A stretch of DNA of 64,000 bases from an uncultured Clostridium sp. (GTDB taxonomy: Bacteria; Bacillota; Clostridia; TANB77; CAG-508), in contig CABUGH010000003.1 in NCBI GenBank assembly GCA_902491155.1, positions 691-64,690 on the forward strand. Direction: 5' to 3'. Below, piece by piece: positions 1 through 64,000 of this stretch (position 1 is its first letter; the number at the start of each line of letters is the position of its first letter). Made by a program: the position numbers and the translations under genes. The notes beneath the pieces were generated by a model, which was given only the letters and a program-made list of their open reading frames with translations, did no database searches and was not told the origin of the DNA.

Positions 1-231
1 AAGAGATGTCTATATACTGAGCTACTTATAAGTGGTACTTTGAAACAGTATCTGCTAGACATAGATAAAAATGCTAGTAATAAAGTGAATTTACTTATAA
101 AGAAATTTGCTGAAGATGAAAATGTTAATGAGCAGCTAAAGGAACATCATCAAATGGAGTGGGTTCAGGCTATGAATAATATTAAAAATAGGGCTGAAGA
201 AATTGTTTTGAATGAACTTATATATGTATAG
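1..231 (+). CDS. tnpV: TnpV-like transposon-associated protein, C-terminal part (5' end lies outside the window)
   Basis: Frame 1 is open from base 1 (KRCLYTELLISGTLKQYLLDIDKNA...QMEWVQAMNNIKNRAEEIVLNELIYV). It resembles the C-terminus of TnpV from Tn4451-type clostridial elements, recalled from memory. Confidence 0.55.
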   Translation, partial: KRCLYTELLISGTLKQYLLDIDKNASNKVNLLIKKFAEDENVNEQLKEHHQMEWVQAMNNIKNRAEEIVLNELIYV

Positions 232-243
232 GAGGATATAAAG

Positions 244-533
244 ATGGTTAATTTTAGAAAAGTAAATGATGATATTTTGAAGGAGTGGTTATTATATAGA
301 GAGGATGAATTTTCTTCTTTAACTTGTGATGAAGATAAGGAACATTGGGTTTATTTTGATGAGATTTCTGATAAATTTTTAATTCTATTCCTAAACAGAA
401 TAGAGATTTTGTTAGAAAACAACTTAATATTCTTGATGATAATTTCTTGGATTATCTTGGCTATTGGAATGAGAAATATTACAGGAATGGTTTTGTAGAT
501 GGCTCCCAGCTAATTATGGGATGTTTTGAGTAA
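244..533 (+). pseudogene. Small conserved hypothetical gene, frameshifted near 372-380
   Basis: The ORF 244-498 turns into a hydrophobic nonsense tail. Another frame continues as IFNSIPKQNRDFVRKQLNILDDNFLDYLGYWNEKYYRNGFVDGSQLIMGCFE and stops at 531-533. The switch lies at the gataaattttt homopolymer stretch. Confidence 0.5.
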
Positions 534-632
534 TAATTTAATCACTGTTTAGTTACATAATAAAAAGGAAATAGATATATACATGAAGTGCAGCCAAAAA
601 GTTAGACACTTTTTCTGTTTCCTTTTTACTAT

Positions 633-1151
633 TTATTTTTCTAATTCTTCAAAGCCTTGTATTTCATAGTATTTTTTTCCATCAAAACAACATTCTAATT
701 TGTAATAATACTCATTATTCATAACATCTGTAACTGTTAAATATATTTCATTAGCATTTTTTATTTCATCAGGGAAAATATATAAATAAAAAATAGTATC
801 TTTATCTATTATATTACCATGCTCAGGAAAATAATACTTCCCATCTATAACTATATTTTTTAATATCATTATTGCATTATCTGTATTCTTTATTATACCT
901 TCTATCTCATAATCTCCTTTAATTTTACTTTCATTTACCATAACAAAATCATCGGCTTTATCCAGCCCGTTTATTATTTGATATGAATTATTAGCATAAA
1001 AATATGGTTTTATTCTTAATTTTTTATCTTCTATATCTTTTTTCTTTTGACTATTTATTGTTATTATCACTCCTCCTAATGTTAATATTCCTCCAATAAA
1101 AGATGCTACTATCGGAATAATAACATCTGAAATAATATTTAGATCATTCAT
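633..1151 (-). CDS. Hypothetical protein with a single N-terminal TM helix; last gene of the KAP-GNAT operon
   Basis: 172-aa ORF. It has a hydrophobic N-terminus (IIPIVASFIGGILTLGGVIITI) followed by a Tyr/Ile-rich soluble part. Its start overlaps the GNAT gene by 8 nt. Confidence 0.45.
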   Translation of the reverse strand: MNDLNIISDVIIPIVASFIGGILTLGGVIITINSQKKKDIEDKKLRIKPYFYANNSYQIINGLDKADDFVMVNESKIKGDYEIEGIIKNTDNAIMILKNIVIDGKYYFPEHGNIIDKDTIFYLYIFPDEIKNANEIYLTVTDVMNNEYYYKLECCFDGKKYYEIQGFEELEK

Positions 1152-1638
1152 ATCTTATTTCTCCTATATCTATTTTATTATTTTTCTTTTTTAATATTAA
1201 TGTTGTATGTTGTGATATTTTATCATGTACAAATCCAAATCTCTTCCAAAACCAATTTCCATCACCATCTGGTTGTAAAATAATGTTTTCATCTTTATAT
1301 ACTTCATCTAAAATATATTTAGCTAAAATCTTTCCAATTCCTTGGTTACGGTATGGATAATCTATCATAAAATCAGAAACGAATATATTTTCATCATCTA
1401 CATCATATTTTTTACTTATATTATTTGAATAATATATCACATGCAAATCTTCATAAATTATTGCATATCCTATTATTTTATATCTATACAAAATTGTTTT
1501 TTCTATAACTAAAAATATCTTTTCCCCTTTAGAAAAAGTTTGTATATTTAGAGTGTTTAAATATTTTGATTTATTGTATTTTCTAATAAATTTAGAATAC
1601 TCAATTCTTGTATTATAATCATATTCTATAATTTCCAT
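1144..1638 (-). CDS. GNAT family N-acetyltransferase
   Basis: 164 aa with a GNAT motif A-like YRNQGIGKILAKYILDEV. It lies 18 nt downstream of the KAP NTPase gene. Confidence 0.6.
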   Translation of the reverse strand: MEIIEYDYNTRIEYSKFIRKYNKSKYLNTLNIQTFSKGEKIFLVIEKTILYRYKIIGYAIIYEDLHVIYYSNNISKKYDVDDENIFVSDFMIDYPYRNQGIGKILAKYILDEVYKDENIILQPDGDGNWFWKRFGFVHDKISQHTTLILKKKNNKIDIGEIRYE

Positions 1639-1656
1639 ATCATATTATTCACCTTT

Positions 1657-4263
1657 TTATTTTATATTTATTTCTCTCAAGTCAATAAATTTATCAACAT
1701 ATACTGCTTTTTCGTGTAATGTAGCATTCGTTTCTTTTTCTTTTGAATTTTTATATACTCGTTTTATAAATTTTTCTATATCATTTAAATTCTCATCATT
1801 AATTTTAGATAATATTTCATCAACAATTTCATATGAACTAAGTTTATTGAATGTGTCAAAATTAATTGAATATCCATATCCTCCTGTTCCTACTGAATTT
1901 GATATCATATCTGCTAAAAATCCAAATATATTTTTTTCATTAATATATTTCATTTGATTTATACCTTCTTCACTATCTATTAAACAATATATGTTATACC
2001 TTGAATAATTCTTTTTATTATAAATATTTATATTATTATTAGTAACATTTAGTATTAATTTTTTGTAGCTTTCATCCAATTCATTATATAATTTTTCATT
2101 ATAATTCTGCTCCAAAGAATTATTTTCTTTCTTTAACCAGTGTATCATACCTCTTATAAAGTACATATTTTTATAATTAATTTCAATTATTGATTTAACT
2201 TGTTCTAATTCTTTTTTCGATAAATGTCTTATTATTTCTGCACAAACTATTTCTAGCCTATCATTTGCATTTAATCCAAAAAAGATTGATGTATTATCCA
2301 TATATTTTTGTGATTCGATTAAACAAATTAAAATAGGAACTTTATTTTTGTCAATATCTCTACAATACATTTCTATTGTTTCAATTATAAATTTTTGCCC
2401 TATTCCTTTATACATATATAATATTTCTGAAAGTTTATTTTGTAGTGTTTTAATTTCTTCAATATTCTCTAAATCAAGTTCATTTTTATTATTCCATTCA
2501 ACAAACTCCTTTATTTTAGTGTCTATACTTATAAAATCATTTTCTTGTTTTACAAAATATAAATCGAAAAACTTAGCATTATATATTCTTCTTTCAATTA
2601 AAGATTGCCTATATTGTTCTTTATCTCTTGGAATAAGATATTCTGATTCATTTAAAAATTCAACATTCTTATGATAAAATCTATATGCTTTGTCATATTT
2701 CTCTACGTTAGGAAATAATAAACATAGTATATCCTTATATTCTTTATTTTCACTACTTCCAAATAAATCAGCAAAATATTTAGTTGCACGTTCATTAAAT
2801 TCTTTTGCACTATCTTTTAAATAGCCATAAACTGCAACTTGATCTTCTGAAACATAATATTCATAATTTTTTCTAATATCTTTATATAATTCTATATTTT
2901 CTTGTCTAATTAGCTCTATTAAAAAATAATCTACTTTGTTTAAATAATTATCTCCAAAAAAACAACTATTACATATAGAGTTTATTTTTCTTTTAAAAGA
3001 TCTTAAGTCTTTTATATTTTTATTAAACAAATTAATTGCTGGTATATATTTTTCCATATCTTCTTTATTAATTCCATAATGTATTAATAAATTTTTCATA
3101 CATGTTACATAAACTTCATTTATATCTTCCTGATTAATATCTGGTACTGACAATGGTAATTGAATAACTTTATCCATATAATCATAATTAATATGTAATT
3201 TATTTTTAAATATATCTTTCATTTCATCTTCATCATAACTTAAAACATATATAAATCTTTCTATATTTAAAATTGTAGAAATAGTTTTTAAAATAACTAA
3301 AATATTATTTTCATTCGTCCTTTCAAGATTATCTATAATAAACACTACTCTTTTATTATTCTTTTTTAAATACTCACCTATCATTAATTTAATTTTATCT
3401 ATTATTTTATAATCAAATGAAAAATATCCTATATTTACATCTGCTTTTAACGAAACTATAGCTATACAACTATTAACAAATTTTTTTACTTCTAACGTAC
3501 TAAAATTTATGCCAATTTTTTTTATAATTTCATCAAACATTCCATATAGCAAAGCTTTTTCATTATTATATTTCCATGTTTCAAAATTATCAATAATTAT
3601 AAAGTTTTCAGGATCTAATTGTTTTTTCACAATATTTAATATTGTAGTTTTACCAGAACCCCACTTTCCTGTTAAAGATATTATAAATCTCTCTTTATTT
3701 TTGCAATAATTTATACTATTAAATAAATCTCCAATAATTTTATTTCTATTTAGTAAATCATAATCAACATCTTTTTCTTCAAGAAAAATTAAATCATGAT
3801 TACTATTATCTATTTCATTTTTATATAGTTTTCTAATATCATATACATTAAATTCTTTTTTCTCATTTACTTTTTTATCCAATATGTACATTATGATAAG
3901 TCTTAAGATTATAAAACCTATCAATACATTTTCTAGTAATATACACATTATTAATTTAAAACTTGAATATGAAATATATTTACTATATAACATATATATT
4001 GTCGTAGATATAAAACCTGCAAATAATATTAAATCAAAATAATTAAAGACATTAACCTTTATCAAGTTTAAAAATTTTTTATCAATTATAAAAAATGTAA
4101 TAACTACTATTAAAGCAATAATACAATATATATCATAATTTTCTAATAAGAAAGTAGGAATATTAAACATATCTATTAACAAAAATACTATTATAAATAA
4201 TAAAATAGTTTCAATTATCTCTCTAACTTTAAATATTTTTAGAAAATTTATTCTTTCTTTCAT
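1657..4263 (-). CDS. KAP-family P-loop NTPase with an N-terminal multi-TM region
   Basis: 868 aa. The Walker A is LTGKWGSGKTTILN, and DNLER is a Walker B-like motif. About 4-5 hydrophobic helices lie in the first 130 aa. Confidence 0.65.
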   Translation of the reverse strand: MKERINFLKIFKVREIIETILLFIIVFLLIDMFNIPTFLLENYDIYCIIALIVVITFFIIDKKFLNLIKVNVFNYFDLILFAGFISTTIYMLYSKYISYSSFKLIMCILLENVLIGFIILRLIIMYILDKKVNEKKEFNVYDIRKLYKNEIDNSNHDLIFLEEKDVDYDLLNRNKIIGDLFNSINYCKNKERFIISLTGKWGSGKTTILNIVKKQLDPENFIIIDNFETWKYNNEKALLYGMFDEIIKKIGINFSTLEVKKFVNSCIAIVSLKADVNIGYFSFDYKIIDKIKLMIGEYLKKNNKRVVFIIDNLERTNENNILVILKTISTILNIERFIYVLSYDEDEMKDIFKNKLHINYDYMDKVIQLPLSVPDINQEDINEVYVTCMKNLLIHYGINKEDMEKYIPAINLFNKNIKDLRSFKRKINSICNSCFFGDNYLNKVDYFLIELIRQENIELYKDIRKNYEYYVSEDQVAVYGYLKDSAKEFNERATKYFADLFGSSENKEYKDILCLLFPNVEKYDKAYRFYHKNVEFLNESEYLIPRDKEQYRQSLIERRIYNAKFFDLYFVKQENDFISIDTKIKEFVEWNNKNELDLENIEEIKTLQNKLSEILYMYKGIGQKFIIETIEMYCRDIDKNKVPILICLIESQKYMDNTSIFFGLNANDRLEIVCAEIIRHLSKKELEQVKSIIEINYKNMYFIRGMIHWLKKENNSLEQNYNEKLYNELDESYKKLILNVTNNNINIYNKKNYSRYNIYCLIDSEEGINQMKYINEKNIFGFLADMISNSVGTGGYGYSINFDTFNKLSSYEIVDEILSKINDENLNDIEKFIKRVYKNSKEKETNATLHEKAVYVDKFIDLREINIK

Positions 4264-4280
4264 CTTATTCCTCCATTATA

Positions 4281-4311
4281 AAAGACAAGATAATCCCGTT
4301 ATCTTGTCTTT
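4281..4311 (-). terminator. Hairpin between the DUF4268-type gene and the KAP NTPase gene
   Basis: aaagacaagat / atcttgtcttt is an 11-bp perfect stem with a 9-nt loop. The following T run is weak, so the call is moderate. Confidence 0.45.
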
Positions 4312-4323
4312 TGTAAAAATATT

Positions 4324-5253
4324 TTATTTATTATAAATTTTATTAAATTCTTTTTTTACTATTAAAGCATTATGACAGAACCATTTAAAGCATCCTTCCC
4401 ACTCTTCTTGATTTGTTACATCAAATTTTTTTATAGCCTTTATTCTTGAAGCTTTTTTATTATCTAATCGTTGCCATTTATACTTTAATCCAGTCTTTTC
4501 TTCTAGCAATTCTTTATTAGTATAAAATAAATCATATATTTCTTTGTTATTATCAATATAAACTTCTATTCCTATTTCACTTCTTTGTGTTGCACATGTT
4601 AATGAAATATGATATTCAGAGTTTCCCATAGGTAAGTCATACCAATGTTGTGGTAATGCTTTTCTTTTATTAAATTCTTTTGAGTAATCTTCATTACTTG
4701 CACCATATTCTCCAAATGCTTGCCAAAACTCTCCTTGTAATTTTTGAGCTTTTCCCAGTCCATTAGTTGCTTTTTGAGTTTTTCCCCAATCATTTGGCTT
4801 TGATACTATATTAAATTTAGGTGCAGCTAGAGAATCTCCTATTTTCCAAACTTCAATTTCTAATAAGAAAAATCCAACTTCTTCGTCAGTATGTGCATTT
4901 AACCATTCTATAGCTTGTCTATGTTCATCTCTAGCTCTTTTTACTATCCATATAATAGTTTTTGCATCTTTTCCAGAAGCATATGTAATTATTTTTCCTA
5001 AATGGTCATGATTAGAATCTTCTAACTGATTTTCTATTACAACTTTTCTGTCTGTTCCTTCTTCTTTTCCATAGATATCAACGCTATATTTTCCAACTGC
5101 TGATTCTCTTTCTTCTAGTACTATATCAATTCCTATAGTATTACTTAGTTCCTTTAAGTTTTCTTCTTTACTCAACCAAACAGAAAAATCATATTCTTCA
5201 TTTGGCCAAATATCTCTTAATTTAACTTTTTCTAATTTTCCTAGTTTATTCAT
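4324..5253 (-). CDS. DUF4268-type protein with an N-terminal PD-(D/E)XK-like nuclease core
   Basis: 309 aa. VDIYGKEE...VVIENQLEDSNHDHLGKIITYASG matches the D...E-x-Q plus DHDHLGQ signature I recall for DUF4268 proteins found beside type I RM loci. Confidence 0.55.
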   Translation of the reverse strand: MNKLGKLEKVKLRDIWPNEEYDFSVWLSKEENLKELSNTIGIDIVLEERESAVGKYSVDIYGKEEGTDRKVVIENQLEDSNHDHLGKIITYASGKDAKTIIWIVKRARDEHRQAIEWLNAHTDEEVGFFLLEIEVWKIGDSLAAPKFNIVSKPNDWGKTQKATNGLGKAQKLQGEFWQAFGEYGASNEDYSKEFNKRKALPQHWYDLPMGNSEYHISLTCATQRSEIGIEVYIDNNKEIYDLFYTNKELLEEKTGLKYKWQRLDNKKASRIKAIKKFDVTNQEEWEGCFKWFCHNALIVKKEFNKIYNK

Positions 5254-5281
5254 AATTACCTCGTTTATTCATAATTACCTC

Positions 5282-6064
5282 TTATATCATCTTTTTTAAT
5301 ATCATTGCTAATATTTCATATGCATACTTATATACTTCTATAGAATTCTTATCTGGTAAAACTTCACCATGCATTAAAGAACATCTTAATAAGTATAATA
5401 TATCTACTAACGCCATTGATATTTTTTCATTATTATCTATAAAGTGTATATTTAAAAATATGTTTTTATCTTTATCCGATACTGTCTTTTTTAAAACACT
5501 TTCAATTGTATATGGGTTAATCTCTCCATAAAAATATTTTAACTGTAATTTTTTTTCATCTGATAACTTCTTAAAATCACTATTATTTTCCAATTCTATT
5601 TCATTATAGCTTTCTTGATATAATTGAAACTCTATATGATTTACATTATTCTTATTTACTATTTTACTTTCAATAGAGCTATTAGTTCTCCTTAAAATAT
5701 ATCTTGACATTCTATATATTTCATCGCAAGTATTTTTTGTATTTACCATTGCTATATTCGCAAAAGATATTTTAACAACTTTTGAAGATCGTTCTTGAGT
5801 CATAATAGCTGAATTAGTAAGAGCTCTATGCAAATTTCCTATATTTTCCTTAAATTTTATTGATTCATTACTCGAAGAATCTAATAATGAATTAATATAG
5901 TTTTTAAATTCATTATTTTGTGACTTTATTTTTTCTATTATCTTTATATCTTGTTTATCGTTATATTTTGTTCTATACCAAGAATTGAAAGCAATCCACG
6001 CCTTTATAAAAGCTGAAAAATAGTCTACTTCTATATCAATTTTATCTATCCAATCTTTATACAT
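5282..6064 (-). CDS. HEPN-like protein (Rx4H motif)
   Basis: 260 aa. The C-terminal LRCSLMHGE fits the HEPN Rx4-6H motif, and the N-terminus has an FIKAWIAFNSWY helix. Beyond that I have no family recognition. Confidence 0.35.
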   Translation of the reverse strand: MYKDWIDKIDIEVDYFSAFIKAWIAFNSWYRTKYNDKQDIKIIEKIKSQNNEFKNYINSLLDSSSNESIKFKENIGNLHRALTNSAIMTQERSSKVVKISFANIAMVNTKNTCDEIYRMSRYILRRTNSSIESKIVNKNNVNHIEFQLYQESYNEIELENNSDFKKLSDEKKLQLKYFYGEINPYTIESVLKKTVSDKDKNIFLNIHFIDNNEKISMALVDILYLLRCSLMHGEVLPDKNSIEVYKYAYEILAMILKKMI

Positions 6065-6077
6065 TTTTTATTTCCTC

Positions 6078-7385
6078 TTATTTACTTTGATTTATATATT
6101 TTATTGCTTCATCTTCATTTTTTTCTATTGCTATTTGTATAGCTTTTTTAGCGATTTCCAATAGGTCTTTTGATTTCTGTCTTAATTCGAATGTTTTTCT
6201 TAATTTGTTTGAGACTCTATCTTGTATACTTTTATCTAAAATAGGAATCTCTATTTTTTTTAAATCTTCTTTATTTATACAAGTTAATATAGTGCCCGTA
6301 CATTGTTGTTTCATTAACGATTGCATTAGTTTGCTCTTAAAAAGTACTAATAAACAATTAGATTCTATATATTCACTATCTATAACAAAAAATCCATTTG
6401 AACAAATGGCACCATCAAATTCTTCATCTATTATAGCGCAACTATTTAGAGATCCTTCAATAGAAGAAACAATGACTTGTCCTTTCTTCACCATCCTCCT
6501 AGCTCTTGTAGGTAATTCACTGCCTATAATTTCTCTAACGTCTAAAATATCCATGTTATTCCTTACATTTGACAATTCAATATATTTATAAGTTTTATCA
6601 TTTTCCGGTATAAAGTTTTTATCATATATATTACAAATATCTCCTACTGTTCTTTTGCTTCCATTGTAATTTCTTATAAACTCATTATACTTTTCATAAT
6701 TTAGTTGATAATATTCTGCATCTAATCTATTAGAATTTTTTACACTTTCTTTATAGCTTTTTATATTATAATTTATATTATTTCCATTCTCTTGATAATC
6801 AATTACTTGATCAAATTCTTCTTCAACTTCTTTATATAATCCTACGCTCATTTCATTCATTTCATGTTGTTTATCAACAAGAGATTCAATAATAGATTGA
6901 AAATTATCACTAAATTTAGGTATTGGTATTCTTCTTATTCTTGACATAGCAACTGTTGGTTGCGCTGATAATGTTTTCTCTTTATTTAAAATACTTTGCC
7001 CTATATCTAAATTAAGAAAAACAGATAAAAGTCCTGATTTTATTTGGCAATTATTTTTTGGCCTAATTCTACATACATTAGGTCCTAATTGGTAATTTTC
7101 TTCATATAATTTTAAGGCTCTTCTATATTCTCCAGTATATGATAATATTATATCATTTTTATGTAACTTTGATCTCTGCAAAAATTTGTCTGCTACGTTT
7201 TTGTCTATAGTAATATAATCATTTAAATCCAAAAAATTTTTTTGAATATTTTTACTTGTCAAAGCTATATAGTTTTCACTGGAGGTCATATTTTTATTAG
7301 TAAAATATTCTGTATACTCAAAACCTGCTAGCTTTGATACTTCAAATTCTTCTCCTATATATCTAAAATCCTTTGATTTTATCAT
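6078..7385 (-). CDS. hsdS: Restriction-modification specificity (HsdS-like) subunit with two TRDs
   Basis: 435 aa from the first ATG, with an internal RLDAEYYQLNYEKY conserved region. The same frame stays open upstream to about 7562 and encodes a second copy of that motif (FRYDAEYFNKEA) with no ATG/GTG/TTG in front. Confidence 0.8.
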   Translation of the reverse strand: MIKSKDFRYIGEEFEVSKLAGFEYTEYFTNKNMTSSENYIALTSKNIQKNFLDLNDYITIDKNVADKFLQRSKLHKNDIILSYTGEYRRALKLYEENYQLGPNVCRIRPKNNCQIKSGLLSVFLNLDIGQSILNKEKTLSAQPTVAMSRIRRIPIPKFSDNFQSIIESLVDKQHEMNEMSVGLYKEVEEEFDQVIDYQENGNNINYNIKSYKESVKNSNRLDAEYYQLNYEKYNEFIRNYNGSKRTVGDICNIYDKNFIPENDKTYKYIELSNVRNNMDILDVREIIGSELPTRARRMVKKGQVIVSSIEGSLNSCAIIDEEFDGAICSNGFFVIDSEYIESNCLLVLFKSKLMQSLMKQQCTGTILTCINKEDLKKIEIPILDKSIQDRVSNKLRKTFELRQKSKDLLEIAKKAIQIAIEKNEDEAIKYINQSK

Positions 7386-7537
7386 TTTTATATATTTAGT
7401 TGCCTCTTTATTAAAATATTCAGCATCATATCTAAAGCATTCATTATTATTTAGAACTTCTTTTTTACTAATTTCAACACATTCTAGCCCGTCTAATAGC
7501 CTTTCATATAGTTTCTTGTTGAAGGGCTTCGGGCTAT

Positions 7538-9508
7538 CTAAAAAAAACTTAATTTTTCTTTTTTAGCAAATTCTATAAAAGCTTCAGCAATTCCATCTTG
7601 TGTTAAACCTTCATGATTATATAAATCATGATCTACAATTAAATGTCCATGATTATCTAAAATATTTTCACCATTTTCATCTTTAACATATATTTTTTCA
7701 CCTGAATTGTTTTTCCCTGGTTTTTGCATTGTAGCAAAGAAAATATTATAATCATCAACTTTGGGGCATAATTTATCATCCCATTTCTGTACAAATAATA
7801 CACTTGTCTTCGTTCCAGTATGTGGTTTAAATGTATTTCCATGTAATCCAACAACAGCTAGTATTCTACACCTTTCAGAAATGAACTCTCTTATATATTG
7901 ATCATTAGCATTATTAAATCTTCCTTGTGGCAAGATTATAGCCATTCTTCCACCTGGTTTTAAGAAATTAAGATTTCTTTCAATAAATAGAATATCTCTT
8001 CCAACTTTATTTTGCCACTTTCCTTTAGAATTCTTTCCTAATTCATATCTAGTAATAATTTGATTTTCTTTTATATCTCCTGCAAATGGTGGATTTGCCA
8101 TTAAAACGTCAAAATTAAATTCTTTATAATCATTTGCTCCTTCAGGTCTTATTCTTTTTAATTTTCTAAATCCTTCAAAATAAGCATCTTGCCATCTATC
8201 TTGCCTTGTTATTTCATCCCACCTTGAATAATCTAATGTATTTAGGTTAATAACATTAGTTTTTCCATCTCCTGCTATTAAGTTAAGGGTTTTTGCTACT
8301 CTAACAGCTTTTTCATCAAAATCTATTGCAAACACTTTATCTTCAACATATTTTATTTCATCATTACTTCTTTCTTCTGCTGTAAAATTATCTCCTTTAG
8401 GCAAGCCTTTTCTTTCTCTTATGGCATTCCATACATGAAAAATACTATGTACTGTGAATCCAGAACTACCTGCTGCTGTATCTATAACATATTCATCTTC
8501 CTTTGGGTTCATCATTTTTACACACATGTCAATTACATATCTTGGTGTAAAATATTGTCCTTTTTCTCCTTTTGATGATTTACTCATCAAATATTCAAAA
8601 GCATCATCTACTACATCCAAATTTGAATTAAATAATTTTACATTCTGCAATGAAGCAACACAAACAGATAGATGTGATGGTGTCAATAAAATTTTGCTAT
8701 CCTCATCAAATACTCCTCTCCATTTGTTTTTTGCTTCTTCAAATAATACAGAAATTTTATTATATAATTCCATCTCTGTACAACCACTGTTTCTAAACTT
8801 TAAATATGATGTTTTATCTCTAGCAGCCATTAATTCATCATATAATTTTGTGAAAATCAATTTAAATACTTCTTCAAAAGAGTCTACTCCTGCACTCGCT
8901 AATACTTCATCCTCCATTTCTTGGATTAAATTCTTAAGTGATTTCTTCTCTGTTTGCAGTTTATCTATTTTTTTTAAATCTTCATATGTTACTTTCTCAT
9001 TAATGATGTCAGATAGTTTCTCACTTGATTTTGGAATGTTTGTTATATCTTCAAAATAATTTGGATCTTTTCTATTGTAATAAGAAATTTGTTCTCCATT
9101 GGTCCAAACACCAATTGGTGCACCTGTAGCATTACAATAAGATTTTAATTGTTCTTTTCCATCCGCTAATTTTGGTTTTTTTAATTCAACAATAATATAT
9201 GGTACAAGTGGATCATTTATATCATTAATAACGATATCTGCTCTCTTTACTTCTCTTCCAAAATGAATTGGGTATTCTAAAGTTATTCTATCTTTTGAAT
9301 ATCCATATGTATTTATTAATTTATTTAGGAATAATTGTCTTACAGTTTCTTCCGGTGTCAATTTTATTTCTTTTTCTCTAATAATACATTGTACATAAGC
9401 AGTTTCATCTTTATAGTAAATTTTATTTTCAAATTTATTTATTTCTTCTTCAGAAAATTGTGTATCATCATAATTGGAATTTTTTAATATCTCATTTATT
9501 TTTTTCAT
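7538..9508 (-). CDS. N6-adenine DNA methyltransferase fused to an N-terminal HSDR_N/PD-(D/E)XK domain
   Basis: 656 aa. Motif IV is MANPPFAG and motif I-like is VIDTAAGSSGF. The N-terminus RADIVIND...PYIIVELKKPK is a D...ExK nuclease-type core. Confidence 0.8.
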   Translation of the reverse strand: MKKINEILKNSNYDDTQFSEEEINKFENKIYYKDETAYVQCIIREKEIKLTPEETVRQLFLNKLINTYGYSKDRITLEYPIHFGREVKRADIVINDINDPLVPYIIVELKKPKLADGKEQLKSYCNATGAPIGVWTNGEQISYYNRKDPNYFEDITNIPKSSEKLSDIINEKVTYEDLKKIDKLQTEKKSLKNLIQEMEDEVLASAGVDSFEEVFKLIFTKLYDELMAARDKTSYLKFRNSGCTEMELYNKISVLFEEAKNKWRGVFDEDSKILLTPSHLSVCVASLQNVKLFNSNLDVVDDAFEYLMSKSSKGEKGQYFTPRYVIDMCVKMMNPKEDEYVIDTAAGSSGFTVHSIFHVWNAIRERKGLPKGDNFTAEERSNDEIKYVEDKVFAIDFDEKAVRVAKTLNLIAGDGKTNVINLNTLDYSRWDEITRQDRWQDAYFEGFRKLKRIRPEGANDYKEFNFDVLMANPPFAGDIKENQIITRYELGKNSKGKWQNKVGRDILFIERNLNFLKPGGRMAIILPQGRFNNANDQYIREFISERCRILAVVGLHGNTFKPHTGTKTSVLFVQKWDDKLCPKVDDYNIFFATMQKPGKNNSGEKIYVKDENGENILDNHGHLIVDHDLYNHEGLTQDGIAEAFIEFAKKEKLSFF

Positions 9509-9675
9509 TTTTTACTTCCTTCCATACATTTTATAAAAACTCAATTATACTATATCATAAAAGCCTTTTTTTCTCAACAAATTTACCATTATTTTTCCCA
9601 AAAATTCTATATATAAAAACTGATGCACAATTTTGCACCAGTTCTATCTTTCATACCTTTTATCTTTCTTCTTTT

Positions 9676-11037
9676 TTAATTTTTTCTCTTCTTTTCTTTT
9701 ATCTTCTGCTTTTCTTTATCATCTAGTTCTTTTAATTGCTCCTTCATCTTTGGCACATTATCATAAATTTCATCGCACAACTTAATCTCTTTTCTAACCT
9801 TTGTTAAAACAGAAGTAACATCAATTATTTCTTTAGTAACCCTATCTTTCTCAATTCCACTATCTAACTTTTGTCTCTTATAATACAGTCTATTCCTAAT
9901 ATTCAAAATTTTCTGCAATTCTTCCTGTTTCTGTTCTTTAATATTATCAACATCGCTCATAGTCTCAATCTTATACTTACATAAAAATCTAATTCTTTCC
10001 GAATACTCATCCATCTTTTTTACTTCTGCCCTCATTTCAGGTGTCAATTTATATTGTACATTCTTTTTGGTATATAACTTTAGCAAATATTTATAATAGT
10101 AATACAATACAACAATCCCTTTTGGTCTATATTTCTTCCTTACTTTATTTCTAGTTGTAAAATGTCTGTTTTTTACTACCATATAAGGAAGTATTTTTTC
10201 TGATTTTATATAATCATTTTCAAAAATTCTTCTTTTGATATTTTCCAATGAGTACTCTTCTCCGAATGCTCTTTCAACTCTTATATTTCTTTTGTATGGT
10301 TCTCTTCTCACACTTAATTTGTCTGCTCTATAACAATAATTATATCCCATTGATACTAGCATCTGTTGAAATTGTTTTAAAGTATATGATCGTTTTATAG
10401 CATAATCTATATCTTCTTTTGCAAATTTATAATAATCGGAATCTCTCATAGATTTCTTATAAAAATTTTCAAAATTGATTCCTAATTTACAAGTCTTTTC
10501 TGTTAAAACACTTAAGCCATATTCCTCACATATTTTATCTGATGTTTTTCTTAGTAATGCTGTATTCGTTAAATTGCTATAATACTTTTTTCCATCTTTA
10601 AATGAAACCGAATTAATTACAAAATGATTATGGAGATGTTCTGTATTTAAGTGTGTAGATACAACAACTTGAAACCTGTCTTCCCACATTTTATTTGCAA
10701 GTTTCACTCCAATTTCATGTGCTATTTCTGGAGTAACTTCTCCTTCATTAAAATATTGATAAGCATGAAATGCTAATATACCATTTTCTTTCCCATATAT
10801 CATTTTTACAAGTTGCATTTGTTTAACTGAATCTTTTACTTCACAATTTATACCTGTTGTATAAAATTGTTTTTCTATTTTATCTGGATTAGTTGCATAT
10901 GTCATTACTTGTCTGATACTATCAAATTTATCCATTCCATATCCATTATAATTTTTTCTTGTCTTTTCTTCATTTGTTGCATAAACAATTACATGATCTA
11001 ATCTCTTTTGTACTTTGCATATTTTTGTTGTTGCCAT
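9676..11037 (-). CDS. Relaxase/mobilisation nuclease (MobA/VirD2 family)
   Basis: 453 aa with the histidine triad HLNTEHLHNHFVINSVS. The C-terminus is coiled-coil and Lys-rich. Confidence 0.8.
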   Translation of the reverse strand: MATTKICKVQKRLDHVIVYATNEEKTRKNYNGYGMDKFDSIRQVMTYATNPDKIEKQFYTTGINCEVKDSVKQMQLVKMIYGKENGILAFHAYQYFNEGEVTPEIAHEIGVKLANKMWEDRFQVVVSTHLNTEHLHNHFVINSVSFKDGKKYYSNLTNTALLRKTSDKICEEYGLSVLTEKTCKLGINFENFYKKSMRDSDYYKFAKEDIDYAIKRSYTLKQFQQMLVSMGYNYCYRADKLSVRREPYKRNIRVERAFGEEYSLENIKRRIFENDYIKSEKILPYMVVKNRHFTTRNKVRKKYRPKGIVVLYYYYKYLLKLYTKKNVQYKLTPEMRAEVKKMDEYSERIRFLCKYKIETMSDVDNIKEQKQEELQKILNIRNRLYYKRQKLDSGIEKDRVTKEIIDVTSVLTKVRKEIKLCDEIYDNVPKMKEQLKELDDKEKQKIKEKKRKN

Positions 11038-11291
11038 TCACTCTCTCCTCCCATCTTAAAATGGGATTGGGGAATTTCCCCATTTAGAATTTCGAGCTGA
11101 CGAAATTCATTGCTTGTTAGGACAATACTGCACTCTTTTTTAGTACTAAAGCCATTACTTTTTCTATCAAATGCACATAATATTTTGAAAAAGTACTTGG
11201 ACTTTTATTTTAAAATCCAAGTACTTTTTTCTTATAAATGGTAAAATTAAGTGACGCACTTTGAAATAAAAATAGACACATAAGATTACAA

Positions 11292-11648
11292 ATGATACAA
11301 TGTGATTGTCAAGAAAACATTGAAAGGATTTGTAAAAATATGTGTCAAAAAGATTATAACAAAAAAATAGAAAAAAAGAAATACCAACATTTAAATTATG
11401 CTGAAAAAACACAAATAGAAAGATGGTATAACATAGAAAAGAAGGCATGTTCAGAGATAGCAAAATTATTAAATAAAAGTGTGAGAACAATACAAAGAGA
11501 AATAAAAAGAGGAATGGTAGAAAATCTAACAACACAGTTAGAAATAAAATATGTATATAGTGCAGATGTATCAGAGAAAAAATATAGATATAACATGACA
11601 GCGAAAGAACCAAATTTGAAATATAAATTAGTAGAATATATAGAATAA
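11292..11648 (+). pseudogene. IS30-family transposase, N-terminal HTH fragment only
   Basis: 118 aa. HLNYAEKTQIERWYNIEKKACSEIAKLLNKSVRTIQREIKRG matches the IS30 HTH region. No catalytic DDE part follows. Confidence 0.55.
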
Positions 11649-11900
11649 CTAACCTAAAAAATCATCAAAGATTAGAAAAAACTAAAGAAAAATACATCTA
11701 TATATAAGAAATTAAATATGAAATTACGATTTAAAAAAGTGCAGTTGTTAGATTTGAGCTTATCGGTTCAGGTTACCCTATTTATAAGGTAGGAAAAGTT
11801 CAAGAAGTTTTCGAAGATGAAGTTGTACTTATCGAACAGATAAGTGTAGAAAAACAATCAACTAACAATAATGAATTCGATTACATGAATTCCCGTTACG

Positions 11901-13442
11901 GAGAATATAGAGTTTACCGTGTAAACTAGGATTGACTATGATTATTAGATACTGTAATTAATTTTATGGTATCTATTATTTTATATTTTTAATATACATC
12001 ATTTTTGTTATAATGTAAATATTAATATTAATTTTTATGCGTTCACTTAATAAACCTTATTAAAAAGGTTTTATTAAGTGAACATAATGTCTATTATTTT
12101 TTAAACATTTATTGTATTTGAAATTCTATCTCCATAATGAATTCTTAATTCTTGAAGAATAACACCCCAATTTTGATATTTTGCTGTCCATTTTTCTGTA
12201 ATTATTTCTGTTGCTAAAAACAAACTTTTTTCTAAAGACTGTTCACTTGGAAATATTCTACGTCCTTTATTTATCCTTTTATAGCTATTATTAAGACTTT
12301 CAATGGCATTAGTTGTATACATTATTTTTCTTAATTCTGGTCCAAATTTGAAAAATGGAACTATTGCATCCCAATTGTTATTCCAATTATCTAGTGAAAC
12401 TTTTCTTTTACTCCATTTTTCTTGTAATTCTAGTAAATTCGTATATGCTGAATCCGCATCAGCTGCTGTATATATTAATTTTAAATCCTTACACAATTCT
12501 CTTCTATCTTTATATGATACAAATACCACAGTATTTCTTATCATATGAACTATACATCTTTGAAATTCTACCATAGGATAAATTGCTGCTATTGCTTCTT
12601 TCAAACCAGATAATCCATCAGCACATAATACTAAAATATCTTTTACTCCTCGATTTTTTAGATTATTTAATATTCCAGCCCATTGTTTAGCACTTTCTAC
12701 TTCACTAATATAAAATCCTAAAACTTCTTTTTCGCCTGAAAGATTTATCCCTAAAATTATATAAACTGCTCTTTTTACAATTCTTTGTTCAACTTTGACA
12801 TTAAAATATGTTGCATCTATAAAAATAATTGGATATACACTTTCTAATGGTCTATTTTGCCACTCTTTGATTTTGGGAATAACCTTATTTGTTATTGATG
12901 TTACCATATCTGGACTAATATGTACACCATATAATTCTTTCATCTGTTCATATATTTCTTTATTAGATGTTCCTCTAGCATACATTCTAATTTTCTTTTG
13001 CTCAATATCTGAAATATCATTTGATCCTTTTTCAACTATCATTGGTTCAAATTCACCATTTCTATCTCTTGGAACATCAATTTTAAAATCTCCTGCACTG
13101 GAATGTATTGTTTTTGAGCCATATCCGTTTCTATAATTTGTTTTTGCATCATCAGTATACTCGTACTTATTATATCCTAATTGAGTGGTCATTTCTGCTT
13201 CTAACATTTCCTGAAGTGTATCTTTAAACATATCCTTTAAAGCTTCTTGGATATCTTGTGCAGTATTAATATTATTCTGTGCAATAAACTCCTGTAAAAA
13301 TTTTCTTCTTTCTTCTGATATTTTTTGATGTTTAGCCATTTTTTGCTCCTTTCTTACAATAGAAAAATTGACTATGATTTTTTCTATTGTATCATAGTCA
13401 ATTTTTATTTTCTAGAGTTTACACAGTTATTTCGATATACTC
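11901..13442 (-). mobile_element. IS256-family insertion sequence
   Basis: The terminal imperfect inverted repeats are gagaatatagagtttaccgtgtaaactagg...attgactatga (left) and tcatagtcaat...tctagagtttacacagttatttcgatatactc (right). The flanks are near-identical (cccgttacg / cccgtttacg), consistent with a target duplication. Confidence 0.75.
12101..13339 (-). CDS. IS256-family (mutator-type) transposase
   Basis: 412 aa. The N-terminus IQEALKDMFKDTLQEMLEAEMTTQLGY and the overall layout are typical of IS256 transposases. Confidence 0.9.
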   Translation of the reverse strand: MAKHQKISEERRKFLQEFIAQNNINTAQDIQEALKDMFKDTLQEMLEAEMTTQLGYNKYEYTDDAKTNYRNGYGSKTIHSSAGDFKIDVPRDRNGEFEPMIVEKGSNDISDIEQKKIRMYARGTSNKEIYEQMKELYGVHISPDMVTSITNKVIPKIKEWQNRPLESVYPIIFIDATYFNVKVEQRIVKRAVYIILGINLSGEKEVLGFYISEVESAKQWAGILNNLKNRGVKDILVLCADGLSGLKEAIAAIYPMVEFQRCIVHMIRNTVVFVSYKDRRELCKDLKLIYTAADADSAYTNLLELQEKWSKRKVSLDNWNNNWDAIVPFFKFGPELRKIMYTTNAIESLNNSYKRINKGRRIFPSEQSLEKSLFLATEIITEKWTAKYQNWGVILQELRIHYGDRISNTINV

Positions 13443-13775
13443 CCCGTTTACGATTTAACCAAAACTCGTGATGGTAAAACAATGCATATAAATCGAGCAT
13501 TAATTGCCAGTTGGGAATATGCTAATAGAAACACCGCTTCAATGAGCATCTTAATTGACAATACAGGCAACAATGCAACATTTACGTATTATGACAAAGA
13601 TGGATATTGCTACGGAGATGGAACTGATTTTAGCAAAATTCCAGACAATCCTTCAAACTACATTCTTGTACCTTCATCCTCTGATGACAATTCAGAGGGA
13701 TTAGATTTATAACGTATTTTCAAAGGAAAGAGCCAATTTATTTTTAAAGCAAATTGGCTCTTCCTTTTTTATATT

Positions 13776-14744
13776 TTATTTTACTTCTACTTTTTCCTCT
13801 ACACCTGTTGCAATAATTGTAACACTAACATCACCATGCATCTGTTCATCTATTACTGTACCAAAAATAACATTTGCATCTTCACTTATTTGATCATTAA
13901 TAATTGCTATTGCACTATTTATTTCCAACAAGCTTAAATTATGATCACCTTTTACATTAAATATTACACCTTTTGCACCATTTATTTTACTCTCTGTCAA
14001 TGGATTTTCAATTGCCTGTCTTACAGCTTCTTCAACTTTCTTTTCTCCAGAAGCTCTACCAACTCCCATATATGCTTTTCCCCTATATCTTACAGTTGTT
14101 GCAATATCTGCAAAATCTATATTTACTTCACCTATAGTTGTTAATAAATCTGTTATACCAGATATTGCTTGCTCTAACACTCCATCAGCTAATGAAAAAG
14201 CTGAATTTAAAGTTATTTTTGAATCTGTTGTTTTCAATAATTTGTCATTTAATATTACAATTAAATCATCAACATTATCTTTCAATTTTTGTGTTCCATA
14301 ATCTGCCCTTAATTTTCTAGCTTTTCCCTCAAACATAAATGGCTTTGTTACAACACCTATTGTTAATATTCCCATTTCTTTTGCTATTTCAGCTACAACT
14401 GGAGCTGCTCCTGTTCCTGTACCTCCACCCATTCCAGCAACTATAAACACCATATCTGCTCCTCGCACAATATTTTTTATTTCTTCTTTATTCTCATTTG
14501 CTGCTCTTTCTCCTACATTTTCATTAGCTCCTGCCCCTAAGCCTTTTGTAGTTTCTATCCCTATTTGCAATATATTTTTTGTTTTTGCTCTTTTTAGAGT
14601 TCCAGTCTCTGTATTCATAAGATAATAAGTAACCCCTTTTACATTATCTTCTATCATTCTGTTTACAGCATTATTTCCAGCTCCTCCTACTCCTATTACT
14701 TTTATCTTTGGTGTGTTTGATATTTCTTGTGGTTCACTATACAT
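13776..14744 (-). CDS. ftsZ: FtsZ-family tubulin-like GTPase, short form without a C-terminal tail
   Basis: It has GVGGAGNNAVNRM and the tubulin signature GMGGGTGTGAAPVVA. The start is set at the ATG 7 nt after AGGAGG. The protein ends 8 residues after the IIATG core. Confidence 0.85.
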   Translation of the reverse strand: MYSEPQEISNTPKIKVIGVGGAGNNAVNRMIEDNVKGVTYYLMNTETGTLKRAKTKNILQIGIETTKGLGAGANENVGERAANENKEEIKNIVRGADMVFIVAGMGGGTGTGAAPVVAEIAKEMGILTIGVVTKPFMFEGKARKLRADYGTQKLKDNVDDLIVILNDKLLKTTDSKITLNSAFSLADGVLEQAISGITDLLTTIGEVNIDFADIATTVRYRGKAYMGVGRASGEKKVEEAVRQAIENPLTESKINGAKGVIFNVKGDHNLSLLEINSAIAIINDQISEDANVIFGTVIDEQMHGDVSVTIIATGVEEKVEVK

Positions 14745-14948
14745 TTTCTTCCTCCTCATAAGCTTCATTCTTCATCTAAAATTACATCTGTATTTCTTAT
14801 TTATTGATGTATCTATTTTTATCACATTTCTTCTTTTTATTCAATAGCTTATAACCATAATTTTAAAAAATATTACCATTTTACTTGAATTTATTTTTAT
14901 TTTAGTATAGTATATAAGTAGAAAAATAAATACATAGGAGGATTAATC

Positions 14949-15914
14949 ATGCCAAGAAAAACTAAAGAACAGAAAGAATTAGAAAATAAAAAAATAACAT
15001 CCACAAAACAAAATAAAGAAGCAAAAAGTAATTCAAAAATATCTGCAAATAAAAAAAATTTGGAACCAAAAAACAAAAAATCAACTTCAAAAAACACAGC
15101 ATCTGCAAAATCAACAACAAAAAAAGTTGTAAAAACCACCAAAAGAACTACTTCCACATCAAAAAGTAGTCAAACAAAAGCAAAAAAAGCAACATCACCA
15201 AAAAGGTCAACAACCAAAAGCCCTAAAATTGCAGTAGTTGAATATTACGATTTGCCTTATAGATATAATCAAACTATAGTAAAAGTTCTTGCACAAACTC
15301 CAAATACTTTATTTGTTTATTGGGATATTGCAGATTCAGACAGAGAAAACTTTAAAAAGCAATATGGTTATGACTTTTTTGATAAAACATACCCTATTCT
15401 TATCGTTCACAATAGAACAATGAATTATTCTTTTGAAGTTGATATTAATGACTTTGCAAATTCTTGGTATCTACATGTAAATGATGCAAATTGCGATTAT
15501 GAAATTGAACTTGGCAGAAAACCAATTTATAATTATGTATCACATCAAGTTGGAAAATTAGAGCAAAAAGATAAAAACTCAGAATTTAATAAATATCCTT
15601 CTAAGCCTATAGATAAAGATTATTTTTATGTTACTATGTCAAATCCTATAGATGCTCCAAATGATCATATTTTATTAGAAGATTCTAACAAACCTATTGG
15701 AAATATCTTAATTAGAAATGTAAAATCAAATAACGAATATCGTAAAAATATTAATGACTTACCAATTTCAAAACACCTAAATAAAATATACAACATACAA
15801 AATATTTATAAAGCTTTATTTGAAGAAAAAATTATAAAAGAATTTTATAATTTATCAAATCCTTCTTCAGGGGGTAACCATTCTTCTGGAAGTTTTTCTT
15901 CAAGATTTAAATAA
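14949..15914 (+). CDS. DUF4912-type protein with a Lys/Ser/Thr-rich N-terminal tail
   Basis: 321 aa. YDLPYRYNQTIVKVLAQTPNTLFVYWDI matches the DUF4912 start as I recall it. It sits directly upstream of a GH57 gene, as is usual for this family. Confidence 0.55.
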   Translation: MPRKTKEQKELENKKITSTKQNKEAKSNSKISANKKNLEPKNKKSTSKNTASAKSTTKKVVKTTKRTTSTSKSSQTKAKKATSPKRSTTKSPKIAVVEYYDLPYRYNQTIVKVLAQTPNTLFVYWDIADSDRENFKKQYGYDFFDKTYPILIVHNRTMNYSFEVDINDFANSWYLHVNDANCDYEIELGRKPIYNYVSHQVGKLEQKDKNSEFNKYPSKPIDKDYFYVTMSNPIDAPNDHILLEDSNKPIGNILIRNVKSNNEYRKNINDLPISKHLNKIYNIQNIYKALFEEKIIKEFYNLSNPSSGGNHSSGSFSSRFK

Positions 15915-15977
15915 AATTAAATTTAGAATTTGATATACAAAAAATAGATCTATATCTATGAAAGGAATGTGATAAAA

Positions 15978-17564
15978 ATGCAAGAAAAAAAAGGATATGT
16001 AAGTTTTGTATTACATGCACATCTTCCATTTATTCACCACCCAGAAAGTGACGATTATTTGGAAGAATCATGGTTATATGAAGCAATCTCAGAAACATAT
16101 ATACCACTTCTCACTTATTTTAAAAAATTAGTAGATGAAGGCGTCAATTTTCGTATTACAATGTCAATGACGCCTCCATTGCTTTCTATGCTAGACAATA
16201 AATTACTACAAAAAAAATATATACACTACTTAGAACAATTAATTGAACTATCAGAAAAAGAAATAAAAAGAACTTCTTATGATAAACGTTTAAACAGGCT
16301 TTCACACTATTATTATGATAGATATTCAAACGATTTACACTTATTTAAAGATGTTTTCAAATGCAATTTAATAGAACAATTCAAACATTTCCAAGATATT
16401 GGAGTTTTAGAAATAATAACATGTGGCGCAACACATGGGTATTTCCCTATCTTATATGTTAACGAAAAAACAGTAAAAGCACAAATTGCAGTTGGTGTAC
16501 AAACATACGAAAAATATTTTGGTAAAAAACCTCGCGGTATTTGGCTTCCTGAATGCGGATATATACCAGAAGCTGATAAATATCTCCGTGAATTTGGTAT
16601 TGAATACGCCATTACTGAAACACATGGCATTTTATATGCTAATCCAACACCTATATATGGAACTCTAGCACCAATTGTCTCTCCTGATGGACTTGTAGCA
16701 TTTGGGCGTGATTTAGAATCTTCTCGACAAGTTTGGAGCTCTATAAATGGATATCCAGGAGATTATAATTACAGGGAATTTTATAGAGATATTGGTTACG
16801 AAGCAGATTATGATTATATAAAACCATATATAGCACACAATGGTGTACGTGTTCATACAGGAATAAAATATTATCGTATAACAGGAAAAACAGATCAAAA
16901 AGACTATTATGATATTCAATGGGCTCACGATTCTGCTGAAAGACAAGCAGGACATTTCTTAGACTCTCGTGTAAAACAAATAAATAACGCTACTCAATAT
17001 ATGGACAAACCACCTATTATACTTTGTCCATATGATGCAGAACTTTATGGTCACTGGTGGTATGAAGGCCCTTATTGGTTATACATCTTATTTAAAAAAA
17101 TTTATTACGATGACTGCAATTTTGAATTAATAACACCTTCCGAATATATTGATAAATATCCAGAAATTCAAGTTGCAACTCCTTGTCGCTCTAGTTGGGG
17201 AGCAAATGGATATAGTGAAGTATGGCTTAATCCTACAAATGATTATGTTCATCGCCATTTACATGTAGCTGGCGACAGAATGTGTGAACTTGCTTCTCTT
17301 TATCCAAATGCAAAAGGCTTAAAGAAAAAAGCACTTAATCAATGTGCCAGAGAGTTATTGTTAGCTCAAAGTAGTGATTGGCTATTTATTATCACTAATG
17401 GTACCATGGTTGACTATGCAAAAAAGCGCATTAAAGACCATATTGGTCGTTTTACAAAATTATATTATCAAATTAAAAACAATGAAATTGATGCAGATTT
17501 TTTATCTGACATTCAAAAAAAAGATTGCTTATTTCCAGATATTGATTATAATATTTATGGATAA
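15978..17564 (+). CDS. Glycoside hydrolase family 57 1,4-alpha-glucan branching enzyme
   Basis: GYVSFVLHAHLPFIHHPE at the N-terminus, plus CPYDAELYGHWWYEG. The length is about 528 aa. Confidence 0.8.
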   Translation: MQEKKGYVSFVLHAHLPFIHHPESDDYLEESWLYEAISETYIPLLTYFKKLVDEGVNFRITMSMTPPLLSMLDNKLLQKKYIHYLEQLIELSEKEIKRTSYDKRLNRLSHYYYDRYSNDLHLFKDVFKCNLIEQFKHFQDIGVLEIITCGATHGYFPILYVNEKTVKAQIAVGVQTYEKYFGKKPRGIWLPECGYIPEADKYLREFGIEYAITETHGILYANPTPIYGTLAPIVSPDGLVAFGRDLESSRQVWSSINGYPGDYNYREFYRDIGYEADYDYIKPYIAHNGVRVHTGIKYYRITGKTDQKDYYDIQWAHDSAERQAGHFLDSRVKQINNATQYMDKPPIILCPYDAELYGHWWYEGPYWLYILFKKIYYDDCNFELITPSEYIDKYPEIQVATPCRSSWGANGYSEVWLNPTNDYVHRHLHVAGDRMCELASLYPNAKGLKKKALNQCARELLLAQSSDWLFIITNGTMVDYAKKRIKDHIGRFTKLYYQIKNNEIDADFLSDIQKKDCLFPDIDYNIYG

Positions 17565-17566
17565 TA

Positions 17567-17621
17567 TTTTCAGGGCTGAAGTCAAAAAGTATTAATATTT
17601 TTTTGACTTCAGCCCTGAAAA
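17567..17621. terminator. Rho-independent terminator
   Basis: The arms ttttcagggctgaagtcaaaaa and tttttgacttcagccctgaaaa are a perfect 22-nt pair with a T run. Confidence 0.8.
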
Positions 17622-17709
17622 CATTATCACTTTTTTTATCATTTTTCATATTATAATGTATAAGTTCACACGTTTAGTAGATACTAGTTATGAAAGGAGA
17701 CTATCTGGT

Positions 17710-18588
17710 ATGAAAACAATATGTATTAAAACAAATAATACAGCAACCTTATCATATTTACTAAACGAATTACGCTTATCCAACCTTAAACAAACCTGTT
17801 TTACACAAAAACAATTTAAGCACTACAAAAACATAACAATACATTATTCAGGGCAAAACGAAGATTCATTTATACATTCCATAGCAGACATTCTTTCCTA
17901 TTTACTTATTGATGAACTAGAAGAATCCTTTTTAGCTAATATAATTCATCAAAATTATTTTTATTTTGATACAAATGAAAGAAACAAAATTCTTAGTTAT
18001 TGCTTTGACTTATTTTCCGAAGATTTTTCAAATTACTTTGACAAAAAGTTCTCTTATCTACATTCTCAATTCTATTCATATTTAAAAGAAAACAAATCAA
18101 TAATACTACAAGGTTTTATAAATTTTAGAATACAAGAATACTTTAAAATCTTAGACGAAGTAGTATCTGAAGCAGTCAACAGCTTTATTATAGAAAAAGA
18201 ATATTTGGAATTCATTTCATTATTAAAATTATATATTAATTCTCAAAATCCAAAATCAAATATTGTTCATTTAATATATAAAAAAAACAATCCGATTTTA
18301 CTTGATGAAAACAAAAATATTATACCACTAAATGATTCTATTTCTGATGTAAAATATTTGTCAGATATAAGTTTTTCTAAAAACGATCTTGTTTTAAATA
18401 CTTTATTATCAATTCTGCCCAAAAAAATCTATTTACATCTAATCAATAATAATATAGATGAATTTGCTAATACTCTAATATTAATTTTTGATAAAAAAAT
18501 TGAAATTTGTACTGATTGCAATCTATGTAATATATACAATATAAAAACTAAAAAAATAAAAGATAAAAGTAGAAATAAAAATGTCTAA
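17710..18588 (+). CDS. ytxC: YtxC-like putative sporulation protein
   Basis: The start is placed 9 nt after AAAGGAG. The motifs GFINFRIQEY and EKEYLEFISLLKLYI resemble the YtxC family. Confidence 0.45.
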   Translation: MKTICIKTNNTATLSYLLNELRLSNLKQTCFTQKQFKHYKNITIHYSGQNEDSFIHSIADILSYLLIDELEESFLANIIHQNYFYFDTNERNKILSYCFDLFSEDFSNYFDKKFSYLHSQFYSYLKENKSIILQGFINFRIQEYFKILDEVVSEAVNSFIIEKEYLEFISLLKLYINSQNPKSNIVHLIYKKNNPILLDENKNIIPLNDSISDVKYLSDISFSKNDLVLNTLLSILPKKIYLHLINNNIDEFANTLILIFDKKIEICTDCNLCNIYNIKTKKIKDKSRNKNV

Positions 18589-18628
18589 ACACATAAACAT
18601 TTTTATTCCTATTTTTTAATCTTTTAAC

Positions 18629-19930
18629 CTATTCTGCTATTATATAATGTTCTTTTGCATCAACGATTCTAACTTTTCCTATTGTATTTTCAATATTTTT
18701 ATCTAAATCCATGTGTTTTTCAACTAAAACATAATTTTTTGTATGTCCCTTATATACACCATTTTTTTCCTCTTCCCATAAAACTTCTACTTGTTTTCCT
18801 ATATATTTTTTATTGTATTCACACTCGTTTTTATCAGATAAATTGATTAATTTTTTACTTCTTTCTTCTTTTACTTCTGGTGATATTTGATCAGGCATTT
18901 GGGCTGCTTTAGTTCCTTTTCTTTGAGAATATTTAAATATATGCATTTTATAAAATTTTATTTGCTCCAAAAATTCATAAGTTTTGTTGAAGTCTTCTTG
19001 TGTTTCTCCAGGAAAACCAACAATTATATCTGTTGTTAAATTTACATCAGGATACGTTTTTCTTAAACAATGTACAATTTCAATAAATTGTTCTATTGTA
19101 TATCTTCTATTCATTCTTTTTAAAGTCTCATCACATCCACTTTGTAAAGATAAATGAAATTGTTCACATATTTTTTCTAATTTTGAAAGCCTTTGTACAA
19201 AGTCATCTGTTATAAGTAATGGTTCTATTGACCCTAATCTTATTCTTTGTATTCCATCTATTTTGTTAATTTCTTCAAGTAAATCTATAAGTCCATATTT
19301 ATTCTTAAAATCTTTCCCATATGATGCAATATGTATTCCTGTTATTACAACTTCTTTTATTCCTTGGTCTGCTATTTTTTTTATTTCTTTTAAAATATGT
19401 TCGGGTTCTCTACTTCTTACTCTTCCTCTTGCATATGGTATAATACAATATGAACAAAATCTATCACATCCGTCTTGAACTTTTATTACAGCTCTAGTCT
19501 TTTCTGTATAACTAGTTTCACCAAATTCTGCAAATTTTTTAGTATGTAATACATCTGTTAAAAACTCTTCTGATTCTGGCATTTTTTCTTTTAAAATTTT
19601 ATTACAATATTCTACAATATTTACCTTTTCTTCATTTCCTAAAGCTAAATCAATTTCTTCTATATTTTCTATTTCTTTTTTTGCAACTTGCACATAACAT
19701 CCAACTGCTATAACAACTGCATTTGGATTATTTTCTTTTGCTCTTCTAATCATCTGTCTTGATTTTCTATCAGACATATTTGTTACAGTGCATGTGTTTA
19801 TTATGTATATATCAGCTTTTTGGTTGTGGTCTACTATTTCGTATCCATTTTCCATCAATTTTTGAGCCATTGCATTTGTTTCATATTGATTTACTTTACA
19901 ACCTAATGTTATAAATGCTACTTTTTTCAC
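18629..19930 (-). CDS. mtaB: tRNA t6A37 methylthiotransferase MtaB (radical SAM MiaB family)
   Basis: The N-terminus is MKKVAFITLGCKVNQYETNAM. The radical SAM cluster is CDRFCSYC, and a C-terminal TRAM-like part is present. Confidence 0.8.
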   Translation of the reverse strand: MKKVAFITLGCKVNQYETNAMAQKLMENGYEIVDHNQKADIYIINTCTVTNMSDRKSRQMIRRAKENNPNAVVIAVGCYVQVAKKEIENIEEIDLALGNEEKVNIVEYCNKILKEKMPESEEFLTDVLHTKKFAEFGETSYTEKTRAVIKVQDGCDRFCSYCIIPYARGRVRSREPEHILKEIKKIADQGIKEVVITGIHIASYGKDFKNKYGLIDLLEEINKIDGIQRIRLGSIEPLLITDDFVQRLSKLEKICEQFHLSLQSGCDETLKRMNRRYTIEQFIEIVHCLRKTYPDVNLTTDIIVGFPGETQEDFNKTYEFLEQIKFYKMHIFKYSQRKGTKAAQMPDQISPEVKEERSKKLINLSDKNECEYNKKYIGKQVEVLWEEEKNGVYKGHTKNYVLVEKHMDLDKNIENTIGKVRIVDAKEHYIIAE

Positions 19931-20038
19931 TTCTCACTACTCCTTATTTTATATTTTCATTTAATGCTATAGGGATTTTCTAAACCCGTCTATAATTAAT
20001 AAATGCGACACCTATTTCATGCCGCATATTCTAATATT

Positions 20039-21043
20039 TTATCTTTTTGCTCTGCCATCTAAAGCATCTAAATTTTCTAATGCCTTACCTGTTCCTAAAG
20101 CTACACAAGATACTGTATCTTGCGCTATCATTACATTTATTCCTGTTTTTTCTTGTAACAATTTATCTAATCCGTCTATTAAGCAACCTCCACCTGTCAT
20201 ATATATTCCTCTATCACTAATATCTGCTGCTAATTCTGGTGGTGTCCTTTCTAATACACTATGTACAGCATCTACTATCATCATTGCAGGTTCTATTAAG
20301 GCTTCTAACATTTCACTTGAATGTACTGTTATTGTTTTTGGTAATCCTGTTGCTAAATCTCTTCCTCTTATATCCATCTCTGTATCTTGTATTTTTGGAT
20401 ATACACATCCTATATTTACTTTTAAATCTTCCGCTGTTCTTTCCCCTATTGCAATATTATGTTTCTTTTTTATATATTTTACTATTGCTTCGTCAAATTT
20501 ATCTCCTGCTACTTTTAATGATGTACTAACAACTGACCCTCCTAAAGAAATTACTGCAATATCTGTTGTTCCTCCACCAATATCTACTACCATATTCCCA
20601 CATGGTTTTGCAATATCTATACCTGCTCCAATTGCTGCTGCTATTGGTTCTTCTATTAAATAGACCCTTCTTGCTCCTGCTTGTGTTGCAGCATCTATTA
20701 CTGCTTTTTTTTCTACTTCTGTTACTTGTGAAGGTATACATATCATTATTCTTGGTGAAAATATAAACTTTCCACATACTTTGTTTATAAAATGTTTTAA
20801 CATTTTCTCTGTTACTGTATAATCTGAAATTACACCATCTCTTAATGGTCTTGTAGCTACTATATTTCCTGGAGTTCTTCCTAGCATTCTTCTTGCTTCT
20901 CCTCCTACTGCTAAAACTTCACCTGTTGTATTGTTTACTGCTACTACTGATGGTTCTCTTAATACTATTCCTTTTCCTTTTACATATACAATAACTGTTG
21001 CTGTTCCTAAATCTATACCTACATCTTGTCCAAATTTAAACAT
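20039..21043 (-). CDS. mreB: Rod shape-determining protein MreB
   Basis: GIDLGTATVIVYVKGKGIVLREPSVVAV, DIGGGTTDIAVISLGG and GIYMTGGG are all present. Confidence 0.9.
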   Translation of the reverse strand: MFKFGQDVGIDLGTATVIVYVKGKGIVLREPSVVAVNNTTGEVLAVGGEARRMLGRTPGNIVATRPLRDGVISDYTVTEKMLKHFINKVCGKFIFSPRIMICIPSQVTEVEKKAVIDAATQAGARRVYLIEEPIAAAIGAGIDIAKPCGNMVVDIGGGTTDIAVISLGGSVVSTSLKVAGDKFDEAIVKYIKKKHNIAIGERTAEDLKVNIGCVYPKIQDTEMDIRGRDLATGLPKTITVHSSEMLEALIEPAMMIVDAVHSVLERTPPELAADISDRGIYMTGGGCLIDGLDKLLQEKTGINVMIAQDTVSCVALGTGKALENLDALDGRAKR

Positions 21044-21214
21044 TGCTTCCCCTCCAAGTTTTTTTCGTTTATATTACATTTATATTGCAATTATATTACA
21101 AACCAGCAAAAATGGCAATAGGTTTGACAAAATTTTTGATTTTTTCTGTGTGTATTTGCAATCATACGATTTTTATATTATAATAATACTACAATAATTC
21201 TAAGGAGGTAATAA

Positions 21215-21685
21215 ATGAATTATACATATATATCAAATTCTACTGAAAACACTCTAACTTTTGCCAAAAATCTTGCTGCAAAATTAAAACCAAAAGATAT
21301 AATTGTATTAACTGGCGAACTTGGCAGTGGTAAAACAAAATTTGTAGAAGGAATTCTATCTTACTTCAATTTACAAGACGAAATATCAAGCCCAACATTT
21401 ACAATTGTAAATGAATATCAAACAACAAAATTTCCAATTTATCATTTTGATGTATACCGCCTTTCTGACAGCTCTGAATTTTATGAAATTGGTGGAGAAG
21501 AATATTTTGATAATGGTATTTGCTTAATAGAATGGGGCGAATTAATTAAAGACGCTCTACCAAAAGATTTTATACATATCAAATTCGAAAAAAATAACGA
21601 AAAAGAAAATTATCGTACTTTAAACATAGATACTTATGGCACACGTTTCAATTGCTATTTTTCAGAATTAAAGCCCAACAATTAA
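21215..21685 (+). CDS. tsaE: tRNA t6A biosynthesis ATPase TsaE
   Basis: GELGSGKTKFVEGI, SPTFTIVNEY and HFDVYRL are present. Confidence 0.85.
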   Translation: MNYTYISNSTENTLTFAKNLAAKLKPKDIIVLTGELGSGKTKFVEGILSYFNLQDEISSPTFTIVNEYQTTKFPIYHFDVYRLSDSSEFYEIGGEEYFDNGICLIEWGELIKDALPKDFIHIKFEKNNEKENYRTLNIDTYGTRFNCYFSELKPNN

Positions 21686-21724
21686 AATTACTTTTAATAA
21701 TTGGGCTTTAATTATATATACTAA

Positions 21725-22492
21725 TTAATCTTGATCATAACTATTAACTGCATCTTCTAAACCTGGGAATAATGCTTTTTTTAAATTATCATCAACCATT
21801 ACTTTCCATTTTCCATCTTGTTTTGTTACTGTAATAGTTTGTGTTGATGTTAATGTTCCTGAATCTTTATTTTTTAATTCTTCCATTAAATATTGTTTTG
21901 CTTCTTCATCAGAAGGATTTTCATTACTTAATACTTTTTGAACTATTTTTTTAGTAAAGTTTTGAATAACAGTTTTATAGTTTCTATTTGTTATTTCTAC
22001 TTCAATTTTTGCTTCATCACTACTTTTTTCAATTTTCTTTATATTCCATTGTAATTCTTCAAATAATACAGCATCATCTTGACTTGCATTTTCACCTGAC
22101 TGCTCATCATTTGCACTTCCTAATGCAGGAATATTTATTAATTCATTATAATCAACATATTTTGTTACATCTTGCATTTTCCCTGCCTTTAGATCTCTAA
22201 ACATTTCCTCTAAAGCTCTTGCTGGTGAAGGCAAAGCTACTAATATTATTCCTATTACTAAAGCTAATATTATTACAACTGCTAAAAATCTTGCAAATAT
22301 CTTTCTTTTTTTGCCTTTTTCTTTAACTGGCTTTTCTTTTTTTGCTTTTTCCTTTACAGAATTTGATTTACTAGGTTTGCTTTTTTCTGATTTTACATCC
22401 TTTTCTCTAACATTTTCCTTTTTTGGGTTTTGTTCAACCTTTGTAAATTTTGGTTCTTCTTTTTTTATTTCTTCTTTTTCGTTTTCTGCCAT
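21725..22492 (-). CDS. Hypothetical membrane-anchored protein with a Lys/Glu-rich N-terminus
   Basis: 255 aa with one TM helix (FLAVVIILALVIGIILVALP). I did not recognise a family. Confidence 0.4.
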   Translation of the reverse strand: MAENEKEEIKKEEPKFTKVEQNPKKENVREKDVKSEKSKPSKSNSVKEKAKKEKPVKEKGKKRKIFARFLAVVIILALVIGIILVALPSPARALEEMFRDLKAGKMQDVTKYVDYNELINIPALGSANDEQSGENASQDDAVLFEELQWNIKKIEKSSDEAKIEVEITNRNYKTVIQNFTKKIVQKVLSNENPSDEEAKQYLMEELKNKDSGTLTSTQTITVTKQDGKWKVMVDDNLKKALFPGLEDAVNSYDQD

Positions 22493-22558
22493 GACAATTC
22501 CTCCTTTTATTTTTATGACTAAATTATATACTAGTTAATATATTTTTGCAAGTATTTT

Positions 22559-23496
22559 TTATAAACTATTATTAATTCCATTTGCCACAATATCTTTCAT
22601 ATTTTCTATTAATTCATCAATTTCTTTTGGAGTAACTATCAAGTTATACTCTTTAGGCATCAAAACTTCCTTGATTTCATTGTAATTATCTTCATTTTTC
22701 AATTTATTTAACATATCATTAGATTCCGCATTTTCTTGAAGTTTTTCTATCAATAAATCCAAACTATCTTTTACAAGTACAGCAGTTTCTACAACAGTAG
22801 GTATTCCGAACAGCTATTACTGGTATATTTAATGTTCTTTTACTTATCTCCGCCCTAGTATTTCCAACTCCTGCACCAGGAACAATACCTGTATCTGATA
22901 TTTGTATTGAACTACTAATTCTCTCTATACTTCTCGAAGCCAATGCATCAATTACTATTAAAAGTTTTGGATGTATATTATCCACAATCCCTTTTAAAAT
23001 CTCCAAAGTTTCAATTCCTGTTGTTCCCAATACACCTGGAGATATAGCACTTATTTCTCTTGTCCCCTCTTCTACATATTGTGGTAAATATTTTATCACA
23101 TGTCTTGTTACTTCTATTTCATTTATAACCTTTGGCCCTAAACTATCTGGTGTTACATATATATTCCCTAACCCAACAACTAAAGTTGCTCCTTGTTTAT
23201 CTGTGTGTATATCTACAATTTTCTTTAATTCATTTGATAACACTTCTATAGCTTTTGATATTTCTTCCTCTCCGTGCTATCTTTAGATTTTTAACATCCA
23301 CTGTTACATAGTTTCCTATAGGTTTTCCTATTGCATTCTCCCCTTCTTCATTTATTATTTTTACTCTTTCGATTATTATATTTTTATTTACTTCCTCTTT
23401 TTCACTTTCGATTCCTGAAATTTCATTTTCTATCTGATTTGCTTTTTTGTATATGTCTCTTCTTTCAGATGCTAAATCTGTTCTAAAATTAATCAT
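22559..23496 (-). pseudogene. gpr: Germination protease GPR, split into three frames as sequenced
   Basis: The three pieces are MINFRTDLASERRD (N-terminal), LVVGLGNIYVTPDSLGPKV (middle) and IPVIAV then GIPTVVETAVLVKDSLDLLIEKL (C-terminal). The frame breaks are at about 23274 and 22808. Confidence 0.8.
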
Positions 23497-23582
23497 AAAA
23501 AAACCTCGCTTTCTATTTTTATTATTTCGATTACGAGATTTTTTATTCATTTTACTAAGTTTTTGGAAGTAAATGATTTACA

Positions 23583-25253
23583 TTAACATTCTTCTATATC
23601 GAATTTTTCTGCAGAAGGTATTCGTGGTAATCCAGGCATAGTCATAATTTTGCCAGCCAATGCCACAACAAAACCAGCACCTGCTTTTAGTTCAACATCC
23701 CTTATATGAATCTTATATTTCCCTTTATCTTGCAGGTTTTTCGCATCATCAGATAATGAATATTGTGTTTTAGCTATACAAACAGGCAAATTAGAATATC
23801 CTAATTTTTCGAATTTTTCTATATTTTCAATTGCTTTTAAAGAAAACTCTACATCTGCTGCACGGTATATTTTTGTTGCAATTTTTTGTATTTTTGTTTT
23901 TAAATCATCTTCTAATGGATATAAATAATTTACCTCATTATTTATCATTGAAAATTCATTTATAAATTCTACTGGTTCAGTTTCTTTTACTATTTTTTTA
24001 GCAATGTCAACTGCACCTTCTCCGCCTTTTTCCCATCCTTCTACAACACTTAATTCTATATTTTTCTCTTCTAATACATCTTTTACAAATTCTATCTCTT
24101 CTTCTTTATCTGTATTAAATTTATTTAATGCTACAATTACTTTTAATCCATAACGTGTTCTTAAATTTTCAACATGTACAAACAAATTGTGTAATCCTTG
24201 TTCTAATCCTTTTATGTTTTCGAATTGAATTTCTTCTTTTTCAACTCCTCCATGATATTTTAATGCTTTTATTGTTGCTACTAAAACAACAATATCAGGT
24301 TTTATTTTAGCTTTCCTACACTTAATATCTAAAAATTTCTCTGCTCCCAAATCTGCCCCAAAACCTGCCTCTGTAATTACATATTCACCTAATTTTAAGG
24401 CCAATTTTGTAGCAATAATACTATTACATCCATGAGCAATATTAGCAAATGGACCACCATGAACAATTGCTGGTGTATGTTCTAACGTTTGTACTAAATT
24501 AGGTTTTATTGCATCTTTTAATAATACTGCCATAGCACCTTCTGCCTTTAAATCTCTAGCGTAAATTGGTTCATCCATATCATTATAACCTATAACAATA
24601 TTTCCTAAATTTTCCTTTAATTCTTTTAAGTTATTAGACAAACATAATATTGCCATAACCTCAGAAGCCACAGAAATATCAAAACCATCTTTTCTTGGAA
24701 CCATATTTTTCTCTTTAGATAAACCTGTTTCTATAACTCTTAGCTGTCTATCATTTAAATCAATACATCTTTTCCAAGTTACATTTTTAATATTTAAGTC
24801 ATTACCAAAATAAATATGATTATCTATTAAACTAGCTAATAAATTATTAGCACTTGTTATTGCATGAATATCACCTGTAAAATGCAAATTTATATCTTCC
24901 ATTGGAGCTATTTGTGACATTCCTCCACCTGTTGCTCCTCCCTTTATTCCAAATACAGGACCTAAAGATGGTTCTCTTAATGCTAATATAGATTTTTTTC
25001 CTATTTTTGATAAAGCATCTGCTATTGATATTGATACTGTCGTCTTTCCTTCTCCTAAAGGTGTTGGATTTATTGCTGTTACAAGCACAAGCTTTCCATT
25101 TTTTTCTTCTTCTAAACGTTCATATACACTATTTGAAATCTTTGCCTTATATTTTCCATACTGTTCAATTTCTTCTTCAGTAATTCCTATTTTCTCAGCA
25201 ATATCAACAATATTATCTAATTTTACACTTTTAGCTATTTCTGTATCTGTCAT
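23583..25253 (-). CDS. fhs: Formate--tetrahydrofolate ligase
   Basis: TPLGEGKTTVSISIADAL and HGGPFANIAHGCNS are present. Length is about 556 aa. Confidence 0.9.
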   Translation of the reverse strand: MTDTEIAKSVKLDNIVDIAEKIGITEEEIEQYGKYKAKISNSVYERLEEEKNGKLVLVTAINPTPLGEGKTTVSISIADALSKIGKKSILALREPSLGPVFGIKGGATGGGMSQIAPMEDINLHFTGDIHAITSANNLLASLIDNHIYFGNDLNIKNVTWKRCIDLNDRQLRVIETGLSKEKNMVPRKDGFDISVASEVMAILCLSNNLKELKENLGNIVIGYNDMDEPIYARDLKAEGAMAVLLKDAIKPNLVQTLEHTPAIVHGGPFANIAHGCNSIIATKLALKLGEYVITEAGFGADLGAEKFLDIKCRKAKIKPDIVVLVATIKALKYHGGVEKEEIQFENIKGLEQGLHNLFVHVENLRTRYGLKVIVALNKFNTDKEEEIEFVKDVLEEKNIELSVVEGWEKGGEGAVDIAKKIVKETEPVEFINEFSMINNEVNYLYPLEDDLKTKIQKIATKIYRAADVEFSLKAIENIEKFEKLGYSNLPVCIAKTQYSLSDDAKNLQDKGKYKIHIRDVELKAGAGFVVALAGKIMTMPGLPRIPSAEKFDIEEC

Positions 25254-25266
25254 ATCAACCCCTCCT

Positions 25267-25708
25267 TTATACAATTAAACCTACAACAATGCCTATAATT
25301 GCTCCTACTATTACTTGAATTGGAGTATGACCTAATACTTCTACCAGCTTTTCAGAAACTTGTATTCCTGATAGTCCTGGTGTTTCTACTAATTGATTTA
25401 ACAATTTAGCCTGTTTTCCAGCTGCTCTCCTTACACCTGCCGCATCATACATAACTATAAAAGAGAAAATAACAGACATTGCAAATAAAGGCGTTCCAAC
25501 CCCTTCATATTTGCCGTATCATTGTTGCCAAAACAACAACAACAGCAGAATGTGAACTTGGCATTCCTCCTGCTCCCATTATTCTTTTAAAATTAAATTT
25601 CTTAGTAGTTATTAAATCATATATAACTTTAAAAACTTGAATAAGAAACCATAATAATAATGGCACTACTATATATTTGTTTTTAAAGATTTCATTTATT
25701 GTCCCCAT
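25267..25708 (-). pseudogene. Divergent PAP2 (YuiD-like) membrane protein, split by one frameshift as sequenced
   Basis: GGMPSSHSAVVVVLATMI in one frame continues as GKYEGVGTPLFAMSVIFSFIVMYDAAGVRRAAG in the next. The break is at about 25516. Confidence 0.7.
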
Positions 25709-25725
25709 TCTATTTATTACCCTTT

Positions 25726-25959
25726 CTAAACATTATTACCATTTACATCAAAATTTTCTTCTTTTATATTATTATCATCATTTAACAAAATAGTAATTTT
25801 CTTTTCTGCATTTTTCAATATTTCATCACATTTTTTTGAAATATTAATTCCTTGTTCAAATTTTTTTACAGATTCATCTAAATCTAAATCACCTTTTTCT
25901 AAATCTGCTACAATTTTTTCTAACTTTTCCATATTTTCTTCAAAACTTATCTCTTCCAT
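25726..25959 (-). CDS. xseB: Exodeoxyribonuclease VII small subunit
   Basis: SFEENMEKLEKIVADLEKGDLDLDESVKKFEQG is present. Confidence 0.8.
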   Translation of the reverse strand: MEEISFEENMEKLEKIVADLEKGDLDLDESVKKFEQGINISKKCDEILKNAEKKITILLNDDNNIKEENFDVNGNNV

Positions 25960-26025
25960 ATTTAACAAAGTTCCTTTCCTAGTGAATTTTAACTCAACCA
26001 AACTTGCAATTATTTTCCACCATTA

Positions 26026-26544
26026 TTATCTTTCAGTTGCTGTTTTAGTCTTTATATTAACATCAACATAACCAATAACTTGTGCATTTGAATTAACAGC
26101 TATATGATATATATCTCCTTCTATTTGATCAACTGTAAATTCATAATTTTTACTTGTTTCTCCCCATTCTTCTTTTGCCAAGTTAATTGCTATTTCTTGT
26201 GGGTTTACTCCTCCATTTTCCTTATTACTTTCCGCTTCTTCTTTTCCAACAACTTTTGTATTACTGCTTTCTTCTTTTTTTACACTTGTATTGCGTTTTA
26301 ATTCATTTTTGCTTATTGCATTTTCTACTATTCCAGTATTAGTAGCATTTTCAGTTATCTCATTTTCTTCATCATTATTTTCTTGATCAATAGCAATAGT
26401 ATTTTGTTCTGTTGGTTCAGATTCATTTTTTGCATTACCTTTATTCTTATAACAAATATATCCTACATATCCAACTAATAAGATAATTAAACTAATCAAT
26501 ACAACTACTAATCTTTTTGTAATTTTATCCATATTTACCTTCAT
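26026..26544 (-). CDS. Hypothetical membrane-anchored protein
   Basis: 172 aa with an N-terminal TM helix and an Asn/Glu-rich linker. I did not recognise a family. Confidence 0.35.
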   Translation of the reverse strand: MKVNMDKITKRLVVVLISLIILLVGYVGYICYKNKGNAKNESEPTEQNTIAIDQENNDEENEITENATNTGIVENAISKNELKRNTSVKKEESSNTKVVGKEEAESNKENGGVNPQEIAINLAKEEWGETSKNYEFTVDQIEGDIYHIAVNSNAQVIGYVDVNIKTKTATER

Positions 26545-26549
26545 CCCTT

Positions 26550-27746
26550 TTAACTAATTATTTTTGCTTTAGTTTTTCCATCTATTAGCCTTATATCAAC
26601 ATCTATTCCATTTTCTAATTGTTTTACACTATTAACTGTTTTTCCATCTTTTTCTATTATAGAATATCCTCTTGTTAATGTTTTTAATGGGCTTAATGTA
26701 TCTAACTTTGATACTAATTTTACATATTTTTCTTTTTCACTTTGCCTTTTATTATTTATAGCCACTTCTAATTTTTTTATATACTGATCTAATAAAATTG
26801 CATGATCATTTACCATTCTTCTTGGCTCTTTAAAAACAGAACTTGACATACTTTTTTCATAACGCAATTTTAGCATCTCATATTTTTTGCTTAATGCCAA
26901 ACGCAATCTATTTTTATAAGTATTTATTTTTTGTGAAACTTCATATACATCTGGTACAGCCAATTCTGCTGCCGCAGATGGCGTTGGAGCCCTTAAATCC
27001 GCAGTAAAATCAGAAATTGAAAAATCAGTTTCATGTCCAACAGCAGAAATTATTGGAATGTCAGATTCATATATAGCATTTGCAACCACTTCTTCATTAA
27101 AAGGCCATAGATCTTCCAAAGAACCTCCTCCCCTTGCTAAGATCAATACATCTGCTAATTTATGTTCATTCATAAATTTAATACCTTTTGCAATTTCGGG
27201 TGCTGCATCTTGACCTTGTACTGGAACTGATAATAATCTAATATGTACATTTGGATTTCGCCTTGTACTTACATTTATAATATCTCTAATAACTGAACCT
27301 GTTTGAGATGTTAACACTCCTATTACTTTTGGCATTTGAGGAATTTTCTTTTTGTGTGAAATCTCAAAATATCCTTGTGCCTCAAGTTTTTGCTTTAATT
27401 CTTCATATTTTTTATACAAAGTTCCAACTCCATCTTCGTGCATGGCCTTAACATATACTTGATAAACTCCATCTCTTTCAAAAACAGAAACTCCTCCAAA
27501 AACAAAGACCTTCATTCCATCTTTAGGCATAAAATCTAATTTTTGTGCATATGTTTTAAACATAATACATTTTATAAGTGATTTATCATCTTTTAAAGTA
27601 AAGTACATATGGCCTGTATAATGATTTTTAAAATTAGATATTTCACCTTTTATTATTAAATTATTTAAACCCTCGTCATCTGCTATTTTATCTTTTATAT
27701 AGCTATTTACCTGACTTACTGTAACCGCCATATTTTCGTAATCCAT
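26550..27746 (-). CDS. xseA: Exodeoxyribonuclease VII large subunit
   Basis: VSQVNSYIK, GEISNFKNHYTGHMYFTLKD and ARGGGSLEDLWPFNEE are present. Confidence 0.85.
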   Translation of the reverse strand: MDYENMAVTVSQVNSYIKDKIADDEGLNNLIIKGEISNFKNHYTGHMYFTLKDDKSLIKCIMFKTYAQKLDFMPKDGMKVFVFGGVSVFERDGVYQVYVKAMHEDGVGTLYKKYEELKQKLEAQGYFEISHKKKIPQMPKVIGVLTSQTGSVIRDIINVSTRRNPNVHIRLLSVPVQGQDAAPEIAKGIKFMNEHKLADVLILARGGGSLEDLWPFNEEVVANAIYESDIPIISAVGHETDFSISDFTADLRAPTPSAAAELAVPDVYEVSQKINTYKNRLRLALSKKYEMLKLRYEKSMSSSVFKEPRRMVNDHAILLDQYIKKLEVAINNKRQSEKEKYVKLVSKLDTLSPLKTLTRGYSIIEKDGKTVNSVKQLENGIDVDIRLIDGKTKAKIIS

Positions 27747-27773
27747 AGTTTTGGTACATCCTTTCAAACCTTA

Positions 27774-28178
27774 TTACTTTACAATACTTGCTAATATTCC
27801 ATTTACAAATGTTTTTGAGCTATCTTCTCCATATTTTTTTGCTAATTCTACTGCTTCATTTATTGCAACTTTATATGGAATCTCTTTATATTTAATTTCA
27901 TAAATTGCTAATTCTAACAAACTTAAATCAATTTTAGATATTCTTTCCATTTTCCAATTTGATTTTAAATTTTGTTCAATTAAATTATTAATTTCTACTT
28001 TATTTTTTTCTACTCCTGTAATTACATCTTTTATATATTCTATTGCCTCACCATCAGTTATTTTATTACTTTCAAAATATAAATCTATTTGTTCTAAAAT
28101 ATTTAAATCTTTGTTTTTTTGAACTTCCAAACTATATAATAATCTAAATGCATTTTCTCTCATTAATGTTCTATTCAT
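27774..28178 (-). CDS. nusB: Transcription antitermination factor NusB
   Basis: 134 aa with [13 protein letters not shown] and [13 protein letters not shown]. Confidence 0.85.
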
Positions 28179-28193
28179 TGCTAAAATTCCTTT

Positions 28194-28397
28194 CTACATC
28201 TTATCTATCCAAGTTTTTAATTTTGTTTTTACATCATCTTTATTTTGTTGTACATAATTACCAACAAATGCTCCTACAAAAATTATAATAAGACCAATAA
28301 TAACATCATATAATTTTGTTGCCAAAATAATTATTGCAACAATAATTCCTATAATTGCGCCACAATACCTACTTAAAAATTTTTTAAAATCCTCCAT
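28194..28397 (-). CDS. Small integral membrane protein (DUF2273-like) of the asp23 cluster
   Basis: 67 aa with two hydrophobic helices. It sits between the amaP-like gene and nusB, as in other Firmicutes. Confidence 0.55.
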   Translation of the reverse strand: MEDFKKFLSRYCGAIIGIIVAIIILATKLYDVIIGLIIIFVGAFVGNYVQQNKDDVKTKLKTWIDKM

Positions 28398-28439
28398 TTG
28401 CTTTCCCCTCTTTCTTGATATATATTATGTTACTTTTTT

Positions 28440-28991
28440 CTACTTTTGTTCTTGTACAGATGCAACTTTTTTAACAGTAATATTTACTTCCTTTACTTCC
28501 AAATCTGTTGTTTTTTTTACTCTTTCTTTTATTTTATTTTGCAATTCAGCTGATAAATCTTTTATAACTGCATGTGAACTAACTACTAAATTTGCAAAAA
28601 TATTTACATTATTTTCCTTATCTAATTCAACTCTTGTTGTTATACTTTCTGCATCTTTAAAATCTCTTGCTACTGATTCTACTAAATTTTCAATTGTTTC
28701 TTTTGATATCATTAATTTTCCATTTTCATTTTCTAAAAGAACACCTTGTCTATCTTTGATTTCTTCTTTTGAAGAAGGATCAAAAAATATACATCTTATT
28801 GATAATAATATAAATATAATACTTACTCCTAATGTTATTTTTGATCCAGGATCTGTTGTAATACAATTTCTTACTATGTTCCCAACAACACCTATATCTA
28901 ACCATCCAAATACTAATAAGCATAAAATAATAGATAATATTAACATTATATTAGAATATATTATTAATGTGATTTTTTCAATAATTTTCAT
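28440..28991 (-). CDS. Alkaline shock response membrane anchor protein AmaP-like
   Basis: 183 aa with two N-terminal TM helices. It lies directly downstream of asp23. Confidence 0.5.
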   Translation of the reverse strand: MKIIEKITLIIYSNIMLILSIILCLLVFGWLDIGVVGNIVRNCITTDPGSKITLGVSIIFILLSIRCIFFDPSSKEEIKDRQGVLLENENGKLMISKETIENLVESVARDFKDAESITTRVELDKENNVNIFANLVVSSHAVIKDLSAELQNKIKERVKKTTDLEVKEVNITVKKVASVQEQK

Positions 28992-29025
28992 TTTTAATCA
29001 ATTCCTTTCATTATTACAATATTTA

Positions 29026-29514
29026 CTAATTCTCTTTTTTATCTTCATCAAAAGCCTCATTTTCTTCGCTTTGCTCTGATTCTTCTTTATTTACCATATT
29101 TGTATTTACACCTTGCACATGTACATTTACTTCTTCTACTTTTAATCCTGTCATATTTTCTACTGAAGTTTTAACTCTGTTTTGAATTTCAAATGCAACA
29201 TCTGGAATTCTGGTACCATATTCTACAATTATGTTTACATCTATTTTTACTTTATTTTCATCTTTGTCTACTTTTATTCCTTTAGCTAAGTTTTTCTTGC
29301 CACTTAATACCTCTGATATTCCTCCTGCAAATCCTCCTGCCATAGATGATACTCCTTGTACTTCTGAAACTGCTACACCTGATATTACAGCTATAACATC
29401 ATTTGAAATTTGTATTCCTTCATTTTCAGTACTTTCCTCTAATTGATTTTGTTCTTCGTAATTTCGTAGAATCTCTTTTTGTTCTTCAATGTTATTTTTA
29501 GTTTCTTCACCCAT
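29026..29514 (-). CDS. Asp23/Gls24 family envelope stress protein
   Basis: ISNDVIAVISGVAVSEVQGV and VNIIVEYGTRIPDVAFEIQNRVKTSVENMTGLKVEEVNVHVQGV are present. Confidence 0.8.
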   Translation of the reverse strand: MGEETKNNIEEQKEILRNYEEQNQLEESTENEGIQISNDVIAVISGVAVSEVQGVSSMAGGFAGGISEVLSGKKNLAKGIKVDKDENKVKIDVNIIVEYGTRIPDVAFEIQNRVKTSVENMTGLKVEEVNVHVQGVNTNMVNKEESEQSEENEAFDEDKKEN

Positions 29515-29608
29515 AACATTTTCCTCCTTTTAAAAAAATGATATACTTTTTTAACAATATAAGTATATCAATTTTTTTCTATTTTTACAACTATTTTTAA
29601 AAATATTA

Positions 29609-30532
29609 TTATATTTTATTACCTCTTAAATAATCTTCTGCCTTCATCCTTTTTCCATTTTCACCTTGTAGTTCTATAACCTTAATAGTTCCATCTTTTG
29701 CCTTTAATTCTAATCCATTTTTGCTATCAGCTAAAAGAACTGAACCATTTTCAAAATCTTTGAATTTTTGATTAATCGGCTTTACTTCTACTTCCCATAA
29801 TTTTATTTTTTTATTATTAACAAAAGTATACGCTCCCATTATTGGGTTTAAACCTCTTACCAAATTTTTTATTTGCTCAGCACTTTGTTCTTGCCAATTA
29901 ATTTTAGCCATATCTTTACTTAACATTGGAGCCATTGTAAATTCATTTGACTGTTTTTCTCTAGGTGCCGTTCCATTTTCAATTTCTTTTAAGGTTTTTA
30001 CTAATAAATCTGCACCTATTTTTGATAGCCTATCCCACAATTCTCCTGTCGTCTCATTTTCTCCTATTTCTACTTCTTTTTTTAATATCATATCACCAGA
30101 ATCCATACCTTCATCCATATATATCGTTGTAACACCCGTTGTTTTATCTCCATTTAATATAGACCATTGTATAGGAGCTGCCCCTCTATATTTAGGTAAC
30201 AAAGAACCATGTAGATTTATACATCCATATTTTGGTATTTCTAAAACTTCTTTTGGTAATATTTTTCCATATGCCACAACACATATAACATCTGGATTTT
30301 GTCTTTTTAATTCTTCTATGAATTCAGTATTTTCTTTTACCTTTTTTGGTTGATAAATTTTCATACCTCTATCTTCTGCATATTGTTTTACAGGTGATGC
30401 TATTAATTTCATCCCTCTACCTTTGGGTCTATCTGGATTTGTTACAACACTCAAAACATCATAATTAGCTTTATCAAGAGCTTTTAAACTTTCCGTAGCA
30501 AAATCTGGAGTTCCCATAAATACAATCTTCAT
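29609..30532 (-). CDS. fmt: Methionyl-tRNA formyltransferase
   Basis: MKIVFMGTPDFA and NLHGSLLPKYRGAAPIQWSILNGD are present. Confidence 0.9.
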   Translation of the reverse strand: MKIVFMGTPDFATESLKALDKANYDVLSVVTNPDRPKGRGMKLIASPVKQYAEDRGMKIYQPKKVKENTEFIEELKRQNPDVICVVAYGKILPKEVLEIPKYGCINLHGSLLPKYRGAAPIQWSILNGDKTTGVTTIYMDEGMDSGDMILKKEVEIGENETTGELWDRLSKIGADLLVKTLKEIENGTAPREKQSNEFTMAPMLSKDMAKINWQEQSAEQIKNLVRGLNPIMGAYTFVNNKKIKLWEVEVKPINQKFKDFENGSVLLADSKNGLELKAKDGTIKVIELQGENGKRMKAEDYLRGNKI

Positions 30533-31023
30533 TATTTTTCATCCTTTCCTAACTCTGGCTCTACATATTCTAATGTTCCTGGTATAATCTTATCTATAAA
30601 TAATTGTCCATCCAAATGGTCCAGCTCATGGCATATAGCCTGTGCTAACAACTCTTTTGCTTTAACTCGAATTAAATTTCCTTCTAAATCTGTATAATCA
30701 GCAACAACCTCAGCTGGTCTAACAATTTTAGCAAATTTATTTGGAAAACTTAAACAGCCTTCTTCAACCTCTTGTTCACCTTTGGTTTTAATTATTTTAG
30801 GATTTATTAAAACTATTGGTCCATTATCATCATATAAGTCTATAACAACAATCCTTTTTAATACACCAACTTGCACAGCCGCTAAACCTACCCCATTATA
30901 TTTATGCATTGTATCTATCATATCTTTTACTAACTCTTCTACTCTTTCATCAATTTTATCAACTTCTTTAGATTTCTTATGTAAAATTTCATCTCCTTCT
31001 AGTCTTATATTTCTTATTGCCAT
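30532..31023 (-). CDS. def: Peptide deformylase
   Basis: GVGLAAVQVG, EGCLSFP and HELDHLDG are present. Confidence 0.9.
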   Translation of the reverse strand: MAIRNIRLEGDEILHKKSKEVDKIDERVEELVKDMIDTMHKYNGVGLAAVQVGVLKRIVVIDLYDDNGPIVLINPKIIKTKGEQEVEEGCLSFPNKFAKIVRPAEVVADYTDLEGNLIRVKAKELLAQAICHELDHLDGQLFIDKIIPGTLEYVEPELGKDEK

Positions 31024-31044
31024 TTTTATCACCCTCTCTTTCTA

Positions 31045-31519
31045 ATTTAAAATTTATGAGACGCACTAAAGTACTTTGATTAAATTTTAAATGCAGTTTG
31101 ACTCAACCAAAATTGTAATTATTTTTCCATTTTTTATCTAGTTGGAAAAGAATTAAATTTTGGCAAGGAAAACAAATTAAAATTTATGAGATGTACTAAA
31201 GTACTTTGATTAAATTTTAAATGCTGTTTGACGCAGCCAAAATTGTAATTATTTTTCCATTTTTTATCTAGTTGGAAAAGAATTAAATTTTGGCAAGGAA
31301 AACAAATTAAAATTTATGAGATGTACTAAAGTACTTTGATTAAATTTTAAATGCTGTTTGACGCAGCCAAAATTGTAATTATTTTTCCATTTTTTATCTA
31401 GTTGGAAAAGAATTAAATTTTGGCAAGGAAAACAAATTAAAATTTATGAGATGTACTAAAGTACTTTGATTAAATTTTAAATGCTGTTTGACGCAGCCAA
31501 AATTGTAATTATTTTCCAA
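31045..31519. repeat. Tandem array, 130-bp unit, about 3.6 copies
   Basis: aatttatgag recurs at 31051, 31181, 31311 and 31441. Copies 2-4 look identical, copy 1 has a few substitutions, and the last copy is truncated at the priA stop. Each unit contains a long imperfect hairpin (gccaaaattgtaattatttttcca...tggaaaagaattaaattttggc). Confidence 0.9.
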
Positions 31520-33749
31520 CTAGACCATATTATTAGGATTAACACATATACTAACCCTAACATTTTTTAAGTCCCTCTCATAAATCTGCTTCAACAGCTC
31601 ATTACAAACCAAATTAAAATTCTCATCAATCTGCCCCTTCAAAACCAATCTCCACCTATACCTATTCTGAATCTTATCTATAGGAGCAGGCCCAGGTCTA
31701 AACAACTGCACTGATACCAATTTATTTGCAGCCAAAAAATTATAACTCTCAAACGCTATAGCTTTTACCATATTCTCATCTTTTCCCTCAAACCTAATTA
31801 ATATTATATCGCAAAATGGCGGATATTTCAACTGTTTTCTTAAAGCTAATTCCGTTTCATAAAATTCCAAATAATCTTGTTTTTGCGCAGATTGAATACT
31901 AAAATTTTCAGGATTATATGTTTGAATAATAACTTTACCTAGAAATTCTCCTCTCCCAGCTCTACCTGCCACTTGTGTTAAAATCTGAAATGTCTTTTCT
32001 GTAGCCCTATAATCATCTATATTTAAAGAACTATCAGCAGCTATAACCCCTACCAAAGTAACATTTGGAAAATGATGACCCTTTACTACCATCTGTGTTC
32101 CAATCAAAATATCTATATTTTCATCTCTAAACTTACTTAAAATTTGTTCATAAGAATTCTTTTTAGATACAGTATCTATATCCATTCTAATTGTACTGCA
32201 ACCGTGGAAATTGTTTTATTATTTCTTGTTCTAGTTTTTGAGTACCTGTACCAAAATATCTTATTTTATCACTTCCACATTCTGGACATTTTGTAACAAC
32301 TGGCTTTTCCGCTCCACAATAATGGCACTTTAATTTATTTTCATATCCATGATATGTCATACTTACATTACAATTATCACACTTAACAGTATATCCACAT
32401 TCTCTACACATTATAAATGTAGAATACCCCCTACGATTCAAAAACAATATAGTTTGATGCTTATTTTTTAAATTTTCCTCTATATCTTTATATAACTCTC
32501 TACTCAACATTGAGCGATTACCACTCGCTAATTCCTGCTTCAAATCCACTATTTCTATTTTAGGTAATTGTGCATTATTTGCCCTTTTAGTTAATTCCAA
32601 TAAAGTTATTTCTTTTCCTTCTGTTGCCTTATAATATGTAACTATATCTGGTGTGGCACTACCTAACAAAAGTGGAATTTTTTGCTCTTGTGCAATTTTT
32701 TTTGAAACCATTTTAGCATCATATCTTGGCACCGCTTCTGATTTATATGAACTATCATGTTCCTCATCAATTATTATTATTCCCAAATCATTCACTGGTG
32801 CAAAAATTGCTGACCTCGCGCCAATAACTATTCTAGCCTTATTCTCTTTTATTCTTTTCCACTCATCATGTCTTTCACCAATTGAAAGTTTACTATGTAA
32901 TACAGCTATCTCCTCTTTTCCAAACCTTGATATAAATCTTTCTATCATTTGTGGTGTAAGTGATATCTCTGGTACTAACATAATCGCCGATCTATTTTTC
33001 TTTAACGTCTCTTCTATTAATTGCAAATATACTTCTGTCTTTCCAGAACCTGTTATTCCAAACAACAAAAATTCCTCAAACCTATCCTGTTGAATTGCAA
33101 TATTCACCTTATCATATGCTTTTTTTTGTTCACAATTTAATATACATTTTTCTGTATATTCTATTTTTTTATTAGCCAAAGGATCTCTATTTATTGCTTG
33201 CTCCACTATTTCTAAATATCCATTTTTCACCAAAGTATTTACAATTGCTCGTGAGCAATCAGTAAAACTTTCTATTTCTGGTATTGTCGCACCTTCATTA
33301 TTTTTAATAAAATTCAATACTCTTTGATGTTTTTCTGACTTTATTAGTCCATTAATCATTTCATATTCAATTTCTTCCGGATCTTTTTTTAAATATACAC
33401 TATTTATTGTTTTATCCTTTATTTTATTTTCTTTTGTCCTTGTTCCTGGTGTCTGCATTAATTTTATACAATCCGTTACATTACAATAATACATTTTTGC
33501 CATCCATTTTGCTAATTCTATTTGACTTTCTGTCAAATTATCTTCAATTTTCACTATCTCTTTTACTTCATATTCAGTTCTTTCTTTAAAACCTACTACA
33601 AAGCCCTCTTCTAGTTTTTTTGCTCTTCCAAAAGGCACTAATACTTTTGTTCCTACATATATGTACTCCTCCATTTCTTTTGGTACTTTATAATCAAATG
33701 TTCTATTTAGCTTTTTGGCTGTCCTATTTATTATAATTTCTGCTATCAT
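31520..33749 (-). pseudogene. priA: Primosomal protein N' (PriA helicase), split by one frameshift as sequenced
   Basis: FGITGSGKTEVY, a DEEH box and a Cys-rich zinc region lie in the upstream ORF. ...QFP in one frame continues as GCSTIRMDIDT...ILIGTQMVVKGHHFPNVTLVGV in the next. The break is at about 32204. The start is set at MIAEIIINR using ORF-track coordinates. Confidence 0.85.
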
Positions 33750-33798
33750 TATTTCTCCTTTTATCTTTATAATATTTTTTGAAAAAAAGCCGTAAATC

Positions 33799-35607
33799 TT
33801 ACAGCTCTTCTTCAAAAATCCTATTAAATTCTGTCTCATTAATTTTTTCTTTTTCCAATAAAGTTTGTGCAATTATTTCCAATTTATCTCTATGCTCAAT
33901 TAATAACTTTTGAGCTCTTTCGTATGCAGAATCAATAAGAAGTTTAACTTCTTGTCCAATTGCATCACCAATATTTTCACCAAAAAGTTGCATTTCATAT
34001 GGTTCTTTGCCTTTAAAATCAATAGGACCTAACTTATCACTCATTCCATATTTTGTAACCATATCTCTTGCAATATTAGTAGCAACTTCTATATCATTTG
34101 AAGCACCTGTAGAAATATCATTTAATACTAATTTTTCTGCTGCTCTTCCACCTAATAAAGCAGTTAATCTCTCTTGCATTTCCGTTTTAGATATATAATA
34201 TTTATCTTCATCACTTTTATACATTGTATATCCACCAGCAACACCTCTTGGTATTATTGATACCTCTTTTACATTTGATTGTGTTGATAAATATCTTCCT
34301 ACAACAGCATGTCCAGCTTCATGATATGCAGTTAATTTCTTATCTTTGTCTGATATTACTCTTTCCTTTTTCTCTAGCCCTACTGTTACCTTTTTAACAG
34401 CTTCTTCTATATCATCATTTTCTATTTCTTCATGTTTATTTATTGTTGCTATAATTGCTGCTTCATTTAAGATATTCGCAAGTTCTGCACCTGTAAATCC
34501 AGCTGTATCTTCTGCTATACTTTCTAAATTAACATTATCAGAAATTTTCTTATCTTTTGCATGTATTTTTAAAATTTCCAATCTTCCTCTAATATCTGGT
34601 GATGGTATTGTTATTTGTCTATCAAATCTTCCTGGTCTTAATAATGCTTTATCTAACATTTCTGGTCTGTTAGTTGCAGCCAATACTATAATTGTTTCTT
34701 CTGAACTAAATCCATCCATCTCAACCAAAAGTTGATTTAGTGTTTGATTATTTTCTGATTCTCCACCACTATTTCCTGTTCTTCTTGCTCCTATTGCATC
34801 TATTTCATCTATAAACACTATACATGGTGATAATTTTCTAGCTTTTTCAAACAATTTTCTAACTCTTGAAGCTCCCAAACCAACAAACATTTCTACAAAT
34901 TCAGAACCACTCATTGATATAAATGGAACATTTGCTTCTCCAGCTATTGCCTTAGCAATTAATGTTTTTCCTGTTCCAGGTTTACCATAAAGCAATACAC
35001 CTTTGGGAATTTTTGCCCCCATTTTTGTAAATTTTTCTGGAGTTTTTAGAAAATCTACTATTTCTATTAATTCTTCTTTTTCTTCATCTAATCCAGCTAC
35101 ATCTTTAAACCTTATTTTTGTTTTTCTTTCTGTATCCTCATAGACTTTTCCCTTTTCTCCACCTAATCCCTGCATTTTATAAATCATTACAAATAATGCA
35201 ATCATAATTAATGTCGGAAAAAAGTTAATTAATACTGCTAAAAATTGAGTAAATCCATTTTTAGGTTTTTGAATTAATTCTATTTGATTTCCCTCTGCAA
35301 CTTTTTGTTGCACCAATGTTATAAAAGCCTCAGTATTTGGAACAATTGTATTCTTTTCTTTTTCTTCATCTTTTATTTTTACTTTTATTGATGTACTTCC
35401 TACTGTCATTTCAACCTTTTCTACTTTTCCATCACTCATTTGCTTTATTAAATCTGTATATGCTAATTCATTATCTTTTTTATCATCTTTATTTTTTATT
35501 AAAAATGTAGTACATATTATAGCCACAATTAATATCATAAATAATATTGTTAAACCAATTAATATTTTTCTGTCGTTTTTATTGTTATCATCTTGATTTT
35601 TTTTCAT
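33799..35607 (-). CDS. ftsH: ATP-dependent zinc metalloprotease FtsH
   Basis: GKPGTGKTLIAKAIAGEA, DEIDAIG and the zinc site HEAGHAV are present. Confidence 0.9.
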   Translation of the reverse strand: MKKNQDDNNKNDRKILIGLTILFMILIVAIICTTFLIKNKDDKKDNELAYTDLIKQMSDGKVEKVEMTVGSTSIKVKIKDEEKEKNTIVPNTEAFITLVQQKVAEGNQIELIQKPKNGFTQFLAVLINFFPTLIMIALFVMIYKMQGLGGEKGKVYEDTERKTKIRFKDVAGLDEEKEELIEIVDFLKTPEKFTKMGAKIPKGVLLYGKPGTGKTLIAKAIAGEANVPFISMSGSEFVEMFVGLGASRVRKLFEKARKLSPCIVFIDEIDAIGARRTGNSGGESENNQTLNQLLVEMDGFSSEETIIVLAATNRPEMLDKALLRPGRFDRQITIPSPDIRGRLEILKIHAKDKKISDNVNLESIAEDTAGFTGAELANILNEAAIIATINKHEEIENDDIEEAVKKVTVGLEKKERVISDKDKKLTAYHEAGHAVVGRYLSTQSNVKEVSIIPRGVAGGYTMYKSDEDKYYISKTEMQERLTALLGGRAAEKLVLNDISTGASNDIEVATNIARDMVTKYGMSDKLGPIDFKGKEPYEMQLFGENIGDAIGQEVKLLIDSAYERAQKLLIEHRDKLEIIAQTLLEKEKINETEFNRIFEEEL

Positions 35608-35658
35608 ATTTTAATTTATACCTCCCTAAATTGCATAAATTTCTTGGAAAAGATTTAT

Positions 35659-36723
35659 TTACGCATTAGTACTTTCAGGAGTAGGTCCTCCCTCACCTTC
35701 ATCTTTTTTCTTCTTTTCCTTTTCTTCCTTTTTTTCATCATCTTCTGGTTCTTCTGGTTTTTCTTCCTTATCTTTTTCTTCCATCTCTTTTTTTACTTCT
35801 TTTTGTACTTCTATAATTTTTGTTAATTCTACTTGTTTTTTTAATAAGTCATCTTTTATTATAAAAATCGCTGCAAATAAATATATTGTAGCTACTGATA
35901 TATACATAACTTCAAAATATTGTATACTAAAATTCATAAACAATCTACATACAATATATATAATATTTAATATTGTTGATAATGTTATTGCATACACTGC
36001 CATATTAAATATAGCAGCATAACGTATTTTTACTTTAGCAAATAAACTTGCAAAATATCCAAATATACTGCACATAAGTACATACATCAAAGTATTTAAG
36101 AAATACATTGAAAATGCATAAATAAATATTGTTATAAATACACTAATATATAAACTTGCCATCTGAGTACCCCTAGCATATTTAACTACCCCATTTTTAT
36201 CAAAATTTGTAAATCCCATCTGATTCAAAACATTGCTATATTCATATGCAGCAGTTCCCATAATTGCTTCATTTTTTATAATTATCCTATCTTTTAATAT
36301 TATTACACCATTTCCATTTTGCTCTATTTCTTGATTATAATTGCTAATATTCTCTTCTTGTTCTGTATCTATTTTAGTATCTACTATTACCTTTCCTATA
36401 TAATCATTTTCATATTTTAAAGCTTCATCTGCTTTTACATCCAAAATTCCATCTTGATAAGAAAAATCAGGAAAACTTGTTTCTACGAAATCAACTGCTT
36501 GTTTTACAATTTGATTTGTTTTTATAATCAAACATACACATATAACAATTGTCAAAACAGCAACAATCTTTGCCAAATAACCAATTGCTCTTGGTACACC
36601 TTCTACTGCCAATTCCGGATATTTTTCCACATTAAAAATAGATAGTTTTACCTTTTTAAAAAATCCCTTTTTTAAGTCTAGTTTTTCTTCTTGATTATTT
36701 TTCTGATTTAGATTCTCACCCAT
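35659..36723 (-). CDS. Polytopic membrane protein with an acidic/Lys-rich C-terminal tail (possibly DUF1189-like)
   Basis: 354 aa with several TM helices and the tail KEMEEKDKEEKPEEPEDDEKKEEKEKKKKDEGEG. The family call is from weak memory only. Confidence 0.35.
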   Translation of the reverse strand: MGENLNQKNNQEEKLDLKKGFFKKVKLSIFNVEKYPELAVEGVPRAIGYLAKIVAVLTIVICVCLIIKTNQIVKQAVDFVETSFPDFSYQDGILDVKADEALKYENDYIGKVIVDTKIDTEQEENISNYNQEIEQNGNGVIILKDRIIIKNEAIMGTAAYEYSNVLNQMGFTNFDKNGVVKYARGTQMASLYISVFITIFIYAFSMYFLNTLMYVLMCSIFGYFASLFAKVKIRYAAIFNMAVYAITLSTILNIIYIVCRLFMNFSIQYFEVMYISVATIYLFAAIFIIKDDLLKKQVELTKIIEVQKEVKKEMEEKDKEEKPEEPEDDEKKEEKEKKKKDEGEGGPTPESTNA

Positions 36724-36753
36724 CTATATCATTCCCTTCTAATGATAATGTTT

Positions 36754-37884
36754 TTATTTATATTCTCTTTTTACATCACTATTTACCAATGTTGTATTTA
36801 CATCAAAAACTGCTTTATCTCCAATATTTACATCTTTCCCTGTAATATCTACTGTTACATGAAATGTTCCTATTCTTCCTAATATTTCGCACCTTTGATT
36901 ATTTATGAATACACTATGATTTTGTTTTTTGAACATATCTTTTAGATCTCTTACAACATATCTTATTTTATCAACTGTTCTAAACATATCTCTTCCCACT
37001 TGAACATCAACACCATTTATATATCCACATGGAATAATTGCAACTCTGGTGCTTTTTTTAGTTTTATATGCATTAGAATAACCGACATTAAATTTTTCTG
37101 GCAATTCTTTTATTTCTGTTACTTGTGATTCTAGTTTTGCTACCTTTTTTAGTCCAATATTATTTTGAAACGCCAACTTCCCAATAAATGCTGAACCTAC
37201 TCTTACTGCATTTAAATGCATTTCTGGAAATTTTATAAATGCTGAAGAATTACATACATGTAACATCCCTGTTTCTATATTATTCATTTTTAATACTTCT
37301 ATACAATCAATATATCTTTTAAACTGTAATTTTGTATATTTCTCATCATAATATGAGTTAGAAAAATGTGTAAATGTTCCTTGTATCTCAACATTTTTTT
37401 GTTCTTGTATTTTTTTTAAGCTTTCTACCATAAATTCTCTATTTGTATATACAAAACCATATCTTCCAAAACCTGTATCAATTTTTATATGTGCTTTTAT
37501 TTTCTGTTCCGGACACTCAGTTGCAATTTTGCAAACAACATCAGCAGCTTCTTTTGAACCTATTGTTATTATTACATTATTTTTTATTAATAATTCTACC
37601 TCTTCTTTTATCGCTGTTGATGATAGCATTAATAATTGTTGTGTAAAACCTAATTTTCTAAATTCTATTGCTTCTTGTACTGTTGAAACAGCAAAAAAAT
37701 CCAAACCTTGATTTACCATAAATTCAGTATATTGTTTTAAATCTAATCCATATGCATTAGATTTTACTACTACAATTATTTTTACCGGTCTACCATTATC
37801 ATCTGGTAAATTTATTTTTGCATGTTCTTTAATTTTTTGTACATTTTGTAATAAATCTTCTTTATTGATTACTAGTTTGTTCAT
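36754..37884 (-). CDS. alr: Alanine racemase family PLP enzyme
   Basis: VVVKSNAYGLDL contains the PLP lysine motif. The start is set at the ATG 5 nt after AAAGGAG. Confidence 0.7.
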   Translation of the reverse strand: MNKLVINKEDLLQNVQKIKEHAKINLPDDNGRPVKIIVVVKSNAYGLDLKQYTEFMVNQGLDFFAVSTVQEAIEFRKLGFTQQLLMLSSTAIKEEVELLIKNNVIITIGSKEAADVVCKIATECPEQKIKAHIKIDTGFGRYGFVYTNREFMVESLKKIQEQKNVEIQGTFTHFSNSYYDEKYTKLQFKRYIDCIEVLKMNNIETGMLHVCNSSAFIKFPEMHLNAVRVGSAFIGKLAFQNNIGLKKVAKLESQVTEIKELPEKFNVGYSNAYKTKKSTRVAIIPCGYINGVDVQVGRDMFRTVDKIRYVVRDLKDMFKKQNHSVFINNQRCEILGRIGTFHVTVDITGKDVNIGDKAVFDVNTTLVNSDVKREYK

Positions 37885-37894
37885 TTGAACTCCT

Positions 37895-38968
37895 TTACTT
37901 TGTTTTTTTGCCATTTTTCAAATTCATTTTTATTTGCCTTAAATTTCTAAATAGCTTTTCTGAAATTTTATATAATTTATATGTAAATGGTTTGTATGGA
38001 ATGTAAATTTCTCCTAAAAATTCTGTAAATTTACCTCCAAATCCTTTTTTAAATCTATATAATCCATATTGTGGATGTGTTTCATCTACTACTCCTGATA
38101 CTCCACGGAAATCATATATATCATCATGTCTAGCTATCGCCATTTTTATCATTTCCCATTGCAATAAATAGTTTGGCATCAAATTTCTATGCTCATTACT
38201 ACTTGCTCCATATAAATACCATGTTTTATTACCATAAAAAATAGGTATTACTCCTGATATTGGTTTTCCTTCATAATATGCCATTAAAACTTTCATATGA
38301 TCTGGTGCTAAGTTATCATACATTTTTTCAAAATATTCTAATGGCCTTATTATAAATCCGTCTCTTGCTCCTGTTTCCATCATTATTCTGTGGAAGTCTT
38401 TTAAGTCTTCTCTTGTTCCTTCTTTTACTGTTACTCCTTTTCTTCCTGCTAAACGTATATTATATCTCCATTTTTGGTGAAATCCTGCCATTACTTCTTC
38501 TTCTGTTTTTCCCTTAATATCTAATCTAAATACATATCTTGGTTGTATTTCGTCCATAAAGTCTTTTGCATCATCTTTTATATGATACCCTAAATTTGTT
38601 ACAATATCCCTAAATACTTGATCATCACTTTCCACATCTGGCTCTATTCTTAATACTATTGCTTTGTATTTTTTTGCTAGCTCTTTTGCTCCATCAGTTA
38701 GTTGTTTTAATATTGCTAAATCATGTACATCACATACTGGCCCTCTTGGTGCATACATTATGTTTCCAAATATTGGTATTTTTCTAATCCACACACATAG
38801 TGAACCTATTATATTTTTTTCCTCATCTTCTGCTAATATAACTTCTGGTATCCAATTTGGTTTTTTTACCTCTGCCCATTCCAATGATTGCTGAAAATTG
38901 CATCTTTCATTTTCTTCTAAAAATCTTTTATACTGCTTTTTCGATTCATCGTCTGTTACAAATCTCAT
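37895..38968 (-). CDS. FemAB-family peptidoglycan interpeptide bridge aminoacyltransferase
   Basis: 357 aa with FQQSLEWAEVKKPNW and LYGASSNEHRNLMPNYLLQWEMIK. Confidence 0.75.
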   Translation of the reverse strand: MRFVTDDESKKQYKRFLEENERCNFQQSLEWAEVKKPNWIPEVILAEDEEKNIIGSLCVWIRKIPIFGNIMYAPRGPVCDVHDLAILKQLTDGAKELAKKYKAIVLRIEPDVESDDQVFRDIVTNLGYHIKDDAKDFMDEIQPRYVFRLDIKGKTEEEVMAGFHQKWRYNIRLAGRKGVTVKEGTREDLKDFHRIMMETGARDGFIIRPLEYFEKMYDNLAPDHMKVLMAYYEGKPISGVIPIFYGNKTWYLYGASSNEHRNLMPNYLLQWEMIKMAIARHDDIYDFRGVSGVVDETHPQYGLYRFKKGFGGKFTEFLGEIYIPYKPFTYKLYKISEKLFRNLRQIKMNLKNGKKTK

Positions 38969-39113
38969 TCTTTTATTTCATTCCTTCCTTGATCTTATAA
39001 AGTTATAATTGAAAAATTTTTCAATCTTTTGCTTTCTTTTTATATTATTTACAACATATTTGTATTTTACACCATATAAGGATTTTTTACAAGTATTTGC
39101 CTTGATTTTTTCC

Positions 39114-39142
39114 TTGACTTTTATTTTTTATCATTGTATAAT
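39114..39142 (+). promoter_or_regulatory. Sigma-A type promoter for ssrA
   Basis: TTGACT (39114-39119), a 17-nt spacer, then TATAAT (39137-39142), about 10 nt upstream of the tmRNA 5' end. Confidence 0.55.
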
Positions 39143-39152
39143 AATTTTACAT

Positions 39153-39508
39153 GGGGGTGTAATGGTTTCGACATATTACTAGAAGTATAGATAGCAAGTA
39201 GTGGATTCTCGTTGGCCACTTAAAAAACGAGAAATTTAAATATAAATGCAGATAATAATAGAGAATTTGCTTTAGCTGCCTAGTCGCAGTTACGCTTTAC
39301 CTTTAGGCCTACACTATTGGATAAAGTGTCATCTTTGTAGGAAACAAAACTGCTTTTGCTCCTAAAGCAGCAGGTATTTTAAAGAGCTATAGTTTTTCTT
39401 ATTTTGTTTGTTAAAAAAGTAAAATCGAATTTAAATAACAAACTAAACTTGTAGAAGTCTATATGGAAGGTATTATGGACAGGAGTTCGACTCTCCTCAT
39501 CTCCACCA
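39153..39508 (+). ncRNA. ssrA: tmRNA (SsrA)
   Basis: The 5' end is GGGGGTGTAATGGTTTCGAC and the 3' end is GGACAGGAGTTCGACTCTCCTCATCTCCACCA. The tag reading frame gca gat aat aat aga gaa ttt gct tta gct gcc tag encodes ADNNREFALAA. Confidence 0.9.
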
Positions 39509-39602
39509 TATAATTATTATAAAATTTTCCAAAATGTATTTACAATTTTTATTCTTTATAGTATCATTAAATTATAAGATAAAAATATAAGGAGTGTTAT
39601 TT

Positions 39603-40451
39603 ATGAACGTATTAGAAAAATTAAAACAAACTATTAATAAAATAAAGGAGATTTTTTCAAAAAAGGATCAAGTAAAACTTTTAGAAGAGCCTAGTCAAAC
39701 CACAGTAACAAATGGTTTTGATAAAGTATGGAAAGAAAAATTGCAAATATCAGAAACACCTAAAGATAGATTCAAAGCTCTTTTAAGTGAAAGAGGTGTA
39801 TCACTAAGTAATGCAGTTATAAATGCTATGTATAATGACATTTTTGACAAAAATGAACAAATAGCTTCTATTTCATATGAAGATAAGGATAGAATAAAAA
39901 AGATTAATAATATTATGAATAAAAAATTAGACAGTTTTACAATAAACGGAAATGAAATTACAACTGATACACTACAAAAAGCAAATGAAAAAGGCGATAT
40001 TATTCAAATGTCACAAAACACTTATTCAGAAAATAGCATTATAAAAAGACAAAATAGTATCTCAGGATTAAATTATTATAATGATGGATCTCATTCAGAA
40101 TACTCTTGCATAAGTTCTGAAGAAATGACCAAATATGACCCTAAAACAAATGATCAAATTGAAGTATCAAATATAATAAAAGAACAAAAACATCAAGCCA
40201 GTCATAATGATGTAATGCCCGATTCTTTTAATAGTACTGGTTTTCACACAAAAAGTCACGTAGTTACAGCTAGAGATACAAGAAATAGAAATATAATTAT
40301 ACAAAAAGTTCTTGATGAAAAAGGAACTATAATTGACCAAAAAACAGAAAACTTAAATCCACGTTATGCTAATTCTCAAGAATTACCAAAAGATGAGTTT
40401 AATTTCAATAATCAAACAGATCAAGAACAGGAAGATGATATAATAAAATAA
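39603..40451 (+). CDS. Hypothetical protein
   Basis: The ATG follows AAGGAG. The protein is 282 aa and Asn/Lys/Ser-rich, with no recognised family. Confidence 0.35.
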   Translation: MNVLEKLKQTINKIKEIFSKKDQVKLLEEPSQTTVTNGFDKVWKEKLQISETPKDRFKALLSERGVSLSNAVINAMYNDIFDKNEQIASISYEDKDRIKKINNIMNKKLDSFTINGNEITTDTLQKANEKGDIIQMSQNTYSENSIIKRQNSISGLNYYNDGSHSEYSCISSEEMTKYDPKTNDQIEVSNIIKEQKHQASHNDVMPDSFNSTGFHTKSHVVTARDTRNRNIIIQKVLDEKGTIIDQKTENLNPRYANSQELPKDEFNFNNQTDQEQEDDIIK

Positions 40452-40515
40452 GATATATAAATCACAAAATATATCAAAAAGCACTACATTTGTTAGTGCT
40501 TTTTAATATATATTC

Positions 40516-41016
40516 TTAAAAATCTCTTTTTCTTTTTATATTTTGTTTAATCTCATTTATACTATCATTTATATATTGCGTAGCCTTTTCGTCATAAATA
40601 TACTTTCCATCAATTTTTTTAACGACATCTCCCAATTTCACATTTTGCAAAAACTCTTTTTCAAATGCAATATATTTACATTCTAAATTATTTTTATATT
40701 GTGCAACTTTATATCTATGATATTCATCATCATTTTCATATTTATCTGTAACAATAAATACTTCTCCATCACTTAAATCATTTTCTTGTTTACTAAAGTA
40801 ATCTTGTAAAAATTGATTTTCTTCTCTATAAAATTCCATTTCTTCTTTTTCTGTTAATTGGATATCGTCTACTTGTGAATTTATTTTTTTATTCTGATTA
40901 TTAATATTCTCCAATGTTTCACCTAATTCCATTATAAATTTTTTTATAAAATCGCTTTTTTTCAGTTTATCTTTTATTTTATTTAAACCTAAATTCAAAT
41001 TTTTCCTCCTTATCAA
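40516..41016 (-). CDS. Hypothetical cytoplasmic protein, translationally coupled to the upstream nuclease gene
   Basis: 166 aa and acidic. There is a 4-nt overlap with the nuclease stop. Confidence 0.35.
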   Translation of the reverse strand: MIRRKNLNLGLNKIKDKLKKSDFIKKFIMELGETLENINNQNKKINSQVDDIQLTEKEEMEFYREENQFLQDYFSKQENDLSDGEVFIVTDKYENDDEYHRYKVAQYKNNLECKYIAFEKEFLQNVKLGDVVKKIDGKYIYDEKATQYINDSINEIKQNIKRKRDF

Positions 41017-41774
41017 TTTTCTATCATTTTAGCTTTACCAGTGTTATAGTCAATTTCGAAATTATCTTGAACATTATATACAAATTTATTAAAAGCTATT
41101 CCTTCTTCTTCAACTGATTTTGCTTCTAATTCTACTCCTGTTGCTAATTTATTTTCACCATTATAAATAGGTGTTACTCTATATAAAACATGATAATCTT
41201 TACCCTGATTATTTTTGTTTTTTATCCAATTTGCAACTTTATTTTCATATTCAATCATAGCAGAATTCATTTGTGAAGTACCTGTAATTAAATTTTTTTT
41301 ATTGTTATTTTCATTGCTTAATTGCCATGCTATTAAATGACATCTTTCATATAAATGTTTACTATTATTTTCTCCATATAAATATTGTACCCAACCTGTA
41401 GGCTTATATGAAAGACTTTCTCTTTTAATTCCTTCAGGTGGCATTGTATATTTACATACATTTGCAAAAGCAACTCCAGCCCTATCATATTCATCAAGAT
41501 TTGAATAATATTCAAAATTTTCTGTACTTATATCTTTATCTTCAAAATACGGTATATCATTATTAATAGTAATTACAGTTTCTCCTGAATATTTTGGAAT
41601 ATCACTTATGTTTACATCAACTGTATCAGCTACTGAATTTTCTTTTATTACATTATTACTTATATTATTTTGTGGTAAATTCTGTCCAAATAAAACTAAT
41701 AATGTTATAATAATTATCGTTACTATTAGTTGTTTTAAATCTATTTTTCTTTTGCTATTTTTCTTGTTACTCAT
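41013..41774 (-). CDS. Secreted DNA/RNA non-specific endonuclease (DNA-entry nuclease-like)
   Basis: An N-terminal TM/signal anchor is present. YERCHLIAWQLSNENNNKKNLITGTSQMN resembles the (D)RGHLIAxQL...NL...N core of the Endonuclease_NS_2 type. Confidence 0.65.
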   Translation of the reverse strand: MSNKKNSKRKIDLKQLIVTIIIITLLVLFGQNLPQNNISNNVIKENSVADTVDVNISDIPKYSGETVITINNDIPYFEDKDISTENFEYYSNLDEYDRAGVAFANVCKYTMPPEGIKRESLSYKPTGWVQYLYGENNSKHLYERCHLIAWQLSNENNNKKNLITGTSQMNSAMIEYENKVANWIKNKNNQGKDYHVLYRVTPIYNGENKLATGVELEAKSVEEEGIAFNKFVYNVQDNFEIDYNTGKAKMIEN

Positions 41775-41880
41775 ATTTTTACATAATCCCTTCCTTAGTT
41801 TTCTTCCCATCAGCCATTTTATTATATAATTTTTTTATAAATTGTCAAGTATATTTTTTATCTTCATATATTACTTATAG

Positions 41881-42811
41881 GTGATTATTTTGAGTATTGT
41901 TCCTACAAATGTTTTGTATAATTATGAACTTTTAAAAGAAAATATAAATTCATTACATAAAAAATATAATTTTTTAGATATCTCATCAATTGGTAATAGT
42001 ATTCTAGGAAAAAATATTTATGCTATAAAACTTGGTTCCGGCATTAAGAAAGTTTTTTATTGTGGTAGCTTTCATGCTAATGAATGGATTACTTCTGTAT
42101 TATTAATGTATTTTATTGAAAATTATTGCAATTGCTATATTTCAAATTCTTTTCTTTTTGGATATTCCATTCAAGAGTTATTCAATTCATCTTCAATTTA
42201 TATTGTTCCAATGGTTAATCCTGACGGGGTAGATTTAGTTACTAAATCTTTAAATATAGAATATCCGTCATATAAAAATGCATTAAAAATATCAAAAAAA
42301 TTTAACAATATTCCTTTTCCTCTCGGTTGGAAATCAAATATAACTGGTACAGACTTAAATTTACAATTTCCTGCCGGATGGGAAAATGCAAAAAAAATAA
42401 AATACAAACAAGGATTTACTCGGTCCTGCTCCACGAGACTTTGTAGGATTAAAACCACTTAATGAACCAGAAGCTTTATCAATATATAATTTTACTTTAA
42501 ATAATAAATTTGATTTAGTTATTGCTTTACATTCACAAGGAAAAGAAATTTATTGGAACTTTCAAAATATAAATCCTCCTCAAGGATATGCCATAGGAAA
42601 AGAATTTGCAAAAGCTAGCAATTACTTGCTAACTGATGTTCCATTTAATTCGAGCTTTGCAGGTTACAAAGATTGGTTTATTCAAACTTACAAAAAGCCT
42701 GGATTCACCATAGAAGTTGGACTTGGTTTAAATCCTCTTCCAATTTCACAATTTGAGCAAATATATAACGATATTTTAGGAATTCTGATTTTAGGCTCAA
42801 TCTTAGCTTAA
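41881..42811 (+). pseudogene. M14 zinc carboxypeptidase (gamma-D-glutamyl-diamino acid endopeptidase-like), one frameshift as sequenced
   Basis: GSFHANEWITS and VPMVNPDGVDLV lie upstream. ...KQGFT continues in the +1 frame as GPAPRDFVGLKPLNEPEALSIYNF...FTIEVGLG, ending at the stop at 42809-42811. The break is at about 42421. Confidence 0.7.
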
Positions 42812-42964
42812 TTCCTCTAAACAAAAGCGGACATTAATAACATTATCACTTATTAGAGCATTTTAAAATCCGCGTCTTTGTTCGCGCGCGAAATTTGCAA
42901 AGCAAATATCGCGGCATTGTTATATTTTATATTCTAGGAAGTTCGGAGAACTTTCCTAGAATAT

Positions 42965-43006
42965 AAAAAAGCATAACATGACTTAACAATCATGCTATGC
43001 TTTTTT
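42965..43006. terminator. Bidirectional terminator between the M14 gene and the aldolase gene
   Basis: aaaaaagcataacatga / tcatgctatgctttttt forms a stem with one mismatch, flanked by an A run and a T run. Confidence 0.6.
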
Positions 43007-43894
43007 CTATGTTATAGATGCATTATAAATTTTAACAATTACATCATTTAATTTTTTATCAAATTCATCTTGTGATTGATTTGCATTTAAATCTTGTAAT
43101 AAAGCTCTTGAAAAACTTGCTATCATTTTATTATTTTTAGAAAGTAACTCAACCGCTGTATCTACATCATATCCACCAGATAAAGCAACAATTCTAACAA
43201 CACAAACATAATCATATAAATCTAAATAATGGTTTGCAACTGTTGGAATTGTAAACTTAAACATTATTTTATCATTACTATTCCATGTGTTTAATTTTTT
43301 CTTAATTTCTTCTTTTAAAATTTCTTCACATTTTTCTTTCTCAGGTGCATTTATATCAACTTCTGGTTCAATAATAGGAACTAAACCTGCATCACAAATT
43401 ATCTTTGCAAATTCAAATTGTTGTTCTACAATAGCTTTTATACCATCAGCATTTGGCTCATATATTACAGATCTCATTTTTGTACCAAAAACATTTTTTT
43501 CTATAGCTTCTTCTAACTCTTTAGACAATTCAGGTATTTCTTTCATTAATTTAACACCATCTTTTTGCTCAGCTAAACCTTTGTCCACTTTTAAAAATGA
43601 CACTATATTCTTTTCATTCCATAAGTAATCCGCTGTAAATTCACCATCTACTTTTGAAAGCATTGTTTTTTCAAACAAAATTGCTCCTATTATATGTTCA
43701 TTTGTAAAAGATTTACTTGTAAATACTCTTTTTCTCATTTCATGAATCAAATCAAACATTTCCTCTTCAGTGCTATATGCACTTTCTGGAATCCCATATG
43801 CTTTTAGAGTTTTACTACTACTTCCGCCACTTTGATCTAACGCTGCTATAAATCCTTTCTTATTTTTTATAATTTCATACATTTTTTCATTCAT
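43007..43894 (-). CDS. Class I fructose-bisphosphate aldolase
   Basis: KGFIAALDQSGGSSSKTLKAYGI is typical of Gram-positive class I Fda. Length is 295 aa. Confidence 0.8.
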   Translation of the reverse strand: MNEKMYEIIKNKKGFIAALDQSGGSSSKTLKAYGIPESAYSTEEEMFDLIHEMRKRVFTSKSFTNEHIIGAILFEKTMLSKVDGEFTADYLWNEKNIVSFLKVDKGLAEQKDGVKLMKEIPELSKELEEAIEKNVFGTKMRSVIYEPNADGIKAIVEQQFEFAKIICDAGLVPIIEPEVDINAPEKEKCEEILKEEIKKKLNTWNSNDKIMFKFTIPTVANHYLDLYDYVCVVRIVALSGGYDVDTAVELLSKNNKMIASFSRALLQDLNANQSQDEFDKKLNDVIVKIYNASIT

Positions 43895-43973
43895 TCTTCT
43901 TCCCTCTTTCTTTTGAAATATTACAATTCTGTAGTGATGTTTTTTGAGACCATCCCAAAAAACACACCAAACA

Positions 43974-44531
43974 TCATCCTAAATATTTTATACTTGAGAG
44001 TATAAAATCTGCTAACATTGATATTGGCAAAATTATAACTATTATTTTTTGTATTTCATAACTTATTTTGTTTTTTGCTTTGTCTAATTTATTTTCTATA
44101 ATCGGATGTATTTTTTCATTAAAAGTTAGTCCTATTATTCCCCATGCTACTGAATATGCTATACTTATCCTTCCGTTTATGTTTCCTATGTCATTTGAAT
44201 AATCCCACCATCTTAAATGAAATACCATTTCAAATATCCATGACACAGCATATTCAAATACAGAAAATATTAGCATGCTTATTAAAAATTCCTTGAATTT
44301 TTTTCCTTTAAATTTTTTTAAAACTAAGATTATTAATATAGCTCCAAATCCATATATTGGACATACTGGTCCATATAAGAATCCTCTTTTTACAAATCTT
44401 CCTAATACAAATAAAGCAAATATAGTCTCTAAAACCCATCCTAAAAACGAATATATAACAAAATATAATACTAATCTTTGTGCATCGTTTAATTGTTTTT
44501 TATAAACCACTATCCCGTTTCTCCATTTCAT
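43974..44531 (-). CDS. Polytopic membrane protein (putative ABC-transporter type IV / CmpB-like family)
   Basis: 185 aa with YFVIYSFLGWVLETIFALF and GPVCPIYGFGAILI. Confidence 0.5.
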   Translation of the reverse strand: MKWRNGIVVYKKQLNDAQRLVLYFVIYSFLGWVLETIFALFVLGRFVKRGFLYGPVCPIYGFGAILIILVLKKFKGKKFKEFLISMLIFSVFEYAVSWIFEMVFHLRWWDYSNDIGNINGRISIAYSVAWGIIGLTFNEKIHPIIENKLDKAKNKISYEIQKIIVIILPISMLADFILSSIKYLG

Positions 44532-44589
44532 CCCCCAACAAAATAAATAACTCCGTACATTATATTAATATTTAATTTTGATTATTACA

Positions 44590-45909
44590 TTATACTCGTA
44601 TTTTTGTATTTGCTGGATATTCTCTTTCTTTTTTTAATTCTACATTTTCAGTTTTTTTATTTTCATTTATTACCAAATCTGGACTTTTACCTAAAGTTAC
44701 AGTATCTTTCGTTATTGTGCATTTTTCTATTTTAGGATTTGATGGTATATCATACATAATGTCTCTCATTATTTCTTCAATTATAGAACGTAATCCTCTT
44801 GCTCCTGTTTTTCTTTCTATTGCCTTATCCACAATTGCTTCTAATGCTTCTCTTGTAAATTCTAGTTCTACACCATCTAGTTCCAACAACTTTTTATATT
44901 GTTTTACTAACGCATTTTTTGGTTCTGTTGCTATTTTTATTAATGCTTCTCTATCTAATTCTTCTAATGTTGCTATTATTGGCAGTCTGCCTATAAATTC
45001 CGGTATTAATCCAAATTTTAACAAGTCTTGTGGCAATAATTCTTTAAATACTTCATCTTTTTTTATTTCTTTTTTACTTTCAATCTTTGTTCCAAATCCT
45101 ATTGATTTTTCACCTGTTCTATTTTTTATGATATTTTCTAAACCTTCAAATGCTCCTCCACATATAAATAATATGTTTTCAGTATTTATTTGTATTAGCT
45201 CTTGGTTTGGATGTTTTCTTCCTCCTTGTGGTGGTACAGATGCTATTGTTCCTTCTATTATTTTTAATAAAGCTTGTTGCACTCCTTCTCCACTAACATC
45301 ACGTGTAATTGATGGATTTTCAGATTTTCTTGTTATCTTATCAATTTCATCAATATACACAATTCCTTTTTCTGCTCTTTGAATATCTCCATCAGCTGCT
45401 TGAATTAATTTTAGTAAAATATTTTCCACATCTTCACCAACATATCCTGCTTCTGTTAATGTTGTAGCATCTGCTATAGCAAATGGAACATTTAAAATTT
45501 TTGCTAATGTTCTTGCCAATAAAGTTTTTCCACATCCTGTTGGTCCTAATAATAAAATATTGCTTTTTTGAATTTCTACATCATCATCTTTTTTATCATT
45601 TTCTTCTTCATGTATAATTCTTTTATAATGGTTATAAACTGCTACTGACAATGTTCTTTTAGCTTCATCCTGTCCAATTACATAATCATCTAATGTTTTC
45701 TTTATTTCTTTTGGACTTGGAATTTCTTCTGCTAAAGTATATCCTAAATCTTCTTCATTAAGACCTTCTGCTTCTATAATACTTGTACATAAATCAACAC
45801 ATTCATTACATATATATACTCCTGGTCCAGCTACTAATTTTTTAACATTATCTTGTGTTTTACCACAAAATGAACATCTTAAATTTTTAGGTGTATCATT
45901 TTTTCCCAT
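44590..45909 (-). CDS. clpX: ATP-dependent Clp protease ATP-binding subunit ClpX
   Basis: The zinc finger is CSFCGK...[19 protein letters not shown] and IVYIDEIDK are present. Confidence 0.9.
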
Positions 45910-45933
45910 TACTAAATCTCCTTAACTCAATTT

Positions 45934-46539
45934 TTATGCTCTATGATCCATAATTCCATCTATTAAACCATATTTTAGAGCTTCTTCTGCTGTCATATAA
46001 TGATCTCTTTCTGTATCTTTTTCGATAACTTCAATTGGTTGACCTGTTCTATCACTTAAAAACTTATTCAATTTTTCTCTTGTTTTTACCAAGTGATCTG
46101 CATGAATTTTAATTTCTGTTGCTTGACCAGATAATCCGCCACCACCAATTAATGGTTGATGTATTAAGATTTCTGCATTTGGTGTTGCAAATCTTTTTCC
46201 CTTTTCTCCAGCACATAAAAGAGCTGCTCCCATACTTGCTGCCATACCTATACATATTGTTGATACTGGACATTTTATATAATTCATTGTATCTATAATA
46301 CCCATTCCATCTGTAATAGATCCCCCTGGTGAATTAATATATAAATATATATCTTTATCTGGATCTTCTGATTCCAAAAATAGCAATTGTGCTATTACCA
46401 AACTTGATGTTGTTGGATTTACATCTTCTCCTAAAAATATAATTCTATCTTTTAATAATCTTGAAAAAATATCATATGATCTTTCTCCTTTACTTGTTTG
46501 TTCAATTACATATGGTACTAAACTGTTTTTTTCTAACAT
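45934..46539 (-). CDS. clpP: ATP-dependent Clp protease proteolytic subunit ClpP
   Basis: [27 protein letters not shown] and IHQP are present. The start follows GGAGG. Confidence 0.9.
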
Positions 46540-46632
46540 ACTTTTTCCTCCTTTTATATAAAATAAAGGTGCTATATTAAATTTATAGTCATAAAAATAC
46601 CATAAATTAAGACATTGCACCTCCTTTTTATC

Positions 46633-47919
46633 TTATTTCATTTTTGCATTTTTTACTAAGAAGTCAACTGCTTTTTCTGATTTTATTCCCTCTTCGATGT
46701 ATTTTCTTACATTTTCATTTTGTAAAAATGCTTCGTCATCTTCTTTACCGTAATTTTTTGCCATTTCTTTTATTTTTTCGTCTATTTCTTCGATATTTGC
46801 CTCGATTTTTTCTGTTTTTATTACTGCTTCTAACATTAATCTTGTTTTTACTGCTTCTAATGCTTGAGGTTCATATTCTTTTTTCATTTCCTCCATTGTT
46901 TTTCCTAACATTTGAAGATATTGTTCTAATTTGATACCTTGATATGATAATCTTGTTTCAATATCTTTTAACATATTTTCAACTTCTGTTTCTACCATAC
47001 CTGATGGAACATCTACTTTAATATTTTCTGTTACTGCTTTTACTACAGCTTCTTCTGTTTCGTATTTTTGTTTTTCAGTATTATCTTTTTCTAGTCTGTC
47101 TTTTATACTTTCTTTTAATTCTTTTAAAGTATCAAATTCACTTGCTTCTTTTGCAAATTCATCATCTAATTTTGGTAATTCTTTTTTCTTTATTTCATGT
47201 ACTTTTACTTTAAATGTTGCATCTTTTCCAGCTAAATCTTTTGAAAAATATTCTTCTGGGAATTTTACATTTATATCTTTTTCTTCATCAATTTTCATAC
47301 CAATAATTTGATCTTCAAATCCTGGAATAAAAGAATTACTTCCTATTTCTAAATCATAATTTTCTGCTTTTCCACCTTCAAAAGCTTCTCCGTCTACAAA
47401 ACCTTCAAAATCTATTGTAGTAATATCACCTTTTTCAACTGGTCTGTCTTCAACTGAAATTAATCTTGAATTATGTTCTTGCATATGTTCTAATTCATGA
47501 TTAATGTCTTCATCTTTTACAGTATACTCAATCTTTTTTATTTCTATACCTTTATATTTTCCAAGTTCTGCTTCTGGTTTTGTTTGGAATATTGCTGTAA
47601 ATATTAAGTCTTGCCCTTTTCCTATTTGTGTTATATCAATATCTGGTCTACTTACTGCTTCTATTTTATTTTCTGTTAAAGCTTCTTCTAATACTTCTGG
47701 TGCTAAATCATTAAAAGCATCTTCATAAAAAATTTCTTTTCCATAATATTTTTCTACTATGTTCATTGGTGCTTTTCCTTTTCTGAATCCAGGAATATTA
47801 AAGTATTTTGCACTTTTAAAATATACTTTTTTCATTGCCTCGTCAAATCTATTGGCTTCTACTGTTAATTCTAATTTTACTTCATTTGCATTTTTTGTTT
47901 TTTCAACTTTACAATTCAT
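46633..47919 (-). CDS. tig: Trigger factor
   Basis: FNIPGFRKGKAP and the PPIase-type IPGFEDQIIGM are present. It lies upstream of clpP-clpX. Confidence 0.9.
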   Translation of the reverse strand: MNCKVEKTKNANEVKLELTVEANRFDEAMKKVYFKSAKYFNIPGFRKGKAPMNIVEKYYGKEIFYEDAFNDLAPEVLEEALTENKIEAVSRPDIDITQIGKGQDLIFTAIFQTKPEAELGKYKGIEIKKIEYTVKDEDINHELEHMQEHNSRLISVEDRPVEKGDITTIDFEGFVDGEAFEGGKAENYDLEIGSNSFIPGFEDQIIGMKIDEEKDINVKFPEEYFSKDLAGKDATFKVKVHEIKKKELPKLDDEFAKEASEFDTLKELKESIKDRLEKDNTEKQKYETEEAVVKAVTENIKVDVPSGMVETEVENMLKDIETRLSYQGIKLEQYLQMLGKTMEEMKKEYEPQALEAVKTRLMLEAVIKTEKIEANIEEIDEKIKEMAKNYGKEDDEAFLQNENVRKYIEEGIKSEKAVDFLVKNAKMK

Positions 47920-48098
47920 TTTATTCATCCTTTCAATTTTTAATATTGCCTCTATTGCATAGTGTTTACATTATATCATAAAATTGATATTTTGCAAGGA
48001 ATTTTTTAATATTTTTAAAAAAATACTTGTTTTTTTTATTTTTTTGTGGTAAACTTAATTACAGTCAATTTATTTTTAAATTTAGGAGGTGCTAGAAC

Positions 48099-48296
48099 AT
48101 GGCAAAATGCGCAATTTGTGACAAAACACAAAGTAATGGAAATAAATTAAGTATCACTCGTTCACATATCAGTAAAAGAAGTCCTCGTACTTGGAAACCA
48201 AACTTAAGAACTGTTAAAGCCGAAATAGATGGTCAAGTTAAAAGAATTCATGTATGTGCTAAGTGTTTAAAAAACGGTAAAGTAAAAAGAGCATAA
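48099..48296 (+). CDS. rpmB: 50S ribosomal protein L28
   Basis: MAKCAICDKTQSNGNKLSITRSHISKRSPRTWKPNL is present. Length is 65 aa. Confidence 0.9.
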   Translation: MAKCAICDKTQSNGNKLSITRSHISKRSPRTWKPNLRTVKAEIDGQVKRIHVCAKCLKNGKVKRA

Positions 48297-48323
48297 GAGC
48301 TCTTTTTTTGTTTTTATATAAAT

Positions 48324-48398
48324 TTAATCTTTAATTCTAAAAATGAATTTTACAAATCCTCTTAAGAATTTTGGAACTTTTTTTACTACAATAGTCAT
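48324..48398 (-). CDS. spoVM: Stage V sporulation protein M (24 aa; below the ORF-track cutoff)
   Basis: My own translation is MTIVVKKVPKFLRGFVKFIFRIKD, preceded by GGAGGGA. Compare B. subtilis SpoVM MKFYTIKLPKFLGGIVRAMLGSFRKD. It lies next to rpmB, as in Bacillus. Confidence 0.65.
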   Translation of the reverse strand: MTIVVKKVPKFLRGFVKFIFRIKD

Positions 48399-48418
48399 AT
48401 GTAATCCCTCCTATCTAT

Positions 48419-48568
48419 TTAACATGCCAACCACATAATGCCAACACACGCCAACGCTACTCCTATTATAAATAACCAACCTGTTAATGGAAGTAATAAC
48501 ACAAGTAATATTCCCAATCCTATTCCAATAAGACACACACCTATAGTTTTTCTTAATAAATGAAACAT
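48419..48568 (-). CDS. 49-aa two-helix membrane peptide (not in the ORF track)
   Basis: My own translation is MFHLLRKTIGVCLIGIGLGILLVLLLPLTGWLFIIGVALACVGIMWLAC. The RBS GGGAGAA lies upstream, and the gene sits just upstream of spoVM. Confidence 0.4.
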   Translation of the reverse strand: MFHLLRKTIGVCLIGIGLGILLVLLLPLTGWLFIIGVALACVGIMWLAC

Positions 48569-48715
48569 GCTATTTCTCCCTTCTTTCAAGTAGCTTTTCT
48601 ACTTTCTTTTATATATTATTCTAAAACATTTTATTTGTTCCTATTTATGTAAAATTCTTGACTATTAAAGCAAAATATTATAATATTTTAAAAATGAATA
48701 AGAAAGGACTTTTAT

Positions 48716-49357
48716 ATGACTAAACAAAATGCAAAAAAAATAATAGAAATTCTAAATTCAACTTATCCTGACGCCACTTGCAGTCTGGATTTTACAACAC
48801 CATTTGAAATAGTTGTTGCTGTTATGCTTTCTGCACAGTGTACTGATGAACGTGTTAATAAAACTACTCCTGAACTATTTTCAAAATGTAAAAAAATTGA
48901 AGATTATGCAAATATAGATATTAATGATTTAGAAAAAATAATTCACCCTTGTGGTTTTTATAAAAACAAAGCTAAAAATATAAAACTTTGTGCAAATCAA
49001 ATATTAGAAAATTTTGATGGAAAAGTTCCAAATAATATGGAAGATTTACTAACACTAGCTGGTGTTGGAAGAAAATCTGCTAATGTAGTTTTATTAGAAG
49101 CTTTTGGAATTGCAAACGGAATTGCTGTAGATACACACGCAAAACGTATATCTAATTTAATGGGATTCTCTAAAGAAAAAGAACCAGAAAAAGTCGAGCA
49201 GGACTTATTAAAATTAATACCTAAAAATTATCTTCCAAGTGTTAATCATCTTTTTGTTTGGCATGGTAGAAATACCTGTATTGCCAGAAAACCCAAATGT
49301 GAATCTTGTACTGTTAAAGATTATTGTGAATTTTATAAAACTAAAAAATCTGTATAA
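48716..49357 (+). CDS. nth: Endonuclease III
   Basis: The HhH motif LAGVGRKSANVVL, DTHAKRIS and the 4Fe-4S Cys cluster C-x6-C-x2-C-x5-C are present. Confidence 0.85.
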   Translation: MTKQNAKKIIEILNSTYPDATCSLDFTTPFEIVVAVMLSAQCTDERVNKTTPELFSKCKKIEDYANIDINDLEKIIHPCGFYKNKAKNIKLCANQILENFDGKVPNNMEDLLTLAGVGRKSANVVLLEAFGIANGIAVDTHAKRISNLMGFSKEKEPEKVEQDLLKLIPKNYLPSVNHLFVWHGRNTCIARKPKCESCTVKDYCEFYKTKKSV

Positions 49358-49412
49358 TTTGTATAATTCTGAGCATACTATTTTTGTAATATTTTTTAGG
49401 GAAGTGATTTTT

Positions 49413-49553
49413 TTGACAAATATTAATTGTTCTGCTAATTGTATTTATCAAAGAGATGGTAAGTGTTGCTACAATATTGTAGCTATGTCAAGTATTTCTA
49501 ATAACTATGACTGTGCCTATTACATTCCTTTTCTAAAAAATACCAATAATTAA
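49413..49553 (+). CDS. Small Cys-rich protein (46 aa, TTG start)
   Basis: (M)TNINCSANCIYQRDGKCCYNIVAMSSISNNYDCAYYIPFLKNTNN, with the RBS AGGGAAG about 8 nt upstream. It shows a loose C-x3-C-x-Y...G-x-C pattern. Confidence 0.3.
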   Translation: MTNINCSANCIYQRDGKCCYNIVAMSSISNNYDCAYYIPFLKNTNN

Positions 49554-49718
49554 TAGTATACTATACTAAAAGTGCCTGTATATATATTAAAAATTATACA
49601 CTAGACCTGAACAAGCTCCTGGTGTACAAGAATATGTAGGAAAACGACATTTTTCTTTGCATTTTCCTACATATTTTTATATCATTTACATCCTATTTTA
49701 TAATCACAGCTTTAGTAC

Positions 49719-50327
49719 TTAACCTTGAATTTTTCCATCTATTGTCTTGCCTAAATATACTTTAGTTTCATTAGTACCATTTGTATCATTAATATCATCA
49801 ATATCATTTAACGTATATGTACCATCTTTTAATGTATATTCCCATAAATCCATATTAACGCTTTTACCATCTGTACCTATTCCAATAACTCCATTATTTC
49901 TTTCCTCTTTTTGCTCTTCTGATGCTTTTGCATTTTCTTTAATTTCATTCCAATTCTTTCCACTTTTGACCTCACCAGACACAACATCATATTCTCTATT
50001 GCTATCCACAAAAATAACAGAAAACTTAAAATCACCATTATCTCTAACAATTGTTTTTCCTTCTTTGTATTGCTTATCCATTTCACTTTGCAAATTTGAT
50101 TGATTCATTCTTTTATTATCTTTCGCCACATTAACAACTGCTAACCGGACTATCTCTTTTTCTTGTGATATTCGAGTATTTTCTTTTGCTTCAGTTGCTC
50201 TTTTTAAAATTCCATTGTCTCCACTTAATGCATTGATTGTTATTATTGATAATATTAAAAGCACAATTACTGTTATTACTAATGACATTAGTGTAATTTC
50301 TCTTTGTTTTTTTGTTTGCTTTAGCAT
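49719..50327 (-). CDS. Prepilin-type N-terminal leader protein, short paralogue
   Basis: MLKQTKKQREITLMSLVITVIVLLILSIITINALSGDNGILKRATEAK. The first 50 or so residues parallel those of the 51499-52875 gene. Confidence 0.55.
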   Translation of the reverse strand: MLKQTKKQREITLMSLVITVIVLLILSIITINALSGDNGILKRATEAKENTRISQEKEIVRLAVVNVAKDNKRMNQSNLQSEMDKQYKEGKTIVRDNGDFKFSVIFVDSNREYDVVSGEVKSGKNWNEIKENAKASEEQKEERNNGVIGIGTDGKSVNMDLWEYTLKDGTYTLNDIDDINDTNGTNETKVYLGKTIDGKIQG

Positions 50328-50493
50328 TTGTTTTCCTCCCTCTTTTACATTTTTATACTTGACTATTTTAAGGATGCATGGTAATATATGCACAAGTTAT
50401 ACATCAAACTATTTTGTATCTTATAAAAATCTATTTTTTATCTATGGCAAATCTGCCACAATTTCAAAAAAAATAAAACTACTAAAGGAGGTA

Positions 50494-51351
50494 TTGCGTA
50501 TAAAACTTTTAAATATTAAGACTGATTACGTATTTAAGCGTGTATTTGGTCATATTGGAAATGAAGATATAACAAAAAACTTTTTAAGCTGTATATTAAG
50601 ACAAGAGGTTTCTAATATTGAATTAGAAAAAAATACTATTTTAGAAAAAGACCTAATTGATGATAAAATAGGTATATTAGACATAAAGGCTGAAATTAAT
50701 AATAATACAAATGTTGATATTGAAATGCAAATTATTGATAAGAAAAATTCAGCTCAAAGAATACTTTTTTATTGTGCTAAATTATTTACAAAATCTTTAA
50801 AGTCTGGAAAAGATTATGATTCTTTAAAAAAATCAATTTCTATTCTGATTGCAGATTATGAACTGGACATTTTAAAAGAAATCCCCCAATACATAACAAA
50901 ATGGAACTTTCGTGAGGAAGATTATTCAAAAATCGTATTGACAGACATCATGGAAATTTATATAATAGAGCTAGGAAAATTCAAGAAATTTCAAAATTCT
51001 GAAAAATACAAAAAACTGGATTCTTGGATTAAATTTATAGAAAGTTCTGAGGTGGTTGATATGTCTAATAAAGAAATAGTTAAGGCTAAAGAAGTTTTAG
51101 AAGAAATTAGTCAAGATGAACATGAACGTTATTTAGCAGAGTTGAGAGAAAAATATATTTTGGATCAAAATGCAACTGAAGCCGCTGGCTATGATAAGGG
51201 CTTAAAAGTTGGACATAGTGAAGGGCTAAAACAGGGTAAAAAAGAAAAAATTATTGAAATAGCAAAAAAAATGCTAGAAGAAAAAATACCAATAGAAACA
51301 ATTAGTAAAATTACTAATTTATCAAAAGAAGATATCGCAAATTTAAAATAA
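50494..51351 (+). CDS. Rpn-family recombination-promoting nuclease / PD-(D/E)XK putative transposase
   Basis: LLNIKTDYVFKRVFG and ILDIKAEINNNTNVDIEMQ form the D...E-x-Q core. A C-terminal repeated helical tail is present. A TTG start is assumed. Confidence 0.65.
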   Translation: MRIKLLNIKTDYVFKRVFGHIGNEDITKNFLSCILRQEVSNIELEKNTILEKDLIDDKIGILDIKAEINNNTNVDIEMQIIDKKNSAQRILFYCAKLFTKSLKSGKDYDSLKKSISILIADYELDILKEIPQYITKWNFREEDYSKIVLTDIMEIYIIELGKFKKFQNSEKYKKLDSWIKFIESSEVVDMSNKEIVKAKEVLEEISQDEHERYLAELREKYILDQNATEAAGYDKGLKVGHSEGLKQGKKEKIIEIAKKMLEEKIPIETISKITNLSKEDIANLK

Positions 51352-51400
51352 ATATAATTTAATACATAAAGTAGTTTGAGGTATAACAAACAGACAAAAG

Positions 51401-51440
51401 TTTTATTTTCTAGAGCTTACACAGTTATTTCGATATACTC
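51401..51440. mobile_element. Solo terminal repeat of the IS256-family element
   Basis: ttttattttctagagcttacacagttatttcgatatactc equals 13403-13442 with one mismatch. No transposase gene is attached. Confidence 0.7.
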
Positions 51441-51498
51441 ACCCATTACAATACATTTGTTTATACAATATATTGTAATGGGATTATTTTATTATTCA

Positions 51499-64000: not shown

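Follow-up and report, generated by a model that had tools for sequence, protein, structure and literature searches.

KAP868, an 868-amino acid P-loop NTPase encoded near the left end of the stretch of DNA analysed here (the window, 64,000 nucleotides), is probably a stand-alone membrane KAP NTPase, and the region in which its gene lies is probably the end of a defence-cargo hot spot that holds three separate cassettes and not one system. The genes of KAP868, the acetyltransferase GNAT and the small membrane protein TM172 are cargo, each shuffled independently of the others, at the end of a mobile-element defence hot spot. The original prediction had taken the three genes for one novel system; they are not conserved as a unit, each of them occurs alone, and, since almost every gene combination is found in the same hot spot, such a system is unsupported. 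By analogy with tested proteins, KAP868 is most likely a stand-alone, NTP-dependent membrane defence protein and the conserved core of the locus. The features of the window are as follows.

40..231, + strand: C-terminal part of TnpV, a backbone gene of the element, cut by the window edge (Pfam)
244..498, + strand: conserved backbone gene of ~97 amino acids, frameshifted copy (identity, then frame loss)
557..632, - strand: long stem immediately past the stop codon of TM172, U-rich on its 3' side (RNA fold)
633..1151, - strand: TM172, 172 amino acids, a beta-rich domain plus a single membrane helix at the N terminus (ORF, hydropathy)
1144..1638, - strand: GNAT, orphan acetyltransferase of 164 amino acids (ORF, Pfam, motif conservation)
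1657..4263, - strand: KAP868, membrane-anchored KAP-family P-loop NTPase (ORF, Pfam, PADLOC, AlphaFold, homologue searches)
1660..2946, - strand: C-terminal region of KAP868, residues 440-868, mostly helical (AlphaFold)
2974..3747, - strand: KAP NTPase domain of KAP868, residues 173-430 (Pfam)
3868..4227, - strand: N-terminal membrane domain of KAP868, residues 13-132, four helices (hydropathy, AlphaFold)
4276..4316, - strand: hairpin with a stem of ~15 bp (RNA fold)
4324..5253, - strand: DUF4268 protein, PADLOC candidate single-gene defence PDC-S11 (PADLOC, Pfam)

In the ORF list of the window, all three genes are on the minus strand and each is initiated at ATG; their tight packing is as originally described, i.e., an 18-nt gap between KAP868 and GNAT (1639-1656) and an 8-nt overlap between GNAT and TM172 (1144-1151). 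A chance origin of the three ORFs is far-fetched given their length in DNA of 20-24% GC, and their co-transcription in the window is near-certain. The hairpin (RNA fold -16.1 kcal/mol, z = -5.5, 0 of 200 shuffles as good) has its 3' end 12 nt upstream of the KAP868 ATG (4263-4261), immediately before the GGAGG ribosome-binding site. Conservation of the hairpin follows the KAP gene (window, L006, L001, and L009) despite differing upstream genes, and two of the substitutions between loci yield G-U pairs on the coding strand. The hairpin is the left edge of the KAP cassette, being either a terminator/insulator of the upstream gene or a 5'-UTR structure. The stem structure after TM172 (-23.4 kcal/mol, z = -3.7, 0 of 200 shuffles as good) is, we infer, likely the end of the transcription unit. 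A promoter scan of the AT-rich window DNA gave 99 sites against 98.8 expected, i.e., no excess.

Mobile-element cargo with an RM-like context had also been proposed, and this was right, as the genes upstream of the trio indicate: a type-I-like methylase, an S subunit, an orphan 260-amino acid gene, the DUF4268/PDC-S11 gene (PADLOC E = 1.7e-119, Pfam E = 1.6e-30), and a relaxase (Pfam, PADLOC). The DUF4268/PDC-S11 gene is separate cargo outside the trio. The TnpV fragment covers profile positions 51-111 of 111 (Pfam E = 4.5e-19), and in sister contigs (L117-L119) a tyrosine integrase follows TnpV. The ~97-amino acid gene bounds the cargo hot spot in all related elements; its window copy shows 78% identity over the first 46 amino acids, with the frame lost beyond; an identical truncated 84-amino acid ORF was called in independent assemblies. 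The carrier would be an integrative mobilizable element of gut Clostridia, with the putative gene order tyrosine integrase, TnpV, ~97-amino acid gene, cargo, and relaxase. No near-identical DNA was found among PLSDB plasmids.

The domain assignments made earlier for KAP868 and GNAT are borne out, both above the Pfam cut-off: KAP_NTPase (PF07693) matches KAP868 at residues 173-430 with E = 1.3e-38 and 133.4 bits (cut-off 20), and Acetyltransf_1 matches GNAT with 27.6 bits (cut-off 20.7). The Walker A motif of KAP868 (GKWGSGKTT, residues 199-207, nt 3643-3669) fits GxxGxGK[ST], and its Walker B motif (VVFIIDNLER, residues 306-315, nt 3319-3345) fits the KAP-type hhhhD[DN]L[DE]R. Conservation was scored over 58 homologues, down to 33% identity. 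No variation is seen at G199, G202, G204, K205, T207, D311, N312, and R315, and hardly any at E314; in the membrane domain D31 is invariant and D77 and R121, within or next to helices, are nearly invariant. The hydrophobic helices are at the N terminus (residues 13-132), as had been noticed; hydropathy and AlphaFold place all of them ahead of Walker A, with no such helix between the two Walker motifs, and in the AlphaFold model they span residues 13-32, 35-61, 75-96, and 101-132. By the positive-inside rule, an N-in/C-in topology is predicted, which would put the NTPase in the cytoplasm. The helices of KAP proteins are said to have been described by Aravind et al. in 2004 as inserted within the NTPase domain, a criterion that KAP868 does not fit. 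The placement had been considered unusual; the placement itself stands, but it may be ordinary, because a KAP with four transmembrane (TM) helices outside the P-loop domain has been described (PMC13001434), and KAP868 fits this description. The C-terminal region, in which AlphaFold places one small beta hairpin among the helices, has no known domain, and PDB matches stop at the ATPase core. PDB sequence and profile searches with KAP868 gave P-loop noise only, and Foldseek with its model gave only generic AAA+/STAND/RdrA cores (TM-score ~0.2), with nothing for the N- and C-terminal regions.

KAP868 is a member of a large Bacillota family with a fixed architecture of four TM helices, KAP domain, and C-terminal helical region. 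The family search returned 311 clusters at E <= 0.001, with full-length homologues (~860 amino acids) down to ~33% identity among the matches listed, and the N- and C-terminal regions are conserved throughout the family. For the C-terminal region, a search of 1.84 billion representatives found 205 clusters at 50% identity, and in nearly all of the 150 clusters listed of these 205 it sits at the same position in proteins of ~840-880 amino acids. The surroundings of the family vary: of its 103 non-redundant nearest neighbours, at most 5 belong to any one Pfam family, and no conserved neighbour of KAP868 was found outside its element family. Many neighbours are defence or mobile-element genes (IIG RM, pAgo, SIR2, ThsB, AbiEi, PDC candidates, zeta toxin, resolvase, TnpV), but some are housekeeping genes (NUDIX, HrcA, YebC). 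The defence-island setting proposed at first is supported, as is the view of the KAP protein as a defence candidate. The 150-amino acid genes downstream in the 48% KAP clade, tried as divergent GNATs, turned out to be NUDIX proteins. A plasmid protein search found only distant KAPs, the best at 31.6% identity (Acetoanaerobium) and those of Bacillus cereus plasmids at ~25%. Relatives of KAP868 are absent from IMG/VR viral contigs, and GNAT is likewise absent from viral contigs.

Which known system KAP868 resembles most may be judged from its architecture. E. faecalis is guarded from phages by KAP NTPases that act as single genes and carry TM helices plus a C-terminal part whose function is unknown; protection is lost when Walker B is mutated or that C-terminal part deleted, and three more KAPs from gut metagenomes are also protective (PMC12632615, PMC13552941). 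The claim of novelty is weakened by these findings. A literature search turned up no KAP+GNAT system. EF_KAP, a tested protein of this class (PMC12632615 / PMC13552941), is reported as non-abortive, whereas PifA is abortive. Like KAP868, proteins of the EF_KAP class combine membrane helices with a KAP NTPase whose Walker motifs are intact and with a long C-terminal stretch of no known fold; they too are stand-alone Bacillota genes on mobile elements beside other defence genes. Compared by description and not by sequence, EF_KAP has two TM helices against four N-terminal ones in KAP868, a C-terminal region of 322 against ~430 amino acids, and Walker B residues D246/D247 against D311; the neighbouring recombinase is a small serine recombinase in that class and a tyrosine integrase here. 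KAP868 fits the TM-KAP-RUF class by architecture and by the genomic proxy for a single gene.

PifA of the F plasmid, a KAP-family protein, excludes T7-like phage and is triggered by gp1.2 or gp10. It is the best PADLOC match of KAP868 (E = 2.1e-26, best stretch at model positions 162-466 of 720), and the two share a homologous KAP NTPase core followed by a helical region (BLASTP E = 4e-12; hhalign probability 98.4%, residues 165-484 against 19-377 of PifA). The identity is ~20% over the NTPase half only (residues 165-490 against 19-387), the C-terminal ~380 amino acids are unrelated, PifA has no N-terminal membrane domain, and KAP868 has no adjoining pifC-like repressor; a full-length PifA homologue was rejected because the alignment is limited to the NTPase region. 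Tmn (YobI-family) is anchored in the membrane like KAP868 and is likewise a P-loop NTPase whose cytosolic regions are long and helical, and this single-gene defence, in which trigger binding is followed by ATP turnover and ion export, offers a mechanistic template (PMC13001434). However, the two TM helices of Tmn interrupt its P-loop domain after Walker A, whereas those of KAP868 are N-terminal, and Tmn is YobI, not KAP; an identity with Tmn/YobI was rejected, there being no Pfam match to YobI-ATPase (PF20693) and no PADLOC match to Tmn. QatA of QatABCD has a related NTPase core (PADLOC QatA models E = 4e-16), but KAP868 was rejected as QatA with 42.7 bits against a cut-off of 600 for NCBIfam NF041923 and with GNAT and the DUF4268 protein as neighbours; no QatB, QatC, QatD, or RdrB stands beside it. 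RdrA of RADAR, whose NTPase core is also related, is the best PDB structural match (E = 3e-5, with a TM-score of only ~0.22). Both QatABCD and RADAR are soluble multi-gene systems, unlike KAP868.

The acetyl-CoA motif of GNAT is intact, R97-N-Q-G100-I-G102 (RNQGIGK), and matches R/Q-x-x-G-x-G/A; across 22 homologues G102 never varies, and R97 and G100 hardly do. A PDB profile search found generic GNATs only (E at least 0.0045), with no TacT or AtaT, and a toxin of the TacT/AtaT/KacT type was rejected since the upstream gene is the 868-amino acid KAP or other large cargo, not a small antitoxin. GNAT can be separated from the other genes as a cassette, and it marks the left limit of the conserved right flank of the hot spot. 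TM172 is a single-pass membrane protein without family, as stated originally: hydropathy gives one N-terminal hydrophobic helix (residues ~9-32), and nothing in Pfam, PADLOC, NCBIfam, or PHROGs matches; PADLOC models do not match GNAT either. Structure prediction yielded the four-helix N terminus of KAP868, but a poor model for TM172 (pLDDT 57), and with that pLDDT-57 model Foldseek gave nothing significant, the best hit being an archaeal type IV pilin (E = 4.5e-3). TM172 is also a separable cassette. The 161-163-amino acid genes after GNAT in L107/L109, considered as TM172 relatives, are unrelated.

Loci (L numbers) are related hot spots between the relaxase and the conserved, reverse ~97-amino acid gene; the GNAT and TM172 contexts, about a dozen distinct loci, were gathered by pattern scans and not by an exhaustive census. 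Six of the seven possible combinations of the three genes are seen in the hot spot:

KAP, GNAT, and TM172: the window/L098, L006
KAP and GNAT: L001-3, L007, L008
KAP alone: L009, L114/115; also L116, but in a serine-recombinase element
GNAT and TM172: L103, L105
GNAT alone: L092-97/L102, L100/101, L107, L109, L110
TM172 alone: L086-91

Could the three genes nevertheless form one obligate three-component anti-phage or abortive-infection system? Their tight packing, the probable single transcript, the hairpin before KAP868, and the stem structure after TM172 are what one would look for, and the full set recurs in L006 (89% KAP identity) and identical contigs. This is nevertheless highly improbable, as the set is confined to these very close relatives (at least 89% KAP identity), all but one of the six other possible combinations occur, TM172 homologues stand behind GmrSD without KAP or GNAT at the places shown of the 88 contigs in that cluster, and neither GNAT nor TM172 matches any PADLOC model. 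A two-gene system of KAP868 and GNAT, with TM172 as an optional third part, in the subclade of at least 72% KAP identity is a more serious rival, though an unlikely one; for example, KAP868 would sense infection and GNAT acetylate a target, or GNAT would modulate KAP868. GNAT directly follows KAP (-14 to +27 nt) in every locus of at least 72% KAP identity, in three upstream contexts, which may reflect a subclade-specific functional coupling; its motif is intact and the protein well conserved; and an unrelated 423-amino acid KAP (PDC-S20) also lies immediately upstream of GNAT in L107/L109, which could hint at a KAP-GNAT affinity. On the other hand, GNAT is missing beside KAP868 at L009 and L114/115, which belong to the same element family, and at all ~65 more distant loci, and GNAT without any KAP follows a type II REase, AAA_13/PDC-S06, a Schlafen-type (SLFN) helicase, or a DpnII fragment that stands after a Gabija-like pair. 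DNA homology between loci begins exactly at the GNAT start codon. The KAP-linked GNATs are polyphyletic (monophyletic in 0 of 200 bootstraps), the L007/L008 GNAT clustering with that of a KAP-less locus in 188 of 200. By a rough estimate, one or two independent KAP-GNAT juxtapositions in ~7 events are not clearly above the expectation for abundant KAP cargo.

GNAT, sometimes with TM172, may also be a portable accessory that docks at the end of the hot spot and serves whichever NTPase-type defence gene precedes it; its partners may be KAP868, the 423-amino acid PDC-S20 KAP, AAA_13/PDC-S06, and the Schlafen helicase, and it might set how readily they are activated or acetylate a target common to them. 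The KAP868 membrane domain, for its part, could be an ion-conducting effector, with its invariant Asp31 and conserved Asp77 and Arg121. We give these proposals little credence. Improbable as well is that KAP868 is not anti-phage but serves exclusion, maintenance, or membrane-associated transfer of the element, or cellular signalling. Phage exclusion is perhaps not the primary function of PifA (quoted in PMC13552941), several family members adjoin the housekeeping genes named above, and IMG/VR viral contigs contain no family member; however, KAP868-type genes are repeatedly placed among RM, Shedu-like, Schlafen, AIPR, pAgo, Thoeris-like, and PDC genes, the gene is located in variable cargo and not in the element backbone, and experiments have validated analogous single-gene KAPs (PMC13552941).

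We keep to KAP868 as a probable stand-alone membrane NTPase, for which a mechanism may be drawn by analogy with the experimentally tested TM-KAP proteins, PifA, and Tmn. The four-helix N-terminal domain would anchor the cytoplasmic P-loop NTPase and the family-specific C-terminal helical region. The cytoplasmic region would sense a phage product, and NTP binding and hydrolysis would then lead to a conformational or oligomeric change. The output would occur at the membrane via the conserved charged residues, e.g., as ion flux or leakage, purely by analogy, and would halt phage replication. GNAT, whose place on the right border of the hot spot is fixed, would be transcribed along with any upstream cargo, and TM172 would be a second small accessory cassette. 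Neither of them is needed by the KAP family.

The lesson is that, in mobile-element cargo, tight packing and even gene overlap are no evidence of a multi-gene system; in the present case cassettes independent of one another are lined up head to tail in a hot spot with fixed flanks. KAP868 is of a kind already known, single-gene TM-KAP anti-phage proteins having been validated in 2025-2026. What is defined here is a large, coherent Bacillota family of four-TM KAP NTPases with conserved intramembrane charges. How membrane KAP defences signal, a question that PifA has posed for decades, should be tractable in the KAP868 family.

The three genes and the features around them in the window are as follows.

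40–231, plus strand: TnpV C-terminus, part of the element backbone
244–498, plus strand: frameshifted copy of a conserved ~97-aa backbone gene, with the frame lost after ~46 codons
557–632, minus strand: long stem, U-rich on its 3′ side, directly after the TM172 stop codon (z = −3.7)
633–1151, minus strand: TM172, membrane protein, ATG start, 172 aa
1144–1638, minus strand: GNAT, acetyltransferase, ATG start, 164 aa
1657–4263, minus strand: KAP868, KAP NTPase, ATG start, 868 aa
4276–4316, minus strand: hairpin with a stem of ~15 bp (fold dG −16.1, z = −5.5)
4324–5253, minus strand: DUF4268 protein, the PADLOC candidate PDC-S11 (E=1.7e-119, matched almost end to end)
5282–6064, minus strand: orphan gene of 260 aa, flanked by HsdS and the PDC-S11 gene
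6078–9508, minus strand: type-I-like methylase (656 aa, N-terminal HSDR_N_2 domain) and S subunit
11292–13339: IS30-type HTH fragment and intact IS256/Mutator-family transposase, between the relaxase and chromosomal FtsZ
12101–13339: the IS256-type transposase itself, an extra insertion between the element and FtsZ

The tight packing of the three minus-strand genes in the original prediction is confirmed by the ORF list, with one 18-nt gap and one 8-nt overlap, and ORFs this long are not chance since the GC content around them is 20–24%. Because the hairpin and the long stem flank the genes, and because of the small gap and overlap inside, KAP868, GNAT, and TM172 almost certainly form a single transcript in the window. 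The 3′ end of the hairpin is 12 nt 5′ of the KAP start codon, adjoining the GGAGG site on its 5′ side; four loci, with three different genes upstream, share this hairpin along with KAP, and on the coding strand its substitutions make G-U pairs. Its role could be that of a terminator/insulator or of a 5′-UTR regulatory element. There is no obvious space for a promoter between this hairpin and the start codon. Co-transcription is accepted here, and the question is whether a functional unit underlies the shared transcript.

The genes upstream of KAP868 are, in order, the DUF4268 protein, the orphan 260-aa gene, HsdS, the type-I-like methylase, and a MobA/VirD2-type relaxase; they agree with the predicted setting in mobile-element cargo beside an RM-like locus. 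In three sister contigs with an identical KAP (L117–L119), the order is chromosomal FtsZ, HTH_38 fragment, relaxase, methylase, HsdS, 260-aa gene, DUF4268, KAP, GNAT, TM172, reverse 84-aa gene (frameshifted), reverse TnpV, and reverse tyrosine integrase. From the gene order in the window and in these contigs, the trio comes last among the cargo of an integrative mobilizable element, just ahead of its integrase-side backbone. Gene calls in independent assemblies give this truncated ORF at the same 84 aa, and the frameshifted ~97-aa gene is therefore probably a real pseudogene, not a sequencing error. The IS256 copy is a recent insertion, since L117–L119 are without it, and the relaxase, intact at 453 aa in the window, is broken in those contigs into pieces of 258 aa and 201 aa. 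Past the element integrase, L117 (14884–22607) carries HTH_17, Phage_rep_org_N, an IstB-like ATPase, NikA/MobC, and HsdM, i.e., a second mobile-element module; elements in tandem, or nested in one another, are suggested for that chromosomal site. Judged by its sequence, the PDC-S11/DUF4268 gene adjoining KAP is a candidate single-gene defence. The 260-aa orphan has no credible match in Pfam, PADLOC, NCBIfam, or PHROGs and could either work with the methylase/S pair or be cargo of its own. No HsdR gene was found near this pair, which may be a methylase-only or an atypical restriction system.

The three proteins were searched by tblastn into the 80 KAP loci of a scan that took one genome per species. 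GNAT was found only in loci whose KAP is at least 72% identical (L001–3, L006, L007, and L008), and TM172 only at L006 (KAP 89% identical). At KAP identities of 62% or less the neighbours vary; in a clade at 48%, for example, KAP lies between a multi-TM protein upstream and a NUDIX protein downstream. P0125, a TM172 homologue of 76% identity with 88 contigs on record, occupies an element of the same kind; two Dam-type methylases, an HNH protein, and GmrSD precede it, and in the places shown neither KAP nor GNAT is nearby. In L086–L091 (8001–8522) this homologue follows a GmrSD-type type IV restriction gene at a distance of 35 nt. Among GNAT homologues the most abundant is P0152 (68% identity, 119 contigs); it comes after a Gabija-like pair and a DpnII fragment and before T5orf172 and AbiJ genes, without KAP. 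A metagenome scan with the GNAT alignment gave 13 loci; KAP was present in a single one, which is identical to the window. Probing jointly for the relaxase, the ~97-aa gene, and TnpV, with two further look-ups, gave the following distribution in the hot spot, i.e., the variable cargo stretch between the relaxase and the ~97-aa gene.

Presence of KAP (K), GNAT (G), and TM172 (T) in hot-spot loci
K, G, and T: window/L098, L006
K and G: L001–3, L007, L008
K only: L009 (62%), L114/115 (54%)
G and T: L103, L105 (TM172-like, 40–44% identical)
G only: L092–97/L102, L100/101, L107, L109, L110
T only: L086–91

The sole combination missing is K and T, and the gene order is constant where genes are present: K, G, T, then the ~97-aa gene. 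L116 (KAP 57%) also has K only, but in a serine-recombinase element. The proposal of a conserved three-gene system is therefore not supported: across hot-spot loci the genes assort separately, and the full trio was seen only at KAP identities of 89% or more (L006 and the locus identical to the window), an outcome that the original prediction itself named as its refutation. GNAT followed by a TM172-like protein (40–44% identity), without KAP868, was seen at L103 (7001–8007), behind an AAA_13/PDC-S06 ATPase, and at L105 (419–1433), where the contig begins at the pair; GNAT and TM172 may be a recurrent two-gene block.

A narrower reading, a KAP-GNAT pair, has to be weighed against exchange of cargo at a fixed boundary. 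The 150 nt upstream of GNAT were aligned across loci with differing upstream cargo; the GNAT start codon is where homology begins, with unrelated sequence ahead of it.

Genes directly upstream of GNAT
L100: type II REase
L103: AAA_13/PDC-S06 ATPase
L107 (5721–6992) and L109 (5720–6991): unrelated soluble 423-aa KAP, PADLOC PDC-S20 (E=2.2e-40 for the L107 copy; the L109 gene assigned from position and length)
L108: Schlafen-type helicase
L092/L102: DpnII fragment

In neighbour-joining trees of GNAT proteins, neither KAP-linked nor TM172-linked GNATs were monophyletic in any of 200 bootstraps, and the GNAT of L007/L008 (K and G) clusters with that of KAP-less L100 in 188/200. Because of the homology breakpoint, the varied upstream genes, and the polyphyly of KAP-linked GNATs, GNAT behaves as the left border of a right flank that is conserved, with cargo exchanged directly before it. 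The soluble KAP of L107/L109 is a second, independent KAP-GNAT juxtaposition, and it is mainly this that keeps the pair reading alive; the literature search found no described KAP+GNAT system. The GNAT itself is Acetyltransf_1 in Pfam (27.6 bits vs a 20.7 cut-off) and retains the acetyl-CoA motif, with G102 invariant and R97 and G100 nearly so; it has no match in NCBIfam or PADLOC, only generic GNATs in PDB (E ≥ 0.0045), and no antitoxin-like partner beside it. TM172, from a small family of 14 clusters, has one hydrophobic helix, N-terminal, and is blank in Pfam, PADLOC, NCBIfam, and PHROGs, as expected for the predicted single-pass protein of no recognisable family. Its low-confidence model, a helix plus a beta-rich domain, gave no significant match in structural search; the lysine-rich stretch behind the helix suggests that the beta domain may be cytoplasmic. 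A functional link of GNAT or TM172 to KAP is unlikely.

KAP868 itself is KAP_NTPase in Pfam over aa 173–430 (E=1.3e-38, 133 bits), so that both domain calls of the original prediction stand, with Walker A GKWGSGKTT (aa 199–207) and Walker B FIIDNLER (aa 308–315). The hydrophobic helices do lie at the extreme N-terminus: hydropathy and a confident AlphaFold model (pLDDT 83.7) place four long helices at aa 13–132, upstream of Walker A, and no hydrophobic segment between Walker A and Walker B. In a 58-sequence alignment D31 is invariant and D77 and R121 nearly invariant, a conservation from which the membrane domain would do more than anchor. Homologues form 311 clusters at E ≤ 0.001, including listed full-length relatives (~860 aa) down to ~33% identity. 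The C-terminal 429 aa, searched against 1.84 billion representatives, gave 205 clusters; of the 150 listed, almost every one is an 840–880-aa protein with this region at the same position, and for this reason the architecture appears fixed, not a shuffled module. Among the nearest neighbours of ~60 KAP-family loci (103, non-redundant), each Pfam family was seen at most five times; they include defence genes (IIG RM, methylases, pAgo, SIR2, ThsB, AbiEi, PDC-S07/S11/S18/S66, zeta toxin, YobI ATPase, Schlafen/AlbA), mobile-element genes (TnpV, resolvase, integrase), and some housekeeping genes. In L114, KAP comes after AIPR, Dcm, MazG-like, Schlafen-helicase, and Shedu-like (SduA_C) genes. The family was absent from the viral contigs searched.

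Among known systems, PADLOC ranked PifA best (E=2.1e-26) and QatA next. PifA of the F plasmid is ~20% identical, over KAP868 aa 165–490 and PifA 19–387 only (BLASTP E=4e-12; hhalign 98.4%), but it lacks the N-terminal membrane domain and its C-terminal half is unrelated. QatA was rejected (NCBIfam 42.7 bits vs a cut-off of 600), as was YobI/Tmn, of which no model matches. The best PDB structures were RdrA and ORC/Cdc6-type cores, at a TM-score of ~0.2. Phage protection of up to six logs comes from a single E. faecalis KAP NTPase that has TM helices and, at its C-terminus, a 322-aa region of unknown function; the protection requires Walker B and the C-terminal region, the protein is not abortive, and three more gut-metagenome KAPs protect too (PMC12632615, a 2025 preprint, and PMC13552941, its 2026 PLoS Biology version). 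KAP868 matches this TM-KAP class in architecture and genomic behaviour. KAP with four TM helices outside the P-loop domain has been described, and, on sensing a phage protein, Tmn, a membrane P-loop NTPase, turns over more ATP and exports Mg2+ (PMC13001434).

We consider it likely that three cassettes, assorting independently, share a defence-cargo hot spot in this region, in which KAP868 would be a stand-alone, NTP-dependent, membrane-anchored defence protein of a recently validated class that, by analogy only, may couple sensing to a membrane output.
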